Shown: positions 1 to 37,902 of the stretch, one piece after another
Position numbering within the stretch: the stretch's first letter is position 1
Layout of the letters: the number at the start of each line of letters is the position of its first letter
Origin: Candidatus Xenobia bacterium
Lineage (GTDB): Bacteria; Vulcanimicrobiota; Xenobia; Xenobiales; QWHO01
Direction of reading: 5' to 3'
DNA: 37,902 nt
Assembly (NCBI GenBank): GCA_045863235.1
Contig: BTUM01000078.1
Location: forward strand, 1 to 37,902
Translations under genes and position numbers: made by a program
Notes under the pieces: model-generated
What the model saw: only the letters and a program-made list of their open reading frames with translations
Told to the model about the DNA's origin: nothing
Database searches by the model: none

Positions 1-356
1 TGGGCGAGGTGCAGGGTAGCGTCGTTCAGATGCAGAGCAGCCTGGGCGAGGTGCAATCAGGCATGAGTCGGCTGCAGAGTGGCATCAGCGGACTGGGAAC
101 AAGAATCGCACGCGTCGAGGGTGGCCTGGGTCGGCTGGAGCAGTCCCTGGGTGAGGTGCGTGCCGGACTCGGTGAGCTGGCTGAGAGCCTCGAGCTCGCG
201 AGCCAGTTCTTGATCGACTATGCTACGGAGTCCAACCAGGTCGAGCAGATGAGGCGAAGTCAAGATGACGCTTTGAGCAACCTGCTCGAGCTTTACGGTC
301 AGCTTCTCGAGGAGCTCGATCAACGACTCAGCGCTCTGGAGAAGAAGAGCGCCTGA
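1..356 (+). CDS. Coiled-coil heptad-repeat protein, 5'-truncated by the window edge
   Basis: The frame is open from position 3 (GGC GAG GTG...) to TGA at 354-356. Repeated LGEVQ(S/G)-like heptads; C-terminus LDQRLSALEKKSA. Confidence 0.7.
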   Translation, partial: GEVQGSVVQMQSSLGEVQSGMSRLQSGISGLGTRIARVEGGLGRLEQSLGEVRAGLGELAESLELASQFLIDYATESNQVEQMRRSQDDALSNLLELYGQLLEELDQRLSALEKKSA

Positions 357-360
357 GCCT

Positions 361-506
361 GAGGGGCCGGCTTCTCGTAGGAGCGCAGCCGGAAAACCGT
401 GTTACGGGGGGTTCCGGCTGCGCGACGCCAAGAAATTGTCTTGTGGTGGCGGAGCTATGCTTCGAACACCACAACCGGTTTTCATCAGCCGGCTAGCCGG
501 CCCCTC
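361..506. repeat. 146-bp structured intergenic element with 12-bp terminal inverted repeat (MITE/REP-like or ncRNA)
   Basis: GAGGGGCCGGCT (361-372) pairs with AGCCGGCCCCTC (495-506). Internal stems 383-394/412-423 and 441-448/467-474. Confidence 0.45.
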
Positions 507-511
507 TCGCT

Positions 512-1204
512 TCAGCCGAAGCTCAGGGTCAAAGGGCCGTTGATGGTGGGGTCGAGCGAGTCACGACGGCTGGCGGTGCAGATGTCGATGCGCGAGTATC
601 CCCGATTGGTGAAGGCCCCACCTGTATCCACCACGCGGAACTCGATGGGTCGGCCGTATTTCTTCTCGAGCTCGGCAATGCGCAGCTTGGTGCCATAAGG
701 GATTCGCAGATTCTTGTCCATGGCGACCGAGACGTATGGCGCGCGACCGGCCAGGTAGTCCTGCAAGGTGTAGAGGCGATTGCCTCGCCGGTCTACGTAG
801 CCACCCTCCATGCGACTGTTGTGGGGATAGTAGCCGCTGCCGCGGGACTGATGCGTGCCCCGGGGGGAACCAGGTGGATTGCTGAAGTTGGGTGGGGCCT
901 GGGCCTGGGAGGCTCCTCCGATGCCGCTTGCTCCGCTGGCTCCAGCCGGACCGCCACCCGCACTGCTGATCCCCGGCGGAGAACCGGTCGGAGCACCCAG
1001 CGCCCGCCCGGTCATCAGGGGCATCATCAGGGTCACGAGCTGCAAGAGCATGTTCTGGAAGGCCATCTGCTGACCCGTCATCATGGGAGCCATCGGCCCG
1101 TAGGCCCGGCTCATTGCCCCCATCGGAGCCATGGGGGCATAGCCGCTGCAGCCCGGACAACCGCCCACCCCTTGAATGCCTTGAAGAGCAGAAAGAAAGT
1201 CCAT
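512..1204 (-). CDS. 3D-domain (DPBB, MltA/RlpA-like) putative peptidoglycan-lytic protein with low-complexity N-terminus
   Basis: C-terminal VSVAMD..IPYGT.L.I..FRVVDTGGAF..RIDI carries the three conserved Asp of the 3D domain. N-terminus is M/P/G/A-rich with no Sec signal. Confidence 0.75.
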   Translation of the reverse strand: MDFLSALQGIQGVGGCPGCSGYAPMAPMGAMSRAYGPMAPMMTGQQMAFQNMLLQLVTLMMPLMTGRALGAPTGSPPGISSAGGGPAGASGASGIGGASQAQAPPNFSNPPGSPRGTHQSRGSGYYPHNSRMEGGYVDRRGNRLYTLQDYLAGRAPYVSVAMDKNLRIPYGTKLRIAELEKKYGRPIEFRVVDTGGAFTNRGYSRIDICTASRRDSLDPTINGPLTLSFG

Positions 1205-1248
1205 GCACCGATTATGGCCATCCCGGCCCGTCCGAGAGCAGCCGGCCA

Positions 1249-1266
1249 GGTAACAACACTGTTACC
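1249..1266. promoter_or_regulatory. Perfect 7-4-7 palindrome, candidate operator
   Basis: GGTAACA-ACAC-TGTTACC in a divergent intergenic region. Confidence 0.45.
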
Positions 1267-1520
1267 CTTGTGAAAACGATGTAACCAACTCCGACGCTGG
1301 TGCCACGCAACAACTTGTTGCCGGCGATGCGGCGAAGTTGAACCATCGCACAGTCTGCTGCTGCGCGCACTGATGTCAGGAGATCAGTCCGCGCAACTGG
1401 AGAGTCCGCTTGAACGTTACGCGCCCGGGCGCTTCGCAGCCCTATCTTCGGGGGCGGCTGCAAAACCTTCAGCGGAACGATAACAGAGCAGGAGTCTGGT
1501 CACCCGGAGCCTAACTTACG

Positions 1521-2666
1521 TTGAATTTTCTACCTTCTGCCGCCTTTGGCGGCAGCGAACGGGTGATCGTCTTGGAACTGAGCAAATTTTTCGGGTCATT
1601 GCACCCTCTGATGGTCCACTTTCCCATCGCGCTCCTCTTTACCGCCTTTGGCTTCGAGCTCTTCGCCTTCGCGCGCAAGGATGACCGGGCCGCCTGGACC
1701 GGGCAGACTCTGCTGGTGCTGGGCACCGTTGGCATCATGTTCACCTTCATCTCGGGCAACTTTGCCGAGATCTGGGCCGCCCGGGCCCACACCCCTCAGG
1801 CCCCCATCCTGCTCCACGGAAACTTCGCCCAGTTCACCTCCTGGGCGTTCATCGCCCTGGTGGCCCTGCGCTCGTTCGTGCCCCTGGCCAACCGCTCGTG
1901 GTTCGTGCTCTACCTGGTGTGCTCGGTGATCGCTCTGGGGATGCTGTCAGCCACCGGCTACTACGGCGGAGAGCTGGTTTACAAGTACGGCGCCGGAGTG
2001 CAGGCTCCACCGCCCATCGCCGCCACTGACGTCGATCTGGCCAACCTGTCCCTGCAGCTCAACGACGATGAGATCGCCTACTCGGAGATGATGCACCACA
2101 TCTTCGGCTGGCTGGTGCTGGGAATGGCCTTCTGGCTGGCCTACCAGAGCCTGAGCCTGCCCTTCGTGAACGTGGTGCGGGCCCTGGGCCCGGTGCTGTT
2201 GATGGTGGGCGGGGTGTTTCTGCTGATCTTCTCTGACCACGACTCCTGGCCGCTCTCCAACCTCAAGCCGATCACCGATCCCGAGGTGCTGGCCCACAAG
2301 ATCATCGCCACCCTGATGATCCTGATCGGCATCGGCACCAGCCTCGTGCGCAAGAAGCCCGGCGACGTCAGCCGCCTGCAGAGCCACCTGATGGCCATCT
2401 TCGCCCTGGCCGGAGGGGGCATGCTGTTCACCCACGTGCACACCGGCGCGCCCTATTCCGACTCGGCCGTGGGAGTCTACCTGCACCATTTCTTCCTGGG
2501 CACGCTGGCTCTCTCGTGCGGGCTGGTCAAAATGCTCGACCTGTCTTTGGCCAGGAGCAACAAGGTCACCCAGATCGCCTGGATCATCCTGCTCTTCTTG
2601 ATCTCCATGGCCCTGCTCAACTACACCGAGTCCTTACCGTGGTACCTCGGAGGCTCGGGCCGCTGA
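1521..2666 (+). CDS. DUF2231-like multi-pass membrane protein with His-rich C-terminal TM domain
   Basis: N-terminal LHPLMVHFPIAL...GYYGGELVY.YG.G is DUF2231-like. Second TM block has YSEMMHH, HKIIA, HVH and HH motifs. Start codon uncertain (TTG 1521 or later). Confidence 0.75.
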   Translation: MNFLPSAAFGGSERVIVLELSKFFGSLHPLMVHFPIALLFTAFGFELFAFARKDDRAAWTGQTLLVLGTVGIMFTFISGNFAEIWAARAHTPQAPILLHGNFAQFTSWAFIALVALRSFVPLANRSWFVLYLVCSVIALGMLSATGYYGGELVYKYGAGVQAPPPIAATDVDLANLSLQLNDDEIAYSEMMHHIFGWLVLGMAFWLAYQSLSLPFVNVVRALGPVLLMVGGVFLLIFSDHDSWPLSNLKPITDPEVLAHKIIATLMILIGIGTSLVRKKPGDVSRLQSHLMAIFALAGGGMLFTHVHTGAPYSDSAVGVYLHHFFLGTLALSCGLVKMLDLSLARSNKVTQIAWIILLFLISMALLNYTESLPWYLGGSGR

Positions 2667-3274
2667 TCTGGCTGGCCCACGGCGCCGACCCGGCTCCCCT
2701 GACCTGGGACGAGTTCCTGGCCTCGCTGGTCTTTTCAGTCGGTACGGTGGCCCTGTTGGTGGGCCTGGGCTACCGGGGGCTGCGCACCTTCCTGCGCGAC
2801 CCCGGGCCGGTGGGACGCAAGCAGGCGCTCGGCTGGCTGGCGGCCGGGGGGCTGCTGGTCTTCTCGGTGCTGTGGGCCTTTGTCACCTCGGCCCTGAGCC
2901 AGCTCGAGCAGCCCACCGAGCCGGAGTCGTTTCACAAGCACTACGTCAACCACGGCGGCCAGGTCGGCATGTGGCAGAATTATCACGTCGAGGTAGCCCG
3001 TAACCTGGCGGGAGAGTTCCGCGTTTGGGTCAGCGACTCGTACCGCCGGCCCATTTCGGCTCAGTTCTTTGAGGGAACTCTGAACGGAGCCCCCCTGGAG
3101 AAGTCGCTGGATCTGAGCTACGCCTTCGCGCGCCAGCCCCGCGACGTACGTACGGCCAGCGTGCTGCTGCGCCTGCCCGGCCAGGAGATGACGTTCCGCT
3201 TCGAGTTTGACGAAAAGGCGGGACGGACCAGCTTGAAGGAGTTCTGCGCCCCGGTCAGCTCCGAATCTCCCTGA
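2639..3274 (+). CDS. Membrane-anchored protein with HGG..YHVE putative metal-binding domain
   Basis: Two TM segments, then FHKHYVNHGGQVGMWQNYHVEV. Overlaps the upstream gene; start GTG 2639 is tentative. Confidence 0.6.
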   Translation: MVPRRLGPLIWLAHGADPAPLTWDEFLASLVFSVGTVALLVGLGYRGLRTFLRDPGPVGRKQALGWLAAGGLLVFSVLWAFVTSALSQLEQPTEPESFHKHYVNHGGQVGMWQNYHVEVARNLAGEFRVWVSDSYRRPISAQFFEGTLNGAPLEKSLDLSYAFARQPRDVRTASVLLRLPGQEMTFRFEFDEKAGRTSLKEFCAPVSSESP

Positions 3275-3977
3275 TCACATCCGAAGCCCTGACCGCCGAC
3301 CCGATCTTCAGGCCGGCTCGCCTGAAGTCGGCCAGGCTGGCTGCCAGCTCGGTCTCGGTGGGACGCAGGGGGGCCAGCGCACGGGCCAGCTTGGGCACCA
3401 GCACTCGCCTGAGGGAGCGCCGAGTGCCGGTGAAAGCCAGGTAGAGCGTTCCCACCACACCCAGCCCGAAACTGCCCAGGAGAACGATGCTGCCCGAAGT
3501 CACCTTGAGCCCGAATTCGAGCAGGGCCGCCAGAAGGAAGGGAACCAGCAGCGTGAGCAGGCAGCCGGCTCCCAGGCGCGGATCGAGGGAGGGGCTGGCC
3601 AGGCAGGCGTCCACCTCGGGCGCCATCATCTGCAGTGTCTCGGCGATCATTTCGGCTCGCACCCGGGGGGCCACCAGGGCCGTGCCAGCCTGAAGCTGAT
3701 CCTCCAGGGCCAGCCGGTCCCGGTAGACCTCGTAGAAGTTGGGAAAGGTCATGCGCATCAACTCGCCGAGATCGGCCACAGGTCGGGGCAGCACGCAGGC
3801 GTAGCTCTCCGAGTCAGCAGCCTGGCTCAAGCGACAGCTCTGGCAATGGATGCTGTGGCCCGGCCCTGGACCTTTGAGGGCCCGGGGGCGGTAGAGTCGA
3901 AACGAGCGCATGCAGCGGCAGAAAGGGCAAAAGTCGGCCACATAGCCGAGCATTCGATCGGGTCGGCGCAACAGCAC
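3255..3977 (-). CDS. Hypothetical membrane protein with N-terminal zinc ribbon
   Basis: CPFC and CQSC pairs; two C-terminal TM helices. Start uncertain. Confidence 0.6.
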   Translation of the reverse strand: MLLRRPDRMLGYVADFCPFCRCMRSFRLYRPRALKGPGPGHSIHCQSCRLSQAADSESYACVLPRPVADLGELMRMTFPNFYEVYRDRLALEDQLQAGTALVAPRVRAEMIAETLQMMAPEVDACLASPSLDPRLGAGCLLTLLVPFLLAALLEFGLKVTSGSIVLLGSFGLGVVGTLYLAFTGTRRSLRRVLVPKLARALAPLRPTETELAASLADFRRAGLKIGSAVRASDVIREIRS

Positions 3978-3981
3978 TATG

Positions 3982-4019
3982 AAAAAACGCCGCTCTCGCG
4001 CTGAGAAGCGAGAGCGGCG
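3982..4019 (-). terminator. Rho-independent terminator of the dehydrogenase gene
   Basis: 12-bp stem CGCCGCTCTCGC (3988-3999)/GCGAGAGCGGCG (4008-4019), followed by U6 on the minus strand. Confidence 0.85.
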
Positions 4020-4041
4020 CTAATCGACCGGCTGGAGAGCC

Positions 4042-5136
4042 TCAGGCTTTGACCCCGGCCTTCATCTGCTCGATGATGGCGTCGGCCACCTGGGCGGTGC
4101 CCACGGCAGTCTTGTCGTTGCGGTCGGCCTTCATGTCGTAGGTGACCTTGTCGTTCTTGCGGATGATCTCGGCGATGGCGTGCTCGAGTCGGTCGGCCGC
4201 CTCGCCCTCGTTCAGATGGCGCAGCATCAGGACACCCGACAGCATCATGGCCATGGGGTTGACTTTGTTCTGGCCGGCGTACTTGGGCGCGCTGCCATGC
4301 ACGGGCTCAAAGCAAGCGTACTCGTCGCCCAGGTTGGCCGAGGGCGCCACGCCCAGGCCACCCACCAGGCCTGCGCACAGATCGGACAGGATGTCGCCGA
4401 ACAGGTTGGGCAGCACCAGGACGTCATAATCCTCGGGCTTCTGCACCAGCTGCATGCACATGTTGTCTACGATGCGGTCATTGAACTGGATATCGGGATA
4501 CTGCTCGGCAACCTTGCGGGCCGTCTCCAGGAAGAGGCCGTCGGTGTGCTTGCAGATGTTGGCTTTGTGTACCGCGGTCACCAGCTTGCGCTTGTGGGCC
4601 CGGGCATACTCGAAGGCGCGCTTGCAGATGCGCTCGGAGTTATAGATGGTGATGACCTTCAAGGTCACAGCCGAGTCCTCGCGCAGGTTCCAGCCGGCGA
4701 TGTCCTTGACGGCCTGACGGAACTTGTCCATCTCGGGGGTATGGACCTGAAGCTCGAGGCCCGAGTAGAGATCCTCCATGTTCTCGCGAAAACAGATAAT
4801 GTCTACGTCTTTGTAGAGAGTGCGCACGCCCGGGTAGTACTTGGCAGGGCGGAAGTTACAGTTCAAGTCGAGCTCGCGACGCAGGGCTACGTTGACCGAG
4901 CGGAAGCCCTTGCCGATAGGGGTGCCCATCGGGCCCTTGAGGGCGACCTTGTTGCGTCGCACCGAATCGAGCACATGGGCGGGCAACGGCGTGCCATGCT
5001 CTTCCAGGGCGCGCTCGCCGGCAATCTGTTCCTCCCAGTCGATCTTCACGCCGGTGGCGTCCAGAACGCGCACCGTGGCCTCGGTGATCTCCGGCCCGGT
5101 GCCATCGCCGGGAATCAAGGTTACCTTATGACCCAC
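4042..5136 (-). CDS. icd: Isocitrate/isopropylmalate dehydrogenase family protein, probably isocitrate dehydrogenase
   Basis: TLIPGDGTGPEI, FRSVNVALR, RENMEDLY, VHKANI, PNLFGDILSDL, FEPVHGSAP motifs. Confidence 0.9.
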   Translation of the reverse strand: MGHKVTLIPGDGTGPEITEATVRVLDATGVKIDWEEQIAGERALEEHGTPLPAHVLDSVRRNKVALKGPMGTPIGKGFRSVNVALRRELDLNCNFRPAKYYPGVRTLYKDVDIICFRENMEDLYSGLELQVHTPEMDKFRQAVKDIAGWNLREDSAVTLKVITIYNSERICKRAFEYARAHKRKLVTAVHKANICKHTDGLFLETARKVAEQYPDIQFNDRIVDNMCMQLVQKPEDYDVLVLPNLFGDILSDLCAGLVGGLGVAPSANLGDEYACFEPVHGSAPKYAGQNKVNPMAMMLSGVLMLRHLNEGEAADRLEHAIAEIIRKNDKVTYDMKADRNDKTAVGTAQVADAIIEQMKAGVKA

Positions 5137-5204
5137 TGTGTTGTACCTCTTCTCTCTCGGTGTAAGGAAGCTCGGGTTTTCTTCGCTCGGTGCCGCGATC
5201 CTCT

Positions 5205-6272
5205 TCAGTGCACGACCTGAATGGCCACGCTCTTCATTCCGTGGCGGCTCAGCTCGCCCAGAGTCTTCACCGAGCAGAGCAAGGTCAGCGTATCCTGGGC
5301 CTGGAGGGTCACGCTGGCCGCCGGGTGAGGCTGGGCCTTCTCCCCCCGCCGATGGACCACGACCGTGACCTTGACGTCGGCCTCGAACTCCTCCAGGGTC
5401 TTGCCCACATAGCGCGAGCCGGGCTCCACCTCGAGCTCCACCACGTTCAGCAGCTCCTCGCCCACGTAAAATGAGTGCATGACCCGCTTGTCCACGGCCG
5501 CCAGGGCCACCGCCGGGGCGGCCAGGTGGGAGGTGCTGAAGGCCAGGTGGATGCCAAAGGCCGATTGCACCTTCTGAGCCAGCGCCGGATCGAACATGCG
5601 CACCACGATGCGAATGTTGGGGTTGCGCGAGCGGGCGTTGATGGCCGTCTCCAGGTTGGCCAGGTCGTCGTCGGTGGCGATGATGATGGCCTTGGCCTTG
5701 GTCACGTTCAAAGACTCCATCAACAGCTCATCGCGGGCGTCTCCCACCAGCACAGGCACGTCCATGCGCTTGATGTACTCGATGAATTTGCTCTCATGGG
5801 CTACGCACACGAAGTCCTCCCCCAGTTGGTGGAGCTCTTGAGCGATGCGGTAGCCCACGTGGCCGAGTCCGCAGAGGATGATGTGGTTGGAATAGGTGGA
5901 AGCCAAGACGACCTGCCATTTCTCCCCGCGCATGGACTTGTTGAACAAGAGCACGCCGAAGCGGAGCAGCCCCTCGGCCAGAAATCCCAGCCCGACGAGC
6001 GGAACGGCAAAGAACATGAAGCGCAGCCCTGGCTCGTTGGCAGGCGGAAAATCCAGCTCGGGCTGGAAGAAGATCAGCGTGAACATCGCATAACAGCCTT
6101 GCCAGAAATCCACCGGCGGGCTATGAAAGCGGTGCAGGGCCCAGCCCCCGATCGCGATCAGCAGGTTGAACCCGAGGATGGACCAACCAAACTGCTTGAG
6201 CAGGATGCGCAGGTCGCGGGCCTGGGCCGACACCTGACGACGGAAGCGGCGCCAACTGCTGTGCGGTTTCAC
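5205..6272 (-). CDS. TrkA-family/RCK potassium channel-like protein
   Basis: Two TM helices with a pore-like segment; RCK_N (IILCGLGHVG, GDA, TDDDLAN); RCK_C at the C-terminus. Confidence 0.85.
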   Translation of the reverse strand: MKPHSSWRRFRRQVSAQARDLRILLKQFGWSILGFNLLIAIGGWALHRFHSPPVDFWQGCYAMFTLIFFQPELDFPPANEPGLRFMFFAVPLVGLGFLAEGLLRFGVLLFNKSMRGEKWQVVLASTYSNHIILCGLGHVGYRIAQELHQLGEDFVCVAHESKFIEYIKRMDVPVLVGDARDELLMESLNVTKAKAIIIATDDDLANLETAINARSRNPNIRIVVRMFDPALAQKVQSAFGIHLAFSTSHLAAPAVALAAVDKRVMHSFYVGEELLNVVELEVEPGSRYVGKTLEEFEADVKVTVVVHRRGEKAQPHPAASVTLQAQDTLTLLCSVKTLGELSRHGMKSVAIQVVH

Positions 6273-6296
6273 GGGCCGGCCTTCTGTCCGGCGGGA

Positions 6297-7124
6297 CTAC
6301 TTTCCTGGAGCCACCACTCGGATCTCGCTCACCCGCCCGCCGATGACCTGAAAGCCGATCCCCTTCTGGGTATAGAAATAGAAGTCGGTGCTCTTCTGAT
6401 AGCCTGGCCCGAAGGCCTTCTCCACTTCCTCGAGGCTGGAGCCAACTTGCACGCCCTGCTTGGTGATGTAGTCACCCGAGGTCACGATCACCGCCCGGAT
6501 CTTGCCCTCGGAGGCCAGCACCCCCACGCCCTGCTCGGTATAGTTCCAGATCTCGCCCGGAATGCCCGAGAGCGGGGTCGTCCGGGGGGGAGGCCCCCAG
6601 GTCTGGCGTACTGGCGCGCACGGGGCGCCCAGCTTCAGATCGCCCACTCTCTGGCCGGGCACGATCTGCCGGTCTCCCAGGAACGGACGCTGCTCTTCCG
6701 GCTTGAAGACAAACACGTGGACCACCTTGTCTTGCTGGTAGCTGAAGGCCAGCCCCCTCTGGGCGTAGTTCACGTTCCCCGTGCCCCGGGCCAGGCCCTT
6801 GCCGTAGGCTTGCTCGACTTGAGCCCGGCTGGAGCCCACCCCCAGGCCCTCGGGGGTGCGGTACTGAGAGCTGGTCACGTTCACGCCGATCACCTTGCCT
6901 GAGCTGCCCACGAAGACCACCACCCCGAACTTCGGATACTTGTAGAACTTCGAATCGGGGTCATTGGGGCTGGACTCGACCTGGTCGGTCTTGCCCAGGG
7001 CCGCCTCGATGTCGGCCAGAGTGACGCCCAGCTTGACCTTGCCCACCCCCACGCCGGGCTGGATCGGCGGCGCCGAGAGGGCGACCATGGTCAGCATCAC
7101 GATGAGGAAGAGGGAGAGTCTCAA
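6297..7124 (-). CDS. Secreted protein with two tandem repeated domains
   Basis: TTG start overlaps the upstream TGA. Signal peptide; repeat units I(Q/V)PG..VG..KLG and T..G..VGSS...VE.A(Y/F)G each occur twice. Confidence 0.75.
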   Translation of the reverse strand: MRLSLFLIVMLTMVALSAPPIQPGVGVGKVKLGVTLADIEAALGKTDQVESSPNDPDSKFYKYPKFGVVVFVGSSGKVIGVNVTSSQYRTPEGLGVGSSRAQVEQAYGKGLARGTGNVNYAQRGLAFSYQQDKVVHVFVFKPEEQRPFLGDRQIVPGQRVGDLKLGAPCAPVRQTWGPPPRTTPLSGIPGEIWNYTEQGVGVLASEGKIRAVIVTSGDYITKQGVQVGSSLEEVEKAFGPGYQKSTDFYFYTQKGIGFQVIGGRVSEIRVVAPGK

Positions 7125-7618
7125 GCGGTGGTCGGTCCGGCCCCCCACGGCGCAGCGCCGAACTCTTCTCGAAGCCGGTCGGCGTACTGCGAGGCATAAA
7201 TGCAGACCCGACCCAGAAGGTCGATGGCCTGCTCGGACTCGAGGTCTTGAATGGGTCGCACCGACACGACGTAAACGTCCTCCCCCACCGTGGCCAGCGA
7301 GGCGCTGACCATCTCGGAGTTGAGGTCGAGCAGGCGGCGGCAGAACTCGAGCTGACGCTGGCGAGGAATCTGGAGGATCGGCGCCGAGACGCGAATGTAG
7401 GCGTTCCCCTCGGCCTCGAACACGCTCAGCACGACCAGCTGGTTGGCCTTGATGGGGAGCACCCAGGAGAAGGAACCCTCGCCCCTGGAGAGGACGTGGC
7501 GGGTGGGATCGACCCCGTGGGAGCGCAGCAGATTCTCGACCAGCAAGGTGGACCGCTCGAGCGGAGTCCCTGGCCGGATCAGGCGAACGACCGTGTTGCT
7601 GGACTCGTGCTCGATCAC
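7121..7618 (-). CDS. YbjN/CesT-like (type III chaperone-fold) protein
   Basis: GGAGG RBS before GTG 7618. IRVSAPIL..P....EFCRRLLDLN...ASLA..G..V pattern is typical of the CesT/YbjN fold. Confidence 0.7.
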   Translation of the reverse strand: MIEHESSNTVVRLIRPGTPLERSTLLVENLLRSHGVDPTRHVLSRGEGSFSWVLPIKANQLVVLSVFEAEGNAYIRVSAPILQIPRQRQLEFCRRLLDLNSEMVSASLATVGEDVYVVSVRPIQDLESEQAIDLLGRVCIYASQYADRLREEFGAAPWGAGPTTA

Positions 7619-7810
7619 GCTGGGTCCTCCCTCCGGCTCCGTAAGAGCATGATTCGGCGCCGGCTCCCCCCTCTCCCGCCGCCTGGCAGGCTGATGCAAA
7701 ACCGGTTGTGCAGGGCATCAGCCTGCCAGACAATCTGTCGAGGACTTTTGCATCACTGTGCTAGTGCAAAACGCCCATCCCCCTGCGCGGCTTGACGTGA
7801 TATGATATTC

Positions 7811-7824
7811 TTACAAAGTTGTAA
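7811..7824. promoter_or_regulatory. Palindromic candidate operator upstream of the acyl-CoA dehydrogenase
   Basis: TTACAA-AG-TTGTAA, in an AT-rich stretch following TTGACG (7792-7797). Confidence 0.45.
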
Positions 7825-7853
7825 AATTTCCGACAATCCTTTTGAGGTGTGAT

Positions 7854-9632
7854 ATGTCAGTTAGCGTCGAGACCGTTCCTGGCGGCAACTTCCTGGTCGA
7901 GGAATCCAGTCCCAAGGAGCTGTTTACCCCCGATGAGCTCACCGAAGAGCACCGCATGATTATGGATACGGCCCGGCGCTTCATGCTCGACGAGGTGATG
8001 CCCAGGGCCGAGCAGCTCGAAAAGTGCGATCTTGATCTGCTGGTGAAGCTGCTCAAGAAATCGGGCGAGCTAGGCCTTCTGGGCGCAGAAATTCCCGAGG
8101 AATACGGTGGAATGGGCCTGGATCTTCTCAGCTCGATGCTGATCTCAGAGGAGATCGGGCGCCTGGCCTCGTGGTCGGTCTCGGTGGGCGGACACGCCGG
8201 CATCGGGACCTACCCGGTGCTCTACTTCGGCAACGAGGAGCAGCGCAAGAAGTGGCTGCCCCAGCTGGCCACGGGCGAGATCCTCTCGAGCTATGGCCTG
8301 ACCGAGCCGCACTCCGGCTCGGACGCTCTGGCCGCTCGCACCAAAGCCGTTCTGACCGAGGATGGCCAGCACTACATCCTCAACGGCAGCAAGATGTGGA
8401 TCACGAACGCCGGCTTTGCCGACCTGATGATGGTCTTCGCCAAGGTGGACGGGACCCAGTTCAGCTGCTTCATCGTGGACACCAAGAGCCCCGGCTTCAC
8501 GGTGGGCGCCGAGGAGAAGAAGATGGGCCTGAAGGGCTCCTCCACCCGGGGCGTGACTCTGGAGAATGTCAAAGTTCCCAAGGAGAACCTGGTGGGCGAA
8601 GTGGGCAAGGGCCACAAGATCGCCCTCAACGTCCTCAACATCGGGCGCTTCAAGCTGGGCGCCTGGTGCGTCGCCGGCTCGAAGTTCGCCCTCAACGACG
8701 CCATCAAGTACGCCAAGGAGCGCACCCAGTTCGGCAAGCACCTCTCCGAGTTCGGCGCCCTGCAAGAGAAATTCGGCCAGATGGTCACCCTCATCTGGGT
8801 GGGCGAGTCGATGAACTACCGCACCGCCGGCCTGATCGAGAAAGCCCTCACGGCCGTGGACAAGAAGGACCCTCAGGCGGTGCTGCGCGGCATCGAGGAG
8901 TACGCGGCCGAGTGCGCCATCCTCAAGGTGTGGAGCTCGGAGGCTCTGGACTACGTGGTGGACGAATGTGTGCAGATCTTCGGCGGCTACGGCTACTCGC
9001 AGGAGTATCCGGCCGAGCGCCCCTACCGCGACTCGCGCATCAACCGCATCTTCGAAGGCACCAACGAGATCAACCGCCTGACCATCACGGGCACGTTGCT
9101 CAAGCGCACCATGAGCGGCCGCCTGAACCTGATGGACGCCCTGGTAGAGGTGCAAAAGGAGCTCGAGGGCGGCGTTTCGCCCACCCCGGGCACGGGTGCG
9201 CTGGCTCGCGAGAAGGCCCTGGTGCACGCGAGCAAGTCAGGCGCTTTGTTGTGCGCCGGCGTGGCCATCAACGCCATCGGCATGGATTCGCCCGAGGAGA
9301 AGCACCAGGAAGCCCTGATGCGCATCTCCGACCTGGTGATGGAGATCTTCGCCCAGGAGAGCGCCTGGCTGCGCTGCCAGAAGCTGATCGACACCCGGGG
9401 CGAGGACAAGGTGCAGATGCAGATCGACATCACGCGCACCTACATCAACGACTCCATCGAAAAGGTGCGCCGCGTGGGCCGCAACCTGCTCGCTTCCGTC
9501 TCCGAGGGCGAGGCGCTCGAGGAGTCGCTCGAGCAGCTCGACCGGCTGCTCAAGCACACCCCCATCAACACCGTGCGCACCCGACGTCGCATCGCCGAGC
9601 GCGTGCTGGAGGCCGGCCGCTATCAGGTTTGA
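7854..9632 (+). CDS. fadE: Acyl-CoA dehydrogenase (long FadE type)
   Basis: YGLTEPHSGSDA, LNGSKMWITN, KMGLKGSST, QIFGGYGY, RIFEGTNEI motifs. GAGG RBS before ATG 7854. Confidence 0.92.
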   Translation: MSVSVETVPGGNFLVEESSPKELFTPDELTEEHRMIMDTARRFMLDEVMPRAEQLEKCDLDLLVKLLKKSGELGLLGAEIPEEYGGMGLDLLSSMLISEEIGRLASWSVSVGGHAGIGTYPVLYFGNEEQRKKWLPQLATGEILSSYGLTEPHSGSDALAARTKAVLTEDGQHYILNGSKMWITNAGFADLMMVFAKVDGTQFSCFIVDTKSPGFTVGAEEKKMGLKGSSTRGVTLENVKVPKENLVGEVGKGHKIALNVLNIGRFKLGAWCVAGSKFALNDAIKYAKERTQFGKHLSEFGALQEKFGQMVTLIWVGESMNYRTAGLIEKALTAVDKKDPQAVLRGIEEYAAECAILKVWSSEALDYVVDECVQIFGGYGYSQEYPAERPYRDSRINRIFEGTNEINRLTITGTLLKRTMSGRLNLMDALVEVQKELEGGVSPTPGTGALAREKALVHASKSGALLCAGVAINAIGMDSPEEKHQEALMRISDLVMEIFAQESAWLRCQKLIDTRGEDKVQMQIDITRTYINDSIEKVRRVGRNLLASVSEGEALEESLEQLDRLLKHTPINTVRTRRRIAERVLEAGRYQV

Positions 9633-9661
9633 TTGACCCGGTCCAAGCCATGTGTTACGGT
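9633..9661 (+). promoter_or_regulatory. Sigma70-type promoter, probably giving a leaderless mRNA
   Basis: TTGACC (9633-9638), 17 bp, then extended TG-n-TACGGT (9656-9661). ATG lies 7 nt downstream with no SD. Confidence 0.6.
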
Positions 9662-9668
9662 GGGGTAC

Positions 9669-10064
9669 ATGAAGGACCACCACCTCTCGATCCGCATGTC
9701 GGCCGAGCAGAAACAGTCGCTTGAAGCAAAGGCGCGCGAACTGGGCATGACCTGCGGTCAGCTGGCTCGCAAGCTTCTGGCGCTGGGCTCGGGAGTGGCC
9801 GAGGAGGCCCCCTCCTCGGCTCGCGCCTTTCACGAGCCCGGTCAGGCTCGCTCGCGAGAGGCCGAGCTTCGCTGGTTGAGAGAGAATCGCACCCAGCTGA
9901 ACGCCTACGGAGGACAGTGGCTGATTCTCGAGGGGGATCGCCTGGTAGCCCACGGGTCCGACTACCTGGATGTGCTGCGCGAAGCTCGCGAAAAGGGCGT
10001 GGTCGTGCCCTTCGCCTACCGGGTACCCGAGCTCGAGGGCGAAGTGGTCTGGATGGGACTTTGA
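9669..10064 (+). CDS. RHH (CopG-like) plus DUF5678 protein, putative antitoxin
   Basis: N-terminal LSIRMSAEQKQSLEAKARELGMTCGQLARKLL (ribbon-helix-helix). C-terminal WLRENR..L..Y.GQW....G..LVAHG is DUF5678-like. Confidence 0.75.
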   Translation: MKDHHLSIRMSAEQKQSLEAKARELGMTCGQLARKLLALGSGVAEEAPSSARAFHEPGQARSREAELRWLRENRTQLNAYGGQWLILEGDRLVAHGSDYLDVLREAREKGVVVPFAYRVPELEGEVVWMGL

Positions 10065-10456
10065 GCTTTCAGCTCAGCTTTACCGAGCGCATCACCTTCC
10101 AGGACTCACCCGGGGCCCTGATCACGCTCTTGCTTGGTGGCTACGAGGTGGACATGCCTGTCCTGATTGACACCGGGGCCGAGCTCAGCCTGCTGGACGG
10201 AGTTCACGCTCGCTCGGCTGGACTGGACATCTTTCAGGGCCGTCCCAGGGCCTTTCAGGGCTTTCTCGGGGCTCGCACCGTGGCCTACCAGCATCCGGCC
10301 CGGTTGCGCCTTGGCTCGCTCCGGCTCGATTGCGAGCTCGCCTTCAGCACGCAACCGCTGCTCCGCCAGGTGCTGGGCCTGGATGTGCTGCAGCATCTTC
10401 GGTTCGGGCTCGATCAGGGGTCCCGGGAGATGTATTTGGCCCTCCGGCCCGGCTGA
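10061..10456 (+). CDS. Retropepsin-like aspartic protease
   Basis: LIDTGAELSLL catalytic motif and VLGLDVL C-terminal motif. TTGA start/stop overlap with the upstream gene. Confidence 0.8.
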   Translation: MSFQLSFTERITFQDSPGALITLLLGGYEVDMPVLIDTGAELSLLDGVHARSAGLDIFQGRPRAFQGFLGARTVAYQHPARLRLGSLRLDCELAFSTQPLLRQVLGLDVLQHLRFGLDQGSREMYLALRPG

Positions 10457-10553
10457 GATTCTCTCCAGCTCTCGCTGGCAGCTTGTACCACCCGGTGAGG
10501 CAACGGTAACCCCTCTCGACGAACGTGACCACGGGTTCCCTTCGAAGTGCAAG

Positions 10554-10594
10554 CGAACACGCGTTTGTCCCCCGCGGGGACAAACGCATGTTCG
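10554..10594. promoter_or_regulatory. 19-bp inverted repeat containing two Gram-positive-type LexA (SOS) box matches
   Basis: CGAAC-ACGC-GTTTG (10554-10567) and CAAAC-GCAT-GTTCG (10581-10594) match CGAAC-RNRY-GTTYG on opposite strands. Confidence 0.5.
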
Positions 10595-10630
10595 GGAAGG
10601 CATCCCTCCAACCGTGGGGAATGCGAGCCG

Positions 10631-11509
10631 ATGCGCTGGCTCCTCGTCGTGCTCCTGGCCACCACCGTCCTGGCTCAGCCCGTGCGCGAGTGGACAGTGG
10701 ACGCCTGGGTCTCCTCCCCCATCGACGAAATGAGCGGGCTGGCTGCCAGCCGCAAGCATCCGGGCGTGATCTGGACCCACAACGACTCGGGCGACGAAGC
10801 ACGCGTCTTTGCCATCAACAAGGAGGGCAAGATCCTGGGCGAGCACCGCATCGAGGGGGCAGAGAACTCCGACTGGGAAGACATCGCCTGCGACGACGGC
10901 AAGCTCTACATCAGCGACCTGGGTAACAACTCCAACAAGCGCAAGGACCTGGCCATCTACGTGGTGGACGAGCCTGCGCCCGAGGGCGATGAGCCCATCG
11001 CCCGCTTTACGCGCTGGCCGGTCGCCTTCCCCGAGCAGGGTAAAAGGCCCGAATACGACTGCGAGGCCCTCTTCGTGGCCGGGGGCACCGTCTACGTGCT
11101 CACCAAGGAGCGCACCGTCTGGCTCAAGCAGAAAGTTCCCGGACGGGCCTCGCGTCTGTACCGGCTGGACACGCGCTACACCGACCGGGTCAACCAGCTC
11201 ACCCTGGTGGAGCGGCGCACCGGGCTGGGCGGCTGGGTCACGGCCGCCGACCTGTCACCGGATGGGCGCACGCTGGCCGTGCTCTGCCAGCGGCCCATTC
11301 CCGCCCTCTGGCTCTTCGAGCGTCCGGCCGATTCGGACCGTTACCTGTCCGGAAAGGCCAAACGCCTGCTGCTCAACCGCGCCGGCCAGATCGAGTCGCT
11401 CACCTGGCTTGATGAGGACACCGTGCTGGTGGGGAACGAAGCCGGCCACCTGTGCCGGATCACTCGCTCGGAGTTGAGCGACACCGGTAAATCACCCACA
11501 GGCAGGTGA
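10631..11509 (+). CDS. Secreted beta-propeller protein (SdiA-regulated/phytase-like superfamily)
   Basis: Signal peptide MRWLLVVLLATTVLA. EMSGLAAS, WTHNDSGD, DWEDIA, YISDLGNN, DCEAL, TAADLSPDG motifs. Confidence 0.8.
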   Translation: MRWLLVVLLATTVLAQPVREWTVDAWVSSPIDEMSGLAASRKHPGVIWTHNDSGDEARVFAINKEGKILGEHRIEGAENSDWEDIACDDGKLYISDLGNNSNKRKDLAIYVVDEPAPEGDEPIARFTRWPVAFPEQGKRPEYDCEALFVAGGTVYVLTKERTVWLKQKVPGRASRLYRLDTRYTDRVNQLTLVERRTGLGGWVTAADLSPDGRTLAVLCQRPIPALWLFERPADSDRYLSGKAKRLLLNRAGQIESLTWLDEDTVLVGNEAGHLCRITRSELSDTGKSPTGR

Positions 11510-13532
11510 GCGCCCCCAGCAGAGCCAGGGGGAAGACGAAGACCGGCATGGTCTCCATCTCAACGTCCCCTCGGCTGGCCCACACCGCCAGAGCATTGTT
11601 GCCCACGTGGGCCAGCATGCAGGGGAAGATGGAGCGGCTCCACCAGCAGATCAGGGTCAAGAAGAATCCCAGCACGGCCGTCGGGGGGATGCGAAAAAGC
11701 GAGAAGTGGAACAACCCGAAGACCAGGGCCACCATCACGGCCACCTTCCAGCCGACCGCCCCGGGACGATTGCGCAGGGCGTAGAGAAAAGTTCCCCGGA
11801 AGGCGATCTCCTCGCACACGCCGGGCAACAGCGCCAGGCCCAGGTAGAGCATCCAGGCCGGGCGTTCCTTGAGCTGCAGCATCTGGGAGAACTGCTCGAG
11901 CAGATTCTGGGGCACCGGGAAGAGGAGCCCGGTCAGAAGCGAAACTCCCACCCCCACCAGGTGGGCCAGCGGGATGAAGGCCAGCACAGCCAGCCACACG
12001 GGCCAGCGAGGCAAGCGAAGCGAGAGTGCCTCAATGGGAGACAGGCGGTAATGGCGCAGCATCCAGATGGGCACCAGCAGGAAGACCAGCAACTGGTTGA
12101 CCACGACGGCGGCCACCAGGTTGGTCCCCAGGGCAGCGTTCATCAAGAGCACGAACACGAACATCAGGGCGTACCAGCGGGGAGCCTCGCGTCCGAAGCC
12201 CACCGGCGTGCGGGCCTCGAACTGCGATTCTTGCAGCGAGGGGAGCACCAGCTTCTCATCCGTGAGCAGACGAGCCGCCCGCAGCGAGAGCCAGGCGGCC
12301 CAGCCCACCGTCACCAGCGAGGTGGCCACCAGCCAGGGCCAGGGGAAGTGGCCGATGAGGATCTCGCGCAGAGCCACACTGACATTGGCCACAGGCACCA
12401 GCACGATAGCCGATTCCAGAGGCAATCCAGGTAAGAGAGAGGTCAGGCTGAGCACGCACATGAGCGAGAAGACGGGGAAGAGCAGCACCTGAGCCTCCTT
12501 GTAGGAGCTCGAGAAGCCGCTCACCAGCATCAGGGTGCCGGCCACGAAGGCCGCCAGCGGCAGAATCAGGAGGGCCAGGGCCAGGAACAGCCCCGCGCTG
12601 GCATCCAGCACGAAGCCCTGGGGCATGGGCACCAGGCCCAGAACCAGGTAGAGAAGGCTGTTGATCAGCTGGATGGCGGCGATCACCAGAGCCACCGTGA
12701 GGGTGGCCAGCTGCTTGGCGGCGATAATCTCCGAGCGCCCCACCGAAGTCGTCAGGAGCGTTTCCAGCGAGCCTCGCTCTTTCTCCCCGGCCAGACCGTC
12801 CAGGGCCGCGACCGAGCCGCCGCCCACCAGAAAGAGCACCAGAAAGAGCGCAAAGTAGGGGCCCAAAGCGGCCCCGGTCAGCTGGGCCGGGGTGGCCCGG
12901 TCCTGGGTCTGCACCACCACCAGGCCGGCCACGTCGCCCGGCCAGCCGGCCTGTTTGATCACAGCCGCCCGGTGGCGGTCGAGAACCCGGTCGAGCCGGT
13001 CGGTCAGTTGTCCTACCGCTGAGAGCGACTTCTCGCGATTGCCGGCGTAGAGAACCTCGAGCTGGGGGACGCCTTTGAGGCGGGCGGTGCGGAAGCGAGC
13101 CCGGGTGGGAGGCTTCTTGTCGCTGGAGGCAGCGGGCCGGCGACCCTCGGCAGGGCGAACCTGATCAGGCGGCACGAAGCGCAGAACCAGGTCGATGGTT
13201 CCGTCCTCCAGGGCCACCTCGGGCTCGACCTCCAGGCTGACCTCCTGGAATCGGAGGCGCCGCAGCCGGTCGGGATTCGGGTCCTCATCACCTGGGAGCT
13301 GCTGGCGCGCCTGCTCGAGCAGCCTGCGCAGGAACGGGTTGCCATTCTCCAGCACGTAGAGGTAAGTCTGGCTCACCTGGTGCTGGCGCCTGGAGTTGAC
13401 CATGCTCAAGGAGCCGAGCACCAGTGGCACCAGCAGCAAGGGGAGCAAGATGGACAGCACCAGCGTGCGGCCGTCGCGGTAGACCATGCGCAGCTCGTGG
13501 GCCAGCAAGATGCGCACCTGGCCCCAGTTCAC
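11460..13532 (-). CDS. NatB-like ABC-2 permease fused to a CPBP (CAAX/Abi) intramembrane metalloprotease
   Basis: AGEKERGSLETLL permease motif. C-terminal EEIAFRG, FGLFH, HVGNN CPBP motifs. Confidence 0.88.
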   Translation of the reverse strand: MNWGQVRILLAHELRMVYRDGRTLVLSILLPLLLVPLVLGSLSMVNSRRQHQVSQTYLYVLENGNPFLRRLLEQARQQLPGDEDPNPDRLRRLRFQEVSLEVEPEVALEDGTIDLVLRFVPPDQVRPAEGRRPAASSDKKPPTRARFRTARLKGVPQLEVLYAGNREKSLSAVGQLTDRLDRVLDRHRAAVIKQAGWPGDVAGLVVVQTQDRATPAQLTGAALGPYFALFLVLFLVGGGSVAALDGLAGEKERGSLETLLTTSVGRSEIIAAKQLATLTVALVIAAIQLINSLLYLVLGLVPMPQGFVLDASAGLFLALALLILPLAAFVAGTLMLVSGFSSSYKEAQVLLFPVFSLMCVLSLTSLLPGLPLESAIVLVPVANVSVALREILIGHFPWPWLVATSLVTVGWAAWLSLRAARLLTDEKLVLPSLQESQFEARTPVGFGREAPRWYALMFVFVLLMNAALGTNLVAAVVVNQLLVFLLVPIWMLRHYRLSPIEALSLRLPRWPVWLAVLAFIPLAHLVGVGVSLLTGLLFPVPQNLLEQFSQMLQLKERPAWMLYLGLALLPGVCEEIAFRGTFLYALRNRPGAVGWKVAVMVALVFGLFHFSLFRIPPTAVLGFFLTLICWWSRSIFPCMLAHVGNNALAVWASRGDVEMETMPVFVFPLALLGALTCLWVIYRCRSTPSE

Positions 13533-14278
13533 GGGTGGCCAGCCTTGACGTAGCGGACGAAGATGTCCTCCAGATAATGCTCGCCCGAGCTGTCGCGCAG
13601 GCCAGCCAGGGTATCGCAGGCGAGGATCTTTCCCTGGTGCACGATGGCGATGCGGTCACAGAGCTTTTCGGCCTCGCTCATGATGTGGGTGGAGAGGATG
13701 ATGGACTTGCCCTGCGAGCGGAACTCGCGCAGCACATCGTGAAACTCGAGCGCATTGAGCACGTCCAGGCCCACGGTGGGCTCGTCGAAGATCAACACGG
13801 GCGGGTCGTGGGCCACGGTGCGGGCGATGGAGACCTTCTGCTTCATGCCGCTGGAGAGCTGATCCACCCGCGTATTGGCGTAGGACTGCAAGCCGATGCG
13901 CTCGATCAACTCCTCCACCCGGTCCCTCACCCGGTCGGCGGGGTAGCCGTTGATGCGGGCGAAGAAGTCCAGCGTCTCGCGCGGGGTGAGGCGTGGATAG
14001 AGGGCCGTGGAGGCCGAGAAGAAACCCAGGCTGCGGCGCACCGCGGCCGGCTCCTTGACCAGGTCGTGGCCCATTACCGAGGCGGTGCCAGAAGTGGGGG
14101 TGAGGACGGTGCTCAACATGCGCAGAGTGGAAGTCTTTCCCGCGCCGTTGGCTCCCAGCAGGCCAAAGATCTCGCTCTCCTGACACCAAAAGGAGATGCC
14201 CTGCACGGCCGGGACCTGGCCGCGCCCCTGCTCGAAATAGGTCTTGGCCAGCTCGCTGACCTCGACGGGATGGCTCAT
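13529..14278 (-). CDS. ABC transporter ATP-binding protein (NatA-like)
   Basis: GANGAGKT Walker A, LSSGMKQK signature, IFDEPT Walker B, STH. ATGA overlap with the upstream permease. Confidence 0.92.
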
Positions 14279-15501
14279 GAGCGCTTGAGCAGCCGCTGGC
14301 GAGCAAAGGTCCAGAAGCTGCCTCCATAGGTGCCCAGCACCACGTCTTCGTAAGCCAGCACCCGCCGGGCCACCCACAACGAGACCACCACGCAAAGCAT
14401 CAAAACGCTCAGGCTGATCAAGAGCTGAGGCCAGAGAAGATGGCCGGCGATGGCCTCTCGGAAGGCCAGGGCCGCATTCAGCACGGGGATACAGGCCAGC
14501 GTGGTGGTAAACTGCACGGAGGGGTCAGCCACCAGCACTGTAGGCAGGATCGTCACCGCGTAGAAGGGCGTGGAGAGCGACTGGCCCTGCTGAAAGGTGC
14601 GGGCAAACGAGGCCGGCACCATCATGCCGGCAGCCATGAACATGGCCAGGAGCAAGGTACCGCCGATCAGCACCGGGAGCGAGGACCACGGAAGCGAGAT
14701 GGTCACTCCCTCCATGGGCTCGAGCACAGCGTAGACGCAGGTATAGAGAGCAGCCAGGTTGAGCAGGCCCGAGAAGGCGATCACGCTGACCACATAGAGG
14801 TATTTGGCAAGAACCACGTCGTCGCGCGAGGCAGCCGTGGTCAAGAGCGTCTCCCAGGTGGAGCGCTCGCGCTCGCCAGCGGTGGAATCGACGGCCGGAT
14901 AGAGACCGCCCATGCCCATGACCACGATCATGGCCATCGGCAAGAGAATCGAGAGCAAGAAGCGTCCCACCTGGCTCTCGCTGGCGTGGTTGACCGGCTT
15001 CACCCAGAGCAGCTGCAGCTGCTCGTCGGGAGCGGCCAGTTGGCGTGCCAGCTCCTCCAGGCGCAGGTCGCGATAGCGCTCGAGCACCTGCTGCATCCGA
15101 TCGCGTGCGATCTTGCTGTGCAATCGCGAGCCATCGTAGACCAGGCGTACGCCCAGCTCATTGTGCGGTCCGGGCTGGAAGACGGCCACCAGGTCGAACC
15201 GCCCCTGCCGCAGGCCAACCAGGGCATCTTCCTGGGGCCGAGTCAACAGGGAGAACTCGCCGGTCTCCTGCAACTCGGCCTCCAGCCGGGCATGGTGCGG
15301 GGGAAGACCGGCCACGGCCACGCGCGAGGGAGTCTGCTCGAGCGTGCCGCGCACCAGCGAGTCGGCCGAGAAGATCAGCCACAAAATGCAAGGATAAAGC
15401 AGCGCCGGAACCAGCAGGCTGTAGAGCAAGACGTTCTTCTCGCGCAGAGCTGAGCGCAGCTCGCGCTGGTAGAGCAACCAGACATCGCCTGCTCGGCTCA
15501 A
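14275..15501 (-). CDS. NatB-like ABC-2 permease
   Basis: AGERERSTWETLLT motif; N-terminal TM, extracytoplasmic loop and multiple C-terminal TMs. Confidence 0.88.
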   Translation of the reverse strand: MSRAGDVWLLYQRELRSALREKNVLLYSLLVPALLYPCILWLIFSADSLVRGTLEQTPSRVAVAGLPPHHARLEAELQETGEFSLLTRPQEDALVGLRQGRFDLVAVFQPGPHNELGVRLVYDGSRLHSKIARDRMQQVLERYRDLRLEELARQLAAPDEQLQLLWVKPVNHASESQVGRFLLSILLPMAMIVVMGMGGLYPAVDSTAGERERSTWETLLTTAASRDDVVLAKYLYVVSVIAFSGLLNLAALYTCVYAVLEPMEGVTISLPWSSLPVLIGGTLLLAMFMAAGMMVPASFARTFQQGQSLSTPFYAVTILPTVLVADPSVQFTTTLACIPVLNAALAFREAIAGHLLWPQLLISLSVLMLCVVVSLWVARRVLAYEDVVLGTYGGSFWTFARQRLLKRS

Positions 15502-15854
15502 GGAGTGACTTTCTCCAACCCCTTCGCGCTGGTGTATTGCTGGTGGGAGCCGACGTTCACCAGAGTAAAGGCTCCCGGCTCCACGGTGTAGGTGTAGCCT
15601 CCGGGAACCTGTTCCAGGTAGAGCGGGACCAGCAGATCGAGCTTGAGGGGATAAACCCCCTCATGGTGTCGAGCGTAGGCCTCGATCGTCTTGCCCAGGC
15701 TCTCGATCTGGGTTGTCACCAGATCGGGCGGCGGGGGCGGCGGCTCCTTGTTGCCTCCAAAAAAGAACATCCACACGGTCATCATAATCACCAGCGGCAG
15801 CAGCATGGAGGCCATGGAGGGGCGCTCCGCCGGAGCAGGGCTATCTTGTGCCAT
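15498..15854 (-). CDS. Small single-TM protein with pseudopilin/GspG-like C-terminus
   Basis: TM helix, poly-Pro linker, then IE.Y....G.YP..L..LVP.YL..VP. Stop overlaps the permease TTG start. Confidence 0.6.
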   Translation of the reverse strand: MAQDSPAPAERPSMASMLLPLVIMMTVWMFFFGGNKEPPPPPPDLVTTQIESLGKTIEAYARHHEGVYPLKLDLLVPLYLEQVPGGYTYTVEPGAFTLVNVGSHQQYTSAKGLEKVTP

Positions 15855-15957
15855 AGGAGGGGCTTCGACTCGCCCTCCAGGGGAGCCTTTCAGGATTTTT
15901 TCCCGCCTTTTCTGGATACTGAGTCAAAGACTGAAATCAGGCAGGGTGATTCGAGAG

Positions 15958-16689
15958 ATGTTTCAGTGGATATTCACCGGAGCCATGGGAAGAAGGGCCG
16001 TCAAGGCCGGCCCGGGTCTCTGGGAACGACGAAAAGACTATCGACTACGCTGTCAGTTCGAGGCCACCTGCCAGACAGGCGACCAGTCGGTGCCAGGCCA
16101 CCTCGTCGAGATCGGGCCCCGCGGCCTGCGAATCGCCACCGAAGCGACCTTCAAGCCCGGCACTTCCGTCCGGGTTTCTTGTCGTCCGGGGGGCATGCTT
16201 CTGGGTCGTCAACGTTTGCCTTACAAAGTCACCTGGTGCGAGCCCGGCGAGATCGGGGTCACCCTGGAGGAAGATTCCCTGACCCAGACCTGGGTGGAGT
16301 ACGCTCTCAAGCTGCTGGGCGCCCTGCGGCGCCACATGCAGCCACGAAGGGCCTTTCGCGCCCCCTGCGCGGCTTCAGCCGAGCTTCGTGACCTGCAGGG
16401 CGTCGCGCTGGGTCAGGCCCAACTTCGAGACCTCGGCATGCAAGGTGCCATGGTTTGCACTCCCGTCTACCTCGAGCCAGGCGCCACCATCCGATTCGGG
16501 CTCGGACCCAACCGCAAACTGGCGGCTCTGGAAGTCCCGGCCAGCATCTTGAGCTCGCGGCGTGACACCGAGTCGGGCGACCGACTGGCCCACCTGCGCT
16601 TTTTCGGACTCAATCAGGACCAGAGCGAGCTGCTCGAGCGCTACGTGATGCAAGCCATCGAGCTGATGGAGCAAGAACGCCGCGCTTAG
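15958..16689 (+). CDS. Tandem PilZ-domain protein
   Basis: ERRKDYR...EIGPRG and RRAFR...DLGMQG resemble RxxxR and D/NxSxxG motifs, two copies. Confidence 0.8.
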   Translation: MFQWIFTGAMGRRAVKAGPGLWERRKDYRLRCQFEATCQTGDQSVPGHLVEIGPRGLRIATEATFKPGTSVRVSCRPGGMLLGRQRLPYKVTWCEPGEIGVTLEEDSLTQTWVEYALKLLGALRRHMQPRRAFRAPCAASAELRDLQGVALGQAQLRDLGMQGAMVCTPVYLEPGATIRFGLGPNRKLAALEVPASILSSRRDTESGDRLAHLRFFGLNQDQSELLERYVMQAIELMEQERRA

Positions 16690-16718
16690 AGTCGCTGCAA
16701 CTTCTTCTGCGCTATATT

Positions 16719-17096
16719 TTAGCGGTCTGGCTTGCGCGTGAAATAGACGGCCCCGTTGTCGAACTCGTCCGGTCGGATCCCCCCCGGCTCGGTGCTCTGC
16801 ACCACCAGGCGCCCCTCCGAGTCAAAGCGGAAGATGGTCAGGATCGGCTTGGCGTCGGTGCGGATGTCGAGCTCATAAGGCTCGGTCTTGAAATTGGCGA
16901 TGTAGGTGCCGTCTTTGGTGGGCCCCTCGGGGTTGAGCATGTGAATGCGGCCGCTGGCACTGAACTCCATGGTCACTCCCCCCTGACCGATCCAGGTGCC
17001 CCAGAGTCTTTCCTGCTCTTTGTTCTTGCTCGGGCAACCGGTCAGGCAGAGAGCTGCCAGTGCCACCAGGACCCACGTCCGCATCTCAGCAGGCAT
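16719..17096 (-). CDS. Lipoprotein, small beta-barrel (TIGR03067/lipocalin-like)
   Basis: Lipobox LCLTGC; LWGTW, GTY and P.ELDI motifs. Confidence 0.7.
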   Translation of the reverse strand: MPAEMRTWVLVALAALCLTGCPSKNKEQERLWGTWIGQGGVTMEFSASGRIHMLNPEGPTKDGTYIANFKTEPYELDIRTDAKPILTIFRFDSEGRLVVQSTEPGGIRPDEFDNGAVYFTRKPDR

Positions 17097-17160
17097 TTCT
17101 CGTCATGTTGGAGAGGTCCTCTGTGAAGGGAGCCTTGACCACTACTGAGAAGGCCCGGCG

Positions 17161-19284
17161 ATGGGCGAATATCTGCTCCAGGCCCGGGGTGATCGAGGAG
17201 CGTATGAGCGCTACCTCGAGGGCATGGACGCCTCCATGAAGCAGAAGGTCGCCCTGACCGCAGCCCATCTGCTGACGCGAGGACGGGTGGCCGATATGGG
17301 GATGGGCTCTGGCACCGGTAGCGAGGCTCTGGCCTCGCTCTATCCGGCCCTGGACGTGGTGGGCGTGGATGTCAGTCCCGAGATGGTCGAGCTGGCCAGA
17401 GCCCGTTACCGCCTTCCCAACTTGAGTTTCCTCCTCGGGGACATCGCCCGGCCCTGCTTTGAGGCCGAGAGCCTGGACGCCATCTTCGACTCCTCGGTAC
17501 TGCACCACGTCACCACCTTCAACGGCTACGACTACGCTGCCGCCGAGCGGGCCCTGAGAGTGCAAACAGAGCAGCTGCGCTGCAACGGAACCCTGATCGT
17601 GCGAGACTTCGTGGCCCTGCCTCCAGGGGAGGCTCTGCTTGACCTGCCTGAGCCCACCGCCGAGCTCTTGCTCCGCTTCTCCTGCGAATTTCGCAAACTT
17701 TCCCCCAACCCGGGCTTCCCCCTTCAAGAAGAAGACGCTCCCCGCCCCGGCTGGAGACGCTTTCGCCTGGAACGGCGCCTGGCCCACGAGTTCGTGCTGC
17801 GCAAGGACTACCTGGAGGACTGGGATACCGAGGTGCTGGAGGAATACTGCTACTTCACCCAGACCGAGTTCGAGCAGGTCTTTGCCCGACTGGGCCTGCG
17901 GGTGCTGGCCTCCCACCCCGTGGTCAACCCCTGGATCGTGCGCCATCGTTTTGACGGCAAGTTCGAGCTGCGCGACCCGGAAGGCACCTTACAGGACGAC
18001 CCGCCCACCAACTACGTGATCGTGGGCGAGAAGGTGGCTTGCGACCAGGGCGTGGCCTGGCGCGAGCAGGAGAGCTCCCCTCCGGTGGGCTTTCTTTTCC
18101 AGGAGAGCTACCGCGACGCTCGCACGGGCAAACTGCGCGATCTGGTGAGGCGCCCCAACCTGACAGTGGACGTGGTGCCCTGGTTCGAGCTCGAGGACGA
18201 GCTCTTCGTGGTGGCCCGCAAGAGCTATCCGCGGCCCATTCTGGCCTGCCAGCGCCGGGGCAGCCCGCTGGTGGACGGGGCCACCCCGCTGGCCTACGTT
18301 ACCGAGCCTATCGCCCTGGTGGCGCGCGACCGCCCCGTGGCCCAGACCGTGGACGAGTCGCTGGAGGAGCTGGCCGGCATCCCCTCGGCCAGCATCCGGG
18401 CCTTTGGAGCCGGCAGCCACTACCTGCCTTCCCCGGGCGGGGTGCAAGAAGAGGTGCGCTCGCTCTTGATCGAGGTGGAGCCGCAGCTGGTACAACTCAC
18501 CCCGAGCCACGGGCGGGGCCGCATCCGGGCCATCGAGGCCGGCCAGTTGCTGCGGGCGGCCCAGGTAGGAGGGCTGAGCGACGCCCGCCTGGAGCTGAAC
18601 GTGCAGACCCTGATGCGGCGACTGGGGCGCTCGCCCGGGGCCTGGATCGGCGAAAGCCTGGTCGTGGCCGAGGGAGGACCGGTGCGGGCCACCAGCTGGC
18701 AAGAGCTGAGTCAGCGGGGACGCCGCCGGGTGTTCCAGAAGGCAGCTGAGCCAGCCGGCTACCTGGAGCTGGCCTGCAGCCGCTTTCAGGAGCTGCGCGC
18801 CGACGGCAGCGTGGCCCAGACGCTGCAGCTCGAGTTCGTGCTGCCTCGCCAGCACAGCCTGAGCACCGTTTCCACCGTGCCTCTACAGCGCTTTCAAGAC
18901 CAGGTTTACGTGGGCCTGGATGACGACGACCTGCCGGCCGCCCAGGCCTTCACCGGCCACAGCCAGCTGGCGCTCAACCCGGCTTTCCGGCTCCCGCGCG
19001 AGGTTGGCGGGAGGCGGGCCCTGGAAGCGTTCATCCGCCAGAAGCTGCAAGAGCAGTATGGCCTGGAGACCGGCGAGCTCTTCGAGCTGGGCGGCCGCTA
19101 TCACCCCAGCCCGGGCCTGACCCCGGAGGTGGTCTATCCTTTCGCCGTCCAGGCCCGTAACGCCGGAAACCTGCACTGGATCTTGCTCGATGACCTGTTC
19201 GCCAACCTGGAGTCGGTCCTGGACGGCCACCTGCGCATCGCCACGGGGCGCCTCTGGCTGGCCCTGGGCCGGAAAGGAGCCTGA
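17161..19284 (+). CDS. Class I SAM-dependent methyltransferase fused to two degenerate Nudix-like domains
   Basis: VADMGMGSG, GVDVS, GDI and SSVLHH. Later ESLEELAG..Y.PSPGG..E and QKLQEQYG..YHPSPG.TPE.VYPF segments. Confidence 0.78.
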   Translation: MGEYLLQARGDRGAYERYLEGMDASMKQKVALTAAHLLTRGRVADMGMGSGTGSEALASLYPALDVVGVDVSPEMVELARARYRLPNLSFLLGDIARPCFEAESLDAIFDSSVLHHVTTFNGYDYAAAERALRVQTEQLRCNGTLIVRDFVALPPGEALLDLPEPTAELLLRFSCEFRKLSPNPGFPLQEEDAPRPGWRRFRLERRLAHEFVLRKDYLEDWDTEVLEEYCYFTQTEFEQVFARLGLRVLASHPVVNPWIVRHRFDGKFELRDPEGTLQDDPPTNYVIVGEKVACDQGVAWREQESSPPVGFLFQESYRDARTGKLRDLVRRPNLTVDVVPWFELEDELFVVARKSYPRPILACQRRGSPLVDGATPLAYVTEPIALVARDRPVAQTVDESLEELAGIPSASIRAFGAGSHYLPSPGGVQEEVRSLLIEVEPQLVQLTPSHGRGRIRAIEAGQLLRAAQVGGLSDARLELNVQTLMRRLGRSPGAWIGESLVVAEGGPVRATSWQELSQRGRRRVFQKAAEPAGYLELACSRFQELRADGSVAQTLQLEFVLPRQHSLSTVSTVPLQRFQDQVYVGLDDDDLPAAQAFTGHSQLALNPAFRLPREVGGRRALEAFIRQKLQEQYGLETGELFELGGRYHPSPGLTPEVVYPFAVQARNAGNLHWILLDDLFANLESVLDGHLRIATGRLWLALGRKGA

Positions 19285-19286
19285 CC

Positions 19287-20567
19287 GTGGAGGAGCTGGA
19301 GCGGACAACGATCGCCACCATCAGCCGGAGGCTGATCCCCTATCTCTTCGTGCTCTACGTGGTCGCCTATCTCGATCGCGTCAACGTGGGCTTTGCCCAG
19401 CTGCAGATGAAGGACGACCTGGGCTTCTCCGACGAGGTCTTTGGTCTGGGGGCGGGCATCTTCTTTTTTGGCTACATGCTCTTTCAGGTGCCCAGCAACC
19501 TGGTGCTGGAACGGATCGGAGCGCGGAAACTGATCGCCAGCATCATGGTGATCTGGGGCACGGTCTCGGTGGGCATGATGTTCATGCGCACGGTGGAGCA
19601 GTTCTACATCCTGCGTTTTTTGCTCGGAGCGGCCGAGGCGGGCTTTTTCCCCGGCATCATCCTCTACCTCACCTACTGGTTCCCCGCTCGCCACCGGGCC
19701 CGGGCGGTCTCGCTCTTCATGCTGGCGGTTCCGGTTTCGGGCGTGGTGGGCAGCCCCATCTCGGGCGAGATCCTCGAGCTGGAGGGCCACCACGGGCTGG
19801 CCGGCTGGCACTGGCTCTTCCTGCTCGAGGGTCTGCCGGCCGTCATCTTAGGCTTTTTGTCCCTGAAGTACCTGACCGACCTTCCCGAGCACGCCTCCTG
19901 GCTCAGCCAGGAGCAAAAAGACTGGCTGCTGCAGCGACTCTCAGACGAGCAGCAGGTGCAGGGCAGAGAAAAGGCCCCCTCGCCCACGGCCACCTTCACC
20001 AGCCTGCCGGTCTGGCTGCTGAGCCTGATCTACTTCTGCCTGGCCTGCTCGTTCTACGGAATGTCCTTCTGGTCGCCCCAGATCGTCAAGGCCCTGCTCG
20101 ACCCGTCTGCCTCCGACGCCCTGGTGGGCTGGCTTAACGCCATCCCCTACGTGGGCGGGGCGGTGGGGATGCTGCTGGTGGGGCGAAGCTCGGACCGGCA
20201 CGGCGAGCGGCGGCTGCACGTGGTCGTGCCCACCCTGCTGGCGGCGCTGGGCCTCGTGCTCTCGGGCCTGACTTCCTCCAATCCCACCCTCTCCCTGGGA
20301 GCCTTCACCCTGGCCGCTCTGGGCCTGTGGGGCACGGTGGGGCCTTTCTGGGCCCACGCCACAGCGGTGGTACGGGGGACCGGAGCGGCCGCCGGCATCG
20401 CCCTCACCAACTCGCTGGGGAACATGGGAGGCTTTGCGGGCTCGTATCTGGTGGCCTGGGCCAAGTCGGTCACCACCGGCTTTGCGGGCGGCCTTTACCT
20501 GCTGGCCGCCATCCTGGTGGTGGGAGCGGTCTTGATGCTGCTGCCGGTCTTGAAGCTCAAGGAGTGA
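19287..20567 (+). CDS. MFS transporter, anion:cation symporter (tartrate/phthalate permease-like)
   Basis: YLDRVNVGFA, GIFFFGYMLFQVPSN, RFLLGAAEAGFFPG, WLFLLEGLPA; about 12 TM helices. Confidence 0.92.
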   Translation: MEELERTTIATISRRLIPYLFVLYVVAYLDRVNVGFAQLQMKDDLGFSDEVFGLGAGIFFFGYMLFQVPSNLVLERIGARKLIASIMVIWGTVSVGMMFMRTVEQFYILRFLLGAAEAGFFPGIILYLTYWFPARHRARAVSLFMLAVPVSGVVGSPISGEILELEGHHGLAGWHWLFLLEGLPAVILGFLSLKYLTDLPEHASWLSQEQKDWLLQRLSDEQQVQGREKAPSPTATFTSLPVWLLSLIYFCLACSFYGMSFWSPQIVKALLDPSASDALVGWLNAIPYVGGAVGMLLVGRSSDRHGERRLHVVVPTLLAALGLVLSGLTSSNPTLSLGAFTLAALGLWGTVGPFWAHATAVVRGTGAAAGIALTNSLGNMGGFAGSYLVAWAKSVTTGFAGGLYLLAAILVVGAVLMLLPVLKLKE

Positions 20568-21003
20568 CCTCTTTTCCCTTCTGATCGTAGCGCTGGTAGG
20601 AGCGCTCCTTGGTGAGCTTGTTCACTTTGAGACTCTGGCGCTTGATGCCGCTCTCCCAGTAACTGGTGTAAGCGATGGTGCGATCGTCGTAGTTGAGCAC
20701 CTCGCGGGTCTTTCCGTTGCCATACCAGCGCTCGTAATAGATGGCCTTGCTGGGCTTTTTCTGGAACTTGATGGCGTAGCCGCCGGCCGGGAAGAGCTTG
20801 CTGTAAGAGACGGTGCCGTCAGGTTGGAGCTCGTACTTCTCCTGGGTCTGACCCGAGGGCCAGCGCGTCTCGAAGGGTTTCTTGCCAAGGCTGGTGTACT
20901 CGCGCACGATGCCCTCGATGTAGTTGCGCAGCTGTTCGGCTTCGCCAGCCCGAGCGCTGGCGGCCAGGCACGCAATGAGGACCAGGATGATCACGCGCTT
21001 CAT
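20557..21003 (-). CDS. Secreted protein with MORN-variant-like repeats
   Basis: Signal peptide MKRVIILVLIACLAASARA. Repeated W/YxSG, WYGNG, YWESG and YDQKG units. Confidence 0.7.
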   Translation of the reverse strand: MKRVIILVLIACLAASARAGEAEQLRNYIEGIVREYTSLGKKPFETRWPSGQTQEKYELQPDGTVSYSKLFPAGGYAIKFQKKPSKAIYYERWYGNGKTREVLNYDDRTIAYTSYWESGIKRQSLKVNKLTKERSYQRYDQKGKEVTP

Positions 21004-21067
21004 TGCCCGGCCGTTTCGCGCCCTGACGGAAGGTGCCCTCCCGGCCGCTTGCGAACTGCCCGGCGCT

Positions 21068-22795
21068 ATGCCGACCATCCCGAAAATTCGCTTCGACAAG
21101 TACTACCGCTACGATGAGCTGACCGCGCTGCTCCAAGAGCTGGGCCAGGCCTATCCCGAGCTGATCGAGCTCGGAAGCCTGGGCAAGAGCTTCGAAGGAC
21201 GAGATATCCCGGTGGTCACCGTCACCTGCAAGAGCACCGGCCCGGCCTCCGAGAAGCCCGCTCTCTGGGTGGACGGCAACATCCACGCCACCGAGGTCTC
21301 GGCCAGCGCTGCCTGCCTGCACCTGATCCACACCCTGGTCAGTCGCTACGGCAGCGATTCCAAGGTTACCACCATCCTCGACAGTCGGGCCTTCTACATC
21401 GCCCCCCGCATCAATCCGGACGGGGCCGAGGCTGCCCTGTCGGAACGGCCCAAGTACCTGCGTTCCTCAGTTCGCCCCCACCCCTACGACGAGGACCCGG
21501 TGGAGGGGCTGATCCGCGAGGACGTGGACGGGGACGGCAAGATGCTCAGCATGCGCATTCCTGACCCCAACGGCCCCTGGAAAGTCAGCCCGGACGACCC
21601 CCGGTTGATGATCCGGCGCAACCCCGAGGACCTGGAGGGGGAGTTCTACCGAGTCCTGCCCGAGGGACGGATGGTGGAAGAGTGGGACGGCATCACGCTC
21701 AAGGTCAACGCCTACAAGGAAGGGCTCGATCTCAACCGCAACTTCCCCGCCTCCTGGCGCACCGAGGACGAGCAGAAGGGGGCCGGGCCCTATCCCACCA
21801 GCGAGCCCGAGGTGCGGGCCATGGTGAGCTTCATCACCAGCCACAACAACATCTGTCACGCGGTCACCTTCCACACTTACTCCGGGGTGTTGCTGCGGCC
21901 CTTCTCAGCCCAACCGGACGAGAACTTCCCGGCCGAGGACCTGTGGACCTATCGCTACATCGGCGACCGCGGCACCGAGATGACCGGCTATCCGCACCTG
22001 TCGGTCTACCACGACTTCCGCTACCACCCCAAGCAGGTCATCACCGGCGTCTTCGACGACTGGATGTACGATCACCAGGGCGTTTTCTCGTGGACCGTCG
22101 AGATCTGGTCGCCCCACCGCCGGGCCGGCATCACCAAGGGCTTCGACAAGGAGACCAAGAGCGGAGCCTTCAACTTCATCGACTGGTGGCGCGAGCACCC
22201 GGTGGAGGACGACCTGAAACTGTTGCGCTGGGCCGACGAGGCCCTGCGCGGAGAGGGCTACTTCAACTGGCGCCCCTTCCACCACCCTGACTTCGGCAAC
22301 GTCGAGCTGGGCGGTTGGGACCTGATGTTCGGTATCCGCAACCCGCCCTCGTGGCTGCTCGAGGAGGAGATCGCGCCCCTGAGCGAGTGGGTCATCTGGC
22401 AGGCGCTGACCACGCCACGACTGGAGCTTCTGCAAGAGGAGATCTCCTCGCTGGGCGAGCGCTGTTTCAAGCTGCGCATCGTGGCCGCCAACACCGGCTG
22501 GCTACCCACCTACGTCACCAAGCGCGCCCACCAACGCAAGACGGCCCGCGACCTGGTGGCCGAGATCGAGCTTCCCGAGGGGGCCCGCCTGGTCTCGGGC
22601 AAGCGCCGCGAGGAGCTCGGTCAGCTCGAGGGCAAAGCCTACAAAGACACAACCTGCATCAATTACCAGGCCGATCCCACCGACGACCGGGTGAAGGTCG
22701 AGTTCGTGGTGGAGGCCACCCCGGGCACGACCGTCGAGGTGCGGCTCCGCCATCCGCGGGCGGGGGTCTTGAAGCGGAGCTACGTGCTCAAGTAG
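21068..22795 (+). CDS. M14 zinc carboxypeptidase family protein
   Basis: GNIHATE (HxxE), INPDG, DLNRNF, SEPE, FHTYSG and TVEIW motifs. Confidence 0.9.
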   Translation: MPTIPKIRFDKYYRYDELTALLQELGQAYPELIELGSLGKSFEGRDIPVVTVTCKSTGPASEKPALWVDGNIHATEVSASAACLHLIHTLVSRYGSDSKVTTILDSRAFYIAPRINPDGAEAALSERPKYLRSSVRPHPYDEDPVEGLIREDVDGDGKMLSMRIPDPNGPWKVSPDDPRLMIRRNPEDLEGEFYRVLPEGRMVEEWDGITLKVNAYKEGLDLNRNFPASWRTEDEQKGAGPYPTSEPEVRAMVSFITSHNNICHAVTFHTYSGVLLRPFSAQPDENFPAEDLWTYRYIGDRGTEMTGYPHLSVYHDFRYHPKQVITGVFDDWMYDHQGVFSWTVEIWSPHRRAGITKGFDKETKSGAFNFIDWWREHPVEDDLKLLRWADEALRGEGYFNWRPFHHPDFGNVELGGWDLMFGIRNPPSWLLEEEIAPLSEWVIWQALTTPRLELLQEEISSLGERCFKLRIVAANTGWLPTYVTKRAHQRKTARDLVAEIELPEGARLVSGKRREELGQLEGKAYKDTTCINYQADPTDDRVKVEFVVEATPGTTVEVRLRHPRAGVLKRSYVLK

Positions 22796-23089
22796 AAGGT
22801 CCGCAGCCAACACAACGAGGTGACCTTCTGCCCTCGCTGGCCTGGTCCGCTACCGCTCAACCTTTGCCGGCGGCGAACAAACCGCGCTGGTCGCGGTGCA
22901 GCCTCAAGTATACAGTAATCAGGTCGCTGAAGACGAGGCCTTCCGGGAGATGGAGGGCCGAACAGCGCCTCGTCGCCCTGAGCCAGATCATTGCCTCGTT
23001 CGGCTCTCGATGGTAAATTGAGCGGGTGTAAAACATCACTCCTACAACACTACCGAGGGAAGCAATTTCCCTCGAAGGGGGGCAGGGAG

Positions 23090-25159
23090 ATGAAGCTTCA
23101 TCGAGTTTGGCAGATTGTTGCGATTTTGGTCCTGCTTGCTGCGGTGGGATGCTCCGGAGGAGCCCAGAGCACGCAGAGCACGGGAGCCGTGCCACAGGAT
23201 GGCTCTGAAGCCCCGAGCCTGACCACACCAGGCGGGCTTTCGGGTCGAGTGACGGACCAATCCGGTCTTCCCGCCGGGGGAGTGACGATTTCCCTCTTTG
23301 AGGCCAATGTTCGCGCTCGCAGCCTGGACGCGGCTATTCAGGGCAAACAGGTTGCGTCCTCTCAGAGTGACGATCAGGGTCAGTTCAAATTCGATGGCCT
23401 GGCAGTCGGCGACTACAACCTCATCGCCGAGCAGTCGACCGATTCCAAAGCCTCAGCCGCCGTTACGGTCACCGGAGAGGCGCAGGACCTGGGCACCCTC
23501 GGGCTCGAGCCCACTGCCACGGTGACCGGACGGGTGATCGTGGTGGGTCGCACGGATGCGAGCGGAATCACAGTGTTCATCCTTGGCTCGAACCTCGAGA
23601 CCCAGACAGACGCGAGCGGAAGGTACACCCTGACAGGCGTTCCGAGCGGAAGCTTCCGGATGTTCGCCTCCAGCGACATCTTCGCCAGCCTGTCGGTGGT
23701 CGAGATCCAGCCGGGGCCGGGCCAGGCTGTCGTCGCTCCCGACCTGATTCTGGTGCCAATCGCTGGCAACTTCACCGGTGTGGTCGCGTTCTCGGTTAAG
23801 GACTCGGAGACCACCAGCCCCCTGGTGGGCGCCACAGTGCGATTGGGCGAAGAGACTCGCAACACCGATTCGACCGGCCTGGCGTTGTTCGATGCCACGG
23901 CGGTGGGACGGCAGCAGTTTCAGGTGACGATGTCGGGCTATCAGGACGTTTCGGATGCGGTAGACATCGTCGGTGGCGGACAGGTCGTACGGGAAGTGTC
24001 CATGCTGCCGGCGGCGCTGATGCCTACCGACGTCAAAGCTGAGCCGACCGGAAACAACCAGGTGACGATTACCTGGAGCCTGACCTCGGATCCGGAGGCC
24101 ACCTATGATGTCTTGCGCAGCGAGACCGAGGGGACCGGCTTTCAGAAAATCAACGCCGGCCCACTGACGACGGCGAAATTCGACGACCAGAACCTCGAGA
24201 GCCTGAGGAGCTACTTCTACCAGGTCCGCTCGGTGAAAGGCGCGGCGGTGAGCCGGGTTTCGGAAACCGTTCAAGCCACCGCCTTTCCCTTCATTTACCA
24301 GAGAATACTGCCACCTCCCGTGGTAGACTTCGCGATAGGAAATCAATCTCAACTTCTGCTTTGCAGAGATCAAGCGCTGGAAGAGCGGCTCGAGGATCTG
24401 AGCTTGCTTCGACAGTATCCCGTGAGCAACCCAACGGGAGTTGCCCAGAACCCTGCGACGGGTGAAGTCTTTGTGTCACGTTCGGCGGAGGTCCTCGTTT
24501 TTGCTTCGAGCGGCACCTTGTTGCGTCTGTGGAACGTCCCGACCAGGCCGGGCGGGCCACACAGTCTCGACCTGACGCTCGATCCCAGTGGCAACGTCTG
24601 GGTCAGGGTGATTGGGTCGGACGACCTTGACTCGCAGTTCTCGGAAGTCATGAAGTTCGACGCGAACGGCAACTTGTTGCTGACTCTGACGGGGCACAGC
24701 TCTCGAGTGACCGATCTCGACACCGACTCACATGGTCGTGTCTACCTGGCCGACTCGGGCTCGCGACTCGTTCGCCGATACTCTTCGAGCGGGGCTCCCG
24801 AGATCACCTGGGGCGGGTCCGGGACCGGCCCGGGCGAGTTTGGGGATCCCGCCTCCGCCCCTGGCGTGAACGTCGGTGATAGGGAGCGTCTGATACTAAC
24901 GGTTGGGCCGGACGACAGCATCTTCGTGTGGTCAGGCACTGACTGCAGAATCCAGAAGTTTACCCCCGATGGCATTTTCCGCTGCCAGTTCGGGAGCCGC
25001 GATGAAAGTGGCGCGGATTTCAATGTCGGGCAGTTCTTCGTCCTGGGGGAACTTGACACGGATGGAAGCGGCAATCTCTACGTCCTTCAATCTGGTGGCG
25101 TTACCCCAGGCTATGTGGGGGTCGGTCAGCTCCTCGACAAGTTCGGTCCGCTCCCCTGA
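23090..25159 (+). CDS. Large lipoprotein: carboxypeptidase-regulatory-like (Cna-B) repeats, FN3 and NHL-repeat propeller
   Basis: Lipobox AAVGC. GRVTD/TDASGRY repeats; FN3 (VTITW..YDVLRS..YFYQV); NHL repeats (DSHGRVYLADS, RIQKFTPDG). Confidence 0.82.
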   Translation: MKLHRVWQIVAILVLLAAVGCSGGAQSTQSTGAVPQDGSEAPSLTTPGGLSGRVTDQSGLPAGGVTISLFEANVRARSLDAAIQGKQVASSQSDDQGQFKFDGLAVGDYNLIAEQSTDSKASAAVTVTGEAQDLGTLGLEPTATVTGRVIVVGRTDASGITVFILGSNLETQTDASGRYTLTGVPSGSFRMFASSDIFASLSVVEIQPGPGQAVVAPDLILVPIAGNFTGVVAFSVKDSETTSPLVGATVRLGEETRNTDSTGLALFDATAVGRQQFQVTMSGYQDVSDAVDIVGGGQVVREVSMLPAALMPTDVKAEPTGNNQVTITWSLTSDPEATYDVLRSETEGTGFQKINAGPLTTAKFDDQNLESLRSYFYQVRSVKGAAVSRVSETVQATAFPFIYQRILPPPVVDFAIGNQSQLLLCRDQALEERLEDLSLLRQYPVSNPTGVAQNPATGEVFVSRSAEVLVFASSGTLLRLWNVPTRPGGPHSLDLTLDPSGNVWVRVIGSDDLDSQFSEVMKFDANGNLLLTLTGHSSRVTDLDTDSHGRVYLADSGSRLVRRYSSSGAPEITWGGSGTGPGEFGDPASAPGVNVGDRERLILTVGPDDSIFVWSGTDCRIQKFTPDGIFRCQFGSRDESGADFNVGQFFVLGELDTDGSGNLYVLQSGGVTPGYVGVGQLLDKFGPLP

Positions 25160-25302
25160 GGAGACGGGCAAGCTTCCAGGCCTGAGGGCACAAGCAGATC
25201 GGCTCCCGTCGCAGACCTGCGAGCCTGGCGGGTCGACTCAAACCTGGCCAGGCGTGTCAGCCAGGAGCAGGGAGCCGGTCAAGCCGCGAGAATTTCTACA
25301 CA

Positions 25303-25647
25303 ATGAAGCGCATTTTCCTGATCCTGGTCGTTCTGACGGCCGTCCTGCCGGCGCTGGCCGAGGCGGCCCGGGGCCCTCGCGTCACGCTCAACTACAATCG
25401 TGCCGACCTGCCTTACGTCGTCAAGCAACTGGGCAAGCGCATGGGGTGCAACGTCTACGTCGGTCCCGAGGTGGCCGGTCAGGTCACGCTGAGCGTCAAG
25501 GACACGCCCGCCGAGGGGGTGCTGAAGCTGGTGCTGGATCTGCAGCCGAAGCGCTTTGACTATAAGCTGGTGGGCAACACCCTGGTGGTGGCCTCTCCCG
25601 AGCGGCTGGGCTCGATCCCGACCGACCTGCTGGGGCCCCGGCGCTAG
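25303..25647 (+). CDS. Stand-alone secretin/TonB short N-terminal (STN/N0-like) domain protein
   Basis: Signal peptide; VTLNY..ADL..V...L....G.N..V.P.V.G.VTL.VKD.P...VL pattern. Confidence 0.7.
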   Translation: MKRIFLILVVLTAVLPALAEAARGPRVTLNYNRADLPYVVKQLGKRMGCNVYVGPEVAGQVTLSVKDTPAEGVLKLVLDLQPKRFDYKLVGNTLVVASPERLGSIPTDLLGPRR

Positions 25648-25714
25648 TCTCCACCGGAGTCATCGGCAGTCCAGGGGCCCGTCAGGCGTGCGGACCTGGA
25701 AGGGCCAGGGCCAT

Positions 25715-25752
25715 AAAAGCATAGTAGGCAGCGCCTACAAGACGCTGCCTAC
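25715..25752 (-). terminator. Intrinsic terminator of the candidate small RNA
   Basis: GTAGGCAGCGTC-TTGTA-GGCGCTGCCTAC (12-bp stem with one G-U on this strand), then TATGCTTTT. Confidence 0.7.
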
Positions 25753-25776
25753 CGTTCGGAGTCTTCCCGCGTATCG

Positions 25777-25824
25777 CTACGCGGCCACCCCTCCGCGGGT
25801 GGGGCGATTACTTGCGTAAATCAA
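25777..25824 (-). CDS. Putative 15-aa small peptide MIYASNRPTRGGVAA
   Basis: TTG start 5 nt after GGAGG; TAG stop at 25779-25777 inside a hairpin. Confidence 0.45.
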   Translation of the reverse strand: MIYASNRPTRGGVAA

Positions 25825-25939
25825 ACCCACCTCCTTTCCCACCGCGATCATCGCGGCATGCGGGCTCCAGGTCGGCCACCCGTTGCCCGTTTCGCAGTCG
25901 TGGCCGCGACTGCGAGAAGCTCAAACCTTTGGAGTCTCA

Positions 25940-25968
25940 ACCATACCAGGGAAAACAGCCCAAGTCAA
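25940..25968 (-). promoter_or_regulatory. Sigma70-type promoter of the candidate small RNA
   Basis: TTGACT (25968-25963), 17 bp, then extended TG-n-TATGGT (25945-25940). Confidence 0.75.
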
Positions 25969-25995
25969 GTAGGATATTCAAGCCATGCCGTGCCA

Positions 25996-27411
25996 TCAGC
26001 CTACCCGGAAGCAATCCCGCCCGGCGTCCTTGGCCGCGTACAGGGCCTGGTCGGCCCGCAGCAACAGGGCCTCCAGCTCGTGCAGGGGAGCGCTGGCCAG
26101 GCCCTGGCTGACGGTGATCCGCAGAGGCTCACCCGACCCGGTCTGGAGGGGCTTGTGCCGGATGGTCGTAGCCAGCCGGTCGGCCGTCTCGGCCGCCCCC
26201 TCGGGACCGGTTTCCGGCAAGACCGCCACGAACTCCTCACCCCCGTAGCGACCAAAGAGATCGCTGTCGCGCAGGGTCTGGCGGCAACACCGGGCCACGG
26301 CGCGCAGCACTTCGTCTCCCACCATGTGGCCATGCGTGTCATTGAACTTCTTGAAGTGATCGATGTCGAGCAGGATGAGGGTCAGCGGCCGCTGAGCCCG
26401 ACGGGCGCTCTTGAGAGCCTGCTCGGCCATCTCGAGCAGGTGGCGGCGGTTCCAGACCCCGGTCAGCTGGTCCACGCTGGCCAGCTCCTGAACCCGGGCA
26501 AACAGCCTGGCGTTCTCCAGGGCGATGCCGGCCTGACTGGCAAAGAGAAGCGCCAGCTGGCCTTCGCGTGGCGCGAAGTCCCGCTCCTCGCGAATCAGCC
26601 GCAGGGCTCCCACGGCAAGGTCCTCGCGCACCATCGGAACACTCAGGGCCTGGCCCTCCAGGACGGGCTGGCGGCTCGCCAGGCAAGTGGCTGCCCAGCC
26701 GGGAGCCGACCCGTCAGGCTCGCCCACGAACCGCTCGCTCGCCTCGTGAGGCACCACGCGGGCCAGGCCCTGCAAGAGGCGATCGAGCACCAATCCGGGA
26801 TCGAGCGTCGCGCTCAAGCTGAGGTTGGTCTCCAGCAGGATATCGGCCAGCTCACGCTCGAGGCGCTCGGCCTGAAGACGCGACTCGAGCTGAGCCGCCC
26901 GGGAAGTCTCCAGGGCCTGAGCGATATGGTTGGCCAGGGCCGTCACTCCTCCCAGGTCCCCCTCTTTGAAAAGGCCAGAGGCAAGGCGATTGTCGAGGTA
27001 GAGCACGCCCACGAGCCGATTCTGGGCCAGCAGAGGCAGGCAGAGGATGCTCCGCAGCCCGGACTCGGTGACACTGCTGCGGTCAGGGAACCGGGGGTCG
27101 CTCATGGCATCGACCACCCGGACCGGCTCTCGGGTCTGGGCCACCTGGCGCACGATCGGCATACTGTAAGGTTGGTCCAGAGCCACAAAGTGGCCCAGCC
27201 GGAAAGCAGCCGCCGGGCGCAAGCGGCCTTCCTCGGAGGCCAGCAGCAGGATGCCCCGATCGCAGCGCAGCAGCGAGACCAACCGCGCCAGAGCCTGGCG
27301 AGCATGCTGCTCGGGCTCGAGCACCGTGCCCGCGCTCAGGTTCAGTTGGAGGAGAGTCTCCATGCAGCGACCGAGCCGCGCGGCGTCAAGGTCGGATCCG
27401 GGCTCGTCCAT
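25996..27411 (-). CDS. GAF-GAF-GGDEF diguanylate cyclase
   Basis: GAF (LCLPL..Q.RLVGVLYLDN); DQLTGVWNRR, DIDHFK.FND.HGH..GD, RDSD I-site, GRYGGEEF. Confidence 0.92.
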   Translation of the reverse strand: MDEPGSDLDAARLGRCMETLLQLNLSAGTVLEPEQHARQALARLVSLLRCDRGILLLASEEGRLRPAAAFRLGHFVALDQPYSMPIVRQVAQTREPVRVVDAMSDPRFPDRSSVTESGLRSILCLPLLAQNRLVGVLYLDNRLASGLFKEGDLGGVTALANHIAQALETSRAAQLESRLQAERLERELADILLETNLSLSATLDPGLVLDRLLQGLARVVPHEASERFVGEPDGSAPGWAATCLASRQPVLEGQALSVPMVREDLAVGALRLIREERDFAPREGQLALLFASQAGIALENARLFARVQELASVDQLTGVWNRRHLLEMAEQALKSARRAQRPLTLILLDIDHFKKFNDTHGHMVGDEVLRAVARCCRQTLRDSDLFGRYGGEEFVAVLPETGPEGAAETADRLATTIRHKPLQTGSGEPLRITVSQGLASAPLHELEALLLRADQALYAAKDAGRDCFRVG

Positions 27412-27460
27412 ACTGAACCGAGTTCGGGACCGGTCCTCGCTCGCCTTCCAGGCTGCGCCC

Positions 27461-28126
27461 TCAGCAGAACAGGTCGAGGATGAGCTGGAACTTGCGGTCG
27501 TGCAGCTGGTAGTGCAGGCAGGCGGCCAGGCGAAGGCAGCTTTCGGGTCGATCGTCCTGGGCGCGCGCCAACTCCAGGGCCCGAGTGCAGAGCTCCTCGG
27601 CGTCCTGCTCGGTGGTAACGGCCATTGGCAGCTTGTGCTGCTCGGCCAGAGTGCCCAGGTAGTCATTGAGCGACAGGGCTCGCTCGGCTAAGATCTCGGA
27701 AGCTCCCGGAACGCGGGCCTGCAGGCGGCGGCGGCGAGCCAATCCAGGGCGCGAGCCGTAATCGTAGTCGCCCAGGCGCGGTGGGGCGCTGGCCTGACTC
27801 AGAGACTCGCTCAGTACGCGCTCGAAGACCTCCAACTGGGCCAGCGAGCTCACCAGGCGCCTGCCCAGCAGGCTGCGAAACACTTGCCACACCAACGCCT
27901 CCTGGCAGTGCTCCCCCGAGCACGAGCGGCGCCAGACCTGGACCAGGATGTCATCGAGTCGCACCCCCAAGGAACTCTCCCCCAGCAGGCCCTGGGCGGC
28001 GAAACCGGCCAGGTTGCGATGGATCGAAACCACCGCCTGGATGGTCTGACTGGTGAGGTCCGGGTATCGGGCCCTGTACTTGTCGGGTTCGGGAAAGAAG
28101 CTGTGCTCGCTCTGGAGGAGTTGCAT
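27461..28126 (-). CDS. Hypothetical protein
   Basis: AAGGAG RBS before ATG 28126; co-oriented directly upstream of the cyclase. No motif recognised. Confidence 0.55.
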   Translation of the reverse strand: MQLLQSEHSFFPEPDKYRARYPDLTSQTIQAVVSIHRNLAGFAAQGLLGESSLGVRLDDILVQVWRRSCSGEHCQEALVWQVFRSLLGRRLVSSLAQLEVFERVLSESLSQASAPPRLGDYDYGSRPGLARRRRLQARVPGASEILAERALSLNDYLGTLAEQHKLPMAVTTEQDAEELCTRALELARAQDDRPESCLRLAACLHYQLHDRKFQLILDLFC

Positions 28127-28279
28127 CGGAGAGGCTCCTTGATTCGACTTTCCCGCTCGCCCATAGATTAGCTCAACCACGGCGCCAGGCGCTGTAACCT
28201 GGCACACATTCGCGGGGCGACAGGAGCGAGCGCGGTCGGCGCGAACGGCGGCTTTTCAGCTAATGACAAGGAGCCGAAC

Positions 28280-29518
28280 ATGAGCAAGAAAGTCGCTCTG
28301 GCCTACAGCGGGGGGCTCGACACATCCTGCATTCTGCGCTGGTTGATCGACCAGGACTATGAGGTGATCTGCTTCATGGGCAACGTGGGCCAGGACGAGG
28401 ACTTTGAAGCGGCCCGGGACAAGGCGCTGAAGATCGGCGCGAGCAAGGTCTTCATCGAGGACCTGCGCGAAGAGTTCGTGACCGACTTCATCTTCCCGGC
28501 CATCAAGGCCAACGCTGTCTACGAGGGACGCTACCTGCTGGGCACCTCGCTGGCCCGCCCCTGCCTGGCTCGCCGCCAGGTCGAGGTCGCCAAACGAGAG
28601 GGCTGCCAGTTCGTCTCTCACGGGGCCACCGGCAAGGGCAACGACCAGGTCCGCTTCGAGCTGGCCTGCTACGCTCTGTCGCCCGATCTCCAGATCATCG
28701 CTCCCTGGCGCATGCCCGAGTTCTTCAACCGCTTCCAGGGGCGCTCGGACCTGATGGCCTACGCCCAGGAGCACGGCATCCCGGTCACGGCCACGCCTCA
28801 GCGGCCCTACTCCACCGACGAGAACCTGTTCCACATCAGCTATGAGTCCGGAGTGCTGGAGGATCCGGCCTCCTCGCCTCCGGAGGACATGTTCCAGATG
28901 ACCCTGGACGCCCAGAAGGCGGCCGCCGAGCCCGAGAAGGTGCTGCTCGAGTTCAAGGATGGCATCCCCATCAAGGTGGAGAGCCTGGATAGCGGGCGGG
29001 GGGCCACCAAACCCCTGGAGATGATGCTCTTTCTCAACGAGCTGGGCAAGAAGCACGGCGTGGGGCGCATCGACATCGTGGAGAACCGCTTCGTGGGCAT
29101 CAAGTCGCGCGGCGTCTACGAGACCCCGGGCGGTACCATCTTGCGCGAGGCCCACCGCGACATCGAGTGCCTGGCCATGGACCGCGAGGTGATGCGCCTG
29201 CGCGACATGCTCAGCCCCAAGTTCGCCGAGCTGGTTTACAACGGCTTCTGGTTCTCGCCCGAGATGGACTTCCTGATGGCGGCGGTGGACAAGAGCCAGG
29301 AGTACATCGACGGCAAGGTCTGGCTGTCTCTGTACCGCGGCCACGTCACCGTGCTCGGGCGCGAGAGCCCCACCTCGCTCTATGACCGCGACCTCTCCTC
29401 GATGGAGATCGAAGGCGGCTTCAATCCGCGCGACTCAGAAGGCTTCATCCGGATCAACGCCATCCGCCTGAAAGCCCACCGGGTCATCGTGGAGAAGATC
29501 CAGAGCCGGGGCAAGTGA
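28280..29518 (+). CDS. argG: Argininosuccinate synthase
   Basis: [48 protein letters not shown] motifs. Confidence 0.97.
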
Positions 29519-30849
29519 GCCAGGGGCGACTCTGGGGCGGACGCTTTCGCCAGCCCACCGATCCCCGCATGGACGCCTTCGGGCGCTCGTTGCACTGGGA
29601 TGCCCGCCTGGCGCCCTTCGACCTGCGGGTCTGTCGAGCTCACGTCACCATGCTGACGGAAGCGGGCGTCACCGAGGGAAGCCAGCTCATCACCGCCCTG
29701 GAGCAGATGGAGCGAGAGCTGGCGGCCGGCACGCTGCGGGTGGAGGGCGAGCACGAGGACGTGCACTCCTGGGTGGAAGCCGAGCTCTCACGCCGGGTCG
29801 GCCAGGAGAGCTCCAACCTGCGCATCGGGCGCAGCCGCAACGACCTGGTGGTGACCGACTTCCGGCTGTGGACCAAAGACGCCTGCGAGCTGCTCAAGCG
29901 GCGCACCCGAGCGCTGCAGAAGGCCCTGCTCGAGCAGGCCGAGCAGCTGCCCGAGGCCTATCTTCCCGGCTATACCCACCTGCAGCGGGCTCAGCCGGTG
30001 TTGCTCTCGCACCATCTGCTGGCCCACTTCTGGGCCCTGGAGCGGGACGCCAGACGCTGGGACGCGGTGCAAGACGAGGCCGACTGCTGCCCGCTGGGGG
30101 CCGGCGCCCTGGCCGGCAGCTCCTGGCCGATGAACACGGCCCGCACCGCCGAGCTGCTCGGCTTCTCGCGCAGCTTCGAGAACTCGCTCGACGCCGTGGC
30201 TGACCGTGACTTCGCGGTCGAATTCCTGAGCGCCGCCAGCCTGGAGATGGTCCACCTCTCGCGATTGTCCGAAGAGCTGGTGCTCTGGTCGGGCAGCGAG
30301 TTCGGCTACCTGGAGCTACACGACTCCTGGAGCACCGGCTCCAGCCTGATGCCCCAGAAGCGCAACCCGGACGCCGCCGAGCTGACCCGGGGACGGGTAG
30401 GCCGGGTGGTGGGAGACCTGGTCAACCTGCTCACCCAGCTCAAGGCCTTGCCTCTGGCCTACAACCGCGACCTGCAAGAGGACAAGCCGGCCGCCTTCGA
30501 TGCCTGTGACACCCTGGAAGCCTGCCTCGACGTGCTGGCCGGCATGGTGAGCGCATGCAGCTTTCGCGTCGAGCGCATGGCCGAGGCGGCGGCAGATCCG
30601 GCCCTGCTGGCCACCGACCTGGCCGACGCCCTGGTGCGCGCCGGCCACAGCTTCGCCATCGCCCACGAGCTGGCCGGCAAGGCCCAGGTGGGTGAGCTGA
30701 GCGCAGAGGAAGAGCAAAAGGTGGCTCCGCTGCTGGCCGAAGTGACCGTGGAGCAGGCCCTGCAGAGCCGGGCCCATCCGGGCGCGGCCGGGCCGCTGGC
30801 GGTAGCCCGCCAGTTGGAGCGAGCCCGCGCCTGCCTGGAGGAACGATGA
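29515..30849 (+). CDS. argH: Argininosuccinate lyase
   Basis: [50 protein letters not shown] motifs. Confidence 0.96.
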
Positions 30850-32318
30850 GCGTCGAAAGCCTGCTCTCTGCTGCACGCGAGGCCCAGACCGCCTGGGCCC
30901 GCCGCCTGGTGCGCCAGCGGCTGGAGGTCGCCCGGGCCCTGCGCACCTACGTGGCGGCCCGCACTGAGGAGGTGGTCGAGGCCATCCGGGCTGCCCGGGA
31001 GGGACGCCCGGCTGAGATCCTCAGCTCGGAGCTCTTGCCCTGGCTGGACGGCGTCTGGTTCCTGGAGCAGAACGCCGAGCAGCTGCTGGCGCCGCGCAAG
31101 GTCAGTCCGGCCGGTCGTCCTCCCTGGATGGGCACCATCGAGCTGGAGGTGCTGCGCGAGCCCCACGGGGTGGTGCTGGTGATCGGCCCCTCCAACTATC
31201 CCTTCTTTCTGCCCGGTATCCAGTCCATCCAGGCCCTCATGGCCGGCAACGCCGTGCTCCTCAAGCCAGGCATCGGGGGCACCCGGGCGGCCCGCTTCCT
31301 GGCCCGGGCCCTCAAGGCCGCCGGCTTGGACGAGCACCTCTTCAACGTGCTGGAGGAAGACCCCGAAAACGCCCGCCAGGCCATGCGGCTGGGGGTGGAC
31401 AAGGTGGTGTTGACCGGCAGCGTGGCCACCGGGCGAGCGGTGCTCGAGCAAGCCGCCGACTCGCTGACCCCGGTCAGCCTGGAGCTGTCCGGTCAAGACG
31501 CGGTGCTGGTTGCTCCCACGGCCGACATGCGCCGAGTGGCGCGGGCCCTGGCCTTTGGCATCCGGCTCAACCAGGGGCGCACCTGCGTGGCCCCGCGCCG
31601 TGTCTTCGTGCCCCGCACCCGGCTGGAGGCGCTGGAGAGCCTGCTGACCCGGGCCCTGGCCGACGATCGTCCGGTGCCGCTCGGAAACGACCTGCGCGAG
31701 CTGCTCGACACGGCCCACAGCCGGGGGGCTCGCCTCATCACTGGCTCGCTGGGCGAGCAGGTGATGGGCCCGCTGGTGCTCAGCTCCTGCCCCACCGAGC
31801 TGGCCAGCTCACCCGCTGCGGTTTTCGCACCTATCTTGTGGATTATCCCGGTGCAAGACGAGGCCGAGGCCGTGCGGCTGGTGCGCGAGAGTCACTACGG
31901 GCTGGGCGCGGCCGTCTTCGGCCCCCAGGAATGGGCCCGCCGCATCGCCGAGGAGCTGCCGGTGGGCGTGGTCACCTTGAACGACCTGATCGTGCCGACA
32001 GCCGACCCGCGCCTGGCCTTCGGGGGACGCGGCTGGAGCGGCTACGGCCTGACCCGTGGGCCGGAGGGATTCCTGGAGATGACCGTGCCCAAGGCCATCC
32101 TCACCCGCGGCCCGGGGCCGCTCTACCACCTCGAGGAGCCGAGCCCCGGCGACTACAAGCTGTTGCGCGGCTACCTGCGGGCCGCCCACGGAGGAGGATG
32201 GAAAGAGCGCGCCCTTGGGGCCTTCGAGTTCCTGCGCTCGCTGATCGGCGAGCGCATCCGCCGAAAGAGCCCCCTGAACCCGTATCGCAACCAGACCTAC
32301 GGATTACCGGATGAATGA
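30846..32318 (+). CDS. Aldehyde dehydrogenase family protein
   Basis: EPHGVV.VIGP.NYP, GNAVLLKP, LTGS, LELSG, catalytic Cys in GRTCVAP, AFGG. Confidence 0.9.
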   Translation: MSVESLLSAAREAQTAWARRLVRQRLEVARALRTYVAARTEEVVEAIRAAREGRPAEILSSELLPWLDGVWFLEQNAEQLLAPRKVSPAGRPPWMGTIELEVLREPHGVVLVIGPSNYPFFLPGIQSIQALMAGNAVLLKPGIGGTRAARFLARALKAAGLDEHLFNVLEEDPENARQAMRLGVDKVVLTGSVATGRAVLEQAADSLTPVSLELSGQDAVLVAPTADMRRVARALAFGIRLNQGRTCVAPRRVFVPRTRLEALESLLTRALADDRPVPLGNDLRELLDTAHSRGARLITGSLGEQVMGPLVLSSCPTELASSPAAVFAPILWIIPVQDEAEAVRLVRESHYGLGAAVFGPQEWARRIAEELPVGVVTLNDLIVPTADPRLAFGGRGWSGYGLTRGPEGFLEMTVPKAILTRGPGPLYHLEEPSPGDYKLLRGYLRAAHGGGWKERALGAFEFLRSLIGERIRRKSPLNPYRNQTYGLPDE

Positions 32319-32781
32319 CGCCGACTACGAGGAGAAGCTACGCCGCTGGCTGACCGAGGGCGGCTTTCAAGCCGACCACCTGGTCTTCGAGCAGTCGTGT
32401 CACTCGGTAGCCGAGGCCGCTGACGCGGCCGGAGTGACCCGCGAGGATCTCATCAAGAGCATCTGCATGATGACCCCGCTGGGCGAGCTGGTGGTGGCGG
32501 TCGTGAAGGGCGAGGATCAGGCCAGCACCTCGCGGGTGGGCAAGCTGCTCGAGCTGGGCCGCCCCCGGCCGGCCAGCCTGGAGGAGATGCTCGAGCTCAC
32601 CGGCTATCCCTGCGGCGGCACGCCGCCTTTTGGCTTTGAGGCTCGCTTCCTGGTGGACGAGCGAGTGCTGCAGACGCCCGTGGTGTATGGCGGCGGAGGC
32701 TCGGTGCGCTCACTGGTGCGGGTGGCCTCGGCCGAGCTGCTGCGGGCCAACCGGGGACGGGTGGCCCGCATCCGGCGTTAG
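32311..32781 (+). CDS. YbaK/EbsC aminoacyl-tRNA deacylase family protein
   Basis: SVAEAA, LIKS, TGY.CGGTPPFG, VYGGGG motifs. Confidence 0.9.
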   Translation: MNDADYEEKLRRWLTEGGFQADHLVFEQSCHSVAEAADAAGVTREDLIKSICMMTPLGELVVAVVKGEDQASTSRVGKLLELGRPRPASLEEMLELTGYPCGGTPPFGFEARFLVDERVLQTPVVYGGGGSVRSLVRVASAELLRANRGRVARIRR

Positions 32782-32821
32782 GCGAGCTATCCGGGCGGAG
32801 GTCCCAGGGCGAGGATACAGG

Positions 32822-32930
32822 AGAACAGGCGTTCGTTCCCCCGGGGAACGAAAACCTGCCGAACAGGCGTTGGGAACAGCGCCAAATCGACCTGTGAAGG
32901 ATTTCACAGAGACGAAACTCCTGCCGAACA
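32822..32930. repeat. Composite repeat/palindrome region related to the 10554-10594 element
   Basis: GAACAGGCGTT twice (32823, 32861); GTTCCCC-C-GGGGAAC palindrome; ACGAAA(A/CT)CCTGCCGAACA twice. Confidence 0.5.
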
Positions 32931-33036
32931 CCGAATGGAGAGGTGGCCTGCGGCCAGAGCTGCGAAGCCCGCGAGCCCGCAAGACCCGGGCGGTTTCCCA
33001 GGGACGAGCCTGCTCCAAATGCTCTACCACGCCCGA

Positions 33037-33069
33037 CGCGGTCAGACACCCGGAGGGTGTCCGACCGCG
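33037..33069 (-). terminator. 15-bp 3' hairpin after the small protein gene (terminator or stabiliser, no U-tract)
   Basis: CGCGGTCAGACACCC/GGGTGTCCGACCGCG; the single mismatch becomes G-U on the minus strand. Confidence 0.55.
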
Positions 33070-33075
33070 CCACGG

Positions 33076-33312
33076 CTAGCTGCGGATGTAGTCGCTCCAC
33101 TTGTTGAACATCTTGTCCTGGACCTTGGCCTGGTTGATCGTGACCTCTTGCTGGATCTCGAAGATCTTGGTCTGCACCTCGCGCAGGATCTTCCAGCGCT
33201 CGGCCTGTTGCTTCTGAGCGTCAGCGAACATCTCCACCTGCTTGGTCTGCGCCTGGAGCGCGTCCGACAGAGCCAGTTGTTGCAGAGATGCTGCGTTGGC
33301 CATTCCTACCAT
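33076..33312 (-). CDS. 78-aa helical Gln-rich protein (missed as a separate ORF in the track)
   Basis: AGGAGG 8 nt before ATG 33312. Sequence MVGMANAASLQQ...QTKIFEIQQEVTINQAKVQDKMFNKWSDYIRS; strongly biased codons. Confidence 0.8.
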   Translation of the reverse strand: MVGMANAASLQQLALSDALQAQTKQVEMFADAQKQQAERWKILREVQTKIFEIQQEVTINQAKVQDKMFNKWSDYIRS

Positions 33313-33381
33313 TTGCTTGTCCTCCTTGGAGTTGGGATGACTCCAGGATAGGAAAGCGAGGCCGAGGAGCTGTTGACGGTC

Positions 33382-33408
33382 GTACCGGCTTTGGTAAACA
33401 GAGCTTTG
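33382..33408 (-). promoter_or_regulatory. Sigma28-like promoter
   Basis: CAAA-N15-GCCGGTAC versus consensus TAAA-N15-GCCGATAA. Confidence 0.4.
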
Positions 33409-33471
33409 CCATTGAATGACCATTTTATGAACGAGCAGGGGATAGAAACGCCACGACAAAAACCGCCCTCC

Positions 33472-33810
33472 ATGGATGGTCGACAGCTGGAGATCCTGGG
33501 CAGCCTGTTCCGCACGGCCTGGCCCGACGAAGGGGCCTCCAGCCACGAGTTGAACGCGATCACTCGGTGGATGGAGGTCCGCGGGGTGCCCCTGGCCGAG
33601 CGGGTGGCCCTGACCGAGGCCTGTCTGGGCCACTCCGACCCCGAGATGCGGCTGGAGGACGAGCAAAGCCGGCAAGATGCCCTGGAGCTCCTGGTGGGGC
33701 AGGGCTTTGACCATGAGGAGCTGCTCCAGGAGCTGGCCGAGCGTCTGGCCATCGGCCCTGACGACCTGGAGATGCTCCGCTTGCGGGCCCACAAGGAGTC
33801 TTCTCCCTAG
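33472..33810 (+). CDS. TerB-like hypothetical protein
   Basis: AWPDEG.S.HE..AI and EELLQELAERL.I resemble TerB helices. Start could be 33427. Confidence 0.55.
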   Translation: MDGRQLEILGSLFRTAWPDEGASSHELNAITRWMEVRGVPLAERVALTEACLGHSDPEMRLEDEQSRQDALELLVGQGFDHEELLQELAERLAIGPDDLEMLRLRAHKESSP

Positions 33811-33813
33811 ATC

Positions 33814-34827
33814 ATGCTTTCGTTTCTGAATGCCGTCGTCGAGCTGGTCGATCTCCGCAACAACCAGCTGCTCTTCCGCTCCAACCGCAAGTATCCCGAC
33901 GGAAAGCAGCTCGAGGTCAAGGTCGCCCTGCCCCCCGGCTCGGGGCGGGTCACCACGCTGCCGGTGCAGATCGTCAGCTCGCGCCCCCTGGAAGGCGGGG
34001 GACTGCTCTACAATGCGCGGGTGCTGGCCGACGTCGGTGGCGTTCAGGTTTCCGGGAACCTGCGCGATCCGGCCCTGCGTCGCGCCCCTCGCTACGCCGT
34101 GGGAGTGCGGGTGCGCTCGCGCCGGCTGCCCGGCTACCGGGCCATCACCATCGACCTGAGCCGCTCGGGGGTGCAACTCGAAGCCGATGGCCCGGTGCAA
34201 CCCGGACAGGTGCTGGATCTGACCCTTGAGTTTGATCGCCACGAGGTGGCCGATCTCTGCTGCGACGCCCGGGTGGTGTGGTGTCGCCACGACCCGGCAC
34301 GCGACCGCTACCGGATCGGCCTGGAGTTTGCACCCTCCAATCAGGCCATGCAGCGCGAGCTCGACCGGGTGGCCGACTTTTTCGAGCACCGGGCCCAGGC
34401 CGGGGTGGAGAAGCTGCTGGTGGAATCCAAGCGGCTGCACCAGGCGCCGGTGCATCCGGCCGCCCGGGTGGCCGAGGAGGAGACCCCGCAGGCCCCGCCC
34501 CCCTCACGCCGCCAGGGATTCAACATCCCCCTGGAAGCGGTCGTCAAGGGCGTCTGGTGGGACCTGGCCGGCAGCCGGCTGCTGATGATCCTGCAGGCCC
34601 TGGACGGGGGCCTGCACCAGCTCGAGTTCCCCCACTGCCAGACGGTGCGCGATCACATCACCGTGCTGGGACCGATGTCTCGCTTCCTGCGCTCGGCCAG
34701 CCAGTCGGAGTGGCTCAGCAGCGTGACCGAGAGCCATCCGGGCACCTGGCGCCACTACCAGCTGCTCGATGCGCGAGGGCGCACCATCCTGGAGCTGATT
34801 TCGGCTCCCTGCCGCGTGCCCGACTAG
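33814..34827 (+). CDS. PilZ-domain protein
   Basis: RRAPR...IDLSRSGVQL...ARVVW.R.....IGLEF is a canonical PilZ pattern. Confidence 0.85.
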   Translation: MLSFLNAVVELVDLRNNQLLFRSNRKYPDGKQLEVKVALPPGSGRVTTLPVQIVSSRPLEGGGLLYNARVLADVGGVQVSGNLRDPALRRAPRYAVGVRVRSRRLPGYRAITIDLSRSGVQLEADGPVQPGQVLDLTLEFDRHEVADLCCDARVVWCRHDPARDRYRIGLEFAPSNQAMQRELDRVADFFEHRAQAGVEKLLVESKRLHQAPVHPAARVAEEETPQAPPPSRRQGFNIPLEAVVKGVWWDLAGSRLLMILQALDGGLHQLEFPHCQTVRDHITVLGPMSRFLRSASQSEWLSSVTESHPGTWRHYQLLDARGRTILELISAPCRVPD

Positions 34828-34966
34828 CAGCTTGCTCAGTCTGGCCACCCGTGGTCAGGCCCTCCTCGTTCGGTGGCCGCCGAGGAAGCGGCGGCCATCG
34901 CCGCTCAGGCTCCACCGGCCGGCCCGTCCCCTCTGAAGGGCTTTGGAAATGCGAAAGTTGTCCCTG

Positions 34967-36316
34967 TCAGAGCGCAGCCAGGTCTTCCAAGCCCACTTGC
35001 AGCACGTCTCGTCCCAGGCGGCCGAAGCCACTCTTGGAGAACACAGCGTAAATCGGCTTGTGGCCGGACAACTGGTTCACGAACGCAGCCCTCTCACGCA
35101 GCTTTTCGACCTCCGATGCCCCGACCGGCTGGTTGGTCCACTTGCACTCGCCAAAGAGTGCAGTCTGGTCATCATACGCCACCACATCGATCTCCGCGTC
35201 GCCCGTCCACCAGGCGCCGACTCGGTCGGGAGTGAAACCGGACGCCCCACGGGCCACCCACTCACGACAGATGTCCTCAAAGGTCATAGCCACAAAGCTG
35301 GGCAAACCAGGCCTGATCTTGCGCTCCATCACGCGGGTCCAGTGGCCCATCTCGAGCTCGGACTGACTGCCCTGCACGAACCGAAACCAGAAACGTAGGA
35401 AGGGGTCATTGATGCGATAGAGACCCTTGCGGCTTCGCTCGGGTATCTTCTCGGTCGCAGGTACGACCCGCCGGATCAGCTCCAAGCCCATCAAAGTGTC
35501 CAGATAGCGACTGGCAAACGAACTGGATACGCCAGCATCCTGGGCGATTTCATTGAGCCGGGTTGCTCCCCGGGCGATACTCGTAAGAAGGGAGAAGTAA
35601 TTGCGAGGCTCGCGAAGTTCTTGCTGGAGCAAGAAGCGCGGCTCTTCATAAAGGTAGCTGGACGGGTCGAACAGTTCCCGCTCGAGGGCCTCGAAAAGCG
35701 TCGAATCTCCCAATCGCTGCAGATAGGCCGGCACACCACCAAAGCAGGCGTATACCTCAACCTGCTCAGGAAGTGCCAGGTGGGGGCAGAATTCTCGAGC
35801 GTCCCAGAAGCTCAGGGGACGCAATCGCATCTGGGCCGTGCGACGGCCGAACAACGGGCTGCGCTCCGCAAGTACCTCACGCTCCATGAACCCCACCGAC
35901 GAGCCACATAATGTAAGGCGGATAGGACCCTCGCGCCAACCCTGGTCCCAGGCCGACTGAATCAGTGAAGGAAGGGCCGGTTCTGCTTCCACCAGGTAGG
36001 GGAACTCGTCGAGAACGAGGTCCAGTGATGTCTGCCGAGTCCGCAGATATTCAAGCAGCCCACGCCAGTCTGCGACCGACTGTGATCGAAGAAAGTCGTC
36101 CTTGAGATGCTCGCCCAGGCGGGCGCTCAACGCATGGACATGGCCTGTCGACGAACCCAGGTCGCCCTGGTAGTAGACGTGGGGGCGATTTCGGTAGTAG
36201 TGTTTCAGCAACTCTGTCTTGCCGACCCTCCGGCGTCCGTATAAGACCAGAAGCGCGGGAGCTTTTGAAAGAATTCTCTGCAACGACTTCAGCTCGTGCT
36301 GGCGGTTGACGAACAT
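34967..36316 (-). CDS. AAA ATPase (archaeal-ATPase type) with wHTH and DUF234 PD-(D/E)xK-like domain
   Basis: MFVNR..EL, YGRRRVGKT, LDEFPYL, CGSS, GGVP, Y.I.DPFLRFW, EIDVV...GECKW. Confidence 0.9.
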   Translation of the reverse strand: MFVNRQHELKSLQRILSKAPALLVLYGRRRVGKTELLKHYYRNRPHVYYQGDLGSSTGHVHALSARLGEHLKDDFLRSQSVADWRGLLEYLRTRQTSLDLVLDEFPYLVEAEPALPSLIQSAWDQGWREGPIRLTLCGSSVGFMEREVLAERSPLFGRRTAQMRLRPLSFWDAREFCPHLALPEQVEVYACFGGVPAYLQRLGDSTLFEALERELFDPSSYLYEEPRFLLQQELREPRNYFSLLTSIARGATRLNEIAQDAGVSSSFASRYLDTLMGLELIRRVVPATEKIPERSRKGLYRINDPFLRFWFRFVQGSQSELEMGHWTRVMERKIRPGLPSFVAMTFEDICREWVARGASGFTPDRVGAWWTGDAEIDVVAYDDQTALFGECKWTNQPVGASEVEKLRERAAFVNQLSGHKPIYAVFSKSGFGRLGRDVLQVGLEDLAAL

Positions 36317-36325
36317 AGTATATTT

Positions 36326-36342
36326 TGGATTAGACTAATCCA
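36326..36342. promoter_or_regulatory. Perfect 8-1-8 palindrome just upstream of the ATPase start
   Basis: TGGATTAG-A-CTAATCCA, 9 nt from the ATG at 36316. Confidence 0.55.
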
Positions 36343-36707
36343 GAGTAGAATCCTCCAGAGTCGAGCCCACCGTGTACGTTCCCCGGGTAGATAAGCAGGG
36401 GCGTGATCTGGGGTGATCTGGCAGGATGTTGGGTGTGCTGGAGATTAGAGCTGGTGCGGGTTTGGGTGGGTTGGGGTGTTTCTGGGATGTCGTGGTGATC
36501 GGGTGTGATTTTGAGGCCGGTGCTCATTTGGTGATCAACGACCGGGCTCACGGCGTACCCTGAGCCCAGCTCTCACCAGCTGCAACGCAACGCGCGCGCG
36601 CCATCCTATTTTGGGGTCCGTGCCGTCCATGGATGAGAAGACTCAGAAATCGAAACAAAATTGCAGGTGGTCCGTTCGGAAGAAGACTGCAACGTAGGTT
36701 GTTTTGT

Positions 36708-36975
36708 CTGTGTCTCTCACTCACGAGGTGGTGTAACTTGGGGAGAGGGTAGCTCCCTTACCTCGCGCTGGGCAGACGAAGCGGTAGCGAAGTCTGCCCA
36801 GCGCTGGCGCGGCCGCTGACCTCCCCAACTTGACAAAAAGTCATCGGTATAGTCCTGGTGATTGAGTAGCATTCAATACCTAGGAGGACAACCGATGACC
36901 GAAGACACCATGCCATTGATCGAGCTGCTGCGCAAGTACGGAGTACGGAGTACGGGGCCGACAATGAGGGCAGGC
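36708..36975 (+). mobile_element. IS256-family left-end remnant with truncated, frameshifted transposase start
   Basis: GTGGTGTAAC end-like motif (36728-36737). GTCATCGGT...ACCGATGAC hairpin over GGAGG and ATG 36895. N-terminus MTEDTMPLIELLRK resembles IS256 transposase starts as I recall them. Confidence 0.55.
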
Positions 36976-37172
36976 CACCACGGCCATCGTGAGGATGGCC
37001 AGACAGAAGCACTCCAAGAGCGAGAACAGTCGCCAGTGCGACCCCGCGGACGTACTCCATCCAGTTGCGTTGCACAAACGCCAGTGAGCGGATTTGCGAA
37101 TCTCAAAGCCACATGGCTACAGGCCGCCTGAGCTACCGATCTTTCGGGTCAGCACCTTTCGGGGAACATCAG

Positions 37173-37601
37173 TTAGCGTGATTTGCCGACCTCGGTTGGC
37201 CACCACTCTCTTTCCGTTCGATTTCTATCATTTGGCTCCAGAAGGACACTGGGTTGAGAATAGTCTAGATCTGCCTCATGCCACCCTACTAAAGAAGCCA
37301 CCACAATTCCCTGGTGTTCTCCGCTGTTTACCAAAAAAATATATCTACCAGCTGAATCAGGTAAGATTTTTGCACATTTGTGAGCGCTATAGAACTCGTC
37401 AGCGGACACCGCTTGAATAAATACATTATCAATAAGACCGGTTGAGAGCATTATCCAGGAAACGTCTTTAAAGAGGATTTCCGCCCGAATTAATCCGGAA
37501 TTAATGTCCCGATTCCGGCGTAAGAGCAGGCAGTCATGACTGGAGGTATAAGACCAAACCTGGAAATTGCCAGCATACTTTACGATGTCGGTTATCGCCA
37601 T
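37173..37601 (-). CDS. Putative polymorphic-toxin immunity protein
   Basis: Low GC; FQVWSY..SH..LLLR...R.EILFK.V pattern. Start overlaps the stop of the toxin-like ORF. Confidence 0.6.
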   Translation of the reverse strand: MAITDIVKYAGNFQVWSYTSSHDCLLLRRNRDINSGLIRAEILFKDVSWIMLSTGLIDNVFIQAVSADEFYSAHKCAKILPDSAGRYIFLVNSGEHQGIVVASLVGWHEADLDYSQPSVLLEPNDRNRTEREWWPTEVGKSR

Positions 37602-37902
37602 GGATTGGGAAGCGACTTTCCGGTTCTATCAACAAAATTTACTTCAGGAAGCTTGTTGTATTTCCAGAGCGTGTATATCTCCCAGTTTGTATTTCCGTCA
37701 TTATGACCTATTCCTCGTCGTACAGCGTTCATGACTTGGTCCTGCAGACCATTTCCCTCGAGCCCGGCGATACTCACTGTCCACTTTGTGTTGGGGTCAT
37801 GGACATACTTTAGGAACGTAACGTCCCAATCCGGATCACGTGTCAACGTCTTAGCTGTCGCTGGCATCCTCGGGCACGACATCCATATCGTAGAGTCCGG
37901 AG
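37592..37902 (-). CDS. Polymorphic toxin C-terminal domain (Ntox27-like), partial or orphan
   Basis: AKTL..DPDW...DPNTK.TVS..GL.G....QVM.A..RG...TNWE...LP.V.F...NPW resembles type-27 toxin tips. The frame is open to the window edge. Confidence 0.55.
   Translation of the reverse strand, partial: PDSTIWMSCPRMPATAKTLTRDPDWDVTFLKYVHDPNTKWTVSIAGLEGNGLQDQVMNAVRRGIGHNDGNTNWEIYTLWKYNKLPEVNFVDRTGKSLPNPWR

What the first reader, a model, noticed from the sequence alone, without database searches (positions are those of the whole stretch)
25715..25968. Unannotated ~220-nt structured RNA with an 11-nt match to the 16S rRNA tail
Seen: between two convergent genes there is a complete minus-strand unit. 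It has a TTGACT-17-TG.TATGGT promoter, a 5' closing stem CTCCA..AGGTT/GACC.TGGAG, a 9-bp hairpin (25915-25892), a hairpin at 25856-25842, GAAAGGAGGTG (25838-25828), GCAA- and GCGA-capped hairpins, and an intrinsic terminator. Established: the 3' end of many bacterial 16S rRNAs is ..CACCUCCUUUC, so this SD could pair over 11 nt, far more than normal initiation needs. Inference: an abundant RNA that captures or parks 30S subunits (ribosome sponge, hibernation or translation tuning), or a dual-function sRNA. I recall similar GAAAGGAGGTG-sORF-hairpin units in actinobacterial intergenic regions, but this is unverified.
Basis: partly seen in the sequence, partly recalled or inferred. Interest (0 to 1): 0.9.

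Follow-up and report, generated by a model that had tools for sequence, protein, structure and literature searches.

The report
Ribosome-switched mini-mRNA family
This is a real, conserved small RNA that carries a very strong ribosome-binding site, a tiny 14-codon reading frame and two alternative folds, so it looks built to grab and hold a ribosome rather than to make a useful peptide; relatives occur in several bacterial phyla, and it resembles an unexplained Caulobacter RNA that can be tested in the lab.

Summary
The unit is real. It is a single-copy, promoter-to-terminator RNA found in 24 of 44 genomes of its class, Xenobia, with no Rfam match.

(1) The long SD is a true ribosome-binding site. 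It heads a 14-15 codon ORF that starts AUU/AUC 6 nt downstream in 29 of 31 Xenobia cores.
(2) One strand of that ORF pairs either back onto the SD (closed) or forward into a pseudoknot (open). Both pairings survive compensatory changes.

The same core occurs in Armatimonadota, behind an orphan sigma factor, and a similar one in Chloroflexota, before smpB-ssrA; there the starts are AUG/GUG/UUG. The peptide is not conserved. There is no antiterminator (0 of 31), and the downstream gene is often convergent.

Closest known: Rfam CC2171, function unknown. It has the same anatomy but the model test fails. The Caulobacter RNA at that locus holds a ribosome-occupied ORF.

Best reading (0.45): a mini-mRNA that loads a ribosome and holds it between the SD and the pseudoknot. 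Abundance and ribosome binding are not shown; the RNA-seq check was inconclusive.

The parts
25940..25968 (-). sigma-70-type promoter with extended -10; predicted start about 25933-25934
   Evidence: a TTGA(C/T)N-17/18-TAnnnT arrangement found in 17 of 17 loci (permissive regex)
25892..25915 (-). hairpin P1 (Xenobia-specific 5' domain, sequence variable)
   Evidence: single-sequence folds
25842..25856 (-). hairpin P3, ending 21 nt before the start codon
   Evidence: 97.7% of cells paired, 1 of 5 pairs with a change on both sides
25828..25838 (-). extended Shine-Dalgarno, 11-nt complement of the organism's own 16S tail
25798..25831 (-). P4, closed fold: 25831-25826 pairs with 25803-25798 and buries the 3' half of the SD, the spacer and the start codon
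   Evidence: 100% paired in 18 sequences; 4 of 8 pairs with changes on both sides across two phyla
25777..25821 (-). 14-codon ORF, AUU start at 25821, UAG stop at 25779-25777
   Evidence: frame and stop kept in 49 of 49 cores
25785..25802 (-). S1, open fold: 25802-25797 pairs with 25790-25785; excludes P4
   Evidence: 96% paired, 3 of 7 pairs with changes on both sides
25757..25795 (-). S2: 25795-25791 pairs with 25761-25757; a pseudoknot together with S1, a nested stem together with P4
   Evidence: invariant in 18 Xenobia sequences; 3 of 6 and 3 of 5 pairs change on both sides once Armatimonadota are added
25767..25784 (-). P6 hairpin holding the stop codon
   Evidence: (74% paired, imperfect alignment)
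25715..25753 (-). intrinsic terminator directly after S2
   Evidence: 8 of 10 pairs with changes on both sides

Best explanation
A stand-alone mini-mRNA whose job is to engage a ribosome; the RNA fold, not the peptide, is the functional product. SHOWN by comparison: own promoter and terminator, a single copy per genome, an extended SD, a short conserved frame, and two mutually exclusive pairings of the same strand (P4 closed; S1 plus S2 pseudoknot open). INFERRED: (1) The free RNA rests closed. (2) 30S binding through the long SD opens P4. (3) The released strand forms S1 and completes the pseudoknot 19 nt after the first base of the start codon, just past the edge of an initiating ribosome, while P3 flanks the 5' side. 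(4) The ribosome is held by the strong SD behind, a weak IF3-policed AUU in the P site (Xenobia only) and the pseudoknot ahead. (5) It is released slowly by translating to the stop in P6, and P4 re-forms behind it. The net effect is a condition-dependent ribosome hold or buffer, probably tied to translation stress.
For: Frame and stop are kept in 49 of 49 distinct cores; the stop lies 15-21 nt after the switching strand and varies among UAG, UAA and UGA. AUU/AUC sits at +6 in 29 of 31 Xenobia cores, and the organism's own infC starts with AUU. P4 is 100% paired; one genome changes all three strands together (L070); across phyla 10 of 18 pairs change on both sides and 0 of 500 shuffles reach that. 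The peptide is not the conserved thing: one Gly codon is GGA in 31 of 31 while a neighbouring codon gives six different residues. The closed fold is -110.3 and the open fold -104.9 kcal/mol before adding S2; SD binding is worth -21.2. Neighbours vary and are often convergent. Where the context is fixed it is suggestive of translation stress: smpB and tmRNA follow in the Chloroflexota loci, and an orphan sigma with its own upstream ORF precedes the Armatimonadota units. The look-alike Caulobacter RNA CCNA_R0051 holds an ORF with ribosome footprints of 2049 RPKM in minimal medium and 0 in rich medium at similar RNA levels (PMC4117421, supplementary file 2 rows).
Against: No experiment shows ribosome binding, stalling or pseudoknot formation. 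AUU is not universal: one Xenobia core uses UUG, and the other phyla use AUG, GUG or UUG, so IF3 sensing cannot be the common principle. Very high abundance, which a sponge needs, is not shown, and the Caulobacter look-alike is only about 900-1500 RPKM. The genome already encodes HPF-family proteins. S1 is only 4-7 bp in Armatimonadota and Chloroflexota, a weak roadblock. The single-sequence minimum-energy fold of the window RNA (-112.3) uses a non-conserved long-range pairing, though it keeps P4. The RNA was not found in family f3 (0 of 19) or in 67 genomes of the other classes of the phylum. Covariation counts include related sequences and overstate independence.
Confidence: 0.45

Rival explanations
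1. A translation-gated sensor or trans-acting sRNA: ribosome loading flips the fold and changes the RNA's stability, or exposes the C-rich strands that can pair with the SDs of other mRNAs.
For: The same bistable anatomy. Both mobile strands are anti-SD-like. Medium-dependent ribosome occupancy of the Caulobacter look-alike.
Against: Both C-rich strands have conserved partners inside the RNA and covary with them. No unpaired seed is conserved across phyla. No target search was run.
Confidence: 0.2
2. An mRNA for a functional 12-16 residue peptide that is kept repressed by P4, as in tightly controlled small-toxin mRNAs.
For: Conserved frame and stop. Recurrent endings within each phylum.
Against: The N-terminal half is unconstrained and the C-terminal residues follow base-pairing. 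The peptides differ between phyla and are not hydrophobic. No plus-strand promoter for an antisense RNA was found.
Confidence: 0.15
3. A ribosome-sensing attenuator that controls read-through into the next gene; most plausible for smpB-ssrA in Chloroflexota.
For: ORF plus terminator. Fixed position before smpB: Pfam-confirmed in 2 of the 4 loci scanned, seen by eye in all 7. Weak U-tracts there.
Against: In the window's family the next gene is convergent. No pairing that could open the terminator in 0 of 31 Xenobia cores. Not tested for the Chloroflexota loci.
Confidence: 0.1
4. A pure 30S decoy with no productive translation, or a sponge for a GGA-binding protein.
For: Extended SD. Invariant GGA loop in Xenobia.
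Against: Frame and stop conservation imply elongation. The SD is half buried. No CsrA match in the 97.6% complete genome. The loop changes in other phyla.
Confidence: 0.1

Closest known systems
Rfam RF01867 CC2171 (alphaproteobacterial sRNA, function unknown; probably Caulobacter CCNA_R0051 with ORF CCNA_03965, identity inferred from its position between CC_2171 and CC_2172)
   Same: Stand-alone RNA with a terminator; extended SD; near-cognate start; short ORF whose late codons pair back on the SD. In 5 short CC2171-like copies (sub-threshold matches, 36-52 bits): 8-bp P4, a 7-8 bp long-range S2 with one compensatory change, 14-16 codons. Their peptides end like those of the Chloroflexota units. 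Expression by Northern blot (bioRxiv 10.1101/2022.01.24.477521, passages). Ribosome footprints.
   Different: The window does not match the model; the Armatimonadota homologue scores 16.7 bits against a cut-off of 75. The CC2171 SD is near the 5' end, whereas Xenobia add about 95 nt with three hairpins. Start GUG against AUU. S1 was not demonstrated in CC2171. Longer members (21-33 codons) fit the pattern less well.
Leader-peptide attenuators and uORF motifs such as ilvB and fthC (PMC11109978, passages)
   Same: SD, short ORF, stop codon in a hairpin, terminator.
   Different: No antiterminator, no consistent downstream gene, no run of sensing codons.
infC-type non-canonical starts with extended SD (PMC13009471 and PMC4705826, passages)
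   Same: An extended SD directing an AUU start; about 10% of AUG output in S. aureus; IF3 discriminates against AUU.
   Different: Those start real proteins. Here the frame is 14 codons on its own transcript.
ColIb-P9 repY/repZ pseudoknot switch (mechanism recalled; only reference titles seen) and type I toxin mRNAs with very long, sequestered SDs (recalled)
   Same: A translation-induced pseudoknot; an SD hidden by the RNA's own downstream sequence.
   Different: No coupled downstream gene, no antisense RNA found, no hydrophobic peptide.

Membership tests
CC2171 (RF01867) | model score at or above 75 bits | tested here: not met
   no hit on the element at E up to 10; not among the own-genome hits
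CC2171 (RF01867) | extended SD, short ORF that pairs back on the SD, long-range stem before the terminator | tested here: met
CC2171 (RF01867) | SD within about 15 nt of the 5' end | tested here: not met
   about 95 nt of leader in Xenobia; met only by the Chloroflexota units
Leader-peptide attenuator | antiterminator pairing | tested here: not met
   0 of 31 cores pair better than shuffles
Leader-peptide attenuator | consistent co-oriented downstream gene | tested here: not met
   convergent in the own family and in several other loci
Type I toxin mRNA | hydrophobic peptide | tested here: not met
   translations
Type I toxin mRNA | antisense antitoxin RNA | tested here: inconclusive
   no plus-strand promoter match in 25000-26700; no stranded reads available
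tmRNA | tRNA-like domain and model match | tested here: not met
   the genome's tmRNA is on contig C2
6S RNA | model match, long rod with central bubble | tested here: not met
   a sub-threshold candidate lies on C34
CsrB/RsmZ-type sponge | CsrA in the genome and several GGA loops | tested here: not met
   only one conserved GGA loop
IF3-regulated AUU start | initiation rises when IF3 falls | not testable with these tools
   only the sequence context was seen

The most novel reading that the evidence does not exclude
The Xenobia, Armatimonadota and Chloroflexota units and CC2171 are branches of one unrecognised, widespread class of bacterial RNAs: mini-mRNAs that clamp a ribosome between an extended SD and a translation-induced pseudoknot. 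They would act as an RNA-based ribosome storage or translation-stress device alongside HPF and tmRNA.
Probability: 0.3. Interest if true: 0.92.

Novelty: new variant of a known kind. Interest (0 to 1): 0.78.

Why it matters
To my knowledge, bacterial ribosome storage and buffering are known as protein jobs. A dedicated RNA that loads, holds and releases a ribosome through a fold switch would be a new layer of translation control. The anatomy found here also gives a concrete, testable mechanism for CC2171, an RNA catalogued since 2008 without a function and present in tractable hosts (Caulobacter, Methylorubrum). It shows that a conserved ORF can exist to switch RNA structure and not to make a peptide.

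Tried and rejected
RNA-seq: 24 runs were listed; 4 of them, from 4 studies, were laid. All were contigs. The element was covered in 4 of 4, but the contigs ran into flanking DNA and depth cannot rank genes, so this says nothing on ends, strand or abundance.

By model on those 80 plus 2 viral loci, 12 were strong hits and all were Xenobia-type sequences, some under other record titles. Other classes of the phylum: 2 of 41 weak hits, rejected; 0 of 67. Actinomycetota centre: 2 of 121, spurious. Bacillota centre: 4 of 401 against 5 control matches. Five more handles gave three weak hits with E of 0.08 or worse, not inspected. Viral contigs: 0, 3 and 4 stretches, none a homologue. These searches score only 34-150 candidates per genome, so absence is not shown.

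Rows dropped: 9 of 24 Armatimonadota hits, 2 of 9 Chloroflexota hits, 2 of 20 metagenome loci. L275 and L279 were accepted by eye but missed by the script. Of 16 viral CC2171-pattern loci, 8 matched the Rfam model below cut-off and 8 did not.

Model R2 was built on mis-indexed columns (corrected count) and served only as a sequence profile.

The in-frame ATG at 25851 was rejected: it lies upstream of the SD and is not conserved (by eye). The peptide look-up was not completed, and Landt 2008 could not be read.

Full report
Observation. The RNA folds far better than shuffles (z -5.6) and has no Rfam match at the gathering score or, meaningfully, at E up to 10. It is single-copy in its genome. 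The organism's own 16S tail is on contig C136 and complements the SD; 2 of 11,382 long ORFs have an upstream site as strong.

Distribution. Record titles place the relatives in Vulcanimicrobiota, class Xenobia. A covariance model finds one strong copy in 24 of 44 genomes of the class: f1 5 of 5 including the own genome, f2 16 of 16, f4 2 of 3, f5 1 of 1, f3 0 of 19. A test on 40 assorted genomes gave one homologue, in an Armatimonadetes-titled genome. Searching that phylum gave 23 of 121 genomes with hits; I accept 15 after inspection. A Chloroflexota-centred search gave 9 of 121, of which I accept 7; the pattern is in 5 of 5 published genomes of that family. Phylum names come from the record titles of the centre genomes. 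Homology of the Chloroflexota units is inferred from anatomy and weak scores (23-28 bits). Nothing credible was found in the Actinomycetota or Bacillota samples.

The reading frame. Six bases after the SD core the window has AUU, which opens 14 codons that end in UAG at 25777. In 49 of 49 distinct cores (31 Xenobia, 13 Armatimonadota, 5 Chloroflexota) there is an in-frame start 4-10 nt after the SD and an in-frame stop 15-21 nt after the switching strand. Xenobia use AUU/AUC at +6 in 29 of 31; one has it at +7 and one uses UUG. The other phyla use AUG, GUG or UUG. The organism's infC also starts with AUU. Extended SDs direct such starts in S. aureus at about a tenth of AUG output (PMC13009471, passages), and IF3 discriminates against AUU (PMC4705826, passages). 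The peptide looks like a by-product: one codon is GGA in 31 of 31, while its neighbour encodes six different residues.

The switch. The strand at 25803-25798 can pair with the SD-spacer (P4) or with 25790-25785 (S1), not with both. P4 is paired in every cell of 18 sequences. S1 has compensatory changes in 3 of 7 pairs. In L070 all three strands change together. S2 joins the S1 loop to a strand just before the terminator; it is invariant in Xenobia and covaries once Armatimonadota are included. Over P4, S2 and P6, 10 of 18 pairs change on both sides; 0 of 500 shuffles reach that, and slid controls fall to 44-51% paired against 88%. Related sequences inflate these counts. The closed and open folds lie within about 5 kcal/mol before S2 is added, and SD binding is worth 21. 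S1 begins 19 nt after the first base of the start codon and P3 ends 21 nt before it, which leaves 39 nt, about one ribosome footprint (footprint size recalled).

Not an attenuator here. The next gene is convergent in the own family and in several other loci. No upstream segment pairs with the terminator better than shuffles in 0 of 31 cores.

Context elsewhere. In Armatimonadota a small sigma-70 gene lies directly upstream in 9 of 15 loci and downstream in 1. A TTTAG-containing promoter-like motif precedes the RNA in 11 of 15, and the sigma has its own SD-led upstream ORF in 8 of 10. The window's genome lacks this sigma. In Chloroflexota the unit sits between an S41 peptidase and smpB, with tmRNA next. 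Both contexts are suggestive of translation stress but do not prove it.

Comparison with what is known. An earlier scan note pointed to Rfam CC2171. The window is not a member by score. CC2171 members and look-alikes do have an extended SD, a GUG-led short ORF and SD-pairing late codons; five short copies also have an 8-bp P4, a 7-8 bp S2 and 14-16 codons. CC2171 is expressed in Methylorubrum (bioRxiv 10.1101/2022.01.24.477521, passages; its supplements are closed). In Caulobacter, the RNA at that position, CCNA_R0051, contains a new ORF mapped by ribosome profiling, with 2049 RPKM footprints in minimal medium and 0 in rich medium (PMC4117421, passages and supplementary rows; the zero could be technical). 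None of the passages I saw gives a mechanism or notes the SD pairing. Ten literature searches and term look-ups in the main text of two motif surveys (PMC5737381, PMC11109978; their supplements, which list motifs, were not searched) found no description of this family. Subscription journals are mostly not covered, and Landt 2008 was not available.

Verdict. This is a real, undescribed RNA family that works like a translated switch and shares its anatomy with CC2171 without being a scored member. The anatomy is shown by comparison. Ribosome holding is the most likely function (0.45) but is untested, and abundance is not shown.

Noticed in passing
G000:C1, around 27380 (minus strand): infC has no ATG/GTG/TTG start; it begins with ATT 5 nt after an SD, so IF3 autoregulation is probably intact.
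   Followed up: partly
L267, L269, L271-L273, L276, L278-L281: A small orphan sigma-70 factor in Armatimonadota with an SD-led upstream ORF in 8 of 10 loci and a promoter-like TTTAG motif after it.
   Followed up: partly
L292-L298: An SD-sORF-terminator unit between an S41 peptidase and smpB-tmRNA in a Chloroflexota family; a possible ribosome-sensing control of trans-translation genes.
   Followed up: partly
L273 and L276, downstream genes: A RIO1-family kinase and RsgA, both linked to the small ribosomal subunit, follow the RNA in single loci. Anecdotal.
   Followed up: no
G000:C34:8852-9026 (minus): A probable divergent 6S RNA, 35.5 bits, below the cut-off of 46.4.
   Followed up: no
window 25969-25984 (minus): A 16-nt stretch just upstream of the -35 box is almost unchanged in the five genomes of the own genus although the upstream genes differ; a possible regulator site.
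   Followed up: no
window 25303-25647 (plus): A small exported protein with a weak secretin-N0-like match (E 1e-4, below cut-off) that stays next to the RNA in the own genus.
   Followed up: no
L327, L334, L338 (viral contigs): Short CC2171-like RNAs lie beside a tRNA on viral contigs, probably host DNA at prophage edges.
   Followed up: no
Xenobia family f3: The RNA was not found in 19 of 19 genomes of this smaller-genome family; loss or divergence.
   Followed up: no

Follow-up and report, generated by a model that had tools for sequence, protein, structure and literature searches.

Does a short reading frame whose stop codon lies within a hairpin, and whose peptide ends in VAA, encode a tmRNA-like degradation tag, or is its function of another kind? 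The question is raised by a locus in the window, by which we mean the whole 37,902-nt stretch of contig BTUM01000078.1 (GCA_045863235.1, Candidatus Xenobia bacterium) that was analysed. On the minus strand, a TTG codon at 25824-25822 opens the peptide MIYASNRPTRGGVAA, which is ended by the TAG at 25779-25777, and this stop codon sits inside the hairpin CCGCGTA (25784-25778) GCGA TACGCGG (25773-25767). The short frame with its stop in a hairpin, pointed out in the original prediction, is real, and ARAGORN and Rfam find no tRNA or tmRNA in the window, in agreement with its remark that a tRNA-like domain is absent here.

A structured transcription unit around the short frame

At the sequence level, the frame belongs to a structured transcription unit of ~215 nt with its own sigma70 promoter motif and terminator motif (Table 1). 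It is the whole unit that goes beyond chance: the promoter motif TTGACT-17-TATGGT (1 found, 0.1 expected), the 14-bp terminator, a fold that beats all 200 shuffles (z = -4.6) and the homologues in relatives. The original prediction had overlooked the flanks of the frame. The element is present in a single copy in the source genome and would be transcribed from these signals. Words of the stretch occur in 15 RNA runs, and in contigs from four RNA libraries the element is no deeper than its flanks (depth 2-8), RNA and DNA being indistinguishable there.

Rfam gives no match in the window at gathering score or with a meaningful E-value. As identities of the element, 6S RNA, RNase P RNA and SRP RNA were rejected, as no model match falls on it and the genome's own copies, or the candidate for 6S RNA, sit on other contigs. 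RNase P RNA and SRP RNA score above the Rfam cut-off, and tmRNA is likewise encoded on another contig. The 6S RNA candidate (G000:C34:8852-9026, locus L044) lies below the cut-off (35.5 bits, E 4.7e-5).

In the 5' domain, the loops of hairpins P1 and P2 are complementary over 5-8 bases, with sequences that differ between several lineages, and this complementarity is absent in nine sequences of one genus-level group and four of another; the script used to compare the loops chose a wrong one in five sequences, and two of these were read by eye. In the window genus, the P1 strand (25915-25900) can also pair with the stop-hairpin region (25788-25773), the motif GGGTGGCCG being present at both places. 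This pairing makes a long rod the minimum-energy fold and is not general in the family.

Table 1 Features of the element and its neighbours in the window
Feature	Position	Strand	Basis or remark
Sigma70-type promoter motif TTGACT-17-TATGGT with TG extension	25940..25968	-	Similar motif 5' of most homologues
Predicted transcription start	near 25935-25933	-	From promoter motif
Hairpin P1, loop CGGCCA, complementary to P2 loop (predicted kissing loop)	25892..25915	-	Folding
Hairpin P2, loop TGGCCG	25861..25889	-	Folding
Hairpin P3, immediately 5' of Shine-Dalgarno motif SD1	25841..25857	-	Folding
SD1, GAAAGGAGGTG, 11 nt complementary to own 16S 3' end	25828..25838	-	Comparison with the genome's 16S
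TTG, originally predicted start, in frame	25822..25824	-	At that place in only 3/28 homologues
Conserved 14-codon ORF, ATT (likely start) to TAG	25777..25821	-	Homologue alignment
Switch strand CCCACCC; partner GGTGGG of SD1 (helix A) or GGGTGG at 25790-25785 (helix B)	25797..25803	-	Pairing analysis
SD2, CGGAGG, five codons ahead of stop	25790..25795	-	Homologue alignment and 16S pairing
Stop-codon hairpin, length variable among homologues	25767..25784	-	Sequence and alignment
CTCCG, complement of SD2	25757..25761	-	Pairing analysis
Intrinsic-terminator-like 14-bp hairpin with T-rich tail	25723..25753	-	Motif scan
Upstream GAF-GGDEF gene; neighbour only, not conserved beside element	25996..27666	-	Domain match
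Convergent downstream gene, weak GspD-N0-like match below cut-off; neighbour only	25303..25647	+	Domain match

Distribution of the element in the class

BLAST located the element in 16 of 60 relatives. With model R1, it was found in four families of the class, 23 of their 24 genomes having it (4/4, 16/16, 2/3 and 1/1), in 0 of 19 genomes of a fifth family of the same order, and in none of 107 genomes of other classes; models R2 and R3 gave the same picture within the class. Most carrier records bear Vulcanimicrobiota, Ca. Xenobia or Eremiobacteraeota in their title, and the genes beside the element vary by genus. The class alignment (A2) holds 28 distinct sequences, identical or near-identical copies and one sequence with Ns being left out.

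A strict pattern run on genome contigs returned 110 matches, 80 of which were scored with model R1: 14 are real, all matching class sequences, and the rest are chance. The remaining 30 were judged by eye only, among the matches listed. Since the strict pattern missed the Armatimonadota members described below, it sets no bound on the range of the element. Eighteen of the 24 matches to a metagenome pattern are further members from the same clade. Two matches to a viral pattern were dropped as apparently antisense to the 3' end of a tmRNA or tRNA, which we presume from their resemblance to it, and a loose pattern run over 401 genomes found no more than its reversed control.

The reading frame is conserved and the peptide drifts

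An in-frame stop is kept in all 28 sequences (TAG 14, TAA 13, TGA 1), at one position in 25 and one codon later in 3, and stops in the other frames are scattered. The distance from start to stop is 42 or 45 nt, and the segment 3' of the stop has 16 lengths that cover all three frames. A natural +1 insertion in G029 falls 5' of the ATT and leaves the frame intact, as do those in L175 and L180. Single-base variants of the peptide comprise 10 synonymous and 26 non-synonymous ones, a pN/pS of 0.92 that rests on small counts from related, non-independent sequences, with 20 multi-base changes left out. The fixed residues are those set by base pairing (GGA in 28/28, CCC in 26/28). Because frame, length and in-frame stop are kept in 28 of 28 sequences while the peptide drifts, we conclude that selection acts on the frame. 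The original prediction had raised the idea that translation itself, and not the peptide, is the function, and had suggested looking for conservation of the ORF length in homologues; the comparison supports this idea.

The codon 7 nt past AGGAGGU is ATT in 25 sequences, ATC in 2 and ACC in 1 (G043), never ATG, and the flanking columns are variable. Two other candidate starts, an ATG further 5' and the GTG within the SD, were rejected, the frame from them being broken in G027 and G029. The starts of the Armatimonadota homologues occupy the position of the ATT, which supports ATT as the start here. In the alignment, the ATT at 25821-25819 is most likely the conserved start codon and the originally predicted TTG start a mistaken one; the in-frame TTG may be an additional start in the window genus.

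In all 30 class loci fetched (44 genomes searched), the initiation factor gene infC has ATT or ATC as its first codon, preceded by an SD-like motif. By analogy with this shared non-ATG start, AUU initiation on the element would be slow and IF3-sensitive. In the source genome, infC (G000:C1 ~27380-27700, minus strand; L157) has an ATT start and a structured leader with a terminator-like hairpin, which we take to resemble an L20 leader. In one genus (L196, L198, L199, L202, L203, L206, L210), infC apparently starts with ATC and carries an N-terminal extension, and IF3-N matches occur more than once in each of G013, G015, G025 and G029.

Two Shine-Dalgarno motifs and their masks

The bases of SD1 opposite a C of the 16S rRNA are G in 28 of 28 sequences, and those opposite a U are only A or G. 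The SD1:16S duplex amounts to -16.4 to -17.1 kcal/mol; among 3546 long ORFs, only 20 reach -15 or better. In predicted folds SD1 is mostly paired, and opening it takes 11-18 kcal/mol, 16S pairing not counted; the predicted fold, with covariation, masks it in a conserved hairpin that leaves a 5' seed unpaired.

The strand CCCACC pairs with SD1 in helix A (90% of cells paired, two-sided change in 3 of 8 pairs) or with the downstream strand in helix B (96% of cells paired, two-sided change in 4 of 7 pairs), these counts coming from related sequences. The two helices are mutually exclusive, and both covary in the class alignment. Because adding Armatimonadota to the alignment leaves helix B weak (68% paired), this two-state part may be limited to the Xenobia class.

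A second motif, SD2, lies ahead of the stop codon. Pairing of its GGAGG with the 16S tail is worth -9.5 to -12.1 kcal/mol, and the spacing from the end of this GGAGG to the last sense codon is 7 nt in 25 of 28 sequences and 10 nt in the other 3. The pairing CGGAG:CUCCG is invariant in all 28 sequences, and protein binding could instead account for the invariance of SD2.

Homologues in Armatimonadota

A search with core model R2 of 121 genomes from the phylum to which an Armatimonadota record belongs yielded three members, and in all three the element follows an ECF-type sigma gene. This sigma gene was found in 86 of 301 genomes, and 16 of the 30 sigma loci fetched contain the element. At E 1.4e-4 or better, model R3 matched 22 of 151 genomes; 10 of these had served to train it, and each of the remaining 12 has an ORF of 12-16 codons starting with ATG, TTG or GTG. 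The Armatimonadota starts (ATG, TTG, GTG or CTG) lie at the same place as the ATT and in the same frame. Rfam gave nothing near gathering score on 12 Armatimonadota loci. In 151 genomes from the phylum of G402 (Bacillota) and as many from that of G403 (Chloroflexota), model R3 returned 7 and 2 weak matches, respectively, and model R2 run on 121 genomes of the Bacillota phylum returned 2; none of them has the layout by eye. One Armatimonadota genome has the element twice, the additional copy lying apart from the sigma gene and 5' of a methyltransferase (L330, G464:C21:260648-260742).

SD2 is kept in both phyla. Twenty-six Armatimonadota loci were given to a script, which parsed 22 and placed a GGA or GAG codon five codons ahead of the stop in 21 of these; in the four read by eye the distance is 5, 5, 6 and 6 codons. 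The stem that masks SD2 covaries across both phyla beside a nearly fixed GGAG. In L283 and L309, GAGG, still an SD core, replaces GGAG, with a matching change in the partner strand and Gly turned into Glu. The Armatimonadota peptides end mostly in RR or LR.

The same-strand gene behind the element encodes RNHCP in 4 loci and RsgA, a RIO kinase, GNAT, DUF4037 and DNA ligase in one each; in five loci of one clade, a convergent gene faces the element. We take RsgA, RIO and RNHCP to be linked to ribosome upkeep, and these neighbours suggest a connection with translation stress. A conserved promoter motif, TTTAGC-N16-CGATA, lies 250-570 nt 5' of the sigma gene in 22 of 30 loci (L264-L293), often again before the element. 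As seen by eye, the sigma leader usually has a uORF of about 21-36 codons, a strong SD and a terminator-like hairpin with a T-run. By analogy, the sigma factor is a candidate for a self-activating, translation-sensing regulator with whiB7-like logic. A tblastn search with the Armatimonadota sigma factor gave no match in the source genome. In L264, the small gene behind the element (2248-2460) reads MKREEYENDFCF followed by TTT TAG G and goes on in the +1 frame into a CPCGSG motif, which is presumably SEC-C-like; this could be an RF1-sensitive +1 frameshift or a sequencing error.

A model of ribosome holding at start and stop

Our preferred reading, to which we give an even chance, is that this stand-alone, single-copy gene is an RNA switch that is driven by translation and retains ribosomes at the start and stop codons, and that it does not make a useful peptide. 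In the resting fold, SD1 would be paired in helix A and SD2 paired to CUCCG. A 30S subunit would use the unpaired purines of SD1 as a toehold, unwind helix A and pair very strongly with SD1 through its 16S rRNA, and the strand freed from helix A would re-pair as helix B. Initiation at AUU would then be slow and sensitive to IF3, as for infC. At the stop codon, the distance from SD2 to the P-site codon would be 7 nt, as at an initiation site, so that the terminating ribosome may be anchored again and recycle slowly, with helix A re-forming behind it. The occupancy, fold and lifetime of the RNA would thus track the supply of free subunits, IF3 and recycling. We infer that its role is probably to park ribosomes or to report translation stress.

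Two published observations bear on these steps, as described in the available parts of each source: an SD close to a stop codon hinders release of the mRNA by RRF and EF-G (PMC5443523), and extended SDs allow AUU and AUA starts (PMC13009471). Three exceptions weigh against the switch model, namely the ACC at the +7 position in G043, the 10-nt spacing of SD2 in 3 of 28 sequences and the same-order family with 0 of 19 genomes. IF3 sensing would not be family-wide, because AUU is unused in Armatimonadota. A wider and more tentative proposal, which we hold at well below an even chance, is a family of ribosome-parking mini-mRNAs in which an SD on a poor start captures the 30S subunit and a second SD holds the post-termination ribosome. 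The family would be the effector arm of a translation-stress response, driven by a uORF-controlled ECF sigma factor in Armatimonadota and tuned by IF3 through AUU in Ca. Xenobia.

Alternative explanations

The main rival is attenuation: the element would be a ribosome-dependent transcription attenuator of the whiB7 type for the gene behind the terminator, its target having been lost in the window genus. A uORF followed by a terminator is the expected order, and a same-strand gene stands behind the element in the Armatimonadota loci listed above and in many class relatives. However, equilibrium folding of 34 sequences predicts the terminator in nearly all of them, with the RNA free or with a ribosome modelled at the start or stop, and reveals no consistent antiterminator. 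The downstream gene is convergent in the window, in G004, G040 and G043 and in the five Armatimonadota loci, and the element is retained nonetheless; where there are targets, they are unrelated across genera. Compared with the whiB7-type uORF attenuator, as far as the available part of PMC10274678 describes it, the element has a similar promoter, short ORF and terminator, but differs in that no antiterminator was found and a same-strand downstream gene is often lacking. On this balance we judge attenuation unlikely.

A small mRNA whose product is the 13-16-residue peptide, at a level kept low by structure and a poor start, would explain why frame and length are conserved in both phyla, and the recurring peptide motifs P-x-x-G-G and APGAGRR and the canonical starts in Armatimonadota would fit it as well. 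Yet the conserved residues coincide with those fixed by base pairing, the pN/pS is close to one, and Gly gives way to Glu in L283 and L309 where the RNA pairing is maintained, all of which make a functional peptide quite unlikely.

The two C-rich strands, CCCACC and CCUCCG, are both anti-SD-like and nearly invariant in the class and would be freed by a passing ribosome, and a dual-function or trans-acting sRNA could pair them with the SDs of other mRNAs once translation exposes them. We consider this improbable, as cis pairing explains the conservation of the strands, with covariation with SD2 in Armatimonadota. Still less can be said for a CsrA-binding sRNA with an incidental ORF: helix B presents an (N)CGGAG loop with its GGA, and CsrA was found in 3 of 5 relatives tested, but it was not found in the source genome (98% complete), G007 or G040, all of which keep the RNA, and a single loop site leaves start, frame and stop unexplained, so that the idea is very improbable.

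Finally, the SsrA-like degron or ClpX/SspB decoy that the original prediction put forward is hardly credible: the VAA end in the window genus and the LAA end of the genome's own tmRNA tag speak for it, but terminal AA, whose conservation the prediction had proposed to check, occurs in only 4 of 28 homologues (GA 11, GS 4, nine others once each), a same-genus relative ends in VAR, SspB was not found in the genome, and 649 of 56,896 ORFs of 10-20 codons in the genome end in AA. The genome has an ordinary one-piece tmRNA elsewhere (contig C2). The element resembles the mRNA-like domain of tmRNA in its short frame with a stop in a hairpin, but has its own SD and start codon in place of a resume codon and lacks both the tRNA-like domain with a CCA end and the conserved hydrophobic tag ending in AA.

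Relation to known systems

We found no report of the element in the accessible literature, and an unnamed earlier listing in the supplementary tables of RNA-motif surveys is possible. In layout, it is most similar to rreB and rreR, alphaproteobacterial small mRNAs described by Hahn et al. (PMC5711450): a stand-alone small mRNA with promoter and terminator, an ORF of 14-18 codons with a weak start, and an extended SD, most of it masked by a hairpin that leaves a 5' toehold. According to the available part of that study, rreB binds 30S subunits, is weakly translated and decays in a start-codon-dependent manner, and its 20-fold overexpression did not slow growth. Simple ribosome sequestration is disfavoured for rreB because growth was not slowed. 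In the rre genes, perfect complementarity to 16S extends over 16-17 nt and runs into GUG, whereas in the element it covers 11 nt, with an AUU 7 nt beyond AGGAGGU; the rre peptide is conserved within its clade, whereas that of the element is not (by the pN/pS above, with its small counts). In addition, the second masked SD before the stop, the alternative helix and the 5' three-hairpin domain belong to the element only. Because it would work like rreB but departs from rre genes in two criteria, we class the element as a variant among small mRNAs of the rre kind.

With the initiation region of infC the element shares an SD followed by AUU or AUC, but in the element this start belongs to a 14-codon ORF on a transcript of its own, and the SD is masked and much stronger. 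IF3-dependent autoregulation of infC has been described for E. coli (cited in the available part of PMC13009471).

As to other small mRNAs, the window region 25300-26300 contains no antisense promoter motif. Type I toxin mRNAs such as hok, aapA and timP are structured small mRNAs with a sequestered SD and alternative folds, and the element is alike in all three respects; its peptide of 14 polar residues is short and unconserved, in contrast to their hydrophobic products of 20-50 amino acids.

Small mRNAs of the rre type have been without a known function since 2016, and the present family has no known link to the rre genes. The comparison across two phyla shows selection on ribosome engagement, comprising the SD, start, frame, stop and second SD, and not on the peptide, and it ties the family to an ECF sigma factor and to ribosome-maintenance genes. 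The element would offer a compact natural substrate for asking how an SD before a stop codon affects recycling in vivo, and whether bacteria store or count ribosomes with dedicated RNAs.
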